This document shows positions 1 through 50,090 of a stretch of 50,090 nt of DNA, piece by piece (position 1 is the first letter of the stretch; every line of letters starts with the position of its first letter). The DNA comes from a virus (taxonomy: Duplodnaviria; Caudoviricetes): the IMG/VR virus record IMGVR_UViG_3300045000_000015, positions 1 to 50,090 of that record. The stretch is one strand, 5' to 3'. The notes below the pieces were generated by a model. It was not told the origin of the DNA and ran no database searches. It worked only from the letters and a program-made list of their open reading frames with translations. The translations under genes were made by a program, and so were the position numbers.

Positions 1-191
1 ACCGATGCGGCTTCCCGTCCGCCAGCAGCTCCGCCAGGGCGCGCATGGCGGGGTAGGTCTTGTGCCCAGCAAGGGGCGGTTTCTGTGGCATAAAGCTCCG
101 TCCATAGTGGCTTTCACCTAAGGCGTATTACCACCGGGCTGAGGTGACTAACCGGTGGAGTAAGAGGCGGTACCCCTTAGGCGACCCACAC
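1..191. repeat. Terminal direct repeat, left copy (matches 49900-50090)
   Basis: 191 nt identical to the end of the window except T128 vs A50027. Confidence 0.95.
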
Positions 192-483
192 GGTGGCCAC
201 CTTCATCCCTTCGGGAGTACTCCTATGGAGGTATCTCCCCCTGTGCCAGGGGAGGGACAGCCACGCTGCGGACTGCCCACCCTGGCTTCGGGCGAAGGAG
301 CGGCCTAGACCCCAGTAAAGCCGCGATCCCCGACGTGCTGTTATGGGTAATGATCTTGTGCCCCATGTCACACAAGGAAGTATCCATCAAGATCACTGAC
401 TAGCACAGAACATCGGGTTTCATCACTAGACTTGAACTAGATGGACGCCCCCTGCCCGCGCGTGCCCGGGAGGGGGGAGCGCC

Positions 484-777
484 ATGCTGATGTGCCTGAC
501 GTGTGGACGGCTCAGCAAACAGAGCCGTTGCCCACTCCATCGGAAGACCACTGCCCGCGGGCTTGGGGCCGCTCACCGCGCTGAGCGCCAGGCGAGGATG
601 CTCGTAGCGCCCTGGTGTGCGCAATGCGGGCATCGCGTCTGTGGAGATCCCGCCTGTATCCGATGTCCCTTGCAGCTTGATCACGTGGTACCTCGCCAGT
701 ATCGAGTCACTGACTCCCGGCGCCGTTTGCTGTGCATTGTCTGCCATAAGGCAAAGACGAAAGGAGGCGGGGCATGA
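484..777 (+). CDS. HNH endonuclease (probable terminase-associated HNH)
   Basis: CxxC...C N-terminus, CAQC, LQLDHVVP, LCIVCHKAKT motifs. Confidence 0.85.
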   Translation: MLMCLTCGRLSKQSRCPLHRKTTARGLGAAHRAERQARMLVAPWCAQCGHRVCGDPACIRCPLQLDHVVPRQYRVTDSRRRLLCIVCHKAKTKGGGA

Positions 778-842
778 GTCTTGCTGAAATTGCCCTGGTA
801 GTTGCGGGTGTCGCACTGCTGATCGTACTCATTCGTCGATAG
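774..842 (+). CDS. 22-aa single-TM micropeptide (MSLAEIALVVAGVALLIVLIRR)
   Basis: ATGA overlap with HNH stop, AAGGAGG RBS at 761-767, fills the gap before 851. Confidence 0.6.
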   Translation: MSLAEIALVVAGVALLIVLIRR

Positions 843-850
843 GAGACCAT

Positions 851-1507
851 ATGCCTTATAATGATGCCGCTAAGAATGTGATGCTAGACGCGCTGGATGA
901 ATCAGCGGCCCTCGGTGCTGACTTCATTGGCATCCAGACTCTCACTGATCCCGGTACCGGTACGAACCTTATCGGTGGCGAAGTCACTGGGGGATCTCCC
1001 GCGTATGCACGTCTTGGTGTGACCTGGGGTGCCGCGGCAGCCGGCATCAAGCAGAATACCGGCGCACTTACCTTCGACGTTCCTGCCGGTACCTATGGCT
1101 TCTACACACTGTGGAATGCGGTTTCTGGCAACACTGGCAACTTCCTCGGTTACCTGCCATTCGGTGGTGCGGTCAAGGGATACGGCGAGGTGGACTCTAC
1201 GGGGGTCACCAATGACACTGTCACGTCGTCCGGCCACGGTCTGACCACGGATGACCGGGTCATGTTCTTCAATGTCTTCGGGGAGGCTATTCCCACGGGG
1301 CTTGTCGAGGGCACCGTTTACTTTGTGCTCGCGTCGGGTCTGACTACAGACGTGTTCAAGGTTGCGACTACCTCAGGTGGTTCGGCGATCAACATCACGG
1401 CACAGGGTGAAGTCTTTTTCCAGAAGGTGGTACCTGAAGTCTTCGGTGCGCAAGGTCAGATCGTGGCTGCGGTTGGCGCGCTCACGCTTGACCTCACCGC
1501 AATGTAG
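851..1507 (+). CDS. Putative virion structural / minor tail (fibre-associated) protein
   Basis: AGGAG RBS; YARxxVTW...LTFDVP...LWNAVSG..GNFLG pattern typical of phage tail proteins; Gly/Thr-rich. Confidence 0.7.
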   Translation: MPYNDAAKNVMLDALDESAALGADFIGIQTLTDPGTGTNLIGGEVTGGSPAYARLGVTWGAAAAGIKQNTGALTFDVPAGTYGFYTLWNAVSGNTGNFLGYLPFGGAVKGYGEVDSTGVTNDTVTSSGHGLTTDDRVMFFNVFGEAIPTGLVEGTVYFVLASGLTTDVFKVATTSGGSAINITAQGEVFFQKVVPEVFGAQGQIVAAVGALTLDLTAM

Positions 1508-1509
1508 AC

Positions 1510-4221
1510 ATGGCGATAACCGTCACGGTTGGCACGCCGAGTGCCATTCCGGCGACATCGTCTGTCAATAACGTTCCTTACCCCGCGGGGGTCGCACTGG
1601 GGGATGTCCTCATCCTGGGGATGTCCTCCGCGCAGAACCTCACCGCGCCTAGTGGTTGGACCGTTGTCCAGAACTACACGGTGTCGCCAAAGGGTGGCCT
1701 GTTCTGGATAGCAGCGACATCGACGGAAGTGGCCGCAAGTGCTGCCTCCGGCTCGTTGGCGGTATCAGAGATATCGGTAGGGGTATCCGCGGGTTGCATG
1801 CTGCTACTGAAGAACGCTGTCAACACTGCGTCTGACGTTACGTCCAATGTGGTCGACACGGTCACGACAGACACGTCCATCGTCATTCCCTCAGTGACTA
1901 CGACTGTCACCAACGACATGCTGATCATGTACTGGGGTGACAATTCGTCGAGTCACACGGTCACGGGGGTCACTCCCTCGGGGGCCACACTGGACGTTGA
2001 CTACGTCACGTCGGGGTTGGCTCGCGGTGGTGGCTTCTGGCATGAGACCATAGCTGCCGCTGGCGCCACCGGTACCCGGTCACTGGCCACGCAAACGAAT
2101 AACACGAAGTTCGGTATTGCTCTCGCGTTCAAGCCCGCGGCAGTGTCGCGTACGCCTGCCGGCATCGGCTTCGCTGGCACGTCAGGCACGGGAACCACTA
2201 AGAAGGTTGCCCGTCCTGTAGCCTCGTCCTGCGCTGGCGCTAGTGGCCGCGGAGTGCAGCTCAAGAAGACATCGTCCATTGTGGCTAGTAGCTCAGCCGG
2301 TGGATCAGGGCAGGGCATACAGCTCAAGAAGCGGTCTTTGACCGGGTCTGCGTTTGCTGGCGCGGCTGCTTACCGCATGCCCAAGGTGGCAAACCCTGTT
2401 GGCACGGCTTACGTCGGTGCGTCCGGTGTTGGCGTCCAGCTCAAGAAGCGGTCTCTGACTGCGTCCGGCTTCGCGGGCGCGTCGGGCCAGGCAGATGCCC
2501 CAGCAGCTACGTTCACCGGCAACTACCCACATGACCTACTGGGGTTGGTGCATTTTCGTTGGCAGTCGCCTGAGAACAGCTCGGGTGTGCTGGGCACCAT
2601 CGGCGATGCTGCTGCAAACAACATCCCGTCGAGCCCTTCCGATAAGACAACCATCCTGGACTACGCGGATTCGCCGTGGTTCACGCTGGTGTCCAACCCG
2701 GTAGCTGCCAGTGCCTATGTGCAGATGCGTGCTCCCGCCCTGGGCAGCACGACAGCATCGGGCGCGTCCGCTAAGGTGCGTTCCGAGCTACGGGAGCTGG
2801 ACTACCCGACCAACAATGCCGTCTCAGCGTGGGACGCTAACGCCGGTGGTCCGCACGTCGCGTATATACGGACGATGGTCACACAGGTTGTTCACGCCAC
2901 CACGCACAACGATCAGGTGTGTATCGCCCAGTGCCATAGGACCACATCGGACGGTGTGCTGTTCTACTACGATGACACCCTGGGTCAGCTCAAGTGGAAG
3001 CTGAACAGCGTCATCAATGCCGGCAACGCGGGCAGCTACACCAAGGGCACGTGGATCAACATCGCATTGGTGGTCAACGCCCACCTGTGTGACATCTATG
3101 TCAACGGGGTTCAGAAAGCTAGCGGGCTTGACCTGACCACCGGGGATTCGGATACCGCTTGCTACTTCAAGGCGGGATGTTACAACCTCACTAACCCGTC
3201 CGATGGGGACTCGAACACCGACTACTCCGAAGTGCACCTGAACGGTGTACAGGTTGGTCACGGCACGGCGTACGACCCGAACCACCCCTACGGTGCGAGT
3301 GGGCCAGGCGTTAATACCGTCTTGCACTCCCCCCGGGGTTACGCGTTCGGTGGCTCCGGCGTATCAGCTGTGGCACGTAAGAGCGTGTCTTTGGCGGCTG
3401 TTGGCTCGGTGGGTACCACGGGCCATGCTGCTGCTACTCACGTAGCCAAGGCTGCCGGGTTGACTTCTGCGGGGTCGCTGGGTAGTGCGGTCACGCTTAA
3501 GGCCGCGTCATCGGCAGGTCTCGCAACCACGGGCACCGTTGGCCGAGCTGCGGCATTGAAGTCAGTGTCACGGGCAGGGCTCAGCGTTGCTGGGACAGTG
3601 GGTCGCTCCACTATGGCCCATGTTGCGGCACGCTTGGGGGTCTCATGTGCGGGCGCCACGGGCCTATCCGTCGCTCTGCACAAGGGCAAGCTGACGGGTC
3701 AGGCTACTGCTGGTGGTGCACCGTCCGCTACGCGGGTGCCTACCAAGACACCTGTAGGCAGCGCGTTCGCCGGACCTAGTGGCCGGAGCGTGGCGCTACA
3801 CAAGGCACTGCCGTCCGGTATGGACTGTGCTGCTGGCACTACATCCGGTGTGGCATCGCATCGCGCACCATGCTCCGGTCTGATCACGGCAGGAAGCATT
3901 GGGCGAGGCGTGGCGCTACACAAGGCGCTGCTGTCCGGTATGGACTGTGCCGCTGGCACCACACACGCCGTTGCTCTGCATCGGGCACCTCGCTCGGGCT
4001 TGGTCACGGCAGGTGTCGTGTGTGTCGCTGTCGCTACTAAGTCGCGGTCTCTGGCAGGCGTTGCTGTCGCTGGTCCCGTAGCGCTGTCCGCATCACCAAC
4101 AAGCCCTCCCCTTCCCCCCCGCACACAACGCTTGGTCGGGCCGAGTCCTCCATGCGCGCATGAGACTGCGGTCATAGACGAGCCCTTCCCCGTAGCCGGT
4201 GGTCCATTGACGGTTACATAG
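1510..4221 (+). CDS. Tail fibre/spike-like protein with central polysaccharide lyase family 7 (alginate lyase-like) domain and Gly/Ala/Ser repeats
   Basis: PL7-like motifs RSELRE (~2779), QCH (2929) and YFKAGCYN (3163); ~20-aa repeats on both sides. Confidence 0.75.
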   Translation: MAITVTVGTPSAIPATSSVNNVPYPAGVALGDVLILGMSSAQNLTAPSGWTVVQNYTVSPKGGLFWIAATSTEVAASAASGSLAVSEISVGVSAGCMLLLKNAVNTASDVTSNVVDTVTTDTSIVIPSVTTTVTNDMLIMYWGDNSSSHTVTGVTPSGATLDVDYVTSGLARGGGFWHETIAAAGATGTRSLATQTNNTKFGIALAFKPAAVSRTPAGIGFAGTSGTGTTKKVARPVASSCAGASGRGVQLKKTSSIVASSSAGGSGQGIQLKKRSLTGSAFAGAAAYRMPKVANPVGTAYVGASGVGVQLKKRSLTASGFAGASGQADAPAATFTGNYPHDLLGLVHFRWQSPENSSGVLGTIGDAAANNIPSSPSDKTTILDYADSPWFTLVSNPVAASAYVQMRAPALGSTTASGASAKVRSELRELDYPTNNAVSAWDANAGGPHVAYIRTMVTQVVHATTHNDQVCIAQCHRTTSDGVLFYYDDTLGQLKWKLNSVINAGNAGSYTKGTWINIALVVNAHLCDIYVNGVQKASGLDLTTGDSDTACYFKAGCYNLTNPSDGDSNTDYSEVHLNGVQVGHGTAYDPNHPYGASGPGVNTVLHSPRGYAFGGSGVSAVARKSVSLAAVGSVGTTGHAAATHVAKAAGLTSAGSLGSAVTLKAASSAGLATTGTVGRAAALKSVSRAGLSVAGTVGRSTMAHVAARLGVSCAGATGLSVALHKGKLTGQATAGGAPSATRVPTKTPVGSAFAGPSGRSVALHKALPSGMDCAAGTTSGVASHRAPCSGLITAGSIGRGVALHKALLSGMDCAAGTTHAVALHRAPRSGLVTAGVVCVAVATKSRSLAGVAVAGPVALSASPTSPPLPPRTQRLVGPSPPCAHETAVIDEPFPVAGGPLTVT
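3788..3959 (+). repeat. 120-bp-period tandem repeat within the tail fibre gene
   Basis: gcgtggcgctacacaaggc...ccggtatggactgtgc at ~3788 and ~3908. Confidence 0.8.
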
Positions 4222-4249
4222 CAAACCAACCCCCAGAGGAGACCTACCC

Positions 4250-4582
4250 ATGGCTGTTGTCACCGTTACCCCCACCGTCCCTGTACCTAGTGGTGCTGCC
4301 CTCCCCGCTGAGTCAGCTGTCGTCACTGCGGGCACCGACTCATTCAGCGTTCGTAACAGTGGGTCGGTACTGCTGTTGTTCCACGCGACTACGGCCAATG
4401 CTCGCACTGGGACCGTGGTTACCACGGCGACTGTGGCTGGGCTCGCTGTCGCTGACCAGCCTGTGCCGGTGGTCGCTAGTGGGTACAACGTCGCTGGCCC
4501 ATTCCCTGTTGCCATCTATGGCAATCCATTGACCGTTACAGTTGACAACGTCGATCTAACTGTGCGTGCTATTGAAGGTTAG
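4250..4582 (+). CDS. Hypothetical beta-rich structural protein
   Basis: AGAGGAG RBS, Val/Thr-rich, co-oriented with tail genes. Confidence 0.7.
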   Translation: MAVVTVTPTVPVPSGAALPAESAVVTAGTDSFSVRNSGSVLLLFHATTANARTGTVVTTATVAGLAVADQPVPVVASGYNVAGPFPVAIYGNPLTVTVDNVDLTVRAIEG

Positions 4583-4601
4583 TCACGCTTAGTAGCTAAT
4601 C

Positions 4602-4951
4602 ACAATGGTGTAACTACAATAACCGAAAGGCACGTATTTACGGTTGTGATAGTTACATCGTTGTAGGCATTCGTCTATTGTGATGTGTGAATGGTTGACG
4701 GTCGTTGACCAGGCAATATAGACGGCCATCGCATTCACAAATCTATATGCGAAATGACCTCAATGAGCGTTCCGGCGCCGCGTGAGCGCCCGCGAAATCG
4801 GGCACCTTTCATCCATGCGCGTGCATGTAACACCGTGCGTGACATAGATAAATTGACAGTCGTGCTCGCGCTACGGTCTGTGACAACTAGGCATCTAAAT
4901 ACGTGCCAAAGGCGGCCCTCACGCCGCTGGGTATTTTAGCGCGAGGGCCGC
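4602..4951 (+). ncRNA. Putative structured ncRNA, 5' domain with long-range pseudoknot
   Basis: Stem 4602-4616/4650-4664 with two G-U pairs; loop 4629-4640 exactly complementary to 4896-4907; further stems TGTGAATG/CATTCACA and 4912-4920/4943-4951. Confidence 0.6.
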
Positions 4952-5008
4952 GAACGCAGACTAGCAGTGCCGCGTAGAAGCGATGTTGTATATAGACAGC
5001 CTTGAGCA

Positions 5009-5528
5009 GTTGGCCCGGGAAACAACCGAAACTTGTCCCCCGGGCCAACGTACTCCCCTGCCCTTTGTGCGAGGGAAGTGGGGGTGAGAGTCCCCCACGC
5101 ACACATCGGGCAGAAGTCTTGAGGTGGCTGGCCCGGGAACAGCAACGAGGAGCAACCATCCCCGGGCCAGCTTTAGCACCCCTCAGCCTTCCTCTCCACA
5201 CCGGCCCAGACTCCGGAGTGTGGGACTGGGGGGTCCCCTGTCGCTGCGTCGGGTCGGTGTACCCCACAGAGACAGAAATCTTGGTGGCTGGCCCCGGGAA
5301 CCGAACCCATGCGCTGATCGAGAACCCAGCCCCGGGGCCAGCACACCCCCTGTCGCTGCATACCTTCCAAACACAGCGACAGAAGTCAAGCTTTGAACGG
5401 GTTGGCCCGGGAACGGTTACGAACCAGGAGGGGAAAGAACCGCTCCCGGGCCAACTTTTGCACCCCCGGCCCGCTCTTGACCTACAACGCTTTCCACACC
5501 AAGGTCACGTTGTAGGGGACCGGGGGGT
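5009..5528 (+). repeat. Modular array of repeated stem-loops (4x module B, 3x module A, 2x module C), putative ncRNA
   Basis: GYTGGCC(C)CGGG...CCCG(G)GGCCARC at 5009-5049, 5127-5171, 5287-5342 and 5401-5455 with compensatory changes; CCCCTGYC...GRCAGAARTC modules between them. Confidence 0.8.
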
Positions 5529-5529
5529 T

Positions 5530-5757
5530 AAGGGTTGCAGCTGGCACGGCTGCATCCTTGCTTAGGCCAGCCCCCCGCACACAACCGCTGGCCGCAGTTA
5601 GTTGCCCGTGCGCAAGGGGCTGGCGTCTCTGGCCAAAACCCCCTGGTGCGCTCCCGGTCCTGAACGACGAGAGGAAACAGAAGCGCACCAGGAGGGGACG
5701 AGGCTGCATTACTCCTGTGAATGCGTTGGCGAAAACAGGAGTTGCCGTGCACTCGTC
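5530..5757 (+). ncRNA. Four further consecutive hairpins, 3' part of the structured locus
   Basis: Stems 5530-5541/5549-5559, 5566-5574/5616-5624, 5642-5652/5682-5692 and 5697-5702/5752-5757 (with inner stem 5711-5718/5735-5742). Confidence 0.5.
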
Positions 5758-5762
5758 ATCTT

Positions 5763-6050
5763 TTAGAGGGTCTGCTCCTGCACCGGCGAGGCTTCGGAGC
5801 CAGCACCCTCCCATGAGGAGATGGCCGTCTCCTCAGGTCTCGTTTTGCGCCAAGTCGCGTTGTCGTATATCGAGGAGACGTCCCAGCCTCCGAACTTCTC
5901 CGCGTCCATGAGCCGTCGGAGCCGTGTTGGCCGTTGATTGGGAGTGGGATGCATAAGCACGTCAAGCCCGGAGCCAGGAAGGGTTACCCATATACCCGGC
6001 CTTACTGTTAGGTATTCAATCACGATATCCGGCATTGCGTGCCTAGGCAT
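5763..6050 (-). CDS. Hypothetical protein divergent from the XRE gene
   Basis: AGGAGG RBS upstream on the - strand; natural-looking composition. Confidence 0.6.
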   Translation of the reverse strand: MPRHAMPDIVIEYLTVRPGIWVTLPGSGLDVLMHPTPNQRPTRLRRLMDAEKFGGWDVSSIYDNATWRKTRPEETAISSWEGAGSEASPVQEQTL

Positions 6051-6258
6051 CCCACTAACCTCCTAGCTGGACAGAGGTACGTGGCGCCCAGGTCCACGGG
6101 GCTCCGAGCGCCACTCTCACCTACTTGCGGGGGCCGCCTTCCGGGGGAAAGTTGACCTCCGCTTGACACAAGACGTTAGTAGCCGGTCAGTGGCATAATC
6201 CATAGTCAACACCCGCACAACGCGGAGTAATTTTCACGGGCTAGGCTGTGATTAGGGC

Positions 6259-7059
6259 GTGATTATGGATCTCTTCGTCGACGAACTCCGCCAAGCGCGG
6301 CAGGCAGCTGACCTGACTCAGGCACAGCTGGCTGACAAGATCGGGTATTCACAGAGCCTCGTGGCGTCCGTCGAGACCGGAAAGCGTGCACCCTCTAAAG
6401 AGTTCGCCATCCAGTGTGACTTGGCACTCGGTACAGGTGGGTTGCTAGCTCGGCTCCTGGAGCACGTCCTACGCCAGCAGACAACTCCGATATGGTTCCA
6501 GCCATGGCTAGACGTGGAGCGCCAGGCAACGGCTCTTCGTACCTATGGCCCGCTGCTAGTACCCGGACTGCTTCAGACAGAGGACTACGCCAGGGCGCTG
6601 CTGCGAGACGAAACTAGGGTGTCGACTCGCATGGAGCGCCAGGAGATCTTAGATGCTCTGTCAGACTTCATCGTCGTTATAGACGAGTATGTGTTAATGC
6701 GTCCCATCGGCAGCGCGGATGTGATGAGCACCCAGATAACTCGGCTGCTTGAAGATTCACGCGCCACAGTGCATGTCGTACCAGCGGCTACAGGCTTCTA
6801 TAGTGGGCTTGACGGCGCGTTTACGGTCGCTGTGGTCGATGGCACTGAGTGCGCGGTCGTTGACAACAGGTTACGCGGGCAAGTCGTCGAGCTGCCGGAA
6901 GACCTGGCCGTGATCCGTAGTGCATGGGAGGCGGTACGCTCGGAGGCACTCCCTAGAAGCCAATCAGCAGTGCTCTTGAAAGAAGCGTGTAACCGATGGA
7001 ACTCAAGTGGCGCAAGTCCGCTCGCTCCAATGGGAGTGGGGGAGACTGCGTTGAAGTAG
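6259..7059 (+). CDS. XRE-family HTH regulator with DUF5753 domain (WhiJ-like)
   Basis: N-terminal HTH (LRQARQAADLTQAQLA...VASVETGKRAP) and LVPGLLQTEDYARALL signature. Confidence 0.9.
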   Translation: MIMDLFVDELRQARQAADLTQAQLADKIGYSQSLVASVETGKRAPSKEFAIQCDLALGTGGLLARLLEHVLRQQTTPIWFQPWLDVERQATALRTYGPLLVPGLLQTEDYARALLRDETRVSTRMERQEILDALSDFIVVIDEYVLMRPIGSADVMSTQITRLLEDSRATVHVVPAATGFYSGLDGAFTVAVVDGTECAVVDNRLRGQVVELPEDLAVIRSAWEAVRSEALPRSQSAVLLKEACNRWNSSGASPLAPMGVGETALK

Positions 7060-7184
7060 CTGACAACCTGCCCGGCGCTGTCTACGTGCGTGACAGCAAG
7101 AACCCTACTGGCCCGTGGCTCTGCGTCAGCCACGCGGCGTGGCGTGATCTCGTCGAAGCCGTTAAGAACGACAATCTTCGATAA
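6996..7184 (+). CDS. DUF397 family protein (BldB-like partner of XRE-DUF5753)
   Basis: WRKSxRS...GGDCVEVA...VRDSK signature. Confidence 0.92.
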   Translation: MELKWRKSARSNGSGGDCVEVADNLPGAVYVRDSKNPTGPWLCVSHAAWRDLVEAVKNDNLR

Positions 7185-7206
7185 GCCATCTGACCAGGCA
7201 AAACAC

Positions 7207-7258
7207 GGGTACTCCCAATAACTGGGTCAGCACGCTCAGGATTGACTTAGCAGTACCC
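7207..7258. other. Candidate attP site
   Basis: 52-bp imperfect inverted repeat (GGGTACTcCcAA...TTaGcAGTACCC) directly upstream of the serine integrase; size typical of large serine recombinase attP. Confidence 0.45.
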
Positions 7259-7291
7259 CCAGGCTTACCCTCTTACCGAGGGGGTGAGACC

Positions 7292-8650
7292 GTGAAGATC
7301 GCCTATGAATACCTTCGAAAGTCCACACTGGACAAGAAGGGGATCTTTGAGCAGCACCGGAAAGACCTGTCGGCATTAGCCTCGCGACTTGATGCGGAAA
7401 TCCCAGAGGATGGGGTGTACATCGACGATGATACATCCGCATCTGAAAAGCGGGGCAAAAAGACTGCTTGGGCGAAATGCCTAGCAGACATTCGCGCTAA
7501 ACGGCCAGACTTTCTTCTTGGCTGGAAACATGACCGCCTAGGGCGGAGGCTCGGTGACTTAGAGGGCCTCGATGAACTGGCAAGCGAAGTAGGCATTCGT
7601 GTCTGGACACACACAGATGGTGACTTGTTCGCTAATCCCGCGTGGCCGTTTCTCGCCGCTCAGGCGAAGACCGAGACACGAAATACGTCTATTCGCGTCA
7701 AGGCTGCACAGGAGCTACGTCGGTCAAAGGGACTTCAGTCCGGTGGAGGATCACGCCCATTCGGTTACGCCGCAGACCGGGCAACGGTCATTTCCAAGGA
7801 AAAGGCGTGGTTCCGTGAACTGGTGATGCGACTCACTGACGGGGAGCCACGAAACGCCCTAGCTAGGGACTTCAACGTTCGTGGTATCCGCACAGCCGGG
7901 GGCACGCTATGGACCGCTGGCCGCATTGTCATGGTAGTGAGCAACCCGCGATATGCCGGATTCCTGGTCCATAAAGGCGAGGTAATCGGTAAAGGTACTT
8001 GGCCCTCGTTGATCACGCCGGAAGAGTTTGAGCTAGTCAAGTCTGCGCTTGCTGCTACTGCGCCCAAGAAAGTGGGACGTCCGGTCACAACGCTATTGGC
8101 TCACATTTTGCGATGCGGCATTTGTCTAACTCCCATGGTGGGGAGTACTTCGAAGGGCCGCAAGCGGTACAAGTGCCCGTTCCCCGAGTGCAAGCGTGTT
8201 TCGCGTAGCAGAGAACCTATTGATGCCCTCGTGACACTCCGCATTCAGGAGAAGCTGAATAGCGAAGTCATAGCCGTTGAGCTGGAAAAGATAGCGCGGA
8301 TTGTTGACGATCTGGCTCAGGTTGACGTGGAGCTGGACCTACGCATTTTCGAACTGCGGCAGAAATACACCAACGGCGCACTGTCCGGCGAGGATTTCTA
8401 TCCGATGCTTGATGACCTCCGGCAGCAGCAGAAACAGACACAAGCGAGCTACACCGGCGCTCTGACTGAGCAAGCTCAACTGGCCCGAGAAAGCACGGCT
8501 AGGGAGCGTTGGGACAGTTGGACCACTGACCAGAAGCGCCTGTTCATCAAGGCGCGTGTAACGGCGATTGAGGTTTTCCACCCAGAAGCTCCCGGTGTCG
8601 CGTGCGACCAAGACGTAAAGATCATCTGGCGACGAAGATTAACTGAATAG
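7292..8650 (+). CDS. int: Large serine integrase
   Basis: YLRKS catalytic Ser, WKHDRLGR, PFGY, NPRYAG recombinase domain, CGIC...C...C zinc ribbon, coiled coil. Confidence 0.93.
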   Translation: MKIAYEYLRKSTLDKKGIFEQHRKDLSALASRLDAEIPEDGVYIDDDTSASEKRGKKTAWAKCLADIRAKRPDFLLGWKHDRLGRRLGDLEGLDELASEVGIRVWTHTDGDLFANPAWPFLAAQAKTETRNTSIRVKAAQELRRSKGLQSGGGSRPFGYAADRATVISKEKAWFRELVMRLTDGEPRNALARDFNVRGIRTAGGTLWTAGRIVMVVSNPRYAGFLVHKGEVIGKGTWPSLITPEEFELVKSALAATAPKKVGRPVTTLLAHILRCGICLTPMVGSTSKGRKRYKCPFPECKRVSRSREPIDALVTLRIQEKLNSEVIAVELEKIARIVDDLAQVDVELDLRIFELRQKYTNGALSGEDFYPMLDDLRQQQKQTQASYTGALTEQAQLARESTARERWDSWTTDQKRLFIKARVTAIEVFHPEAPGVACDQDVKIIWRRRLTE

Positions 8651-8661
8651 GAGGTGAGCCC

Positions 8662-9147
8662 ATGACCGCTGGACGCAAAGCAACCCCCACCGCGACAAAG
8701 CGGCTCATGGGCAATCCGGGCAAACGTGGTATGCCCAAGGACGGTGAGGAATTCGTTCCCCCCACGTTCGACAAGCTTCCTGATCCGCCTGAGTGGCTGG
8801 ACGAGGTTGGACAGAAGGAGTGGCACCGGGTTGGCCCGCACCTTCTTAAGGCCGGACTCTTGACCGAAGCTGACCTGATCCCGTTCGCTGCCTACTGCGC
8901 GAACGTACAGATCATGGTCAAGGCGCTGATTGACATCGAAGACGACGGCATGACCATCCCCGGTGCCCGCGGAGCCGTGCGGAACCCTGCCTTGGCCGCC
9001 TTCAGCAGCTCCACCAACAGCCTACGGAGCCTGGCTGCTGAGTTCGGGCTCACCCCCAGCTCCCGGTCCCGCATGAAGCTACCTGGGGACGATGGGGAGT
9101 CGCTAGAGGATCTACTCGGCGACGAGGGTACAGAAGACGCTAGTTAG
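8662..9147 (+). CDS. terS: Terminase small subunit (P27 family)
   Basis: GRKATPT..KRLMGNPGKR, PPEWL, NPAL, EFGLTPSSRSR motifs. Confidence 0.93.
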   Translation: MTAGRKATPTATKRLMGNPGKRGMPKDGEEFVPPTFDKLPDPPEWLDEVGQKEWHRVGPHLLKAGLLTEADLIPFAAYCANVQIMVKALIDIEDDGMTIPGARGAVRNPALAAFSSSTNSLRSLAAEFGLTPSSRSRMKLPGDDGESLEDLLGDEGTEDAS

Positions 9148-9153
9148 CGCCTC

Positions 9154-9225
9154 AGCGGGGAAGAGCGCCGGTCGCTCAACGGACCCATAATCCGTCGGTC
9201 CTAGGTTCAACTCCTAGCCCCGCCA
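9154..9225 (+). tRNA. tRNA-Met(CAT), initiator-like and atypical
   Basis: Cloverleaf: acceptor AGCGGGG/CCCCGCC, D stem GAGC/GCTC, anticodon arm ACGGA-CCCATAA-TCCGT, T arm CTAGG-TTCAACT-CCTAG; CCA not encoded. Confidence 0.85.
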
Positions 9226-9228
9226 CGG

Positions 9229-9257
9229 AGGGCCAGCACGTGCAGCGTGTTGGCCCT
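9229..9257. terminator. Hairpin, putative terminator between tRNA and the reverse-strand cassette
   Basis: AGGGCCAGCACG/CGTGTTGGCCCT 12-bp stem at the convergence point. Confidence 0.55.
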
Positions 9258-9278
9258 ACCCAACCTGGCACGGAAGGC

Positions 9279-9455
9279 TTAGACCCCTGTTTTTGCCCTT
9301 GCTGCCCTGATCTCTGCTGATGATCGTGACCTTCTGATCGCTTGGCAGAGGTGCTCTTTTTTGGTCAGTTTTGTCACGGTTGAGAAGTCCAGCTCACGGG
9401 CTAGAGCGCGGAGCTGAGCCACCGTGAGGAATTCTAGAGCTATGTAGTCAGTCAA
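9279..9455 (-). CDS. 58-aa Rho-N/HeH(SAP)-like small protein
   Basis: Not in the ORF track; TTG start with AGGGAG RBS; LTVAQLRALARELDFSTVTKLTKKEHLCQAIRR resembles the Rho N-terminal domain pattern. Confidence 0.6.
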   Translation of the reverse strand: MTDYIALEFLTVAQLRALARELDFSTVTKLTKKEHLCQAIRRSRSSAEIRAARAKTGV

Positions 9456-9597
9456 CCGCTCGCTCCCTTAGCTTCTTGATCAACCATGCAAGTCCGATCA
9501 GGACTGTGAACCCTAGTTTGACAGCGAACACAGCCAGAGCCGCTAGTAGCCGCCAGGCTGCTTCTAGGGCCATGGCCAAGAGACATAGAAAGAGCAC
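9448..9597 (-). CDS. 49-aa membrane protein
   Basis: MLFLCLLAMALEAAWRLLAALAVFAVKLGFTVLIGLAWLIKKLRERAVD; fills the gap between its neighbours. Confidence 0.5.
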   Translation of the reverse strand: MLFLCLLAMALEAAWRLLAALAVFAVKLGFTVLIGLAWLIKKLRERAVD

Positions 9598-9600
9598 GCA

Positions 9601-9963
9601 TTACCTCGCGCAGTAGGCCGTGTCTACGGCACTGACGAACGCGACAGCTTCGGCGTAGCTGATAAGCGGGCTCCAGCCGAGCACGGTCGCGGTCACGATC
9701 TCCGCGTCGTTCTGCGCGCGCCACGCCTTAAGCGACACACACGTTTCGTGCCCGGTGTCGATCAAGTTCGCGTCGGTTCTGAGCGCTGTGGCGACGTGGG
9801 GAGCGGTCTTGTGCACTGTCGTAATAAAGACAGCGTCTCCGCTTGGGGCAGTACTTGACGGCGCCGTGACGGGTGCGGGCTTAGCCGTGTGGTGAGCCGA
9901 GCACGCGGCTAGCACCAGTGTGCCAGCCAAAAGTATGACGCTTGCGGGTTTGTTGACTCTCAC
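9601..9963 (-). CDS. Lipoprotein (DUF732-like)
   Basis: Signal peptide with LAAC lipobox, Pro/Thr linker, FI...LIDTGHETC...YC pattern; AAGGAG RBS. Confidence 0.75.
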   Translation of the reverse strand: MRVNKPASVILLAGTLVLAACSAHHTAKPAPVTAPSSTAPSGDAVFITTVHKTAPHVATALRTDANLIDTGHETCVSLKAWRAQNDAEIVTATVLGWSPLISYAEAVAFVSAVDTAYCAR

Positions 9964-10021
9964 TCAATCTCCTTCGTCGGGGACCTTCCCTATCAACTAT
10001 CTCATAGGGAGGCCACGTTGA

Positions 10022-11704
10022 ATGCCTGTTGCGCACACCACGCGGCTTCCCATAGGTGCTAAGTACAGCGAGAAGCGCGCCGAGCGTGCCGTCCGGTTCA
10101 TCGAGAAAGCGACGGTGCACACGAAGTCTTCATGGGCCGGCAAACCGTTCAACCTAGATCCGTGGCAGGAAGGCTCCGCGCGCCGCGATGAGTCCGGCTT
10201 GTGGGTTATGGACGGCATCGTTCGCCCACTGTTCGGCACCGTGCGGTACAGCACCATGCATCAGCGCTGGGTGCGGCAGTTCACCCTTGCTTGGATCGAG
10301 CTAGCCCGCAAGCAAGGCAAGTCAGAGCTTGTCGCTGCCCTGGGGCTGTACCTGTTGATCGCGTGTGGCGAACCAGGGGCCGAGATCTACGGGGCTGCGT
10401 CTGACAAGGATCAGGCGTCCATGGTCTTCAACGTCGCGCGTGACATGGTGCAGCTTTCCCCGGTCCTCTCACGCATGCAGAAGCGTGGGGAAATCAAGGT
10501 GGTTGACTCCACCAAGCGCATCATCCACGTACCGTCCCGGTCGTTCTATCGGGTCATCGCCGCGGATGCTGCCGGCAACCTGGGGGCCAACCCGTACGCC
10601 GTGCTCTTTGACGAGGTGTTGGCCCAGCCTGACGAGAAGCTGTGGGACGCGATGCGCCAGGGCTTCGGAACGCGGGCAGAGTCGCTGCTCATCGGCATCA
10701 CGACGGCCGGCTGGTCCCGCGAGACGTTCGCGTTCAACGAACACACCTTCGGGCTACAGGTCGCCGAAAACCCCGACATGCAGCCGACACGCTTCGTCTA
10801 TATAGCACATGTCGATGAGGGCACCGACTGGAAAGACGAGTCACGTTGGCACGAAGCCATGCCCGGTCTGGGCTCGTTCTTCGACATCCAGACCGTACGG
10901 GACGAGGTCACCGAGCTAGAGAACAAAGGCGACCTCTCCCAGATAGACAACTTCAAGATCTTCCGGCTCAACATGTGGGGCACTGGCAAGAAACGCTGGC
11001 TAGACCTTGCTGTCTGGGATGAGTCGGAGGACACGGCTGGGTGGCCGGAAGAGCTAGAAGGCATCCCAGCCATCGGCGGCTTGGACCTGGCGGAGACCAC
11101 GGACCTAGCGTGCTGGCTCCTGTTGTTCCGTACAGCTGACCGTACGTTCGTGCTGCCCAGGTTCTTTATCACCCGCAAGGCTATTGACCTGAAGCACAAG
11201 CGGATGAAGCGGCAGTTCCTTCAGTGGGAGCAAGACGGGTTACTGACGGTTTTCGAGACTGACGTACATGATATCGATGCGATCGAGGCTCGTATCATGA
11301 GCGACCTCGATACATATCATGTGCAGGCCATCGGATACGACGGCTGGAATGCGGTCTCCGTGGCTAGCCACGTCGAGACGCGTACCAGCGTCCCCATGGT
11401 CAAGGTCCCCCAGTCGACAACTCGCATGAACTCTGGGTCAAAGGCGCTCACCAGTGCCATGGGCTTGCGGCAACTGTCCACAAACCACAATCCGCTGATG
11501 CGCTGGATGGCTGACAACGTTGCGTACAAACAGGATTCTGAACTGAACATCAAGCCGGACAAGGCTGCGAGCACGGACAGCATCGACGGTATCTCAGCCC
11601 TGGTCAACGCGCTGTGTGTCGCAGAAGGCATGCCCGAGCTTGTTGAAGCAAACCTCTTCGTCTTCGACGGGGACGAAGACACGGAGGATGACGAGTGGAA
11701 CTAA
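10022..11704 (+). CDS. terL: Terminase large subunit
   Basis: ARKQGKS Walker A, VLFDE Walker B, ITTAG coupling motif, GGLDLA nuclease motif, SIDGISAL. Confidence 0.96.
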   Translation: MPVAHTTRLPIGAKYSEKRAERAVRFIEKATVHTKSSWAGKPFNLDPWQEGSARRDESGLWVMDGIVRPLFGTVRYSTMHQRWVRQFTLAWIELARKQGKSELVAALGLYLLIACGEPGAEIYGAASDKDQASMVFNVARDMVQLSPVLSRMQKRGEIKVVDSTKRIIHVPSRSFYRVIAADAAGNLGANPYAVLFDEVLAQPDEKLWDAMRQGFGTRAESLLIGITTAGWSRETFAFNEHTFGLQVAENPDMQPTRFVYIAHVDEGTDWKDESRWHEAMPGLGSFFDIQTVRDEVTELENKGDLSQIDNFKIFRLNMWGTGKKRWLDLAVWDESEDTAGWPEELEGIPAIGGLDLAETTDLACWLLLFRTADRTFVLPRFFITRKAIDLKHKRMKRQFLQWEQDGLLTVFETDVHDIDAIEARIMSDLDTYHVQAIGYDGWNAVSVASHVETRTSVPMVKVPQSTTRMNSGSKALTSAMGLRQLSTNHNPLMRWMADNVAYKQDSELNIKPDKAASTDSIDGISALVNALCVAEGMPELVEANLFVFDGDEDTEDDEWN

Positions 11705-11871
11705 GCGACGTATTGCAGCTTCTAGGGATGTTCGTCGTAGTGGCTGGTGTCGCGCTGGCTGTGGCGCTGATCGCTGGACTCTTGCCGGCCGTTGCTGCCG
11801 CGGTCATCGGTGTTGGTGCCGTGTTCGTCCATGTAGGACGTGAGCTAGAGAAGACGGGGGGTGATGGGTAA
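11695..11871 (+). CDS. 58-aa two-TM membrane protein between terL and portal
   Basis: GTG with GGAGG RBS; MELSDVLQLLGMFVVVAGVALAV...; TAATG overlap with portal. Confidence 0.7.
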   Translation: MELSDVLQLLGMFVVVAGVALAVALIAGLLPAVAAAVIGVGAVFVHVGRELEKTGGDG

Positions 11872-13118
11872 TGTTCGGACGTCGGAGTGAGAAGCGTGAT
11901 GCCGTCAGCTATTGGAGTACCAGCGATGGCCTCCCAATGGAACCTGTCACTCAGTCCGGCAAGAAGGTGGGAGAGCGCGACGCCTTCAAGTACTCAGTTT
12001 TCTGGGCCGCATCCACGCTGATCTCTGACGCCATCTCTGGTCTCCGACCCGAAGCGTTCCGTGAGGATGCGGGAGGTGCGGTAACAAATCTGGCGCTACC
12101 TCCTTGGATCAAGAAGCCGCATGCCGAGCTACGGCCATCGCTTGTCCGCAAACAGATACAGCTCTCTGCGCTGGTTCGGGGCAACGGGTACGCACAGCTC
12201 ATCAAGACCCCCAACGACACCATCGTGGGTATGGCGCCGGTGCACCCGGACTTCGTGCATTGCGAGTGGGTGCCCAACATGATCGGTTTTCAGCGCCGGT
12301 ACCGCATCAGTGGTGGACCGTGGCTAACCAACGCAGACATCTTCCATCTTCAGGGACCCACGATGCCGGGCTGCGCTACCGGCATGAGCATCATCGCTCA
12401 GGCTCGCGAGGCCATCGGACTTGGGCTAACGCTAGAAGAGTTTGGCGCGCGGTACTTCAGTCAGGGCTCCCTGGCCAAGACCGTCATCGTCGTTCCCGGA
12501 CAGACCATGAAGGACGACCAAGCCAAACAGACCGTACGGAACTACGAGCGGTTCCACAGAGGTCCCGGCAATTGGCATCGTCCGGCATTACTCAACGGTC
12601 CTATCGGGACGGACATCCGCAACATCTCCATCCCCCCGGAAGATGCGCAGTTTCTACAGACACGTGAGTTCCAGGCAATGGACGTTGCCCGTTGGTTCCG
12701 CGTCCCGCCACACCGTGTCGGCATCGTCAGTGCGCAGACCTCTTGGGGCTCCGGCTTGGCGGAAGCCAACACGGCCATGGTGCAAGACACCTACGGTCCC
12801 TGGATCACAGCCTGGGAAGAGCTTTATACCGCTTACCTCCCCGGTGGGGATGGCTCCGGTGTCCAGGTCCGCCTGAACAAATCAGAGCTGCTCCGCGGCA
12901 CGTTCGGCGAGGCAGCCATTACGTGGAATGCCCTCGTGATGGCCGGAGTAGCTACGCCCAACGAGGCGCGCAAGGCGCTTGGTCTGCCGCGCATCGACGG
13001 CGGAGACACCTTGAAGGCCGGACAGTCGCTAACTCCCGGTACGCCGCCCGGACAGAACACAAACCAGGGGGGTGCCCCTGCCGCCAATCCCAAGGGAGGG
13101 ACCCCCAATGCAGCATGA
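11871..13118 (+). CDS. Portal protein (HK97 family)
   Basis: LVRGNGYA, PEDAQFLQTR, DVARWFRVPPH, TPNEAR motifs. Confidence 0.95.
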   Translation: MFGRRSEKRDAVSYWSTSDGLPMEPVTQSGKKVGERDAFKYSVFWAASTLISDAISGLRPEAFREDAGGAVTNLALPPWIKKPHAELRPSLVRKQIQLSALVRGNGYAQLIKTPNDTIVGMAPVHPDFVHCEWVPNMIGFQRRYRISGGPWLTNADIFHLQGPTMPGCATGMSIIAQAREAIGLGLTLEEFGARYFSQGSLAKTVIVVPGQTMKDDQAKQTVRNYERFHRGPGNWHRPALLNGPIGTDIRNISIPPEDAQFLQTREFQAMDVARWFRVPPHRVGIVSAQTSWGSGLAEANTAMVQDTYGPWITAWEELYTAYLPGGDGSGVQVRLNKSELLRGTFGEAAITWNALVMAGVATPNEARKALGLPRIDGGDTLKAGQSLTPGTPPGQNTNQGGAPAANPKGGTPNAA

Positions 13119-13815
13119 GCTACGCGCAGTCACTACCGAGTGGGAGATCCGCTCTTCGGACGGGAAGAACACCGTGGAGGGCTACGCCGCGCTGTTCGGC
13201 GTGAGTACCGAGATTGGCGGCATGTTCCGTGAGACTATCGATCGCAAGGCGTTTAACAAGACGCTGAAAGAGGCGGACGTCCGTGCAGTCTTGAATCACG
13301 ATCCTAACCTGGTGTTGGGTCGGTCGAGTGCTGGCACGCTGAGGTTGAGCACCGACACCCGCGGACTGTTCTACCGGGTCGACATGCCCAACACCACCTA
13401 CGCCAATGACCTAATCGAGTCTATGCGCCGTGGTGACATTGCGGAGTCGAGCTTTGCGTTCCGCACCATTGTGGACGAGTGGGACCAGACAGATCAGCAG
13501 ATGCCAACCCGCACCTTGAAAGAGGTGCACCTGGTAGACGTCAGTCCGGTCACTTATCCCGCCTACGACAAGACTACCTCCGGTCTGGCTCGCAGCCTTG
13601 AAGGGCTCGCGAAGCGAAGCGGCATCGCCGTAACAGACCTGAGCGACACAGAAGCCATCCGGCGAGCGATCGCCGGAAACAATAGTGACGTAACACCTTC
13701 GCCGACTCCGGTCACGGAGGAGCCTCACACGCCGCCCACGGGCACGCCTGAGGACTACTACGCCCTGTTGCGCGCGATCAATGAGCGAAAGCTCGATCGC
13801 CGTTACCTCGTCTGA
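13108..13815 (+). CDS. Prohead maturation protease (HK97 family)
   Basis: VEGYAALF, LNHD, SSFAF, DVSPVTYPAY; start moved to ATG 13108 on RBS evidence. Confidence 0.93.
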   Translation: MQHELRAVTTEWEIRSSDGKNTVEGYAALFGVSTEIGGMFRETIDRKAFNKTLKEADVRAVLNHDPNLVLGRSSAGTLRLSTDTRGLFYRVDMPNTTYANDLIESMRRGDIAESSFAFRTIVDEWDQTDQQMPTRTLKEVHLVDVSPVTYPAYDKTTSGLARSLEGLAKRSGIAVTDLSDTEAIRRAIAGNNSDVTPSPTPVTEEPHTPPTGTPEDYYALLRAINERKLDRRYLV

Positions 13816-13876
13816 GCGCCGGACAACCACGCCAGGGAGCCGCTTATTAAGTCCAAAAAGGAAGGATGAGTTCAGC

Positions 13877-15208
13877 ATGCCTGACAACATCCGTAAGACC
13901 CTTGCCGATGCTCGGTTGAAGGCGCTTGACGAAGCTCGCGCAATTGCTGAGGAGATGGCGAAGGAAGGTCGTAGCGCTGAGCGTGAGGCGGCCTACGACA
14001 AGGCCAATGATGACGTGGACAAGTACGAAGCGTTGCTGGACAAAGAGACCCAGCGTGCTCAGGCCACTTTGGACGCTGAGACCCGTGAGCAAGCGTATGA
14101 GGCTGCGGCCCGTGCTGCTGCTGCGAAGCGTGGCAACGACGGTCCTCCGAAGACCCCCGATAACGAGGTCTGGGAGAACTTGAAGGATCTACTCACCGGC
14201 ACCAAGCGGCAGTTTGATATTCCGCTGACCGACATGGCACACACCCTGGCCCTGAGTGGGCGCATGGGACGTGAGGCTGAGAAGCGCGCTGAAGTGTTCT
14301 TCAACGTCGGTGGTTCCGCTGCTGCGGCTGCTGGTGAAGGCGTGGAGCTGAACCCAGCTACGTTCGTGCGTGAGCTGTATCGGGCGCTGTACGACGCTAA
14401 CCCTCTGCTGGGTGCTGGTGTGCGGATCATCACCACTGACCGCAACGAAGTGCTGACCCTGCCCAAGAAGGTTCGTTCTCCCAAGGCTACGTCGGTCGCT
14501 GCGAACCGCAGCACTGTTGTGACCCAGGAAGCGGCGACTATCGCCAAGACCAAGGGCTCTATCACTACGTCTACACTGTCTGCGATCAAGTACGCGCAGA
14601 TCGTGCAGGCTACGCGTGAGTTCCTCGACTTCTCCGTCTTCGATGGACAGAGCCTCATGGCGGATGACCTGGGAGACGTGCTTGGCACCGTGCAGGCGTA
14701 TGACCTGACCCTTGGGACGAAGTCTGCGACTTCTCCGGGGGGCATCGTTCCTCAGACGACGCAGACCGTTGCGCCTGTTGGTTCCGTTGCCGCGGGCACC
14801 TTCACCCACGAAAACATCCTGGACATGATTTACGGAGTCAAGGAAGGCTACGCGCGAAACGCGAAGTTCCTCGCTAACCGCATGATCATGCGCAAGATCC
14901 GGGGTATCAAGGACGGTTCGGGTCGCTACATCTACGACGCGGTTCACGATCCGGCTCAGCCTGACAACGTGCTCGGCTACCCGGTCGCCACGATTACCGA
15001 CATGGCCACTACGTGGACCAACGGTACGTCTGTGCTGCTGTTCGGGGATCTGTCAAAGTACTACGTCCGATTGGTTGGCTCCATGCGAGTCGAGTACTCG
15101 AACGATGTCTACTTTGAAAATGACCTCGTTGGCGTCAAGGGCGTTCTCTGGCAGGACGGAGACCTCTTCGACACTGGGGCCACCATCAAGTTTGTGGTCA
15201 CCACCTGA
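13877..15208 (+). CDS. Major capsid protein (HK97 fold with N-terminal delta domain)
   Basis: Coiled-coil N-terminus; IKDGSGRYIY, LGYPV, LLFGDLSKY; start at ATG 13877. Confidence 0.93.
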   Translation: MPDNIRKTLADARLKALDEARAIAEEMAKEGRSAEREAAYDKANDDVDKYEALLDKETQRAQATLDAETREQAYEAAARAAAAKRGNDGPPKTPDNEVWENLKDLLTGTKRQFDIPLTDMAHTLALSGRMGREAEKRAEVFFNVGGSAAAAAGEGVELNPATFVRELYRALYDANPLLGAGVRIITTDRNEVLTLPKKVRSPKATSVAANRSTVVTQEAATIAKTKGSITTSTLSAIKYAQIVQATREFLDFSVFDGQSLMADDLGDVLGTVQAYDLTLGTKSATSPGGIVPQTTQTVAPVGSVAAGTFTHENILDMIYGVKEGYARNAKFLANRMIMRKIRGIKDGSGRYIYDAVHDPAQPDNVLGYPVATITDMATTWTNGTSVLLFGDLSKYYVRLVGSMRVEYSNDVYFENDLVGVKGVLWQDGDLFDTGATIKFVVTT

Positions 15209-15225
15209 GTCAACTGCCTAACCAA

Positions 15226-15258
15226 GTACCGGGGTGTCCACACTGGGCACCCCGGTAC
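15226..15258 (+). terminator. Hairpin after the capsid gene
   Basis: 15-bp stem GTACCGGGGTGTCCA/TGGGCACCCCGGTAC. Confidence 0.65.
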
Positions 15259-15283
15259 CGCTGGCGCTATCTGGAGGCATGGC

Positions 15284-15457
15284 ATGCGCCCGTGGGCAGT
15301 CTACGTCTTTGTTATCAACGTGCTTTTGGTCTGGACCGTGTACGTAGCAGTGACTCTATTTAGACATGAGGACATCCCTGCGCCGGTCTGGGGCCTACCT
15401 GGTCTTGTCTGGCTAGCTGTAAAGCCGGTCTTGCCCAAGGACAAGAAGGAGAGGTAG
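15284..15457 (+). CDS. 57-aa two-TM membrane protein (holin-like)
   Basis: GGAGG RBS; two hydrophobic segments and a basic C-terminal tail (PKDKKER). Confidence 0.65.
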   Translation: MRPWAVYVFVINVLLVWTVYVAVTLFRHEDIPAPVWGLPGLVWLAVKPVLPKDKKER

Positions 15458-15463
15458 TCCACT

Positions 15464-15568
15464 GTGGAGTTTGTGGTGTGGGCACTGATTTACACAACCT
15501 GGGTGGCTAGCTGGGTAGCGGCGAGACAACAGGAGCAAAGCGAATGGCATACAAATCTGAACGGCTGA
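15464..15568 (+). CDS. 34-aa membrane peptide
   Basis: GGAGAGG RBS; MEFVVWALIYTTWVASWVAARQQ... Confidence 0.45.
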   Translation: MEFVVWALIYTTWVASWVAARQQEQSEWHTNLNG

Positions 15569-15954
15569 CGCTGGCCGTAGTCTTGATAACGCGAGTAATG
15601 GCTGTGTTGTCGTTCTTCCTGGTTCTTGTGTTCGCGCAGAGCACCTATACCTACGCACACTGCCAAGCTCGCTTGAACGCCGTTGTCATCGAACGGACCC
15701 GCGTGCTTGCCAGTGCTGCTGACGCTGAGCGTGCTGCAACCCGCGAAGCAGACAGCGCGGAGGCTGCGTTTTTGCTCAGTCCGCTGGTCTCTAAGCCGGT
15801 GGAGCAGCGGACTGAGGCAGATAAGGCGGAGCTAACCCGACTATACGTGGCGTGGCAGACAGCGCTGCACCACAAGGGAGCTGCACAGAACACAGCGGAC
15901 AAAGAGCGAGCGGCGCACCCGGTGCCCGCGGCCCCTACAAACCTTTGCGGGTAG
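15544..15954 (+). CDS. Single-TM coiled-coil membrane protein (lysis-accessory-like)
   Basis: N-terminal TM, long Ala-rich helix, paired Cys, Pro-rich end. Confidence 0.65.
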   Translation: MAYKSERLTLAVVLITRVMAVLSFFLVLVFAQSTYTYAHCQARLNAVVIERTRVLASAADAERAATREADSAEAAFLLSPLVSKPVEQRTEADKAELTRLYVAWQTALHHKGAAQNTADKERAAHPVPAAPTNLCG

Positions 15955-15970
15955 GGAAAGGAGGTACGGC

Positions 15971-16819
15971 GTGCAGGTGCTCAGAAACAGCCCAGCGACT
16001 CTGACGGTTGTTTTTCAGGACGCTAGTGAAGCGCTCATGGACTGTGACGGCAGTGTCACTGTCACCGTGGTCAAGGCAGACGGTAGCACGCTGTCTTCCG
16101 GTACCGCGACAGGCCATCCGGGGGTTGGCACGTACACAGTGTCCCTGGCCGCGCAAGCAGAGCTAGACAGCCTGACCGTGACCGGTACGGGAACGGTAGC
16201 TGGTTCCCCGGTCGCTAGCTCCTCCACCGTGGACATCGTTGGCGGACACCTCTTCCCCCTGGCGAAGCTCCGCGCGATGGTCACGTCTACTGAGAAGTAC
16301 CCGGACGCGGACCTGTTGGACGCACGGCTTCAGGTAGAGACCGAATTTGAGGATATCTGTGGACGAGCGTTCGTCCCTCGGTTCAACCGAGAGACCTTCA
16401 CCGGCGATGGTGGCAACCTGTTGGTGCTGGGCAAGCCTGAGGCGCACGCAGTCAAAACCCTCACTGTGGACGGTGTAGACCGGCTCTCTTGGGTTACTGA
16501 CGGAACGCTCCGCCCGACCGATGACGCGTTCATGTTCACCTTGTTCCGGCAGACCTGGCCGCGGGCATCGCTGATCGTGATCGAGTACGAGTACGGGCTA
16601 ACTCAGGTCCCCCCGCGGGTGCGGCGTGCCGCTTTGAAGCGGGCGCGCGGGCAACTCCTGGGAGACACGGGGCGGATCGATGAGCGCGCCACCATGCAGG
16701 TTACGCAAGAGGGCACTTTTACGCTGGCAACAGCCGGTCGAGCTGGGTCGCTCGTAGGCGTGCCAGATATCGATGTGGTGCTCTATGACTCCATGCTCGC
16801 GCGTCGGGGTGCCCGATGA
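15971..16819 (+). CDS. Head-to-tail adaptor with extra N-terminal beta domain
   Basis: FEDICGRAF, IVIEYEYG...VPPRVRRAAL pattern; synteny. Confidence 0.75.
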   Translation: MQVLRNSPATLTVVFQDASEALMDCDGSVTVTVVKADGSTLSSGTATGHPGVGTYTVSLAAQAELDSLTVTGTGTVAGSPVASSSTVDIVGGHLFPLAKLRAMVTSTEKYPDADLLDARLQVETEFEDICGRAFVPRFNRETFTGDGGNLLVLGKPEAHAVKTLTVDGVDRLSWVTDGTLRPTDDAFMFTLFRQTWPRASLIVIEYEYGLTQVPPRVRRAALKRARGQLLGDTGRIDERATMQVTQEGTFTLATAGRAGSLVGVPDIDVVLYDSMLARRGAR

Positions 16820-17277
16820 CTATCGCACTTGAGGCCAAGGGCAGCATCTTGGAGACGCTGCGGAGGCTCCCGGCTTTTGCAGCATTGGTCAGCGATGACG
16901 CGCTCTGGGACAGCTATTACGCGGACCGCGATCCAAGGCTACTGCTTATCGTCGGCGAGATTACGTGGCCGCCCTCGATAGGGTCTCAGCCCCCTGAGTT
17001 GAACTACACAGGCACTGATGCCGGAGAAACCTTCGACATTCAGCTCATGATTGAGGCGCATGTGCCCGACGATGACCAGGCTACCGCTAACGGGCGCGTA
17101 GTGGGTCTGCTAAACGATGTCGTCGCCGCTTTCCCGGAGAGTAATTCGCTGGGCATTGAGGGTGTGACGATGCTCCGCGTAGTACCGGACAGCCTCGATG
17201 AGGGCGCAGACCCAAATACGGGCCATCGTGGCGCGAGGTTGACCGCACACATTCGCATCATCACCCCGTATGGCTGA
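16816..17277 (+). CDS. Putative tail terminator / neck protein
   Basis: Synteny and size; ATGA coupling. Confidence 0.55.
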   Translation: MTIALEAKGSILETLRRLPAFAALVSDDALWDSYYADRDPRLLLIVGEITWPPSIGSQPPELNYTGTDAGETFDIQLMIEAHVPDDDQATANGRVVGLLNDVVAAFPESNSLGIEGVTMLRVVPDSLDEGADPNTGHRGARLTAHIRIITPYG

Positions 17278-17557
17278 TGTAGACGTTTCTCTGGACGACG
17301 CAGCAATAGCGCAATTGGAAAACCTCCCTGAGGTTCGCGCAGAGACGCTGCGGTGGGGTGAACAAATTCGGGCCGGAGCTGAAGTACTTGCACCAGTGCG
17401 GACGGGACATCTCAAAAGTGAAATCCATGTGCGCTTGCAACCCCTAGGCGAGGTGCGGGTAACCACAGAGGCCACTCGTAAGCGCTTCAAATACGGAGTT
17501 CTCCAAGAGCGCAGACAACATTACTTGGCTCGCGCTGTCCCGAAGGGAATTGCATAG
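17270..17557 (+). CDS. HK97 gp10-like neck protein
   Basis: APVRTGHLKSEI motif. Confidence 0.75.
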   Translation: MADVDVSLDDAAIAQLENLPEVRAETLRWGEQIRAGAEVLAPVRTGHLKSEIHVRLQPLGEVRVTTEATRKRFKYGVLQERRQHYLARAVPKGIA

Positions 17558-17799
17558 TGGATCAAGAGCCCGGCTCCCTGGAATACGTTCGCGCCTTCAT
17601 GAAAGAGCAAGAAATCGAGTTCGGGACGTATGTCGCGGTCCAAGACATCCCGTATCACGGCGTTGTGGCTTATAGGGAAGGCGATCCGGTTCCGGTGTCC
17701 AACGTCAAGAAATACAAGTACGACGAAGACGGATACGTCCGGCTAGTCCATCCCCCAGAGCCCGATGACGGGCACGATCAAGAGAGTGAGGCCGAATAA
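17557..17799 (+). CDS. Hypothetical protein
   Basis: Stop/start-coupled within the structural operon. Confidence 0.65.
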   Translation: MDQEPGSLEYVRAFMKEQEIEFGTYVAVQDIPYHGVVAYREGDPVPVSNVKKYKYDEDGYVRLVHPPEPDDGHDQESEAE

Positions 17800-18383
17800 T
17801 GGCTAACACTACCGCGCGCCCGACACTGCTCCAGAAGCCGGGATACCTCTTTTCCGCTGACCTTGGCTCTGCCATGCCATCGTTCACTGTGGTTGGTTCC
17901 AAGTTCACGGACGCCTGGCCGATCGCCTGGCGCAACCTTGGTGCCACTGTTGACGGCACCACGCTCGCGTACAGCACGAAGATCGAGCCTACCAGTGTGG
18001 CTGAGTTCTTCGACCCAATCACGTACTCCACCACCGAGCGTTCAGGTTCCTTCGCCTTTGCTCTGGCGGACTGGACGCTGACCAACATGAAGCTTGCCTT
18101 TAACGGCGGCGCGCTCACTGTTGTCTCCGGCACCGGTGCTACCCAGCTGAACAAGCTGAGCTTGCCGGCCCCGGGCCAGGAAGTGCGGAAGATGATCGGT
18201 TGGGAGTCGGAAGACGCCACGGTGCGGGCCATTGCGTATCAGTGCATCCAAGGTGGAGAAATCAAGCTCGAATTCAAGAAGGCGCCTGCTACTGCGGCTA
18301 TCGCGTGTGTCTTCAACTTCGAAGTTGACCCCACTCTTCAGGTGCCCTTCGACATGTGGACCGCCGGAGTTACTCGCGCCTGA
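17799..18383 (+). CDS. Major tail protein
   Basis: WRNLGATVDG motif, size, position before the chaperone and tape measure genes. Confidence 0.8.
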   Translation: MANTTARPTLLQKPGYLFSADLGSAMPSFTVVGSKFTDAWPIAWRNLGATVDGTTLAYSTKIEPTSVAEFFDPITYSTTERSGSFAFALADWTLTNMKLAFNGGALTVVSGTGATQLNKLSLPAPGQEVRKMIGWESEDATVRAIAYQCIQGGEIKLEFKKAPATAAIACVFNFEVDPTLQVPFDMWTAGVTRA

Positions 18384-18455
18384 TAGGAACGACGTCCACT
18401 GGCCCCGGGACCCTAAACAAAGGGGCCATCACCACTACATAAAGGGGGATAGCAC

Positions 18456-18944
18456 ATGGCACATCTAGGTTCGTTCGGTGCTTCAAAGGCGCCCAAGGAA
18501 GAGGAGTGGTTCACGTTTATCGGTGAGGACTTCCGTCTCTCGCCTACCTTGACCAGCCTCAACCTGTTTGACTTCATGATCGCGGCAAGCGAGATCGATG
18601 AAACCGATCAGGTGAAGAGCAACATCGCAATCAAGGAATACCTCACGTCGGTGGTGCATCCGGAGGACCACGACAGATTCTGGGAGCACGCCAAGAAACA
18701 TCGTCAGGATGTCCCTGATCTGTTGCAGCTGGCTCGTGATCTGAGTGAGGTGCTGTCGGCGGTCCCTACTGGGAAGCCCTCCGTCTCATCGGCTGGGCAG
18801 AACAACACCCACTCCTCATCGAAGCACGCCTTGTCTCCGGAGGAGACGCGTGCTGTAGATGTGCTGACGGAGGGCGGGACAGTTCGGGCGGACCTTGGGC
18901 GAGCCGTGTTCGACGCAGTGGCCGCACGCGAACAAGCAGACTAA
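18456..18944 (+). CDS. Tail assembly chaperone (short form)
   Basis: Position between major tail and tape measure genes; VPTGKPSVSS tail. Confidence 0.8.
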   Translation: MAHLGSFGASKAPKEEEWFTFIGEDFRLSPTLTSLNLFDFMIAASEIDETDQVKSNIAIKEYLTSVVHPEDHDRFWEHAKKHRQDVPDLLQLARDLSEVLSAVPTGKPSVSSAGQNNTHSSSKHALSPEETRAVDVLTEGGTVRADLGRAVFDAVAAREQAD

Positions 18945-19186
18945 CAGTAGCTCAACTCTGCGCAGTTACTTACGCGATCCTCTGGGAGCGTGAAGAGCAG
19001 AAGATAAACATGGTGTACCAGGCGAGCCTGAATGCCATGGCCCAGGGCGCTGAGGATGTTGAACTTCCCGAGCTGGCCGAAGCACAGGCGGAATTTGATA
19101 CCTGGCTGGCAGAGCCGCCGGAAAAGCCCATTGTTGACAACTCTGACCACGGTGTGGTGATGCGCGTTCTATTCACGAGGGGGTAA
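18764..19186 (+). CDS. Tail assembly chaperone -1 frameshift extension
   Basis: -1 frame open 18749-19186 (PYWEALRLIGWAEQHPLLIEARL...LTVAQLCAVTYAILWERE...); candidate slip at CCCT 18764-18767. Confidence 0.6.
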   Translation, partial: PYWEALRLIGWAEQHPLLIEARLVSGGDACCRCADGGRDSSGGPWASRVRRSGRTRTSRLTVAQLCAVTYAILWEREEQKINMVYQASLNAMAQGAEDVELPELAEAQAEFDTWLAEPPEKPIVDNSDHGVVMRVLFTRG

Positions 19187-19191
19187 CTCAC

Positions 19192-22100
19192 ATGGCTATT
19201 ACTCTCGCAGACGCGTTTATCCGCATCAGGCCAAAGCTGGAAAGTGTCTTCAAGGCTGAGCTAGTTCAGGAGTTGCACGCATCAGGCGGAGCCGCGGGCA
19301 ATGTGGGAGGGGACGCTGCCGGCAAGGCGTTCGCCAGGGCGTTCCCTCCGTTCGTCAAGGCCGCTACTGCCAGCCTCAAGGCTGAGCTGGGCAGCGACGC
19401 AGAGAAGGCGGGTGCCGAAGCCGGTCGTCGAGCTGGCGACAGCCTGACGCGCCGTCTGAACGAGACGCTAGCGGCACTGCACATACCCGCTATCGACTTG
19501 AATGTGGATTCGGCCACAGCCGCTCGGAAGATCCACGAAGTTGAGCTTCAGCTTGATGAATTGTCCCGCAAGGGGGCAACGGCTCAGATTCGCTTGGACG
19601 CAACGCGTGCCACGGCGGACGCTGCACGCCTGAGCAAGACTCTGGGGTTCAATGTCGAAGCTAAAGTCGATCTTGACACCAACCGTGCTAGCTCCGAAAT
19701 CGCACGTCTCGGTGGCTCCACCAGCCGTTTGAAGGGGCTGTTCGGCGCGCTTCCGGGCTCCTGGCTCGCAATGGGCGCTGCGGCCGTCGTGGCCTCCCCG
19801 TTCATCCTCATGTTGGCCAGCTCCATTGGACTGGCAGCTGCCGCGTCAGCCAGTGTAATTCCAGCCGCTATCGGTGCCGGTACCGCGGTCTTGGCGCTCA
19901 AGGGCGCCGTCACGGACTCTCTAGCTGCATTCAAGCTGTACCAGCACGCTCAGTTGGGCTCCGCGGCTGCTACTGACAAATTCAACGCGGCCATGGCGAA
20001 GCTGTCGCCAGCTGGCCGCGCGTTCGTTACTGAGCTGATTAGTATCAACACTCAGGTTACCGGGTTCAAGCGTCGGCTGGAAACTGCCACGCTCCCCGGA
20101 TTCACCACGTTTCTCAAGGATGCACGGGGTGCGGGCAACCTTCTGGGCGACTCTATGGTCCGTCTGGGCAGCACGATCGGTTTGGCTGCACAGCGCGCCG
20201 GTGAGTTCGTCAAGAGTAAGCAGTTCTTGAACGACCTGAACCCTATTCTGCGAAACAACGAAAAAGCGTTCGCGTTCTTTGGGCAAGCTGGCCTAAACGC
20301 ATTCAAGGCCATCATGGACATCGGTGCTACGGCATCGCCGATGCTAGTTCAGTTGGCACGGTGGGTTACGCGGGTCACTGAGGGCTTCTCTGACTGGATT
20401 CATGTCAAGCAGACAACGGGCGAGTTGGCGGCGTTCTTTCAGAAGGCTGCTGCTGAAGCCGCAAAGTGGGGAAGCATCCTGTCGCACTTCGCCTCCGGGG
20501 TGCTTAACCTTCTGGTGTCCGCTAACGCTCCGGGCAGGGACCTGGCCTCAAGTCTAGAGCAAGTCGCCAAGAACTTTGACCAGTGGACAAAGGTCAACAC
20601 TGGCAAGGTTCAAGAGTTCCTTCAGAAGATCAAAGATTTCGACTGGGCGGCCTTGGGGAGGGCTATAGCAAATATAGCTGGGGCATTCGTTGACATCTCC
20701 AAGAATCTCGGAGGCGTCGCACTAAACCCGTTGATTGCGCTGCTTCAGCTAGTCGGGGAAAATAAAACGGCAACGTATCTGTTGGTGGATGCTTGGATTG
20801 CCTTTAAGCTGGCTACTGCCCTGGGTGTCGTTCTCCAAGGGATAACGACCGGGCTGTGGTTGCTCGGGACGGCTCTGGAAAGTGCCACTATCCAGCAATG
20901 GGCGCTGAACATCGCTATGGATGCGAACATCATCGGGATTATCGTTATCGCTGTCGCTGCACTAGCTACGGGTATCTACTTCCTAGCGACTAAGACTCAG
21001 TTCTTTGAGACCGTCTGGCATGGTCTACAAGTAGCTTTTACGGCAGTCAAGGACGCCCTAGTAGTCGCTTGGCATGCGGTTGTCGATGCCGCAGTTACGG
21101 CATGGGGTGCTATTGTTTCCGCCGTTCAAACTGCCTGGTCAGCTATCAAAGGCGTCTTCGATGCCGTGGTTAGCTTCGTCAGTGGAGTGTTCACGACTAC
21201 ATTTAACGCCTTCCGTACTGTGGTCGAGGTTGTGTGGACTGCGATTCAGACAGCGACCACCACCACATGGGGGATTGTCAAAGCCGTCTTCGGTCCTATC
21301 GTGGGCTTCCTGAGAGACGTCTTCGGGCCAGGCTTCGTCACGTTTGCGTCCATCGTCAAAGCTGTTTGGTCTGTTATCGCGATCACGATTCAGACCAACT
21401 GGGCAACCATCAAGGCAGTCTTCCATGTCATTGTAGGTTTCCTGAGTGGCTTGTTTACCGCGACGTGGCGTGCCTTGAAAGCAGTTATTGATACGGTGTG
21501 GTTGGGCATCCGTATAGCCGTAAACGCTGCGTGGGGATTCATCAAGGGTATCTTTGACGCAATCGTGGCGCATCTCAGGGGTCCGCTCACCACAGCGTGG
21601 CGTGCCTTCAAGTCGCTGATCGACACGGTATGGCTTGGTATCCGGATAGCTGTCAATGCCGCGTGGGGGTTCATCAAGAGCGTCTTCGATGCGACCATTG
21701 GGCATCTAAAGGGTCCGCTCACCGCGGCGTGGCGTGGTATCCGCACGGCAATTGAGGCTGTGTGGACCGGCATTAGGGTCGCCGCGACTAGCGGATGGAA
21801 CTTCCTCCGTGACAAGGTTTTTGCGCCTCTGGCAAGCATCATCAAAAACGGTGTGCCAGAGGCGTTTAGGGCTGGCGCAAAGGCGATCGGCGCAGCGTGG
21901 GCAACAATTAAAAAGCTGGCAGAAGCGCCCGTAGATTTCGTAGTAAAGACAGTCATCAATAACGGCATCATCGCGGGTGCTAACTCATTGCTGCGCGCGG
22001 TGGGTGCGAAGACGATTACCCCCGTTGCCTGGCCCCCACCAGGCTGGGCAAGGGGAGGCGTCCTGCCGGGCTTCACGCCAGGTCGGGACGTCCATAGGTT

Positions 22101-23229
22101 CACCTCCCCCACGGGAGGCGCCCTGGACCTGTCGGGCGGAGAGGCCATCATGCGCCCCGAGTTCACCCGCGGCGTAGGTTCAGCGGCAATCAACACATGG
22201 AACTGGATTGCTCGCACCAAGGGTGACTTCAGTGTTCATGACCTTCTGAACACCATCGGGGGGGACCCCGGTGGCGTGACACCTCGCGCCGTGAACAAGG
22301 CGCTGTCTGGCCGTAGCCGGCATGGCTATGCCCTGGGCGGCATCCTGCCAAGCCCAGGGGACCTCTGGGACTCCACCAAGAAACTGTTCAAGTTCGCTAG
22401 CGACCCGATTAAGGCAGTGGTTCAGACTCCGGTCAATGCTCTGCTGTCCAAGGTGCCAGGTACCGGAAGTATCCGGGATGCTGGGATCGGTGCCGTTCGA
22501 ACAGTCCTTAGTGGTGCCCTCACCTGGCTCAAAGACAAGATCAAGAACTTCTTTGACATAGGTGGAGGCGGAGCGTTCCCGGTCCCGGGCAACCTAAAGA
22601 CACAGGTCGCGCTTGCCAAGAAGTGGCTCCACAGTGCTGAAGGAACGCCATACGTCTATGGCGGCTTCAGCCCGGGAGGCTTCGACTGTTCGGCTGCTAT
22701 TAGCGCGGTCTACAACATCCTGCATGGCAAGGGTCCGTTCTCCGGCACGCGGTTCACTACTGCAAATGAGGCTAACTATATGTCTGTCCCTGGGGCATCC
22801 ATGTTCTTCGCCAAGTGGATAAACGGCGGGATAGACGTTGCCCACACCAAGGGTGTCATCGATGGCTTGAAGTTTGAGCAGACCCCCCCGTTCATGCGGG
22901 TTGGAAAACACGTCACGCCTGACAGTTACTTCGACCACACAGGACACCCTCCGGGCATGGCGCGCGGTGGGATTCTTGAGAAGACACGGCGATTTGACTC
23001 GCCTGGCTTACGGAACATGCGCGTCTTCGATCGTGGTGGCTCTCTCTACCCTGGGCCGAACCTGGTTACGAATGAGACAGGCTACCGCGAAGACCTTGTA
23101 CCGGTGGGTCAGGCAGGAATTAACTACTCACCAACATTCAATGTACCCGCTCCGGTAAATGTGACCGAGCTGTCGCGTGAAGCGACTAGGCGACTGGTGT
23201 TCGCACTGAAGGTGGGGGGAGGCATTTAG
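19192..23229 (+). CDS. Tape measure protein with C-terminal NlpC/P60-like peptidoglycan hydrolase domain
   Basis: 1345 aa Ala-rich helix with Trp/Phe periodicity and 40-aa repeats; PYVYGG..PGGFDCS...H motif. Confidence 0.93.
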   Translation: MAITLADAFIRIRPKLESVFKAELVQELHASGGAAGNVGGDAAGKAFARAFPPFVKAATASLKAELGSDAEKAGAEAGRRAGDSLTRRLNETLAALHIPAIDLNVDSATAARKIHEVELQLDELSRKGATAQIRLDATRATADAARLSKTLGFNVEAKVDLDTNRASSEIARLGGSTSRLKGLFGALPGSWLAMGAAAVVASPFILMLASSIGLAAAASASVIPAAIGAGTAVLALKGAVTDSLAAFKLYQHAQLGSAAATDKFNAAMAKLSPAGRAFVTELISINTQVTGFKRRLETATLPGFTTFLKDARGAGNLLGDSMVRLGSTIGLAAQRAGEFVKSKQFLNDLNPILRNNEKAFAFFGQAGLNAFKAIMDIGATASPMLVQLARWVTRVTEGFSDWIHVKQTTGELAAFFQKAAAEAAKWGSILSHFASGVLNLLVSANAPGRDLASSLEQVAKNFDQWTKVNTGKVQEFLQKIKDFDWAALGRAIANIAGAFVDISKNLGGVALNPLIALLQLVGENKTATYLLVDAWIAFKLATALGVVLQGITTGLWLLGTALESATIQQWALNIAMDANIIGIIVIAVAALATGIYFLATKTQFFETVWHGLQVAFTAVKDALVVAWHAVVDAAVTAWGAIVSAVQTAWSAIKGVFDAVVSFVSGVFTTTFNAFRTVVEVVWTAIQTATTTTWGIVKAVFGPIVGFLRDVFGPGFVTFASIVKAVWSVIAITIQTNWATIKAVFHVIVGFLSGLFTATWRALKAVIDTVWLGIRIAVNAAWGFIKGIFDAIVAHLRGPLTTAWRAFKSLIDTVWLGIRIAVNAAWGFIKSVFDATIGHLKGPLTAAWRGIRTAIEAVWTGIRVAATSGWNFLRDKVFAPLASIIKNGVPEAFRAGAKAIGAAWATIKKLAEAPVDFVVKTVINNGIIAGANSLLRAVGAKTITPVAWPPPGWARGGVLPGFTPGRDVHRFTSPTGGALDLSGGEAIMRPEFTRGVGSAAINTWNWIARTKGDFSVHDLLNTIGGDPGGVTPRAVNKALSGRSRHGYALGGILPSPGDLWDSTKKLFKFASDPIKAVVQTPVNALLSKVPGTGSIRDAGIGAVRTVLSGALTWLKDKIKNFFDIGGGGAFPVPGNLKTQVALAKKWLHSAEGTPYVYGGFSPGGFDCSAAISAVYNILHGKGPFSGTRFTTANEANYMSVPGASMFFAKWINGGIDVAHTKGVIDGLKFEQTPPFMRVGKHVTPDSYFDHTGHPPGMARGGILEKTRRFDSPGLRNMRVFDRGGSLYPGPNLVTNETGYREDLVPVGQAGINYSPTFNVPAPVNVTELSREATRRLVFALKVGGGI

Positions 23230-23232
23230 TCG

Positions 23233-24111
23233 ATGGCTAACCAAACCGCGTTTCAGGACAAGATTACGTGTGGCAGCTGGACGTTCAACGACAACAGCGC
23301 CCTCCCCCTGGACCTGAGGCGACTTGGGGTCAACATTCTGGACGGTTGGGACGACACACCAACGGCAGACGTCATTGTTACCTCTGGTGGAACGCGGGAT
23401 GGCGACATCGCTGCCCCGCGTTTCCCGGTGCGTGCACGTACGGTCCAGCTAGGTGGCTGGCTGTATACGCCTAGTCGGGCGTCATCTATTCGCGCCCGTA
23501 CGGCACTGGCTAGGGACGCATTCCCTCGCAATACGGTGTTGAGGTTGACTCGCTACGAGCCCGACGCAACCAAGTACCTGAACGTGCAGCGGACCTCGAT
23601 TGAGTGCCCGTGGCAAACCAACAGTGTGCCTACGGCGTTTCGTTTCCTGGTTTCGATGGTCGCGGTAGATCCGTTCAAGTACAGCTCTACAGTGGATCTA
23701 ACGGGGGTCGCTGGCGTTGTGGGTATCTCGTCCGGGGGCTTTACGTACCCACAGCACTTTCCGGCGACGTTGACTGGCGTCCAGGGTGATACGCAGCTCA
23801 TCTCGGTGGTCAATCAGGGCAGCGCCAGCGCATATCCCGTGGTAACGATCCACGGACCCCTGCCGATTGGCTGGCGATGGACCAACGTAACTACAGGTGG
23901 GTCTATTCAGTTCGGGATCACGGTGTCCGCTGGCGATGAGCTAGTTATCGATCACAAGCTACAGACAGCAGCGTTGAACGGCCAGGACATTAGTGCGTCA
24001 ATCGCGGGTGACTGGTGGCTACTTGCCCCAGGTCTCAACGTCCTGAAGTTGTTCGGCGAATATGACCCAAACGCGAACGTGTCTTTGTCTGCGCGGTCTA
24101 CGTGGGAATGA
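23233..24111 (+). CDS. Distal tail (Dit-like) protein
   Basis: Follows tape measure; DPFKYS, VVNQG..AYPVVTIHGP, LAPGLN motifs. Confidence 0.8.
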   Translation: MANQTAFQDKITCGSWTFNDNSALPLDLRRLGVNILDGWDDTPTADVIVTSGGTRDGDIAAPRFPVRARTVQLGGWLYTPSRASSIRARTALARDAFPRNTVLRLTRYEPDATKYLNVQRTSIECPWQTNSVPTAFRFLVSMVAVDPFKYSSTVDLTGVAGVVGISSGGFTYPQHFPATLTGVQGDTQLISVVNQGSASAYPVVTIHGPLPIGWRWTNVTTGGSIQFGITVSAGDELVIDHKLQTAALNGQDISASIAGDWWLLAPGLNVLKLFGEYDPNANVSLSARSTWE

Positions 24112-24123
24112 GGGAGTGAACTT

Positions 24124-25218
24124 ATGGCTTTGCAAGCAATCCCACTCGCAGTTGCGCAGAACCCCGACACGTCCTTGGTTCAGCACCCCGTTGAGCTTTA
24201 CCGGAATTTCACGGAGCATGTATTTACCCGACCTGGTGTGACGCGCGTCGGTGGCTTCAACGTGGCATCTGTTCCCGCAGCGCTTCAGGTGACAGTGGCC
24301 GCCGGTGGTGCCATGGTGGACGGTCCTGAGGCGACGCTTCAGGGCAGTTACTTCGCATGGTCGCAAGCATCAGAGACGCTGTCGTGGCCAGCTGCCCCGG
24401 GCTCGACGTCCCGCATTGACTCGCTCATCCTCCGTGTGGCTGACCCGCAGTACGGAACGATCCCCGGTGCAGCCGGAGCTTCCTGGGACATCGTCCAGGG
24501 CGTGGTGTCGGGTTCCCCTGCCGCCCGGCCTGACTCGTACTTTCAATCCGGTGGTGGCGCGTATGTGCCCGGTGGGTGGCTACGCGTCGCCGACGTGCTA
24601 ATCAGCGCGGGCTACACACAGTTCACCGCGCCCGACATCACGTGGAAGGCGCCCTACGTAGCAAACCTTGGCCACACGCCTGTAGCTAACTATGCCTCGT
24701 TGCCCGTGACCGCGTACGAGGGTGAGCGCGCGTACACATTGGACAACAAGTTCTGGTACATCTACCAGGGCGCGGCATGGCATCTCTGGCAACCTGTCCG
24801 GCGCAACCTGGCCGCCAACATGACCAGCACTGTTACCGCGCTGGCCAACGTGTCGGGGTTTTCCTTTCCGTACCTGGCCAACACGCGGTATTCGATCCGT
24901 GGCGCTGTGATGATGTTTACCAACTCAACCGCGGCTAGTGCATGGAAGTGGACATATTCGGGAACTGCCGCGGCTGACACATACTGGGGTCTCTATGGCA
25001 TGAAAGCTATAGACACATTCAACGGCCGCGCCTCTGCGTTCACAGGCACGATAGCACCTCCCGGCGCCAACACCGACCTAGCTATTTATAATCTGCACGG
25101 ATCATTTCAGAGCGACACTGCGGGTACGCTGCAACTTCAGTTCGCACAGGGGCTTGGTCCCAGTGGAACTATCACCATGGAAAAGGGCAGCCACGTCGAA
25201 TTCATGGAACAGTACTAA
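24124..25218 (+). CDS. Minor tail protein
   Basis: RIDSLILRVADP pattern; synteny. Confidence 0.75.
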   Translation: MALQAIPLAVAQNPDTSLVQHPVELYRNFTEHVFTRPGVTRVGGFNVASVPAALQVTVAAGGAMVDGPEATLQGSYFAWSQASETLSWPAAPGSTSRIDSLILRVADPQYGTIPGAAGASWDIVQGVVSGSPAARPDSYFQSGGGAYVPGGWLRVADVLISAGYTQFTAPDITWKAPYVANLGHTPVANYASLPVTAYEGERAYTLDNKFWYIYQGAAWHLWQPVRRNLAANMTSTVTALANVSGFSFPYLANTRYSIRGAVMMFTNSTAASAWKWTYSGTAAADTYWGLYGMKAIDTFNGRASAFTGTIAPPGANTDLAIYNLHGSFQSDTAGTLQLQFAQGLGPSGTITMEKGSHVEFMEQY

Positions 25219-25221
25219 CAG

Positions 25222-26370
25222 GTGGCTACTACATCTTGGCGTTTCCGCGTCTGCGATGTCCTCAGTGGGGACCTGATCGGATACATCGACCTTCAGAATG
25301 TTGCAGTGACAGACTCGGTCAAGGGTGTTGGAACACTGACCGGCCAGGCGTCCATTAGGGAGTCACAGGGACCTGACCGGCTGCAAGAATTGACGCGACT
25401 AGACAGCACAGCCATTTACCTAGAGACACCTGATCAGCTCCTCTGGGGCGGCCCTGTTGTTTCAGCACCCTGGGACCCGAAGACGCAGACTCTCACGGTG
25501 ACGGCACAGTCGTGGAAAGGCTGGCTGTACACGCGTTACTTGGGACCTAACTCCGCGGTGAACCCAGTAGTTGACATCGTTTACGGCTACACGAACGTTG
25601 AGCAGTTGACCATTGCGCGCGACATTGTAGTCAAGGCTACCGCAACGTCTGGCACGCCGATCATCCATGTTGGCTCAGAAGTATCGGGGTATCCGCGTGA
25701 CCTGAACTTCCGAGGTACGGACTTCACCTACGCTGGTGACCAGATCGACAGCATGGCACAACGCAGCAGCGGATTTGAATGGACGATTGAGCCACGCAAC
25801 GCGGGCCAGCTCGGTCACGTCGATTTGTGGTTGGTGCTCTACTACCCACAGCGTGGCAGCAGCACACCCTCCATCGTGCTACGGAAGACGCCGGACGGAG
25901 GAAACATGTCCGTCGAAAGTGCGATTGAGAACACTGCCGCGGACCGTCGCTCGCGTGTGTGGGCTACGGGCACAGGGCAGCCGCCTTCTCAGGTAATGGC
26001 ATATGACGAAGATCCCGGTGTCGCAGATGGACTGTCCTTACTGCGCGAGACGATGACGAATTACTCCACTGTTTCTTCGACATCACGCCTGGCGGACCAC
26101 GCACAGCAAGAGCGCCAGAGCCGCGCGGTTCCCACCAACTTTATGTCGGTGCGCGTCTATTTTCCTTCGGGGGGAACAACGGGCATCGACCCTGAAAAGT
26201 ACGGAGTTGGCGATAGGGTGCGTCTGATCTACACCGACGCATTCTTTGACATGGACCTACCCGCGGCCAGGATTACAGAGCGGTCTCTGCACTTCTTTGG
26301 TAGTGCGGCAGACAGTGCCGTGCTCACGGTGGACCTGGCTGACGTACAACTCCCGGATGTAAGCGACTAG
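25222..26370 (+). CDS. Minor tail protein (baseplate hub-like)
   Basis: LLWGGPV, YGVGDRV motifs; synteny. Confidence 0.75.
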   Translation: MATTSWRFRVCDVLSGDLIGYIDLQNVAVTDSVKGVGTLTGQASIRESQGPDRLQELTRLDSTAIYLETPDQLLWGGPVVSAPWDPKTQTLTVTAQSWKGWLYTRYLGPNSAVNPVVDIVYGYTNVEQLTIARDIVVKATATSGTPIIHVGSEVSGYPRDLNFRGTDFTYAGDQIDSMAQRSSGFEWTIEPRNAGQLGHVDLWLVLYYPQRGSSTPSIVLRKTPDGGNMSVESAIENTAADRRSRVWATGTGQPPSQVMAYDEDPGVADGLSLLRETMTNYSTVSSTSRLADHAQQERQSRAVPTNFMSVRVYFPSGGTTGIDPEKYGVGDRVRLIYTDAFFDMDLPAARITERSLHFFGSAADSAVLTVDLADVQLPDVSD

Positions 26371-26372
26371 CA

Positions 26373-27158
26373 ATGGGGCAACCATTCTGGGAACAGACCA
26401 CGCCCGAGGGCAATGTCGCAGCGTACATCCGGCGCTTGGAAGCGCGTATTCGTGCTCTGGAAACCCGCACTATTTACCTGCCGTTCCTGGATACCGACCC
26501 TGACCCGAATACGGCCGGCAACTTCTGGATGTACAACGACAACCGTCTTCGCATCCGCAAGCCTGACGGCACGATCCGGGAAATCGTCACAACGGCACCA
26601 GCTGGTGGAGGGTCAGGTACACCACTCCCACCACCACCAGCGCAGCCTAAGACACGCTCAACGACGTGGGCGGCTGCATGGTCTCAACCGTACAGGCAGA
26701 ACGGTGCGAAGAGGACCGACAGTAACCGGCTATTCGTCGGTTACGCGGACTCGTTCAACGGCCGGCAGACAGCGCTAGTGGGTATGCCGACGAGCGTTCA
26801 GAGCACCCTCGCTGGCTCCACTATCAACAAGGTCGAAGTGTGGCTGTACTGCCTGCATGCCTATTGGAATAACGGCATGACGTGTTACTTCGGCACGTCC
26901 ACAAATACCAGTGAGCCAGGCTCGCTCCCCGGATTGTCACACAGCCAGAAGGCATCGGCGACATTTAAGGGAGCGGACAAGGGTGGCGGAGGAAAGTGGG
27001 TCACCCTGCCGAACTCGTTCGGCCAGTGGTTCAGGGACGGCTCAGCAAAGGCATTAGCGTTACAGGCACCGAGTAGTTCGAGCACCTATTACGGCTACTT
27101 CGGTGGTGTCGGTTCCGGTAGCCCAGTCCCGCAAATGCGGATCACATACACCAAATGA
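26373..27158 (+). CDS. Minor tail protein
   Basis: LEARIRALE coiled coil, Pro linker, C-terminal PQMRITY. Confidence 0.7.
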   Translation: MGQPFWEQTTPEGNVAAYIRRLEARIRALETRTIYLPFLDTDPDPNTAGNFWMYNDNRLRIRKPDGTIREIVTTAPAGGGSGTPLPPPPAQPKTRSTTWAAAWSQPYRQNGAKRTDSNRLFVGYADSFNGRQTALVGMPTSVQSTLAGSTINKVEVWLYCLHAYWNNGMTCYFGTSTNTSEPGSLPGLSHSQKASATFKGADKGGGGKWVTLPNSFGQWFRDGSAKALALQAPSSSSTYYGYFGGVGSGSPVPQMRITYTK

Positions 27159-27172
27159 GTGGGAGGGTCTAA

Positions 27173-27859
27173 ATGGGGCACGTAGTTGGTGAGTACGGTT
27201 TGGACTACGCATGGTCGCACCCACCGATCAATACAATGTGGGCATCTGGTTACCGGTTCGTGATGCGATATCTCAGCTGGCTGCCTAACGGCAAAGTCCT
27301 GAGCAAGTCAGAGTACAACGCGCTTCGGGCCAAGGGCTTTGCAATCGGGCTTAACTGGGAGTTTGATACCAGCGATCAGCTCCGCGGAGCCTCCGGGGGC
27401 AGAGTTGACGCGACCGAAGCCAAGCGCCAGATGAAAGCCATCGGAGTGCCGAACGGTACCGTCTGCTGGTTCTCAGCGGACTGGGATGTCAGTGCGTCTC
27501 AGCTCCCTACCGTCCGCGCTTACTGGGCCGCAGCAAACGCGGCCCTCTCTCCGAATTACCGCGTCGGGGTTTACGGCGGCCACCGTGCGGTCACTGACGC
27601 GCTCAATCATGGCTACTGGGGTTGGCAGACGTACGCCTGGAGCTACGGAGTCTGGGACCCTCGTGCCCACGTCCGGCAGATTCTCAATGGCATCCGCGTC
27701 GGTGGTGCGGACTGTGACCGGAATCAGCTCAAGAGGCTTAATGCCGCCCTGGTGGGGCTCTCCACTGCTGTACCAGTCCCCGTGCCGGCTCCGAAGCCGG
27801 TTCCTGTGCCGATTCCCTATCGACGCCCTGTCATCCTGCGACTAGTAAAGGAGGCATAA
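27173..27859 (+). CDS. Endolysin, DUF1906/GH25-like glycoside hydrolase
   Basis: GLDY, FVMRYLS, WFSADWD, VGVYGG, WQTYAWS motifs; Pro-rich linker at the C-terminus. Confidence 0.85.
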   Translation: MGHVVGEYGLDYAWSHPPINTMWASGYRFVMRYLSWLPNGKVLSKSEYNALRAKGFAIGLNWEFDTSDQLRGASGGRVDATEAKRQMKAIGVPNGTVCWFSADWDVSASQLPTVRAYWAAANAALSPNYRVGVYGGHRAVTDALNHGYWGWQTYAWSYGVWDPRAHVRQILNGIRVGGADCDRNQLKRLNAALVGLSTAVPVPVPAPKPVPVPIPYRRPVILRLVKEA

Positions 27860-28074
27860 TGACTGCCCCGACTCCCCTGCCTGACGAACTCCGCTCTGTA
27901 ATCAAGTATTCGAAGGCGTCTGCGGTCATCTTCGGTGTATGGAAGAACGGCACTATCCGCGCTCTGCTCTTCGGTGAGTGGGAAGACATGGGCAAGCCAA
28001 CTCCGAAGGAAGCCGCTTCCGCGGCAGAGTACGCCGCCCTGGTTTCCTACGACGCTGCGCTGAGGAAGCCGTGA
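27859..28074 (+). CDS. Small protein, possible separate endolysin cell-wall-binding subunit
   Basis: AAGGAGG RBS and TAATG coupling right after the endolysin Pro linker. Confidence 0.55.
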   Translation: MTAPTPLPDELRSVIKYSKASAVIFGVWKNGTIRALLFGEWEDMGKPTPKEAASAAEYAALVSYDAALRKP

Positions 28075-28331
28075 TGCTGAGTAAGTACACGAAGTCTATC
28101 GTTGCGGCCCTAGTCGCTGGTCTCGGTTCCCTACAGGTCGCACTCGTCGATAACGTGGTCTCCACTACCGAATGGATCACGGTTGGATCGGCCGTTCTGG
28201 CAGCTCTCGGTTTCGTGTGGGGCGTGGCGAACACCAAGGAGCCGGCTGAGGTTCCTGCTGAGCCGGCTCCCGTGCCCGACGTCTCCGATCCGGGGGTCGA
28301 GTCCGTTCACCTCACCAACGGTTTCGAGTAG
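28071..28331 (+). CDS. Holin
   Basis: YTKSIVAALVAGL...EW...LAALGFVWGVAN two-TM actinophage holin pattern. Confidence 0.8.
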   Translation: MMLSKYTKSIVAALVAGLGSLQVALVDNVVSTTEWITVGSAVLAALGFVWGVANTKEPAEVPAEPAPVPDVSDPGVESVHLTNGFE

Positions 28332-28385
28332 TCCGGCCAACCCGGTGCGTCCCTTGATGTAGCCCCCTTCACCGAGGGAACGACA

Positions 28386-28430
28386 ACAGCCCCCTACCCG
28401 GCGCCCACAAGGCGTCAGGTAGGGGGCTGT
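28386..28430. terminator. Putative bidirectional terminator at the convergence of the arms
   Basis: 13-bp perfect stem ACAGCCCCCTACC/GGTAGGGGGCTGT. Confidence 0.7.
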
Positions 28431-28468
28431 CTGTGTCTGTAGGAGCCTCTGTAGCTTGATCAACATGG

Positions 28469-28789
28469 CTACCCTACCGGAGGGACGACCCATGCTTGAA
28501 CTAGAGCCAGCGTGGGCGCCTGAGCGCTACGTTTCCCGATGGGATCGGATGGCGCTGCCCCATCACGATGGACCACGCCCAAGCGGCAGGTCTTCGCGTA
28601 CCGGCAATCCCGCTTGCACGCGATGCACGTCCCGACGTCCCGCGCGCCGTCCGGGCGCCGTTGGAACTGGTAGACGTGCTGCCTCAGCTGGCAACAGGCA
28701 CAGGTCGCTGAGGCTGTCGTGAACCCTTCGACCTGGCGCCCGCTGACTCGGTCCTTGGTTCGCTCCGCGGGCGGCTTCCACAGCCTCAC
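28469..28789 (-). CDS. Cys-rich (zinc-finger-like) hypothetical protein
   Basis: CACC...CIAC..C; GTGA coupling. Confidence 0.5.
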   Translation of the reverse strand: MRLWKPPAERTKDRVSGRQVEGFTTASATCACCQLRQHVYQFQRRPDGARDVGTCIACKRDCRYAKTCRLGVVHRDGAAPSDPIGKRSAQAPTLALVQAWVVPPVG

Positions 28790-28914
28790 AGCCAGACCAC
28801 CAACCACACCAGGATCAGCGTGCCGAACGCGATCCCAAGCGGCACCGCGCCAATCCGCAAGCCTAGCCAGAGGTCAGCCAGCCACCACCGCATTTCCCGG
28901 CGCCAGGCACTCAC
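28786..28914 (-). CDS. 42-aa membrane peptide
   Basis: MSAWRREMRWWLADLWLGLRIGAVPLGIAFGTLILVWLVVWL; coupled at both ends. Confidence 0.5.
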   Translation of the reverse strand: MSAWRREMRWWLADLWLGLRIGAVPLGIAFGTLILVWLVVWL

Positions 28915-29204
28915 TTTGTGACACCGAGAGTGTGGCGTATGTCGGTGGATTCGAGACCACGCAAGATCTGCCTTTTGATCCTCCCCGGAACAAAGACGCG
29001 GAAGTGCACCAACCGCGTTACTGGCTGCGAAGGGTAGCTATCGGGCAGACAATCGGTGCCATCGCTGGTCATGACAACTTCCACACGGAAGCGACCACTG
29101 TGGTAACCGTCGCGATCAGCGTCCAGCCCCAGCGCTGACAGCTTGGCCAGCGCGCCCGTCAGTTCGGACATGGAGCGTGCCTGTACCCACTCCCCGCGTG
29201 TCAC
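28911..29204 (-). CDS. Hypothetical protein
   Basis: GGGAGG RBS; operon packing. Confidence 0.6.
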   Translation of the reverse strand: MTRGEWVQARSMSELTGALAKLSALGLDADRDGYHSGRFRVEVVMTSDGTDCLPDSYPSQPVTRLVHFRVFVPGRIKRQILRGLESTDIRHTLGVTK

Positions 29205-29334
29205 TTTGCCTCCCGCTTAGGCCGCCTTGGCTTCCGCTCGTGCTTGGGCTCCTCGTCCCGCTCACGCTGCCGCCAGAAGGCGGCTTCCTCTTTGGACATC
29301 CGCTCGTAGCGGCGATTCCGTCTAGGCATAGCGC

Positions 29335-29688
29335 TTAGGAAGCGGTGGGGACGAATAGGGGCGGCAGGGACGCTCGCCTAGTTGCGGGGGGCTGCGCACT
29401 CTCTATGCGCCGGAGCTGCTGGAGCTTCAACACCCCCGCGGCTGACGCTGCCGCCATCGCGGCAAGCTGGATCAGCTCCTCAATCAGCTTGTCTACATTG
29501 CCCTCGTCGTACGTCATGGCGCGCGCCACCTCGCCCAGCTCCTCCACCACGATCACGAGCCGGTCCGGGTTGGACATCTTGTGCCACGACGGCACGTGGT
29601 CTATCCCGTGCTTGGCCTTGGCGCGCTCGTGCTCCTTGAAGACCCGATCGAGCACGTCATCAAATACGGTCACTGTTGTTTCACCCAT
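29335..29688 (-). CDS. MazG-like nucleotide pyrophosphohydrolase
   Basis: VEELGEVARA...EELIQLAAMA helical motif. Confidence 0.7.
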   Translation of the reverse strand: MGETTVTVFDDVLDRVFKEHERAKAKHGIDHVPSWHKMSNPDRLVIVVEELGEVARAMTYDEGNVDKLIEELIQLAAMAAASAAGVLKLQQLRRIESAQPPATRRASLPPLFVPTAS

Positions 29689-29960
29689 CCGTCAATTAGT
29701 TCAACACCAAGCTTGCGGACCCCATGTGCCAGCGCGTCACGCGCTCCAAGGCGCGTCTGGTACAGCTCCTCAGAGGACAGATGTAGCGCCGCTCCGTAGA
29801 CCTTCCCCGCGTGCAGCAGGGTTACAGTCAGCCTTACTCCATCCTCATCCATCGGAGGAAGGTCTTCTAATACTTCTCTAGCCTCCGGCACTGAAGTCCC
29901 CCCTCCGCCTGGCTCGGACATCGCCCCACTCGGCCAGCTCCACGAAGCTGTACAGGCCAA
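29670..29960 (-). CDS. Hypothetical protein (true start probably downstream)
   Basis: Operon packing. Confidence 0.45.
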   Translation of the reverse strand: MACTASWSWPSGAMSEPGGGGTSVPEAREVLEDLPPMDEDGVRLTVTLLHAGKVYGAALHLSSEELYQTRLGARDALAHGVRKLGVELIDGWVKQQ

Positions 29961-30195
29961 ACGTCAATGGCTGCCCGTCATCGTCCGCGGTCTCCGGATA
30001 GGCGAACTCAACACGCGTGGGGTAGTCGAAGATCCAGGCGTACGTCTCAAAATCGCGCCAAGGGATGGTTACCCATCCGTGCTCTTGGGCCGCCCGGTAG
30101 ACGCGCTCCATCCGCAGGAAGTTCAGGCACGCTTGCATCCTGAGGTCACGGGCCAACTTCTCGTCTTCGGTCAGCTTGGGGCCACGCTGCCTCAT
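29878..30195 (-). CDS. Hypothetical protein
   Basis: Operon packing, natural composition. Confidence 0.55.
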   Translation of the reverse strand: MRQRGPKLTEDEKLARDLRMQACLNFLRMERVYRAAQEHGWVTIPWRDFETYAWIFDYPTRVEFAYPETADDDGQPLTFGLYSFVELAEWGDVRARRRGDFSAGG

Positions 30196-30521
30196 AGGAC
30201 TCTTTTCCAGTTAAACTGCCACTTGCCACCAAGCGTGTTCTGATACCCATAGACCTTGCGACGTGTGCCAGTCACGTATGCCCACCACCGGGCACGCTCC
30301 ATTGCGTGTTCCCAGCTACCGCGCGTTGCGTGTTCCCATTTACCTTGCCGCACGTCGAGCCTTCCTGGCCGCGCGTCGCTTCGCCGTAGCCACGCGGTTC
30401 ACACCGTGCGTCGCTGGCTTGCCAAGCCGCTTCATGGCCCGCAGGAACCACACCCGGCGCATGGTCTCGGCAACCCGGAGCTTGTGCAGAGCCTCTATCT
30501 GGCGCTGAACCTCCGGTTCGT

Positions 30522-30815
30522 TTAGCTGTACGTTAATGACGGTTCCCCCGGTCCTTCACAGTCACATTGGACCTTCCCTGGCCGCACGATCTGCAAGGTG
30601 CAGTCAGGCGAACACTTCGCGTACCCGAGCTGCCCGCCCTCTTCCCAGAGGATGCCGTGCTCAAAACCCGGCTCAGCCTTTCGTCGCACGAGCAACGTCA
30701 CGCCGCATACGTTGGTTCCGGAGTAGACCTCCACCGACGTACCAGGAATTGGTGTCCACTCCTTGGCTGGGACGTTGATCTGTTCGAACTCAGGCGATGC
30801 TGTCGGCGAACCCAT
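30522..30815 (-). CDS. Hypothetical protein
   Basis: Operon packing; C-terminal CSPDC...QCDC. Confidence 0.5.
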   Translation of the reverse strand: MGSPTASPEFEQINVPAKEWTPIPGTSVEVYSGTNVCGVTLLVRRKAEPGFEHGILWEEGGQLGYAKCSPDCTLQIVRPGKVQCDCEGPGEPSLTYS

Positions 30816-31452
30816 ACTTGACCGCTTCTGCCGCGGACATCCACCAATCGCGGCGTGACGCCCGGTTTTTGATCTGCTTCTGGCTCAGCGTCGAGCGGTC
30901 GGCGAGAATCGCTAGCCCCTGGTCCATCATGCGCGAGACAAGGTCCACCTCGTCTTGCAGTTCAGAGAACTTGCCGATGGCTCCCGCGCTCATCTCATGA
31001 ACCATGAACCAGGAATTGGGAGTCATGATGCGCTTCGTACCGGCCTGCATCATCACCCCAGCCATGCTGGCCGCGTAGCCGTAGCACTTCGTAGTGATCT
31101 TGAGCCCCGCGGCACGTGCCTCCAAAAGGGAGTCGTAGAGCGCGAAGCCCGCCAGCACGTAGCCCCCTGGCGAGTTGATTTCCAGCGTGACCTCTTTGAC
31201 GTCACCAACGGCCATGTACCGCCGAACGTTCTCGGCCAGGTATCGCGCTGAGTGGTCATCGACAGTGCCCAGGTTCAGCACCCGACGTGCCTCGTTATTC
31301 GTGTCGAGATACTCCACTTCGGAGCGCAGCTTGCGGGTTTCAAGTTCCGCCTTCAGCGTCTCCGCGGCGAGCTTGCGGAGCTCGAACTCTTCCTTGGCTT
31401 CTGCGACCGTCAAGGTCTCGACTGTCTTCTTAGGCACTAAGAACCGTCCCAT
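30790..31452 (-). CDS. clpP: ClpP-family protease
   Basis: INSPGG, GYAASMA (catalytic Ser), FMVH (His), DWWMSAAEAVKYGFAD. Confidence 0.88.
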   Translation of the reverse strand: MGRFLVPKKTVETLTVAEAKEEFELRKLAAETLKAELETRKLRSEVEYLDTNNEARRVLNLGTVDDHSARYLAENVRRYMAVGDVKEVTLEINSPGGYVLAGFALYDSLLEARAAGLKITTKCYGYAASMAGVMMQAGTKRIMTPNSWFMVHEMSAGAIGKFSELQDEVDLVSRMMDQGLAILADRSTLSQKQIKNRASRRDWWMSAAEAVKYGFADSIA

Positions 31453-31645
31453 CTGGACTAATGATTTTGGCTTCTGAAGGAATAAAGCTCGTGATGCGGT
31501 AGTACTGGACCCCGGGAGCTGTGCGCAGGAAGTAGAACACTCGGTGCTCCACCGGGTCTGTGTGCTCCGCGGCCAACAGGCTGTAGCCGACCTCTGGGTG
31601 TAAGCACATGAACCGCGTGGGGGTCATCGTGCCGTCGTCACTCAT
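31430..31645 (-). CDS. Hypothetical protein
   Basis: Operon packing. Confidence 0.5.
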   Translation of the reverse strand: MSDDGTMTPTRFMCLHPEVGYSLLAAEHTDPVEHRVFYFLRTAPGVQYYRITSFIPSEAKIISPDGTVLSA

Positions 31646-31945
31646 CAGTCAAAGTCCCAACCAAACACCACCATGGGAACAGGGCACACATATAGCTTTC
31701 GCCCCATGGGCGTATCGTCGTAGTACGCTCCCACCCAGAAGTCGTACCACTTAAATGAGACGCTGAGTCGCCTGCCTAGTCTCACGTCGCGACACGCTCC
31801 CAAGCCCAGGACAGTGGGCCAAGAACTAGGTCCACTTGCTGACCGTCATCGTTTTTTGTCCAAACGAAGCCCAGCCCAAAGAACCGGCTGTACTCATTCG
31901 AGCGGTCAAACCCGAGAAACCACCAATGGTGCTGCGTCTTTTTAC

Positions 31946-32677
31946 TCACGCCGCAACTCCCCTCTGATCCGCGCGTATGAGGGAGCGTCCGGAACGCGTC
32001 CACACTCCACACCCACGGCACTGGTACCGCTGGAACTTTCCCACGGCCGTGAACGCGTACCCCTCTCGCCGGAGATCTTCACCACCGCAGTTCGGGCACA
32101 CGGTTGTGTCGTCAGCCAACAGCCCGGTGTGCGGATGGTTGGTGATCCAGGGCCGGAGCGCTAGGTAAAGCGTCTCTAGTAGACGCACGTCTTGCTTGTT
32201 GTACCGCTCCATCGTCCGCCACGCCGTGTCATCGCCAGCCAGGCACTTGACCCAGAGTTCGTGTCCCTCGTGCTTGACCTTCGATCCGATCCCAAGCGCC
32301 GTGGCCACGTAGTCCAGCTTGTTGGACGGGAAACGGAAGCGACGCTTGACGACTTCCAAGAGGTCGATCTGCTGCGAAGGTGCCGGAGGCTTCATACCCG
32401 CCAGCAGAAATTCCTTGTGCAGCGTCGGCACGTCGAACCGCTTGCCGTTGTAGTGCACGAGCACGTCAGCCGCGGACATCAGTTCGTGTGCCGCGGCGAG
32501 CATGTCAGGGTCATCGGCTCGCCAGAAGTTGACCTTCCGCTCACCGTGCCACTTGGCTGCAAAACACATCATCCACGATGACTCGCGAAGCTGGGAGAGC
32601 GATACATTTTGCTGCCACAAGCCCCAGACGTGCGCGATGTTCGGCGCAGTCTCTATATCGATGTGCAGTATTCTCAT
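31946..32677 (-). CDS. RNase H-like (DnaQ/DEDD) exonuclease with C-terminal zinc ribbon
   Basis: IDIET, HYNGKRFD, SNKLDY, YNKQDV, CPNC...CRGC; start at ATG 32677. Confidence 0.85.
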   Translation of the reverse strand: MRILHIDIETAPNIAHVWGLWQQNVSLSQLRESSWMMCFAAKWHGERKVNFWRADDPDMLAAAHELMSAADVLVHYNGKRFDVPTLHKEFLLAGMKPPAPSQQIDLLEVVKRRFRFPSNKLDYVATALGIGSKVKHEGHELWVKCLAGDDTAWRTMERYNKQDVRLLETLYLALRPWITNHPHTGLLADDTTVCPNCGGEDLRREGYAFTAVGKFQRYQCRGCGVWTRSGRSLIRADQRGVAA

Positions 32678-32882
32678 AGACCCCTTCTGGCTATGCCGCA
32701 TAGATGTTCTGAGTAGAGCCGTCCGCGTGGTGGCTTCCCCGGGGGAAACCAAGCAGTGCAGTAGAGCTGGGACTCACCGCGCCAGACGTTCACGACGATG
32801 CGTGAGTACCGGCCTAGGACCAACGCGTCGCGGTACGGCACGGAGTAGCGGCAGAGCCGGAGCCTCAGCCCGGAGCAGTGCG

Positions 32883-33098
32883 CTAGGACGATGGTGTTGT
32901 CACACCAGGGGCAGGCGTCGAGCCAGGCTCTACCGTCTTGGAACTGCACTCTTCCTCCCCCAGTACCGTGGCGTCCCAGCAGCCGTAGCCGGTGCAGCCT
33001 CCGGGTTGGTGTAAGACCTCAATCTCTAGCGTGGTGCCAGGTAGGAAGTCCGCGGCATCCCGCTCATCTATCTCGATCACAAGCCTTACTTTGTCCAC
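32883..33098 (-). CDS. Hypothetical protein
   Basis: Overlap-coupled to polA. Confidence 0.5.
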   Translation of the reverse strand: MDKVRLVIEIDERDAADFLPGTTLEIEVLHQPGGCTGYGCWDATVLGEEECSSKTVEPGSTPAPGVTTPSS

Positions 33099-34930
33099 CG
33101 TTCCCCCTTGATCTCCGCCTCAGTCACGATCGGCACGCCTTTGAACACAGTGGACATTGCGTCAGCCACCTCGCGAGAGATCTCCTCCGCATCCTTGGCG
33201 GGCACGCTGAGCACGGTCTCGTCATGGACCACAAGCCGGAGCATGTCACCAAGCCCCCGCTTGTGAATCTCGTTGATCCCAGCAGCGAAGATGTCTCGCG
33301 CCGGAGATTGGATCGCGTAGTTCGGGCCAGCGTGCGGGAGGTCCACCAAGAGCTGTCGACCCGTGGCAGTCACCAAAAGGTTGTTGCCCGCATCGATCTT
33401 CCGCTTGACACCGTTGCCCCACGCAGCAACCCGAGGGAAGCGCATGTGTAGCGCACGGAGCGCCTTTGAGATGTTGGCCAGCGATGGCGTGTTCTCCGGG
33501 TACGCCTCGATCATCTGCTGTCGGATGCCCTTCGCGCGTCCCATGTAGATGTACCCGAAGCCCACACCCTTGCCGACGTTGCGCTGTTCCTTGGTGTAGC
33601 CCGGCCCGTACATCGCGGTGGCAGCGATCGAGTGCAGATCCTCATCGTCAAGGATGGCCTGTATCAGCCCCTTATCCTGGCTCACAGCAGCCGCTACCCG
33701 GAACTCAACCTGTGCGTAGTCGACGCAGAGGATAGTCTCGCCAGGCTCCGCGATCAGGCACCCTCGGATGAGCTTGTCTTGCCGCGGGAGCTGCTGTAGC
33801 GGAGGGTCTGATATGGACATGCGCGCTGTCGCAGCCTGCATAGGCCGCACGTTCGGGTGTACCCGTCCGTCTCGGCCCAAGTTGTCCCGCATGCCGCGGA
33901 TGTAGTCCCCGTAGTGCTTGTTCCGCTTGGCGTCCAAGACCGCTTGAGCAAGCTCGCGTACATCGCCATCCATGAGCGCGAACGCACTTAGCACCTCTTT
34001 GTCAAGGCTCTTCTGTGGTATGCCGCGCTTCCCACCGGCGGTCATCTTCGGCCAGGGCTTGACCCCCAGCTCTTCGAACCGCCGGACCAACGACTTGGCG
34101 GAGGTGGAGGCGTACGTAGCTGTCCTGACGACATCCCAGGTGTTCTCTAACTCGTGCTCAGCGTCATAGGCCAGGTGGTCAAACTGCTGTTCCGAGCGAC
34201 TAGCCCACTGTGGATCGAACGCCATGCCCTTGCGCTGCATCTGGATGATGCGTCCGGCTAGCGCCTTCTCAAACCTGGCGAACTTCGCCATGCCTCGCGC
34301 GGCCACAGCAGCGGAGAGCACTGGCGCCAGGCGCGCAGTCAGGAAGACATCTTGTCCGGCATAGATCAGATACGGCTCGTTGTCTACCGGGAGCTGCCGC
34401 CAGATGTCCGCAGCCTTTATCTTGAGCTTCCGGCCCTCTTCCACCATGGCCGTGCGGGCTTCCTTCTTGGCCCACGGCAGCCCTAGGTAGTGCGCGGCGC
34501 ACGCGCCGAGCCCGTGCCCGATGCCGCCCTTTTGGGGGGGACGAGGGTCCAGGAGCCTCGACAGAACCTCAGTGTCCTGCGCTCCGGCCATCGTCTCGTC
34601 ACAGTCGAGCCCCATGGACTGTTCAAGGTGCTGGGCGTCAAATGGCGCGTTGTGCCAGTACGCCTCTGCGGTCATGTCCGCGATCGCCTGAGCGTGCCAC
34701 TCGGGGCGTAGTATCCACGCCTCGTCAGCAGTCCCCACCTGAACGATACGCACCATGTCTCCGGCGTACATCCGGAGCCCCTGGGTCTCCGTGTCAGCCG
34801 CCCACCACGTTGTGCCCTCCCGTAGCCGGTACAGGGCGTCGAGCCGATCATCAGGCCCGGGAACGTGAACCGTCCCCAGTGGATGGCTAAGAGTGCGCAA
34901 GGAACCATTCCAAGAAGGCCCGGTCTTCAT
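33086..34930 (-). CDS. polA: DNA polymerase I (family A) with 3'-5' exonuclease domain
   Basis: ExoI DTET, ExoII HNAPFD, ExoIII YAGQD; DYAQVEFR, R..GK..GFG..Y, VHDE. Confidence 0.95.
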   Translation of the reverse strand: MKTGPSWNGSLRTLSHPLGTVHVPGPDDRLDALYRLREGTTWWAADTETQGLRMYAGDMVRIVQVGTADEAWILRPEWHAQAIADMTAEAYWHNAPFDAQHLEQSMGLDCDETMAGAQDTEVLSRLLDPRPPQKGGIGHGLGACAAHYLGLPWAKKEARTAMVEEGRKLKIKAADIWRQLPVDNEPYLIYAGQDVFLTARLAPVLSAAVAARGMAKFARFEKALAGRIIQMQRKGMAFDPQWASRSEQQFDHLAYDAEHELENTWDVVRTATYASTSAKSLVRRFEELGVKPWPKMTAGGKRGIPQKSLDKEVLSAFALMDGDVRELAQAVLDAKRNKHYGDYIRGMRDNLGRDGRVHPNVRPMQAATARMSISDPPLQQLPRQDKLIRGCLIAEPGETILCVDYAQVEFRVAAAVSQDKGLIQAILDDEDLHSIAATAMYGPGYTKEQRNVGKGVGFGYIYMGRAKGIRQQMIEAYPENTPSLANISKALRALHMRFPRVAAWGNGVKRKIDAGNNLLVTATGRQLLVDLPHAGPNYAIQSPARDIFAAGINEIHKRGLGDMLRLVVHDETVLSVPAKDAEEISREVADAMSTVFKGVPIVTEAEIKGERWTK

Positions 34931-35078
34931 CGGTCAGCGTGCGACAGATGAAGCAGCCACACGTCTTGCGATGATTGCCGAACTTCTTGAGCAGCCGTTC
35001 CAACATGGAGACTGAGGAGTAGTCGTACTGGTCAACTGTCAGGGAGTCGTTGGACTCCTCCGTAGCGCCACTGTTCAC
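34887..35078 (-). CDS. Hypothetical protein
   Basis: Coupled to the primase-helicase stop; HxxxCxCxxC. Confidence 0.5.
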   Translation of the reverse strand: MNSGATEESNDSLTVDQYDYSSVSMLERLLKKFGNHRKTCGCFICRTLTDEDRAFLEWFLAHS

Positions 35079-36877
35079 GAAGGGCTCCCTCCTCGTTCGC
35101 TCAAGACCACCGTGCGGAGCCGTACGGCAGGGTCGTTTGTCGGGTCATCCGCTCCAGGCTTCGGGTTGCCTATTCGCTGCATCGGCACGGTGGACTCTCC
35201 GTGATACGACCGTGAGTGCGTACGCGTCAGGGTGACCAGGTCCGCCTCGTCCTTGTCGCAGTGCAGCTCCCACACCTCATCGACATCAGTTGCCTTGGAC
35301 GCTGCCCCGCGCATGCCCTTCGCACGGTCCTTCCCAGTGTGGTCAAGCCTGGCCAGCGCGATGCCATCGGCTTTCAAGCGCACGCCGGTATATTTGTAAA
35401 AGGCGTTGAACGTGTCATTGTCGTTCTCTAGCCCCTCGGTCATGCGTGACAGTGTGTCGAGCACAACGAGATCAGCGCCGTTGACCTTTGCTAACGCGTA
35501 GATCTGACGTGCACCTTCCTCTGTGTCCAGGAAGGCCAGGTTCGGAAACGTGTAGTAGGCCAGCCGGTCGAACGTGGCGCCCTCATATCCCTGTTTCCAC
35601 AGTCGCTCCCGTAAGTCCTTCTTGGTGTTCTCTTCGTCGATGTAAACCACAGTGATGGGATCACGCGCCGGATTGGAAACCACAGCACGCCCCAGCGCCA
35701 ACGCGGGTACAAGCTCATGCATCAGGAGAGACTTGCCGGCCTTGGGATCGGAGTACACAGCTATCTGCCGCCCGCGCTCCAAGAGCGGCTCCACCAACCA
35801 CTCCGGTTCCAAGTCCTCTTCGGTCCACAGTGCTGCCCAGTCAATGCGCGCGCCCGCGAACCGCTCCGCAATCTCGGCGAGCTTGGAGGGAGTGTCCTTG
35901 ACCAGGCGCCGGAGCGCTGCCTTGGCGGCCTTGCTGTCCCCATCAAAGTTGAGCTGTGTCCAAACCTTGAACTTTGTGAGCCGCTGGTTCGGCCCGGTGG
36001 GTAGTCCCCACGACGCGGAGAAGTTGACCAGCACGGGTACGCCGTACGGGTCGGTGACGAACGAGTGTCCCTCGCGCGGGTCTTTGCCCGGTCGCTGCCA
36101 GAGGGCAGCGCCGTCCGTTTCCCGCGTGCCCACCTTCTTGCAGCCGTGCGGCTCTAGGATGTCCTCCCAGGAGCCCAGGGGGTCATCCGTAGGTGAGAGC
36201 CCGTGCTCGGCGTAAACGTCCTCCAAGGGCGTGCCCAGAGCCGCTAGCTCCGTCGTTGAATGTCGTGGTCCGCCGTTGCTGTGCAGTGTGACCGGGCGTG
36301 CCTCGTCTAGCTTGTGGTTCTCCGTACCGGGTACCCGGAGAATGCGGGGTAGGTCGCCGACCGCATCGACGTGAAACCCTTTGGCCTCAGCGCGCTGAGC
36401 CAGCATCCGATGCCAAGCTTCGGACGCACGCGCCGCGTCGGTGGGATCATCGAACACCCAAGGCTCGGCGAACTTCCACCAAACCTGAAGGCCGCCGCCG
36501 GAGTGCACGACGGCAGACGGCTCCGGGAGACCCTGAAGGACGGACAGGGCAGCTGCCTCGTCCGGTGGGTTGGGTAGCTCCGCGGGCTTGTGCCCCGCGG
36601 TGCCCACGTCGAGATCCATCCAGAAACCCGGAATGGACTGGACCGTCTTGCCGGAGCCACGCCCCGACTCCGGTATCCGCTTGTGGGTGGCCACGGACAC
36701 GTACAGGTCATGGGTAGCGGCGTGGTGCTCGATCGTTCTAGCTGCCCTGGCCAAGCTCTTTGGGTCCGTCCCGTACCAGACTGTGCGGACCGGGCGTCCA
36801 TTCTTGAAGGGCGTCAGTGCAAAGAAACCGGGGCTTCCTTTGTAGAGGAAGTCAAGCCACTCACGGACTACGCTCAC
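35075..36877 (-). CDS. Primase-helicase (RepB-like primase plus AAA/RecA-like helicase)
   Basis: MDLD, HSGGGLQVWW, RILRVPGT N-terminus; PKAGKS Walker A, YIDEEN, VVLDTL. Confidence 0.88.
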   Translation of the reverse strand: MSVVREWLDFLYKGSPGFFALTPFKNGRPVRTVWYGTDPKSLARAARTIEHHAATHDLYVSVATHKRIPESGRGSGKTVQSIPGFWMDLDVGTAGHKPAELPNPPDEAAALSVLQGLPEPSAVVHSGGGLQVWWKFAEPWVFDDPTDAARASEAWHRMLAQRAEAKGFHVDAVGDLPRILRVPGTENHKLDEARPVTLHSNGGPRHSTTELAALGTPLEDVYAEHGLSPTDDPLGSWEDILEPHGCKKVGTRETDGAALWQRPGKDPREGHSFVTDPYGVPVLVNFSASWGLPTGPNQRLTKFKVWTQLNFDGDSKAAKAALRRLVKDTPSKLAEIAERFAGARIDWAALWTEEDLEPEWLVEPLLERGRQIAVYSDPKAGKSLLMHELVPALALGRAVVSNPARDPITVVYIDEENTKKDLRERLWKQGYEGATFDRLAYYTFPNLAFLDTEEGARQIYALAKVNGADLVVLDTLSRMTEGLENDNDTFNAFYKYTGVRLKADGIALARLDHTGKDRAKGMRGAASKATDVDEVWELHCDKDEADLVTLTRTHSRSYHGESTVPMQRIGNPKPGADDPTNDPAVRLRTVVLSERGGSPS

Positions 36878-36894
36878 GGCTCACTCCCAGCTCT

Positions 36895-37086
36895 TTAGTT
36901 GTCCGATGGTGCCTCACTAGGATGATCAACGACGTTCAAGATGGCAGTTGCCAGTCGGTAGAACGCTGTGTCGAGCGTGCTCGACGGAAGGCTTCTTTGA
37001 TGGCGGCTAAGCTCCGCCAGGTCCGTCTTGGTTAGCTCCAAGACCACGACGTGTGTCACGTCTCGGTGATAGCTTTTTACTAACAT
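36895..37086 (-). CDS. Hypothetical protein
   Basis: AAGGGAG RBS before ATG 37086. Confidence 0.5.
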   Translation of the reverse strand: MLVKSYHRDVTHVVVLELTKTDLAELSRHQRSLPSSTLDTAFYRLATAILNVVDHPSEAPSDN

Positions 37087-37104
37087 CCTGTCTCCCTTCG
37101 ACAG

Positions 37105-37177
37105 TGGGGATGGCGGGAGTTGCACCCACAACACACCGGATTCTTACCAGCGGCTCTATCTGTTGGCCTACATCCCC
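37105..37177 (-). tRNA. tRNA-like gene, anticodon ambiguous (loop TAAGAAT, nominally AGA)
   Basis: Acceptor GGGGATG/CATCCCC plus A, D stem GGC/GCC, anticodon stem GCTGG/CCGGT, T arm GTGGG-TGCAACT-CCCGC; 73 nt. Confidence 0.6.
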
Positions 37178-37250
37178 TGTGCGCCTAACCCATCGCGCAC
37201 TTCATCCGCTCCCGACAAACTCACCTGATCAGCGGATCTTCCCCGAGTTG

Positions 37251-37748
37251 TTACTTGATGCGCGCCGCACTCTTCACATTGTGATAGGTGCCCTTGGGGT
37301 AGTCACCCTTCTTATCCTTCACGGCGGGCGCATTCTTGTGGAACTCACCGAGATACTTGACGGCGAACAGATCTCCGGCCTTCAAGCCAGCGTCGATCTG
37401 CTTCTGCATCTGCCGCGCCATCACGGTGGAGTAGCCCCGGAAGCTCCACAGTGTGCCCTCGGAGTCCTCACCTTGAATGAAGGGCGCGTACGGGTCGTCC
37501 CCTGGCTTGACGTAGTCAGAGTCACGGGAGACCTTGTCGACAGTGGTCACCGTGACCTGTACGCCCTGGGGGTGCTCCTCATCCTCCCACGGGTACCACG
37601 CCCGGCCGTCATCCTCCGTGATCTCGTCCAGTAGATCCAACGACTCGTCATCGTCGTCAGGCTCCGGCGATTCCATGTCGTCCAGAAGGTTCTCTTCTGG
37701 CTCCGCTACCGGCTTCGCAGCAACCTTGCGACGTGTGGCTGTCGCCAT
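37251..37748 (-). CDS. Acidic protein, possible phage ssDNA-binding (OB-fold) protein
   Basis: Very acidic N-terminus, beta-rich core (GDLFAVKYLGE), position upstream of the primase. Confidence 0.5.
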   Translation of the reverse strand: MATATRRKVAAKPVAEPEENLLDDMESPEPDDDDESLDLLDEITEDDGRAWYPWEDEEHPQGVQVTVTTVDKVSRDSDYVKPGDDPYAPFIQGEDSEGTLWSFRGYSTVMARQMQKQIDAGLKAGDLFAVKYLGEFHKNAPAVKDKKGDYPKGTYHNVKSAARIK

Positions 37749-37897
37749 GCTCAGGCGACGCTCCGCTTAGTCTCCTTGGTGAAGTCTGCCTTCAGAGCAG
37801 CGGAGATCCGGCCACGGGCGCCTACCTTGTAGCCATTCTCCACCAGCCACGTACGAACCTCGCTGATAGTCGCCGGAGCGATGGTCTTCTTAGCCAT

Positions 37898-38431
37898 TTA
37901 CTGGCCCCCTTCTTGTTGGTTGACCTGTGCTTTGTAGCGCAGCGTCTCGACTTGCATGATGTTGAAGAACACAGCCGCGGCGTGGTCCTCGTCTGTCTCA
38001 CCGGCCACCCACTGATGCAGGTGGCGAAGCGCGGACGACACAGCGCGCCGCAGCTCCACATCGCCGGTACCCTTTTCCCAGTTACGATCGCCGTACTTCT
38101 CTGCCCCGCGGGCCATAAGCTCCGCGCACCGCGTGAGGTACTGGGCGCTGTACGGAACCCCCTCAGGCCAGAGAAGGTCGAAGCGAGGCTTGCCCTTCTC
38201 TGTGTCCCGCACCATGCCGGAGTCGTAGAACTCACGAGCGCCAGAGTCCTTTGTGGTCCATGGCACGCTGACCGTCTTGGCAGACTCCTCAGCCTTCTCA
38301 GCCTTCTCGATTTGCTGACGCACCTGCCGTAAGCGTGCCTCCCTGGCCACGGACTCCGACAGTGGACGCTGACCCATCATGTAGCGGTTCGGGTACTTGA
38401 CCTCATCCGGTGCGGCTTCATCGAACGCCAT
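37898..38431 (-). CDS. dATP/dGTP diphosphohydrolase-like protein (DUF5664)
   Basis: SGMVRD...KPRFDLL, GAEKYGDRNWEKG, SALRHL, DEDHAAA. Confidence 0.82.
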   Translation of the reverse strand: MAFDEAAPDEVKYPNRYMMGQRPLSESVAREARLRQVRQQIEKAEKAEESAKTVSVPWTTKDSGAREFYDSGMVRDTEKGKPRFDLLWPEGVPYSAQYLTRCAELMARGAEKYGDRNWEKGTGDVELRRAVSSALRHLHQWVAGETDEDHAAAVFFNIMQVETLRYKAQVNQQEGGQ

Positions 38432-38723
38432 CCGACGCTTCCTGAGCCGCGATGAGCGCGCACCGCGCCATGTTGCCAAGCGTGGTCATTGAGACACCGG
38501 TGATGTACGGCTGCATCGCCTGCCTCGCAGCCTTGATCCGTGGGTCGCGGACTGTGGTGTACACCGTGACCGGCTTCGTCACGTCTATTGGCCCGTCTTC
38601 CACCACCTGTGCGACGCGTTCAAGCGACATACGGTCAATACTAAAAACGTAAGCCGAGCCGAGTGCTCTGACCTCAGCAGCTATCTTCTTGCGCAAGACG
38701 TACTCTTGGTCTACGTACGACAC
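38418..38723 (-). CDS. Hypothetical protein, paralog of the adjacent gene
   Basis: Shares VEDGPIDVTKPVT.YT...DPRIKAA...LGNM.R.ALIAAQEA. Confidence 0.7.
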   Translation of the reverse strand: MSYVDQEYVLRKKIAAEVRALGSAYVFSIDRMSLERVAQVVEDGPIDVTKPVTVYTTVRDPRIKAARQAMQPYITGVSMTTLGNMARCALIAAQEASDGVR

Positions 38724-39179
38724 TTACTGGACCGCTTCCTGAGCCGCGATGAGCGCACGCCGCACCATGTTGCCAAGCCCGGTCTCTTCCATGGCTGTAT
38801 AAGGGCGCGCTGCCCGCATCGCAGCCTTGATCCGTGGATCGTGGATTGAGGTGTACAGCGTGACCGGCTTGGTCACGTCGATCGGGCCGTCTTCCACCAA
38901 CTGTGCAATGTGGTCACGTAACGCGCTGGGGGTACTAAGCGCGCTGTGCTGCACCGCTCGGATCTCCGCAGCTATCTTCTCGCGCCAGGCGCGCTCTTGA
39001 TCTCCGTGGTACATAGCTTCCTTCCTGTAGCCACTTGCCGAGGTTTCACCCAACACCGTGGGCGGGACGTTATAGAGACGCGCCACCCAAGCTGGGGACA
39101 GGGACCCGAAGGCGTATCCAAAGTTGGTGTAGTTGTACAACCACCAATACGCGTCGTCCGCAAAAGTCACGGCAGCCAT
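38724..39179 (-). CDS. Hypothetical protein, paralog with N-terminal extension (internal start at 39014)
   Basis: Same shared motif; strong RBS before ATG 39014. Confidence 0.7.
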   Translation of the reverse strand: MAAVTFADDAYWWLYNYTNFGYAFGSLSPAWVARLYNVPPTVLGETSASGYRKEAMYHGDQERAWREKIAAEIRAVQHSALSTPSALRDHIAQLVEDGPIDVTKPVTLYTSIHDPRIKAAMRAARPYTAMEETGLGNMVRRALIAAQEAVQ

Positions 39180-39502
39180 GACTCAGCCTCAGCATGCCGC
39201 GCACGGTCATCCACATAGATGGCGTAGAGCGGCTTTCCACATTGGATCTCCCGGAACGGCATGGCGTAGTGCTCTAGCCACGCCTCGATAGCCTCGTAGT
39301 CGGTCCAGGCTCGCGACGTGTGAATGATGGGCTTGAAGCCTGCCGCGCTCAGCTCCCTGAGTTTCCACACGTTGTCCCAGATCGGCTCACCTATCTCCGC
39401 GGTGGGGTTGCTGGGCGTCCACACAGGCTTAGCCAGCGTGCCGTCTAGGTCTACCCCTGCCCAGATCAGCCGGTCACGCGGTGGGACCTTAGGCGGCTGC
39501 AT
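39167..39502 (-). CDS. HAD-superfamily phosphatase-like protein
   Basis: VDLDGTLA, HTSR, GKP, YVDDR motifs. Confidence 0.8.
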   Translation of the reverse strand: MQPPKVPPRDRLIWAGVDLDGTLAKPVWTPSNPTAEIGEPIWDNVWKLRELSAAGFKPIIHTSRAWTDYEAIEAWLEHYAMPFREIQCGKPLYAIYVDDRARHAEAESWLP

Positions 39503-39683
39503 CTTCCCGGTCCTCCGTGGGCACGGCGTGATGCACCGCGGCGAACTTGGCGGCCAGTGCCTTCTTGCGCGCGACTTCCGCCAACCGCTCCGCTTCCTTG
39601 CGAGCTACGGCGCGCTCCTTGCGGTGCAGTCCCATGAGCGCGCCGTAGCTCTTTTGGTCGATGAGGTGTCGTAGTTGTGTCAT
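39489..39683 (-). CDS. Hypothetical protein
   Basis: Coupled starts/stops, RBS. Confidence 0.55.
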   Translation of the reverse strand: MTQLRHLIDQKSYGALMGLHRKERAVARKEAERLAEVARKKALAAKFAAVHHAVPTEDREDAAA

Positions 39684-40075
39684 CTCTCCCCCTGTAGTAC
39701 GCCGCGTGCTGGCGGGTTGGCCAGGTAGCCAACGGCACGCAAAAAGAACCCTGGGTCATCCCTCGCCAAGCCCAGGGTGTTGTTACACGGACGGCAGAGA
39801 AGCCCCCGTACCTCGCCGGTCCCATGGTTGTGGTCAACGCTCAGCCGTCTACTAGCCCCCGTTGCTCGCTGGCAGATAGCACAGCGCCTCCCCTGTGCCT
39901 CGTAGACCGCTTGGTATTCCTCTTCGCTTATCCCGTAGGTGGCTTCGATCCGCTGGCCGTGCGCGCGTTCTGAGCGGGCGCGCTTGGCTGCCCGGTGGCA
40001 GGCGAGGCACCGTGGCCCGGGGTAGTCGAGCTTCCGTGTCGTGGAGCCACAGTCCCTACAGCTTCTTGGCTTCAC
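39680..40075 (-). CDS. Endonuclease VII (Holliday junction resolvase-like)
   Basis: YGIS...Q..RCAIC...LSVDHNH..GEVRGLLC..CN..LG. Confidence 0.9.
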   Translation of the reverse strand: MKPRSCRDCGSTTRKLDYPGPRCLACHRAAKRARSERAHGQRIEATYGISEEEYQAVYEAQGRRCAICQRATGASRRLSVDHNHGTGEVRGLLCRPCNNTLGLARDDPGFFLRAVGYLANPPARGVLQGER

Positions 40076-40176
40076 GCCTTAGCCGCCAACGCTCGCGCAT
40101 GGTCCACGTGCCGCTGACTAGCGAGAAGAATTCGTCGTAGATCCTCCATGGCCAGGCTTTGCAGACCGGGCACGCC

Positions 40177-40515
40177 TTACGGTGACACCATGTCGGTTGA
40201 CTGCCCCGCATGGGTGCTTCTCGCTGTCCGGAGCGCTTCCCAGATGGCCGCTCGCTCGCCTGCCGCCAGTGCTCCGAACCCCTCCGCTACATACACGTTG
40301 TCGGTTGGCGCGACTTTCCGACCGCGGAAGTCACTGGCGTTCAGAATAGGGACCACGTAGCCATGCCAACCGCGCTCCTCAGCGAAGACGCGTGCTGACT
40401 GCTCCGTAGGTGCAAGGATGTAGGTCGTCAAACGTGGCTCCATTCTGGCTCGCACGGGATGATTTCGTCTGGCCGGAGGGCCAGCTGCACGGACACGACA
40501 GCCGTCCCCTCCCAC
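40177..40515 (-). CDS. Hypothetical protein (start probably 40443)
   Basis: Operon packing. Confidence 0.45.
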   Translation of the reverse strand: MGGDGCRVRAAGPPARRNHPVRARMEPRLTTYILAPTEQSARVFAEERGWHGYVVPILNASDFRGRKVAPTDNVYVAEGFGALAAGERAAIWEALRTARSTHAGQSTDMVSP

Positions 40516-40688
40516 GGCACGTACGTGGACACCTCGACGTAGCCGCTAGGTGCAACCGCACCTGTGTTGCTGTACCCGAACGCGCCGTGTTGCGGTAGGT
40601 ACGGACCCCCGATGATGAGCACGCGCTGTGGGAGGCACGGTGGCTTCCGCTTCGTCCCGGTAAAAGGGCGTGGCGTCACAGCCACCAT
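40428..40688 (-). CDS. Hypothetical protein
   Basis: Operon packing. Confidence 0.45.
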   Translation of the reverse strand: MVAVTPRPFTGTKRKPPCLPQRVLIIGGPYLPQHGAFGYSNTGAVAPSGYVEVSTYVPWEGTAVVSVQLALRPDEIIPCEPEWSHV

Positions 40689-40867
40689 GCGAGAGCCGTC
40701 ACCCCCAGCGCGAGTGTCAGCGTAGCGACGACACTAAGGACCCGGATCACTCCCCCAGCGCCCTTCAAGCTAGGGGTTGTCTCTATGTCCTTGTCTTGCT
40801 TCGCGATGGTCGCTATAGCGCTGATCGCGTAGAGCGCCATGAACCCCAGGTAGATAGCCAGCTTCAC
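40676..40867 (-). CDS. Two-TM membrane protein
   Basis: Two hydrophobic segments; GAGGAG RBS. Confidence 0.6.
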   Translation of the reverse strand: MKLAIYLGFMALYAISAIATIAKQDKDIETTPSLKGAGGVIRVLSVVATLTLALGVTALAWWL

Positions 40868-41046
40868 CGATACTCCTCATCCCCGTAGTACTGCTCCATG
40901 GTCTCGATCGCGCCCACCACCGGCACGTACGCCGCACAGTGGTCGCAGTAAGCGTTACCGCGTGCGTGGACCAATGCCCCACCGCACTCGGGACACGAGA
41001 GACCTTTGATCTCTTCGCCGTACTCTGTCTCATCTGGATGGTTCAC
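40864..41046 (-). CDS. Small zinc-ribbon protein
   Basis: CPEC...CDHC. Confidence 0.6.
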   Translation of the reverse strand: MNHPDETEYGEEIKGLSCPECGGALVHARGNAYCDHCAAYVPVVGAIETMEQYYGDEEYR

Positions 41047-41063
41047 TCTCGCGTCCCTCCTTT

Positions 41064-41942
41064 CTAGGTCAGCGTGGGCATGGTCCTACCTGCCCAGCGC
41101 ATCTTTGGCTTCCGCTTCAAGGCGTTAGCGCTGATAGCCGCACCTACCGTCTTCTTGGCTTGTGTGCGGTCCCAGTAGAACGTCCCGTGCAGCCGCTTGA
41201 ACTGCTCCCAGGTCTCATCGCCGATGTCCACGGGGACCAGGGCGGCACCCTCAGGCCGGAGCCACAAGCCAAAGGCAGCCTCCACGTGGTACATCGGCTG
41301 CCGCTCGCCGCGGGCATCGATGTACCACTGTGCCCGCGCGTAGCCGGTCTGCTGTAGTGCTGTCTCCGGCCAGATGCCGGACGCTGCGGTCTTGTTGTCC
41401 ACTATGGCCAAGATGCGCTCCCCGGGATTGAACCGTGAATTACGCACCGACTCTATGTCTGGCATGGTCAGCCAGGTCAGCAGATCCAACCGTCCCGCAT
41501 AGTCCGGCTCGTCGTTCCACACGACGCTCTCCACAAGCACAGGTTCGAACTTGAATGCCTGAGCGATCCGAGCGAAGTGGACTAGGTAGCGCTTCTCCTC
41601 CGCCGTGACGGAGAACGCACTCTTCACGCCGAGAAGCTTGTCCCGCATGAGTTGTTCGCAGTGCGTATGCACCGTGGTACCAGCGTCACCGGCCTTGGTC
41701 TTGGCCCGCTTGTGTGCATCACGGATCATGTCCACGGCAATATCGACTTGGCCGGAGCGCACCAACCCCGAAACCGCGGGAATGTTCGAAACAGCGAAGA
41801 TGGCCGCTTCCTCAGCCGACCAATTGATCAGCGCTTCCTTGGGAAGCATGTTCTTTATGGCACTCACCCCAGGGGCTTTGTCCCCAAGGGTCTCGTCGTG
41901 GTACCACCGGTCGTATCCTTTGTAGAACGTGTTTACCGTCAT
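41064..41942 (-). CDS. PD-(D/E)xK exonuclease (Cas4/RecB-like)
   Basis: PGVS.I, GT.VH, YAGRLD, IVDNKT, LQQTGY. Confidence 0.82.
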   Translation of the reverse strand: MTVNTFYKGYDRWYHDETLGDKAPGVSAIKNMLPKEALINWSAEEAAIFAVSNIPAVSGLVRSGQVDIAVDMIRDAHKRAKTKAGDAGTTVHTHCEQLMRDKLLGVKSAFSVTAEEKRYLVHFARIAQAFKFEPVLVESVVWNDEPDYAGRLDLLTWLTMPDIESVRNSRFNPGERILAIVDNKTAASGIWPETALQQTGYARAQWYIDARGERQPMYHVEAAFGLWLRPEGAALVPVDIGDETWEQFKRLHGTFYWDRTQAKKTVGAAISANALKRKPKMRWAGRTMPTLT

Positions 41943-42247
41943 CGCGACTCACCACGGAGAACACGCCGCTTGCCAGCGGACCTGTATGCCAGAACGGTAA
42001 CCACCAAGTGCACTGCGGACCGTTGCTCACCATCACGTGTCGTCCACCGAACGGTTTTTGTGTGGCCGAGTAGTCCTACTTCGGTACCTGGCTTCAGGTC
42101 CCAGCTGTCCGCGATGTCTCCGGCCAGCTGACCCCATGCCTCACCCCGTGGGTAGCGCTCATCGCTCAGGTACAGCATGCAGACCTCGCGCCCGCGCGGC
42201 GTGAACCGCAGTTCCGGCGCACCGGTCAGTTTGCATTGGAGTTTCAT
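41939..42247 (-). CDS. ssb: Single-stranded DNA-binding protein lacking the acidic tail
   Basis: LTGAPELRFTP.G, AWGQLA, LKPG, WTTRDGEQRS match actinobacterial SSB. Confidence 0.8.
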   Translation of the reverse strand: MKLQCKLTGAPELRFTPRGREVCMLYLSDERYPRGEAWGQLAGDIADSWDLKPGTEVGLLGHTKTVRWTTRDGEQRSAVHLVVTVLAYRSAGKRRVLRGESR

Positions 42248-42509
42248 TCACCCCTCTCCGTTGGTTGCACACGTTGTGCGCCGGGCGCTTGTTGGACAGC
42301 TCCTCACCTCCGCCATGAGCACGGGGTAGGACGTGGTCACGGACGAGGCACCAAGGGTCAGGCCAGCGGAGGTCAAGGTTTATGGCCTCATCGCACAGCC
42401 AGCAGAACGCTCCGTAGGCAGCAATCAGGGCAAGCCGTTCCCGTAACCGAGTAGCTTGCCCTGTCTTGTACGTGGTGCCTCTGGCGCCTCTACTGGGTCG
42501 CCTAGACAC
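42159..42509 (-). CDS. HNH endonuclease
   Basis: CWLC...DHVLPRAHGG...NKRPAHNVCN.RRG. Confidence 0.85.
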   Translation of the reverse strand: MSRRPSRGARGTTYKTGQATRLRERLALIAAYGAFCWLCDEAINLDLRWPDPWCLVRDHVLPRAHGGGEELSNKRPAHNVCNQRRGVNETPMQTDRCAGTAVHAARARGLHAVPER

Positions 42510-42723
42510 GGGGCATAGGCAACCCTCGCCGAAGCCCCTCCGCGCGGAGCGCCCTGAGCTTTAGCGCTTCATAGATCAGTGTCCAGCTGATCTCGCGCCC
42601 GGATAGCTTGTAGTGAGCCAGCCACCACTCGATTTCGTCGAACACCTCCGAGCGCGGCAGGGGTCGGGTCTCTCCGTAGGCCACGGCGCGACGGTAGGTC
42701 TCAGACTCGCGAATGCCTGGCAC
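42502..42723 (-). CDS. Hypothetical protein
   Basis: GGAGG RBS; operon packing. Confidence 0.5.
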   Translation of the reverse strand: MPGIRESETYRRAVAYGETRPLPRSEVFDEIEWWLAHYKLSGREISWTLIYEALKLRALRAEGLRRGLPMPRV

Positions 42724-42810
42724 GCCAGTCCTCCACCCATCCGGGGCGTGACGTGAGCCAGCCTATGTAGGTTGCCCACGCACACCAGAGCGGCCAGTAA
42801 AGACGGCGCA

Positions 42811-43068
42811 TCAGAAGTGCTCCAGACCTACGGGGGGAGTTAGACCCCCGGGCTTTGCGGCAAAGTGTCCCGAGTCGATGAGCCGCTTCTGACGCTTGAT
42901 CGCGTCCTCTCGCCGCGTAGCGCGAGCGAGCCTCGCCAACCCCTTGTTGTGATTCTGCTTGTAGGCGGGCACATCGACCTTCGCCCACAGCTGGGAGATC
43001 CTCATGGCTTCCCTTCTAATATTAATGCCGGCTCCCGACGTTCTGTGCTGGGGAGTGATCTTGGCCAA
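42811..43068 (-). CDS. Basic hypothetical protein (start probably 43005)
   Basis: Operon packing. Confidence 0.45.
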   Translation of the reverse strand: MAKITPQHRTSGAGINIRREAMRISQLWAKVDVPAYKQNHNKGLARLARATRREDAIKRQKRLIDSGHFAAKPGGLTPPVGLEHF

Positions 43069-43556
43069 GGTTTGTCATCGGGCCGATAGGCACCCAGCTC
43101 CAAGCCCACTCGGCGCACGGTGGCCGCATCGACCCCCAGAAGCCCAGCTACGAACTCCATCGGAGCGTCGGGTAGCTCTCTGATCTGATCGGCTATGCGG
43201 TCCAGCCACAGCGCCCGGTCGTAGCGGGCGGCCAGGCGCCGGTCCTGAAGCGGGCGGCCAGCCCGGTCCAGCGGGCGCGTCTCCACCAGCATCATGGCGG
43301 CCACCCAGTCCGCGCGATGGCACGTCGGGCATATGAACCAGTGCAGCCCCTCAGCGTCCGGCATGGACCTGGTGTAGGAGCGCACGTAGTGGTTGCAGGG
43401 CAACAGATACCGGTACGTCGGCACCCGTCGCAGATAGGTCACGTTGCCCGCGCGCTCCCGCTTCCGGCAGGCACGGCACGTGTTGGCGAATAGGGTTTCT
43501 CTCGCAACCTCGTAGCCGCACTCCCCACAGAGCGCGACCGGGGCGCAATCAGGCAA
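43002..43556 (-). CDS. Zinc-finger plus C-terminal HTH protein
   Basis: CGEC, CRAC, CPTC; MEFVAGLLGVDAATVRRV helix-turn-helix. Confidence 0.6.
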   Translation of the reverse strand: MPDCAPVALCGECGYEVARETLFANTCRACRKRERAGNVTYLRRVPTYRYLLPCNHYVRSYTRSMPDAEGLHWFICPTCHRADWVAAMMLVETRPLDRAGRPLQDRRLAARYDRALWLDRIADQIRELPDAPMEFVAGLLGVDAATVRRVGLELGAYRPDDKPWPRSLPSTERREPALILEGKP

Positions 43557-43916
43557 TTAGCTGTGCCACTCTCTCGGCCCCCTTATCCCACCGTGAAGAG
43601 TCAAGTCCACGGGCTTCGTTCTGGGTACGTGGCCTCCCACAGCGCGCGCCCAAGCGTCCCCCTCGAACGACCGGATGACACTGTGCCGCGGACGGGAGAC
43701 CACGCCCAGATTCGCTAACTTGTGCGCTCTACGCCACAGCTCGGTAGCGATGCCGTTACGGCGAAACCGAGCGGACACGAGTACCCGGCGCACCGTGCCG
43801 GAGCCGGCCCACCACAGCACGGCTACCGGCTTCTGTCCTCTGTAGGCGTACAGGCGAGTCCCCCAAGCCGGCTCGACGTGCAGCCGGTACCTCAGGGTGC
43901 GGGGGTCAACCCGCAC
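43557..43916 (-). CDS. GNAT-like acetyltransferase fold protein
   Basis: V.VSARFRRNGIATEL acetyl-CoA-binding motif A. Confidence 0.6.
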   Translation of the reverse strand: MRVDPRTLRYRLHVEPAWGTRLYAYRGQKPVAVLWWAGSGTVRRVLVSARFRRNGIATELWRRAHKLANLGVVSRPRHSVIRSFEGDAWARAVGGHVPRTKPVDLTLHGGIRGPREWHS

Positions 43917-44145
43917 GCCCCGCTTCCCGGAACGCCACCTCTGAGGGAGCTGGCCCTGAGTCCGCCCAGTAATCCGGCATCTGCTGAGTCAGAACAGGCT
44001 CGCGCCCTACCGGTGCCTCTACCGGCACAGCCTCTTCCTCCACTGGCTCCGGCCGATACCAGAAGAACAGGAACGCCAACACGGCCACGCCGGAGCCCAG
44101 CCAGGCACCTACGAGGATGATAACCGCGATAAGCATCGCGTTCAT
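43906..44145 (-). CDS. Membrane protein
   Basis: Long hydrophobic N-terminus; ATGA coupling. Confidence 0.6.
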   Translation of the reverse strand: MNAMLIAVIILVGAWLGSGVAVLAFLFFWYRPEPVEEEAVPVEAPVGREPVLTQQMPDYWADSGPAPSEVAFREAGRAG

Positions 44146-44423
44146 GCGCCTTGCCTCTCGTGAGCCGGCTTAACCATGGTGATGGTGTCGCCAAGCTCCA
44201 GCTCCCCGGCCTCTCGCGTGCGCTCCACGATGGACCAGAACACAAAGCCCTCGTAGCGGTCCAGCGGGGCAGCGTCGCGGCCACGCGGGACAGTCAGGAG
44301 TTGATCGCCGTACCGCTGTAGCGCGGTGCCCAGGATGTTGCTCTTGCTGAGGATGCCGTAGAACACCATGGCTTCCTCCCACCGGTCCCGGCCGTGGTAC
44401 GTCAGGCTCTCATGCGTGATCAT
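44142..44423 (-). CDS. Hypothetical protein
   Basis: ATGA coupling on both sides. Confidence 0.6.
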   Translation of the reverse strand: MITHESLTYHGRDRWEEAMVFYGILSKSNILGTALQRYGDQLLTVPRGRDAAPLDRYEGFVFWSIVERTREAGELELGDTITMVKPAHERQGA

Positions 44424-44839
44424 CTGAGAGCCTTGTCGGTGTCTTGCGCCAGGCGGAGAAGCCGCAAGCGCTCTGCCGAGTCCGGTGTGACGGCCATGTA
44501 CAAAGCATGTATGTAGCTATGCGGTGCACGCCCGTAGTTCGTTTCCAGCCGGCAAAGCGCGTGGTACACCCCCATAGCCTGTTCAGGCGTCAGCCGTAGG
44601 TGGACTGTGCCCTTCTTGTTCTCCACTACCGGTTTGGGTGTCTTAGGTGCAGCCTCCAATTCGGACTGTACGAACATGCTCCGGTACGACTGACCCTTGA
44701 ACTTGACCAGATAGGGGTACGGGTGACCCGCAGTGTAAGCCTTGATTCGCCCCAAGGTGCCTGGCTCCACATCGACTCGCGCCCTACCAGCCGCGATCCC
44801 CACGAAGCGCACACGCAGACCGTCGCGGAACTTCCTCAT
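44420..44839 (-). CDS. Hypothetical protein, SH3/KOW-like N-terminus, paralog of the adjacent gene
   Basis: MRKF.DG.RVR...EPG..G....Y....YPY.V...ELEAAP...RLTPEQ.M. Confidence 0.7.
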   Translation of the reverse strand: MRKFRDGLRVRFVGIAAGRARVDVEPGTLGRIKAYTAGHPYPYLVKFKGQSYRSMFVQSELEAAPKTPKPVVENKKGTVHLRLTPEQAMGVYHALCRLETNYGRAPHSYIHALYMAVTPDSAERLRLLRLAQDTDKALR

Positions 44840-45276
44840 GCCGTGTCCAGGAGCTTGTATGTGGCACGTGAAAGCGCAACACGCTTTCGGTACTCACTGT
44901 CGTCTGGAACGGACTCGCTGTAGAAGTCAAGGTCATTCATGCCGGGCACGTCCAAGAGCTGAGGTGACTTGGACAGTGCAACGTAGAGTGCCATCGACTG
45001 TTCCGGGGTCAACCGCGCGTACACCATGCCGTTCTTGTGCTTGACGCGCGGCTGCTTGGGCTTTGCCGGTGCAGCCTCCAATTCGTACTCTGCGAAGCGG
45101 TACGTGTCGCCGCTGAAGCCGTTTGCCACCTTCACAGACGTAGTGAGTAACACCTCGTAGGGATACATCGTGGCCTTGACGTAGCCCACCACCTTGCCAA
45201 CCATGCCCGGCTCTATGTTGTTCAGAGCTGTCTTCGCAGTGACTCGCACGCGCTGACCGTCCTTGAACTTCCTCAT
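44836..45276 (-). CDS. Hypothetical protein, paralog of 44420-44839
   Basis: Same shared motif. Confidence 0.7.
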   Translation of the reverse strand: MRKFKDGQRVRVTAKTALNNIEPGMVGKVVGYVKATMYPYEVLLTTSVKVANGFSGDTYRFAEYELEAAPAKPKQPRVKHKNGMVYARLTPEQSMALYVALSKSPQLLDVPGMNDLDFYSESVPDDSEYRKRVALSRATYKLLDTA

Positions 45277-46046
45277 GCGACGGTCTCCTCTGCGCGCTCA
45301 TACGCCGTGCCCCAGCTCTTCCCGCTATCCTGAGCCCGCTGAGCCGTATAGAAGTACCCTGCCGCACTCAGGCTGATGTCGACGATGCCGTCCCTGCGCC
45401 ACTCGGCGTGATACAGGCAGATGCTGCCCTCCCCCAAGCGCTCCTGAGCGACACCGGCAAGCCCCAGTGCCGTGCCGATCAGGCAGCCAGTCTGCGTCTT
45501 CGGGTCGTCAGCCAGACGAGTGCGGCCAGCCAAGAGCGGCATATACGCGCAGAAACCTTCTCCACCGGGGTTGTAGACGAACCCCGGTCCCTGAGTGAGC
45601 ACGGCGCGAGCGAGTAGGCCGCGTGCCCGGTCAACGTCGATTGTTGGCATGTCGCCGGAGCGCTTCACCACACACCCAAATGCAAAGCGCTCAGCAGCGG
45701 CGTACGCCTGGCCCCAGGTCTCCCCGCCGTCCTGTACGGTCTGAGCCGCTTGTAGGTAGCGACTGGCCTTTTCGGACAGGGCCACAGTCCCCCGCTCGAA
45801 CCACGTGTGGTGTGCTGCGTGAACCCCTCCGTCCAGCTGCTTCGCATCCACGCCAGCCAGCGCGAGAGCCATGCCGACAAGGCACCCGGTCTTGCTGCGA
45901 GGGTCAGAATCAGGCGCGGAGTCGTCACCAAGAGGCTCGTAGAAGCAGACTGTTCCGCGCTCCGGGGTATAGACGAACCCCGGTCCCTGAGTGAGCACAG
46001 CACGGGCCAGCAAGCCGCGGGCTTGTTCGAGGTTGATTGTGATCAT
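45273..46046 (-). CDS. Hypothetical protein with an internally duplicated domain
   Basis: ARGLLARAVLTQGPGFVY...TGCL.G.AL.LAGV...AQ..QD.G..WG.AY..AE twice; start at ATG 46046. Confidence 0.75.
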   Translation of the reverse strand: MITINLEQARGLLARAVLTQGPGFVYTPERGTVCFYEPLGDDSAPDSDPRSKTGCLVGMALALAGVDAKQLDGGVHAAHHTWFERGTVALSEKASRYLQAAQTVQDGGETWGQAYAAAERFAFGCVVKRSGDMPTIDVDRARGLLARAVLTQGPGFVYNPGGEGFCAYMPLLAGRTRLADDPKTQTGCLIGTALGLAGVAQERLGEGSICLYHAEWRRDGIVDISLSAAGYFYTAQRAQDSGKSWGTAYERAEETVA

Positions 46047-46214
46047 GAATCCTCCATCAAGGGGTTGGCGTCGTCCGACGCTCGGTGTTCTTCGCGTGCT
46101 GCGTCTGCCCACGCGTCAAAGCAGCTGGCGCACAAGAGCGCCTGGCCCAGGTCTGTGGTTCGTCCACAGCCCGTGCAGTAGTTCACGGGTCGCTCCCCTC
46201 CTTGGGGAAGCAGA

Positions 46215-46245
46215 AGAGCGACCCTCCGGAGTGGAGGGCCGCTCT
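46215..46245 (-). terminator. Putative intrinsic terminator
   Basis: AGAGCGGCCCTCC/GGAGGGTCGCTCT stem on the - strand followed by a pyrimidine-rich tail. Confidence 0.45.
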
Positions 46246-46297
46246 GTGCTTGCTAGGTGTTGCTAGCGCTGTGGCGAGATCGATCTGCACCTTGGCT

Positions 46298-46528
46298 TCA
46301 TCGAGTGTCATGACAGCTTTTCTCTTCATCCACCCCTAAGCCGGCCGCCGTCAGCCGCTCGTACCTCGATAGAGCCAACCTAAGACGCTTCACGCCTTCG
46401 AGATCGAGCACGATTGTTGTCTCTTCGTCGCCGACGTCCGCCGTCAACTCCAACCCTTCTGGTGTCTCGCGCAGCTCAACCTGTGTTGAGTAGCCGACAC
46501 CCCAGATGCGTGCGTACCAATAACTCAC
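46298..46528 (-). CDS. Hypothetical protein
   Basis: AGGAG RBS. Confidence 0.55.
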   Translation of the reverse strand: MSYWYARIWGVGYSTQVELRETPEGLELTADVGDEETTIVLDLEGVKRLRLALSRYERLTAAGLGVDEEKSCHDTR

Positions 46529-46769
46529 ACGAACTCAACTCCTAGGGTCGAAGCGATATCTGAGCCGAACTGTGCTCTGTCCTTGCTTGCTGCTTAGTTT
46601 GTCGGGCGTTGCCGAGTCCACCCAGACTCCTCAGTGCGCCGACGAGCGGCTTGCCACTCAGGCTCGCGTCCGGTTGCATCCACGTACAAGTCCCGCTCAG
46701 GGTCGTAGTGCAACCCGGTCCCGCCGTCTTCGCTCAGGCGGTCACGGACGTGTTCCGGCTGGGTCGAAG

Positions 46770-47015
46770 TCACGGCTTGTCCTTCCGCTCGAATCTTCCA
46801 CCGGCGATCCTGCGGTAGATACGCAGTAGCGCCTGACGCTCAGACGTCGTGAAGGTCTTCCGCTCACAGATGTCATAGTCATTGAGCACCCAGCCGATCG
46901 CTTTACTGAGTGCTCCAAGCTCTTTATCTGACAACAGCATCCATGCGTCCGTAGCCATCTGCTTTCCTGCCCTCTTCGTCATGGCTCCCGCGCTCCCTTG
47001 CGTGCTAGTTTGCAC
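46770..47015 (-). CDS. Hypothetical protein
   Basis: Operon packing. Confidence 0.5.
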   Translation of the reverse strand: MQTSTQGSAGAMTKRAGKQMATDAWMLLSDKELGALSKAIGWVLNDYDICERKTFTTSERQALLRIYRRIAGGRFERKDKP

Positions 47016-47059
47016 ATTCTACCATGCTGAGCTGGCGATACAGGGCCATGTTTGCGAGC

Positions 47060-47296
47060 CTAGTCCGCTATGAACAGCCCGTAGGGAGAGGAAACCGTGG
47101 TCGCGTTGCCGCTCGCGTCAAGCCCGATGTCCAGACCGTACGCCTCAACAGTGTCAACTACGAGGTGCCCCCCGTTGACCTCCACCTGTCCGATGTCTAC
47201 AGGGGCGTAGTACTCAATGATCAGGTCGATCTTCTTGTGTGCAGCTTTCGGCAAGATGCTCTCTAGCCACTCCCGGTCGGTCATAGCACACGGCAC
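47060..47296 (-). CDS. Hypothetical protein
   Basis: Operon packing. Confidence 0.5.
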   Translation of the reverse strand: MPCAMTDREWLESILPKAAHKKIDLIIEYYAPVDIGQVEVNGGHLVVDTVEAYGLDIGLDASGNATTVSSPYGLFIAD

Positions 47297-47730
47297 CTTT
47301 CAGGGAGCGCTGTGCAGCGGATCGGCAGTGTGAGGTAGTGCGTACGGCCGTCTTGGCTGACCGCATAAATTACTCCGTCTGAAGTGACTACGGGCGTAGC
47401 TGTGGCGTCGGGGAACCGCCAAGGATGCGCGGCCTCCACGCGATCGACGTGCCCGCACAGGACCAAAACTCCCTGCATGATGGCGTTAGCCTCACCGTGG
47501 TAACGCCGCTCGTGCCGGAAATACCGCTCACGATGCGGAGCGGGCCACACTTCCGCGCGCCGTGCCATGTCACCGAACTGCCGCCCTCGGTCTCGCATGT
47601 CCCGTGCGCGTTCCCGGTCGACAGCGAACCGCGCCCGTTGAGCCGCAATCCAGCCGGCTAGATCCTGGCTGGGATCGCAACACGCCCAGCCAGGATGCGG
47701 CAGTTTCTTGGGTGAATTCACCAGAACCAC
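47281..47730 (-). CDS. Hypothetical protein
   Basis: Operon packing. Confidence 0.5.
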   Translation of the reverse strand: MVLVNSPKKLPHPGWACCDPSQDLAGWIAAQRARFAVDRERARDMRDRGRQFGDMARRAEVWPAPHRERYFRHERRYHGEANAIMQGVLVLCGHVDRVEAAHPWRFPDATATPVVTSDGVIYAVSQDGRTHYLTLPIRCTALPERCRVL

Positions 47731-47918
47731 CCATGCACGCCCTCTATGTCTTTGAACTCATGAACGGTGCCATCGGCGGTCTTGACATTGACGTAGTAGT
47801 AGCACTGGGAGAACACGTCCCGCGCGGGCAGCTCGGTCACGCGGACCAAGCTGCCATCGGTGTTCACCGCGATGAAGTCGCCAACCTTGATCTTGCTGGC
47901 AAGCTGCGTCAGCTCCAT
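47718..47918 (-). CDS. Hypothetical protein
   Basis: GGAGG RBS before ATG 47918 (MELTQLASKIKVG). Confidence 0.5.
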   Translation of the reverse strand: MELTQLASKIKVGDFIAVNTDGSLVRVTELPARDVFSQCYYYVNVKTADGTVHEFKDIEGVHGWFW

Positions 47919-48460
47919 ACCAGACACCTCCGTCCCCCAGGTCGAGTCGAGCGACCTTCCACGCCCAGGGCGTAAGGGGACCGATGCACGCGCCAACCCT
48001 CGCCCCGGGATCATGTAGCCGGAGCGGGCTCTCGCCGCGTGTTGGCGTGCACCGTATGGACAGAAGGGAGGTGTGAGGATGATGCCTCAGCCTGGCCCGA
48101 TGTACGTACAGCGTTTCCACGGGCGATTCACCGGCCCTTCCGGGCTGTACCGTGGAGCTGTTTGTTGATCGTAACGCCGTGACCAGCGGTTTTGTCCATA
48201 GGTTTGCGAATGAACTTCAGCTCTCGCAAACTTGGTAGCGGACATTGAGGCATGACAAGGGAGGCCAGGGCATTCCCTAGCAAAGTACTTCTGTGTTTGC
48301 GCCGTCCCGGTAGACGACCTACATCAGCCCGTTGCGCTGCGAGGAGCGGGGTCTAGGCCACCACTCAGCCGGCCGATCGTTTGGGAGCGCTTCTTTCGCT
48401 CAACCGCCGACGCTAGATCAGATCGGCACAAAGTAAAGCTGTGCCATACACACAGTGACC

Positions 48461-48500
48461 AAAAATAAGAGCCCATCCATCCGAAAGGATGAGTGGGCTC
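48461..48500 (-). terminator. Intrinsic terminator after 48517-48753
   Basis: GAGCCCA/TGGGCTC stem followed by TTATTTTT on the - strand. Confidence 0.7.
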
Positions 48501-48516
48501 TACAGGCTGTAGGGAG

Positions 48517-48753
48517 CTATTTGCGACCTGAGCGCAGTGCGCGTACCCGTTTGTCGTGTTCCAGCTCTTCGGCCAGCCTCGTCAGCTGGGTAATCAGAAC
48601 ATCCAGCCGGCTGAGGTGCACTTGGGCCAGCACGACGCGCTCAGGGTCGTTGTCGAGGCGCACCGGGATCAGGATGGAGCCATAGCTCCCCTTCCGCGGT
48701 GCACCGAGCCTTGCTGTCCACTCGGTCTTTGGTCTGCCCCCTGGTTTGTCCAT
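48517..48753 (-). CDS. Hypothetical protein
   Basis: Ends before the terminator. Confidence 0.5.
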   Translation of the reverse strand: MDKPGGRPKTEWTARLGAPRKGSYGSILIPVRLDNDPERVVLAQVHLSRLDVLITQLTRLAEELEHDKRVRALRSGRK

Positions 48754-48818
48754 GCGGGCAGCGTACCGGACATCAGGCGGACTATAAGCACGTCAGCGCT
48801 GTGCGAGTCGCAAACTAC

Positions 48819-49001
48819 TCAGATCAACCAAGCAGCCAGAAGAGAGCCCCCACCGACAACGCACAAGGACAAGAAGAACCTGTCCTTGCTCCAGCACCAG
48901 AAGACGGCGCACACAGTCGAGAGGACAACGACCCCCGCTAGCGCTCCCCGCACGACGTTCATTCCGGCCACGCCCCGACCGCTACCCGCTCGCGCACCCA
49001 C
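48819..49001 (-). CDS. Two-TM membrane protein
   Basis: Hydrophobic segments. Confidence 0.5.
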   Translation of the reverse strand: MGARAGSGRGVAGMNVVRGALAGVVVLSTVCAVFWCWSKDRFFLSLCVVGGGSLLAAWLI

Positions 49002-49321
49002 TCAGCGAACGCGGCGTGCCGACGCTCCACGATGGCCACACGCTCAGGGTCGCCTGGCTGTCCGCCTACCTCTTTCAGCGCGGCATGGAAGGTGCCTGTG
49101 TGCATCAGCTCCCAGTCACGCGGCATCCCGGGTTGAAGCATCTGGGCCATGTGGCACACATTGAGTCCGGCCTCTGGGTGGCTGTCATCGTACGGTGACC
49201 GGCCCATGTCCAGGAGGTTCGGTTGCTCCACGATACATCCACCGGCGACGATGTCTGGTTCCTCGTCTTGGAGCTTGGTCTTGGGCTTCATAGTCTTGGT
49301 CGCCGGGGAGGGAGTCGCCAT
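48959..49321 (-). CDS. Hypothetical protein
   Basis: Natural composition; operon packing. Confidence 0.55.
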   Translation of the reverse strand: MATPSPATKTMKPKTKLQDEEPDIVAGGCIVEQPNLLDMGRSPYDDSHPEAGLNVCHMAQMLQPGMPRDWELMHTGTFHAALKEVGGQPGDPERVAIVERRHAAFAEWVRERVAVGAWPE

Positions 49322-49442
49322 TTAGGAGATACTGTCGGCTCCACCCTGGTAGCCCAGCCAGGAATGAACAACTTAAGCAGATACACCCGTTGATCATGTC
49401 TGCGCTGTCGATGGGCTTCTCTGTTCAGCGAGTCGCGAGGCT

Positions 49443-49637
49443 TCACTCAGTCCCCGTTTCATCGACATAGCCCATGGGAGTCAAACTACTCATATCAAGG
49501 TGCCTACCGAACATGTGACGCCACGCACGAATAACCACGTTCGGCTTACCCGGCGCTATGTAATAGCCAGTCGCAACGTCACCCCATGAAAGACGAGGAT
49601 AACCGAAGACGAATTCTTTCACCTTACTAAGCTTCAT
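49443..49637 (-). CDS. Hypothetical protein
   Basis: ATGA coupling with 49634-49990. Confidence 0.5.
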   Translation of the reverse strand: MKLSKVKEFVFGYPRLSWGDVATGYYIAPGKPNVVIRAWRHMFGRHLDMSSLTPMGYVDETGTE

Positions 49638-49990
49638 TCCGCTCTCCACTCTCTCAAGAACGCCTCTATGGCGTCCAGCTTCGCCATGATGGTGTCTACG
49701 GATGCCCGCTCCGGAGGTGCCTCGTCCCACGGTTTCACGAGGGTGATTGTGCGCTGATCCTTGTCCGGCGAATAGCGCCCGCGGGGGGCAGCACCCTGGC
49801 GCTCCACATACCCCATGCTGATCAGGTCTCTGATGCGGTTTGAGGCTGTAGCAGGGATGATCGGCGCGCTAGCGGTCATCACCGACACCCCGTCCGGCCA
49901 CCGATGCGGCTTCCCGTCCGCCAGCAGCTCCGCCAGGGCGCGCATGGCGGGGTAGGTCTTGTGCCCAGCAAGGGGCGGTTTCTGTGGCAT
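49634..49990 (-). CDS. Putative winged-helix DNA-binding protein
   Basis: ATASNRIRDLISMGYVER followed by a beta-wing (DQRTITL). Confidence 0.55.
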   Translation of the reverse strand: MPQKPPLAGHKTYPAMRALAELLADGKPHRWPDGVSVMTASAPIIPATASNRIRDLISMGYVERQGAAPRGRYSPDKDQRTITLVKPWDEAPPERASVDTIMAKLDAIEAFLREWRAE

Positions 49991-50090
49991 AAAGCTCCGT
50001 CCATAGTGGCTTTCACCTAAGGCGTAATACCACCGGGCTGAGGTGACTAACCGGTGGAGTAAGAGGCGGTACCCCTTAGGCGACCCACAC
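49900..50090. repeat. Terminal direct repeat, right copy
   Basis: Matches 1-191 and starts inside CDS 49634-49990, consistent with a circular assembly overlap. Confidence 0.95.

What the first reader, a model, noticed from the sequence alone, without database searches (positions are those of the whole stretch)
4602..4951. AT-richer 5' domain with a perfect 12-bp long-range pseudoknot
Seen: a 15-bp stem ACAATGGTGTAACTA (4602-4616) / TAGTTACATCGTTGT (4650-4664) whose only non-Watson-Crick positions are two G-U pairs, which favours a + strand RNA. It is capped by AACCG/CGGTT, and its loop GGCACGTATTTA (4629-4640) is the exact reverse complement of TAAATACGTGCC (4896-4907). The enclosed ~250 nt has further stems (AGGCATTCG/CGAAATGACCT, TGTGAATG/CATTCACA, GGTCGT/ACGGCC) and is followed by GCGGCCCTC/GAGGGCCGC. 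Inference: a compact tertiary-folded RNA domain of the kind seen in large bacterial and phage ncRNAs or ribozymes. I could not match it to RNase P, tmRNA or group I/II intron core motifs.
Basis: partly seen in the sequence, partly recalled or inferred. Interest (0 to 1): 0.75.

Follow-up and report, generated by a model that had tools for sequence, protein, structure and literature searches.

The report
Orphan knotted RNA in temperate phage
A gene-free stretch of an unstudied bacterial virus holds a long hairpin whose loop exactly matches 12 bases lying about 260 bases further on, which likely marks a folded non-coding RNA of 350-400 bases that fits no catalogued family, though no relative or transcript was found to prove the fold or its job.

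Summary
The 22-pair 5' hairpin (4602-4664) favours the + strand. Its loop's 12-base complement (4629-4640/4896-4907) is beyond chance: 20 of 5,000 whole-region shuffles, 0 of 20,000 with the loop fixed. The stretch is non-coding, the most A+T-rich part of a 50-kb orphan temperate phage (likely actinobacterial), and starts 19 bases after a co-oriented gene. No Rfam family fits. No homolog was found in phage, plasmid, viral, metagenome or sampled actinobacterial collections, nor in the closest related phages, so covariation could not be tested.

Three corrections. (1) Without the 5' hairpin the enclosed core is not clearly more stable than shuffles (z -0.8 to -1.9). Two near-equal folds compete and may extend to about 5002. 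(2) It is not the 5' domain of the hairpin array downstream: that array (5004-5760) reads on the minus strand, behind a real 95-aa gene. (3) Nothing supports a ribozyme.

Best reading: a stand-alone, pseudoknot-closed phage RNA of the ROOL/GOLLD kind but not of those families (0.45). Main rival: ordinary transcript-end hairpins with a fortuitous complement (0.25).

The parts
4602..4664 (+). P1/P1b hairpin: 15 bp + 2x2 internal loop + 7 bp, with a 15-nt loop
   Evidence: (pair probability 0.97-0.99); z -3.9 and -4.9 on +
4629..4640 (+). 5' strand of the predicted long-range pseudoknot; abuts the 3' arm of P1b with no spacer
4896..4907 (+). 3' strand of the predicted pseudoknot; sits in an open loop in both competing folds; a weak local 5-bp hairpin competes with it
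4686..4739 (+). Inner hairpin (8-bp perfect base, 7-bp cap), common to both folds
4780..4871 (+). Predicted multi-way junction (10-bp closing helix, 5-bp and 8-bp arms); not significant on its own
4912..4951 (.). GC-rich hairpin after the pseudoknot strand; folds as well or better on the minus strand; possible transcript end for either strand
4952..5002 (+). Possible 3' extension: pairs back with 4742-4752 and 4875-4882 (fold A) or with 4876-4887 (fold B), and with 4665-4668
4250..4582 (+). 110-aa phage gene ending 19 nt before the element (phrog_38030; viral clusters in the Atlas)
5004..5760 (-). Separate convergent array of GC-rich hairpins: four sibling stems (5009-5049, 5127-5171, 5287-5342, 5401-5455) with variable loops, plus other repeated stems
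5763..6050 (-). 95-aa gene with a strong ribosome-binding site, upstream of the array; one 61%-identical homolog; no family

Best explanation
This gene-free stretch holds a 22-pair hairpin whose loop exactly complements 12 bases near the far end, and it is likely the gene for a stand-alone non-coding RNA of 350-400 bases that is predicted to be clamped end to end by that pairing and would act as a stable folded RNA in trans, as ROOL and GOLLD are thought to. Inferred steps: it is made as the distal end of the rightward transcript through the genes at 484-4582 (no promoter of its own was found); it ends at the hairpins at 4912-4951 or 5009-5049, where it meets a convergent minus-strand unit; P1 folds first, and the loop later captures 4896-4907 by displacing a weak local hairpin, stacking on P1b and protecting both ends; the stable RNA would then serve the phage as a protein-free scaffold or decoy (target unknown). 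It is accessory cargo, not found in the closest related phages.
For: Shown: no ORF lying within 4583-5760 has both a positive codon score and a ribosome-binding site. The 401-nt stretch folds better than 100 of 100 shuffles, z -4.3 on +. P1 has three G-U and no A-C internal mismatches on +. The 12-bp complement is significant. The pseudoknot strand follows H-type order with a zero-length inter-helix loop, which a pseudoknot-modelling paper treats as coaxially stacked (PMC2853144, passages). The duplex is -16.5 kcal/mol against about 10 to free both strands. The 3' strand is accessible in both competing folds. Composition differs from the rest of the genome. ROOL and GOLLD are large structured RNAs of phages and prophages, of unknown function (10.1101/2024.12.08.627333, passages).
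Against: No homolog, so no covariation. The minus strand also folds well (z -3.4). Without P1 the + strand z is only -0.8 to -1.9, with minus equal or better. A strand-neutral mismatch count over the element is only 3 G-U to 2 A-C. Two 3' folds lie within 1 kcal/mol. Only 3 nt are left to span a 12-bp helix, so all 12 pairs probably cannot coexist with an intact P1b (recalled geometry; one search confirms such limits exist, but the numbers were lost in the text). No sigma-70-type promoter. Not beside the phage's tRNA (9154-9226), unlike the usual ROOL/GOLLD setting. The function step has no direct evidence.
Confidence: 0.45

Rival explanations
1. Ordinary transcript ends: P1 is a processing or 3'-stabilising hairpin after the 110-aa gene, the 4912-4951 hairpin ends the convergent minus-strand unit, and the 12-base complement is fortuitous.
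For: P1 starts 19 nt after a stop codon. The inner core is not significant without P1, and 4912-4951 folds at least as well on minus. Streptomyces terminators have long stable hairpins with few U (PMC12207403, passages). The descriptor passed 2 control sites in 3.98 million strand-bases, so a rare chance site is possible.
Against: 0 of 20,000 shuffles give the loop a 12-bp partner. P1 is A+U-rich with a 15-nt loop, unlike the GC-rich terminator-like stems elsewhere in this phage and its relatives, whose loops find at most 5-9 bp partners (5 hairpins). It leaves 340 gene-free A+T-rich bases unexplained.
Confidence: 0.25
2. A cis-acting transcription-control RNA (protein-free antiterminator or attenuator) that sets read-through of the rightward transcript across the hairpin array into the XRE, integrase and terminase genes of the excised phage circle.
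For: It lies directly before a run of strong hairpins on the path from the HNH gene to terS. It has two mutually exclusive, near-equal 3' folds. HK022 put RNA shows that a phage RNA alone can antiterminate over 10 kb (PMC9378689, passages).
Against: put is about 70 nt, two stem-loops, and lies near its promoter. The array reads on the opposite strand. The closest phage has about 7 kb of mostly opposite-strand genes before terS and no match to the element, so terS there does not depend on it. No gene start follows the pseudoknot on + for 1.3 kb.
Confidence: 0.17
3. A DNA-level element: a replication origin, the attP site, or a miniature inverted-repeat insertion whose ends are the two 12-mers.
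For: Most A+T-rich part of the genome. The phage encodes its own primase/helicase-type protein and DNA polymerase. Both 12-mers are flanked on the outside by AAA, like a 3-bp target duplication.
Against: No exact DnaA box in the genome; one relaxed match just upstream at about 4540-4548 (box pattern recalled). No iterons. GC skew turns near 23-27 kb, not here. P1 is centred on a single base, whereas serine-integrase sites are centred on a dinucleotide (recalled), and a better attP candidate lies at 7207-7258 before the integrase. One arm of P1 lies outside and one inside the supposed insertion. Single copy in the genome.
Confidence: 0.1
4. A ribozyme or self-splicing intron remnant.
For: Size and predicted multi-junction fold; short stretches loosely resemble recalled group I P7 and RNase P junction motifs.
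Against: No match at E up to 10 to group I intron or RNase P models, whose controls rang, nor to any ribozyme family in the permissive scan. No interrupted gene flanks it.
Confidence: 0.03

Closest known systems
ROOL (RF03087) and GOLLD (RF02032) RNAs
   Same: Large structured non-coding RNAs of phages and prophages with pseudoknots and unknown function (10.1101/2024.12.08.627333 and PMC5737381, passages).
   Different: This one is 350-400 nt against an average of 581 (ROOL) and often over 800 (GOLLD). It has no model match (the ROOL control was silent), is not beside tRNA genes, and has no family or covariation.
raiA motif RNA (RF03072)
   Same: Structured orphan RNA present in Actinobacteria (PMC5737381, passages).
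   Different: No match at E up to 10; the model has 209 positions; no raiA or comFC neighbours among the annotated genes.
ColIb-P9 repZ long-range pseudoknot
   Same: A hairpin loop pairs with a distant downstream strand, competing with local structure (PMC4705826, passages).
   Different: There the partner lies beside the rep ribosome-binding site and needs a leader peptide; here no coding ORF or ribosome-binding site follows 4907.
HK022 put RNA
   Same: Phage RNA element upstream of terminators, acting without a phage protein (PMC9378689, passages).
   Different: About 70 nt, two stem-loops, promoter-proximal; antitermination here is only a positional guess.

Membership tests
ROOL | Match to RF03087 | tested here: inconclusive
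   No match, but the control genomes were silent too
ROOL | About 580 nt, six junctions, three pseudoknots | tested here: not met
   At most 401 nt before the opposite-strand array; one pseudoknot predicted (definition)
ROOL / GOLLD | Often next to tRNA genes | tested here: not met
   Nearest tRNA at 9154, 4.1 kb away
ROOL / GOLLD | RNA-only multimeric cage | not testable with these tools
   Needs mass photometry or cryo-EM
GOLLD | Match to RF02032 | tested here: not met
   (controls gave only sub-threshold hits)
raiA | Match to RF03072 | tested here: not met
   (controls gave only sub-threshold hits)
HEARO / omega RNA | Match to RF02033 and an adjacent IscB/TnpB-type gene (recalled) | tested here: not met
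   no such protein among 20 (Pfam) and 57 (PHROGs) ORFs scanned
Group I intron | Catalytic core matching RF00028 and flanking exons | tested here: not met
   (control over cut-off in 2 of 14 genomes); no interrupted gene
RNase P RNA | Match to RF00010 or related models | tested here: not met
   (control over cut-off in 8 of 14 genomes)
tmRNA / tRNA | tRNA-like domain | tested here: not met
   ARAGORN and Rfam find none here
ColIb-P9-type translational pseudoknot | Partner strand beside the ribosome-binding site of a downstream gene, with a leader ORF | tested here: not met
   All + strand ORFs of 20 aa or more within the gap score negative
Serine-integrase attP | Inverted repeat centred on a dinucleotide (recalled) | tested here: not met
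   P1 is centred on base 4633; a candidate that fits lies at 7207-7258
Conserved structured RNA (any) | Covariation among homologs | not testable with these tools
   No homolog found in any search

The most novel reading that the evidence does not exclude
A new class of phage RNA locus: a 400-base RNA whose 12-base loop pairing either locks a two-state fold that controls RNA polymerase read-through, or forms between copies to build an RNA-only multimer, set head to head against an array of sibling hairpin RNAs, two of whose loops carry anti-Shine-Dalgarno-like sequence.
Probability: 0.15. Interest if true: 0.8.

Novelty: new variant of a known kind. Interest (0 to 1): 0.45.

Why it matters
Large folded RNAs of phages are rare, and the known ones (ROOL, GOLLD) have no assigned function. 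One from an actinobacterial phage, smaller, with a single very long end-to-end pairing that can be mutated and rescued, would be a tractable new case and would show that homology-based screens miss such RNAs in orphan phages. For now it rests on one sequence.

Tried and rejected
Rfam: at gathering threshold only tRNA-Met; at E up to 10, 21 hits, all far below their family thresholds.

Homologs by DNA: phages, no match. Plasmids, one 34-nt hit at E 5. Genomes: 0 of 5; 17 of 401, 2 of 401 and 1 of 401, all short matches of 24-72 nt that do not extend; 0 of 5 related virus records.

Pattern scans: 1 hit inside an unrelated integrase gene, 0 hits, too loose, about 2,300 estimated hits, none similar; some searches gave 4, 15, 8 and 3 loci, none with the hairpin or extended similarity.

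RNA models: the P1 model matched 0 of 151 genomes and only the window among 70 sources. The array-hairpin model matched 5 of 151 genomes, each a single GC hairpin, most just after a stop codon, and no arrays.

Neighbour-protein routes: no locus for the 110-aa gene or the 95-aa gene (one weak hit with four internal stops in 1 of 401 genomes).

Sequencing runs: none was listed and no RNA holder was listed, so no reads could be laid; this is no evidence either way. A loose descriptor was too permissive and was replaced.

Considered and dropped: a tmRNA-like tag frame ending Ala-Ala-stop at 4969-4977 (no tRNA-like domain); type I toxin mRNA (no ribosome-binding site or coding ORF); TIGR- or CRISPR-like reading of the array (irregular spacing, no partner protein found among the ORFs scanned); antisense targets inside the phage (22 matches of 12-mers, several overlapping, about chance level).

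Literature searches for a description of this RNA found none. The supplements of PMC10690425 (about 10,000 viral candidate RNAs; those from IMG/VR are 29-151 nt and need three matches) were not searched, so a listed fragment is not excluded.

Full report
Setting. The window is a whole 50,090-base virus record. It has a 191-base direct terminal repeat at 99.5% identity, although the source classes it as linear and 66% complete. It carries terminase, portal, capsid, tail, serine integrase, DNA polymerase and an XRE/DUF5753 + DUF397 pair. An actinobacterial host is inferred: 8 of 8 XRE relatives were actinobacterial, the best-named integrase relative is from Streptomyces, and the top DNA polymerase hits are mostly actinophages. 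The finding lies in a gap from 4583 to 6258, between a 110-aa gene and the XRE gene.

Observation. The upper helix of the 5' hairpin is 7 bp, so the hairpin has 22 pairs and a 15-nt loop. Its three internal wobbles are all G-U on +, and it folds at -29.0 on + against -16.6 kcal/mol on -. The last 12 loop bases are the exact complement of 4896-4907. This happened in 20 of 5,000 shuffles of the whole region and in 0 of 20,000 when the loop was held fixed. A strict hairpin-loop descriptor passed 3 of 505 twelve-base pairings in 3.98 million strand-bases: this site and two GC-rich palindromic sites from loci chosen with a palindromic pattern. The loops of five other strong hairpins in this phage and two relatives found partners of only 5-9 bases. 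The stretch is the most A+T-rich of the genome, and a codon model trained on 19 of the phage's genes gave no convincing ORF within 4583-5760. That model also scored 3 of 12 probable genes negative, so it is a guide only.

Limits of the fold. 4602-5002 scores z -4.3 on + and -3.4 on - (0 of 100 shuffles each). With the 5' hairpin removed, z on + falls to -1.9, -1.4 and -0.8 for three spans, against -2.3, -2.6 and -1.6 on - (60 shuffles each). So the strong signal is the hairpin and its loop complement, not the enclosed stems. With the pseudoknot strands held open, two different 3' folds score -143.2 and -144.2 kcal/mol. Both close near 5002 and both leave 4896-4907 free. The pseudoknot duplex is -16.5, and freeing its strands costs about 10. 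The zero-base spacer between the pseudoknot strand and the hairpin's 3' arm is the arrangement modelled as coaxially stacked (PMC2853144, passages). But only three bases are left to span a 12-bp helix, so some pairs probably fray; this geometry is recalled, as the paper's numbers were lost in the text.

Boundary. The downstream hairpins (5004-5760) are a separate unit. In a strand-neutral scan their internal mismatches were 15 A-C to 2 G-U on +, that is G-U on -, while the element gave 3 G-U to 2 A-C. Four sibling stems keep 98% of 60 cells paired, with two-sided changes in 4 of 15 pairs (four paralogous copies, structure derived from them). They lie downstream of a minus-strand 95-aa gene at 5763-6050, which has a strong ribosome-binding site and one 61%-identical homolog among 1.84 billion representatives, but no family. 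A model of the sibling stem hit 5 of 151 actinobacterial genomes, each as a single hairpin, most just after a stop codon. That fits terminator-like or 3'-protecting stems; Streptomyces terminators are long, stable and poor in U (PMC12207403, passages). The element and the array are thus convergent, meeting near 5002-5009.

Homologs. None was found: phage and plasmid collections; three samples of 401 genomes by DNA (short matches that did not extend); 151 genomes by the hairpin model; pattern scans of viral, genome and metagenome collections. The closest phages, G405 (terminase 71%, polymerase 60%, primase 64%) and G406, share the virion and replication modules but showed no match to 4590-5780 and no convincing descriptor hit: one weak site in a low-complexity A+T stretch. 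Both records may be incomplete. The element looks like accessory cargo in the variable block between the HNH gene and terS. A likely attP at 7207-7258 (site geometry recalled) would place it near one prophage end.

Known families. No Rfam match at gathering score or at E up to 10. Targeted searches for group I intron, ROOL, GOLLD, HEARO, raiA and RNase P were empty (the ROOL control was silent). It works, if at all, like ROOL and GOLLD, which are large pseudoknotted RNAs of phages with unknown function that form RNA-only cages (10.1101/2024.12.08.627333, passages; PMC5737381, passages). It is not a member: it is shorter, unmatched and not beside tRNAs. Its hairpin-loop-to-distant-strand layout recalls the ColIb-P9 rep pseudoknot (PMC4705826, passages), but no gene follows. 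Four literature searches (listings and abstract starts only) showed no description of it. PMC10690425 was read in passages and its supplements were not searched.

Mechanism. Shown: the pairings, their significance, the lack of coding signal and the strand split. Inferred: co-transcription with the upstream rightward genes (no sigma-70-type promoter), an end at 4951-5049, early folding of the hairpin, later capture of the distal strand, and action as a stable RNA in trans (0.45). Rivals: ordinary transcript-end hairpins with a fortuitous complement (0.25); a cis-acting antiterminator in the manner of HK022 put (PMC9378689, passages; 0.17); a DNA element, noting the AAA outside both 12-mers but a hairpin that straddles the supposed border (0.10); a ribozyme (0.03). 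Earlier notes of this scan held nothing on this genome or sequence; word searches gave analogies only, which I did not check.

Verdict. A real and non-random feature, probably an uncatalogued structured RNA, but resting on one sequence with no covariation and no expression data. Interest 0.45.

Noticed in passing
window 5004-5760 (-): Array of repeated hairpins: four sibling stems with variable loops, two or three copies of a second stem and two of a third. Two loops carry CCUC/CCUCC, like an anti-Shine-Dalgarno sequence (motif recalled). May be tandem terminators or sibling small RNAs; deserves its own look.
   Followed up: partly
window 5763-6050 (-): 95-aa gene with a strong ribosome-binding site and one 61%-identical homolog (P0139); the source's gene calls hold a shorter form and also a doubtful ORF at 5482-5814 across the hairpins.
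   Followed up: partly
window 7207-7258: Dinucleotide-centred imperfect inverted repeat with 7-bp perfect outer arms just before the serine integrase: likely attP.
   Followed up: partly
window 1-191 and 49900-50090: Direct terminal repeat with one mismatch, suggesting a complete circular genome although the record is classed linear and 66% complete.
   Followed up: yes
window 4725-4739 and 5716-5730: 14 of 15 complementary; on the minus strand the second site is largely a hairpin loop that could pair with the element's 4686-4697. Seen in 16 of 1,000 shuffles; unexplained.
   Followed up: partly
window 4577-4586, 4596-4603, 6248-6265, 144-153: A short GTGAYTA motif occurs twice just before the element, twice at the XRE start and once at the genome end (9 hits genome-wide); a possible operator, significance not tested.
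   Followed up: partly
window 4716-4727 and 4990-5001: 11 of 12 direct repeat inside the element, which helps create the competing folds.
   Followed up: partly
window 9154-9226 (+) and 37104-37177 (-): tRNA-Met between terS and terL (ARAGORN and Rfam); a tRNA-Ser call by ARAGORN only, not by Rfam.
   Followed up: no
window 9279-9455 (-): 58-aa ORF with a weak, below-cut-off Rho N-terminal/SAP-like hit (E 0.006) inside the packaging region.
   Followed up: no
window 1510-4221 (+): 903-aa gene with an alginate-lyase-family domain placed before the terminase genes, away from the tail module.
   Followed up: no
L200 8463-8789: The closest phage has a 108-aa gene between terS and terL that by eye resembles the window's 110-aa gene; similarity not confirmed by tblastn.
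   Followed up: no
window 39602-39651: Perfect 16-bp inverted repeat with an 18-nt loop among the leftward early genes.
   Followed up: no

Follow-up and report, generated by a model that had tools for sequence, protein, structure and literature searches.

CsrB and RsmZ are RNAs in which repeated hairpins bind many copies of one protein. Few long noncoding RNAs of phages have been described, and the available part of PMC12286853 presents their roles as largely open. GOLLD and ROOL, covered in the same part of that source, are phage RNAs of several hundred nucleotides, heavily paired and of obscure role. TIGR arrays consist of tandem stem-loop units with variable interiors and occur in phages, as set out in the available parts of PMC12045711 and bioRxiv 10.64898/2026.09.09.750476. 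YrlA and YrlB are made up of tandem hairpin-closed units, and Y RNAs are known in actinophages (PMC4201824, available part). In pLS20, the conAn system comprises a small protein gene followed, on the same strand, by a structured noncoding region of 260-600 nt (PMC8191782, available part).

The array described here lies in a contig of 50,090 nt (IMG/VR record IMGVR_UViG_3300045000_000015); this whole stretch is called the window. The contig is that of an uncultured, temperate, siphovirus-like phage, and its gene content in Pfam scans includes terminase, portal, HK97-type capsid, tail, DNA polymerase A and serine integrase. Identity to cultured phages is at most 37% for the polymerase, capsid and terminase. 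At the two contig ends (1-190 and 49900-50090), ~190 nt overlap with a single mismatch; the genome is therefore probably circular and complete, although its record gives a CheckV figure of 66%. Named homologs of the XRE-DUF5753 regulator (38-48% identity) are found in Micromonospora, Nonomuraea and Sphaerisporangium; homologs of the XRE-DUF5753/DUF397 pair in these genera suggest an actinomycete host. The array fills the gap from the end of a plus-strand structural gene (4582) to the start of the XRE gene (6259). On its preferred strand (minus), it is divergent, together with the small gene orf95, from the XRE/DUF397 pair and the serine integrase (plus). The neighbouring features are:

5763..6050, minus strand: orf95, a 95-aa gene directly upstream of the array (AGGAGG, 8-nt spacer, ATG)
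6076..6122, minus strand: leader hairpin upstream of the orf95 ribosome-binding site (83% over 47 nt to locus L290)
6259..7059, plus strand: XRE-family HTH and DUF5753 regulator (Pfam PF13560/PF19054), divergent from orf95 and the array
6996..7184, plus strand: DUF397 partner of the XRE regulator (Pfam PF04149, E 4.8e-21)
7292..8650, plus strand: large serine recombinase, the integrase (Pfam Resolvase, Recombinase and Zn ribbon)

The array is a real, uncatalogued modular element, found in one genome. It contains four copies of repeat B, three of A and two of C. Exact patterns locate B at 5009-5049, 5127-5171, 5287-5342 and 5401-5455, A at 5055/5109, 5235/5271 and 5347/5378, and C at 5172/5195/5222 and 5456/5493/5516. 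All nine modules are where the initial annotation had placed them, and its order, B-A-B-C-A-B-A-B-C, is correct; on the minus strand this reads C2-B4-A3-B3-A2-C1-B2-A1-B1. The annotation had also ended the block at 5009 and 5528. It does not stop there; hairpins adjoin it on both sides, over ~4910-5810. Modules and flanking hairpins are:

4602..4664, plus strand: hairpin F, long, behind the last plus-strand structural gene (-29.1 kcal/mol on plus, -18.4 on minus)
4912..4951, minus strand: hairpin G, then CUUU (folding)
5001..5049, minus strand: module B1 and CAAG linker, then only the 5' half of an A module (patterns, folding)
5055..5121, minus strand: module A1 and CAAG linker (patterns, folding)
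5127..5171, minus strand: module B2 (19 pairs, five of them G-U, on minus; 13 pairs on plus)
5178..5234, minus strand: module C1, octamer paired; wobble pairs favour plus (patterns, folding)
5235..5283, minus strand: module A2 and CAAG linker (patterns, folding)
5287..5342, minus strand: module B3, with one extra C-G pair (interior similar to shuffles, p 0.8 on either strand)
5347..5387, minus strand: module A3 and linker (patterns, folding)
5401..5455, minus strand: module B4 (interior-shuffle p 0.001 on minus)
5462..5528, minus strand: module C2, stem of G/C runs, GGUGUGGA octamer in the loop (patterns, folding)
5566..5624, minus strand: hairpin D, a divergent B-like copy, then CAAG linker (23 pairs on minus)
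5639..5695, minus strand: hairpin E, then UUUU on minus (interior-shuffle z -4.3 on minus, -3.4 on plus)
5697..5757, minus strand: hairpin H (folding)
5766..5809, minus strand: hairpin J, inside the end of orf95 (folding)

Repetition in the array has two levels. A unit C-B-A-B-(A) of ~280 nt (274-294 nt) occurs twice, and each copy itself contains the B-A repeat; distances between B starts are 118, 160 and 114 nt. Outside the array, the window contains no full B hairpin, no A 3' motif and no C 5' or 3' motif. The repeated-arm statistic, in which a 9-mer and its reverse complement are both present three times, was reached by none of 500 shuffles. When the window is divided into 124 overlapping tiles of 800 nt, a score of 2 or more is confined to the two that cover the array. 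Hairpin D is a weak fifth B-like copy with an altered stem (13.9 bits, E 0.11 with model R1). The region 4590-4960 also shows structure, with z -4.0 on plus and -3.6 on minus. Hairpin F is a candidate end of the converging plus-strand transcript. The terminator scan makes no call at hairpin G on the minus strand, and we therefore infer rather than observe that G is a candidate 3' end of the minus-strand RNA.

Pairing in all three module types is kept by compensated changes. The second B pair is U-A in two copies and C-G in the other two, and B3 has an additional C-G pair inserted. The A stems exchange C-G for T-A, and the C stems have A-T in C1 and G-C in C2, a change missed by the initial annotation. 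The compensatory pairing claimed for A and B is thus borne out, with four events in total including the one in C; because no array homolog was reached, these four come from paralogous copies alone. In the B alignment 93% of cells are paired, versus 22-61% when partners are slid, and 9 of the 15 B pairs are invariant among the four paralogous copies of this one genome.

Conservation is located in the GC clamps, in the linkers CAAG and UGC-WAAA, and in one octamer. CAAG follows every B, UGC-WAAA stands between C and B, and the octamer GGUGUGGA is common to both C modules, looped in C2 and paired in C1. The hairpin tips diverge in sequence and length and are mostly paired; B interiors range from 19 to 33 nt with no common length. 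What had been described as AAC-rich variable loops are mostly stem extensions with G-U pairs on the minus strand, where B1 forms 17 pairs (2 G-U), B2 19 (5), B3 23 (6) and B4 21 (1). The view that selection is directed at structure, and that the array is not a recent duplication, is upheld. The A1 interior on the plus strand (5070-5100) carries AGGGAA and a 7-bp hairpin with a T-loop-like loop, which we take to be reminiscent of cobalamin and FMN riboswitch cores; Rfam gave no cobalamin or FMN match for this interior.

The array RNA is likely, but not securely, the minus strand. Fold z is -10.2 on minus versus -6.2 on plus, with no shuffle in 100 as stable on either strand. Over positions 1-47,400, 18 of 316 tiles have z <= -3.5; five of the 18 lie in 4951-5850 and all five are stronger on minus. 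When the outer arms are held fixed and the interiors of B1-4 are summed, minus gives z -3.6 (p 0.001) against shuffles and plus gives z -1.4 (p 0.085). Just inside the B clamp, the innermost neighbour of the clamp reads G-U, G-U, G-C and A-U on minus, paired in 4/4 copies in the alignment register, and tandem U-G pairs lengthen each of the three A stems. Energy is lower on minus in eight of the nine B, A and C modules; it should be noted that composition favours the G/U-rich strand. A strand-neutral mismatch count is 6:1 (p 0.125) and underpowered, and a hand-registered count of 19:6 has p 0.015 against 0.5 and p 0.19 against the composition-expected 0.655.

The initial annotation implied the plus strand, with a structured noncoding RNA starting just before B1 and presenting open A/C-rich loops. 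This is not supported, as the fold is better on minus and the variable parts are mostly paired there, and a plus-strand RNA of this kind is unlikely. The plus strand does fold well too (z as above), A3 and C1 score better on it, and C1 has three G-U pairs in that orientation. The AGGGAA and T-loop hairpin of A1 also belong to that strand, and a TATAGA hexamer is found at 4991, just before B1, but it is without the final T and without a -35 box. Against these, B interiors exceed shuffles only on minus, and the lower energies of the eight modules there are partly a compositional advantage.

Hairpins of the B type are also found elsewhere. A near-identical one lies 12 nt downstream of 5S rRNA genes at three loci (L017, 2999-3039; L055, 428-468; L063, 518-558). 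Its A/C-rich face is on the rRNA strand, a polarity opposite to the minus-strand call, so a G/U-rich face does not always mark the transcribed strand. These 5S-associated hairpins are probably convergent, and they bear on the main rival reading, in which the array is a series of terminators or insulators with long stems that arose by local duplication and yields no free RNA product. The block does lie exactly between two converging units, the late structural operon on plus and the module of orf95, XRE and integrase; short T-runs (TTTA/TTTT) follow B2 and B4 on plus, UUUU and CUUU follow E and G on minus, and B-like hairpins occur between two co-directional genes (L062) as well as behind 5S rRNA genes. 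Also in favour of such a stack, 15-bp stems resist antitermination in pLS20 according to the available part of PMC10325885. However, no outer stem of a B, A or C module is among the sites called by the terminator scan (four versus 1.5 expected). Terminators need neither three alternating module types nor conserved unpaired linkers and an octamer, and ~1.2 kb far exceeds what termination needs. A terminator stack is considered somewhat unlikely.

Several further repeats lie around the array. An 11-bp direct repeat (4706-4716 and 7191-7201) flanks the array, orf95, XRE and DUF397, and is possibly a cassette boundary or an operator; its 7191 copy is part of an imperfect inverted repeat that precedes the integrase and is a candidate attP. 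Segments 4629-4640 and 4896-4907 are perfect inverted copies of 12 nt, through which the loop of hairpin F could pair with a plus-strand segment 255 nt downstream, and a 15-nt inverted repeat connects 4725-4739 with 5716-5730.

The array can also be read as a DNA-level element, made up of single-stranded hairpins or palindromic protein sites for replication, packaging or recombination, or REP-like repeats. The palindromic cores in the B arms fit such an element, as do the 11-bp direct repeat and the 12-bp inverted repeat (4629/4907). It is nevertheless a quite improbable explanation: the exact B pattern occurs in none of 401 Actinomycetes-class genomes and is thus not a common host repeat, the replication genes are at a distance of ~22 kb or more by either route round the circle, and one-sided wobble extension is unexpected for double-stranded sites.

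Coding was considered as a source of the repeats. Two reading frames, 5002-5565 on plus (187 codons) and 4887-5267 on minus, are open, but the repeat copies fall in different frames, so that the plus-strand frame does not explain them and the noncoding origin proposed in the initial annotation is supported. It has no SD and no Pfam or NCBIfam match, and neither frame belongs to a Pfam family. That the array is a by-product of either frame is hardly credible.

Known RNA systems were compared feature by feature. The array is a member of none of GOLLD/ROOL, conAn and TIGR by the features tested, and no Rfam family covers it, GOLLD, ROOL, YrlA, cobalamin and 6C included: the only gathering hit in the window is the tRNA at 9154, and at E <= 10 only sub-threshold hairpin look-alikes appear, mostly miRNA models. 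It shares heavy pairing and length with GOLLD and ROOL as characterised in the available part of PMC12286853, but is predicted to be a row of separate repeated hairpins rather than one pseudoknotted fold, and has no tRNA island next to it, the closest tRNA being 3.6 kb away from the last module. The likeness to conAn is that orf95 stands directly before a structured noncoding block on the same strand. In the available part of PMC8191782, conAn heads a long co-directional operon, whereas the array RNA would run into converging genes; no operon to antiterminate is evident, and a conAn antiterminator was rejected although the small gene and the RNA are present. The array is also far more strongly paired and internally repeated than conAn as described there.

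Repeated-hairpin RNAs of other kinds fare similarly. CsrB and RsmZ offer the closest functional analogy, but the array is conserved at stem bases and linkers, not in loops, and ANGGA occurs once per strand in 1 kb, which led to rejection of a sponge of this class. A bacterial Y RNA was rejected: the GNCGAAN0-1G motif expected near the 5' end is on neither strand, no TROVE/Ro60 gene was found where one would be expected within 4 kb, and the YrlA Rfam model has no match in the array. A retron, DRT or DGR RNA was also rejected, since reverse transcriptase (PF00078) was not found in a genome that looks complete. In line with the annotation, RT and Ro60 (PF00078 and PF05731, TROVE) were not found in the phage, with positive controls, and Pfam scans of 90 window ORFs and one further sequence detected no Cas family. 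Nor is the array a CRISPR or mini-CRISPR array, in agreement with the annotation; it has three module types and unequal B spacing, without near-identical repeats and constant spacers. Hammerhead, hairpin-ribozyme, T-loop, CCA-end and box C/D motifs are not repeated across modules.

Guide arrays share with this locus constant flanks, variable interiors and an adjacent small gene, a layout like that of stem-loop TIGR arrays in the available part of PMC12045711. A processed guide array had been among the options put forward; in the form considered here, with variable tips directing an unrecognised phage protein (orf95) to targets, it is poorly supported and highly improbable. Three module types replace the single type of TIGR, and box C/D-flanked spacer pairs are missing. 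Specifically, the TIGR test looked within each stem for two intervals of box C, 9 nt and box D within 15 nt of each other; it found no pair of these 14-nt intervals on either strand in 4860-5860. Nop (PF01798) and IS110 (PF02371) were not found in the phage with positive controls, although more remote Tas proteins may escape these models; RT and TROVE families were likewise not found. The interiors are mostly paired and uneven in length (19-33 nt), and nothing in the phage itself, in 50,697 phage records or in plasmids (best E 0.5) matches the variable segments significantly.

Homologs of the array were sought widely, and none was found in any searched set; all structural evidence comes from one genome. 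By blastn, the array has no match in 50,697 phage records and one repeated 30-nt match (E 0.5) in 72,556 plasmids. Three samples of actinobacterial genomes (301, 221 and 221) gave one match each in DNA searches, of which two are chance and the third is the orf95 leader hairpin and not the array. Viral-contig pattern scans gave 1, 1, 1 and 3 matches, all rejected because of their unrelated or coding context. A metagenome scan with the B pattern showed no A or C module or second B among the 120 loci listed of ~320 estimated. Model R1 matched none of five genomes, and on sets of 100 and 18 loci it found weak single hairpins only. No similar block accompanies XRE (29 viral and 80 genomic loci), terminase (21 loci) or the 218-aa gene (11 loci), and four prophage regions with 41-42% terminase identity have little else in common with the phage. 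No description of the array stands among the papers listed by searches of openly accessible literature. The closest homologs of XRE (84%) and orf95 (61%) are each on two contigs, the longest being 4,955 bp in both cases; this shared length suggests that a related cassette exists, and these contigs may carry the missing array homolog.

The small gene orf95 likely heads the transcript that carries the array. Its protein has a single homolog (P0124) among 1.84 billion representatives, with 61% identity over residues 1-71 and the same start codon. Four more weak matches are to short stretches of longer proteins, and both of those inspected are repetitive. There is no Pfam, PHROG, NCBIfam or PADLOC match for orf95; its structure model has a pLDDT of 43 and is unusable, and a structure-atlas search gave no match. 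The start and first codons lie within a long hairpin with 26-nt arms (5943-6056), which could gate orf95 translation.

Leader hairpins precede orf95 and one other small ORF. The orf95 leader hairpin matches L290 at 1501-1547 (genome G1053, E 1.3e-5), at one locus only, where it stands before an SD and start codon, precedes a small ORF and lies downstream of an HTH-like ORF recognised by eye. The two are possibly a small family of leader elements. As a query, the leader hairpin has matches in 32 of 121 genomes at E <= 0.05; the hairpin itself is present at one of 24 loci examined (one locus from an unpublished genome is left out of the set), and XRE, DUF397 and orf95 have no matches at these 24. 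No promoter was detected by consensus scans. In an unrelated phage contig (L184, ~3790-4400), successive small genes are preceded by a long interrupted stem that recurs and has an SD after it.

Other features of the phage genome were recorded. A tRNA-Met(CAT) lies at 9154-9226, between terminase genes, and after it a 58-aa minus-strand ORF (9279-9455) has a weak Rho N-terminal domain match (E 0.006). A virion-like gene of 903 aa that includes an alginate lyase domain (1510-4221) separates the HNH gene from terminase and is not part of the tail cluster. Further strongly folding tiles, with z from -4.5 to -8.5, are 39601-39750, 37051-37200, 10801-10950, 28351-28500 and 46201-46350.

The reading tentatively preferred is that the array is the noncoding 3' part of a minus-strand transcript, which may serve as a multi-site scaffold or decoy gripped by a protein at its conserved helix bases and linkers. 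A promoter in 6125-6259, divergent from XRE/DUF397 and probably controlled by that pair, would start the orf95 mRNA, which would continue for ~850 nt to hairpin G. Modules would fold locally during synthesis into about a dozen helices of 15-23 bp. Since it is the stem bases and junctions that are conserved and not the tips, the RNA would offer repeated sites for protein binding instead of guides. Its partner may be the orf95 protein or a host nuclease that binds dsRNA, for example RNase III, and such a nuclease could in addition cleave the RNA into units. Expression in the lysogen or during the lysis-lysogeny decision is suggested by the neighbouring regulator and integrase genes. A more specific proposal, and a distinctly unlikely one, has orf95 and the array as the protein and RNA halves of one new system that XRE/DUF397 would control. 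The transcript would be cut into B-A and C-B units, whose constant stems and CAAG linkers would load the orf95 protein, and exchangeable tips would determine which molecule of the host or of a rival phage each unit engages.

What the array means depends on which reading is correct. If it is only a stack of terminators, it is an unusually elaborate insulator of modest interest. If it is a noncoding RNA, a self-compensated hairpin array of three module types, more than 1 kb long and beside a regulator and an integrase, would be a new architecture. The regulator pair, the small protein and the RNA would, if the proposal is true, be a compact unit that ties an RNA to XRE/DUF397 regulators.
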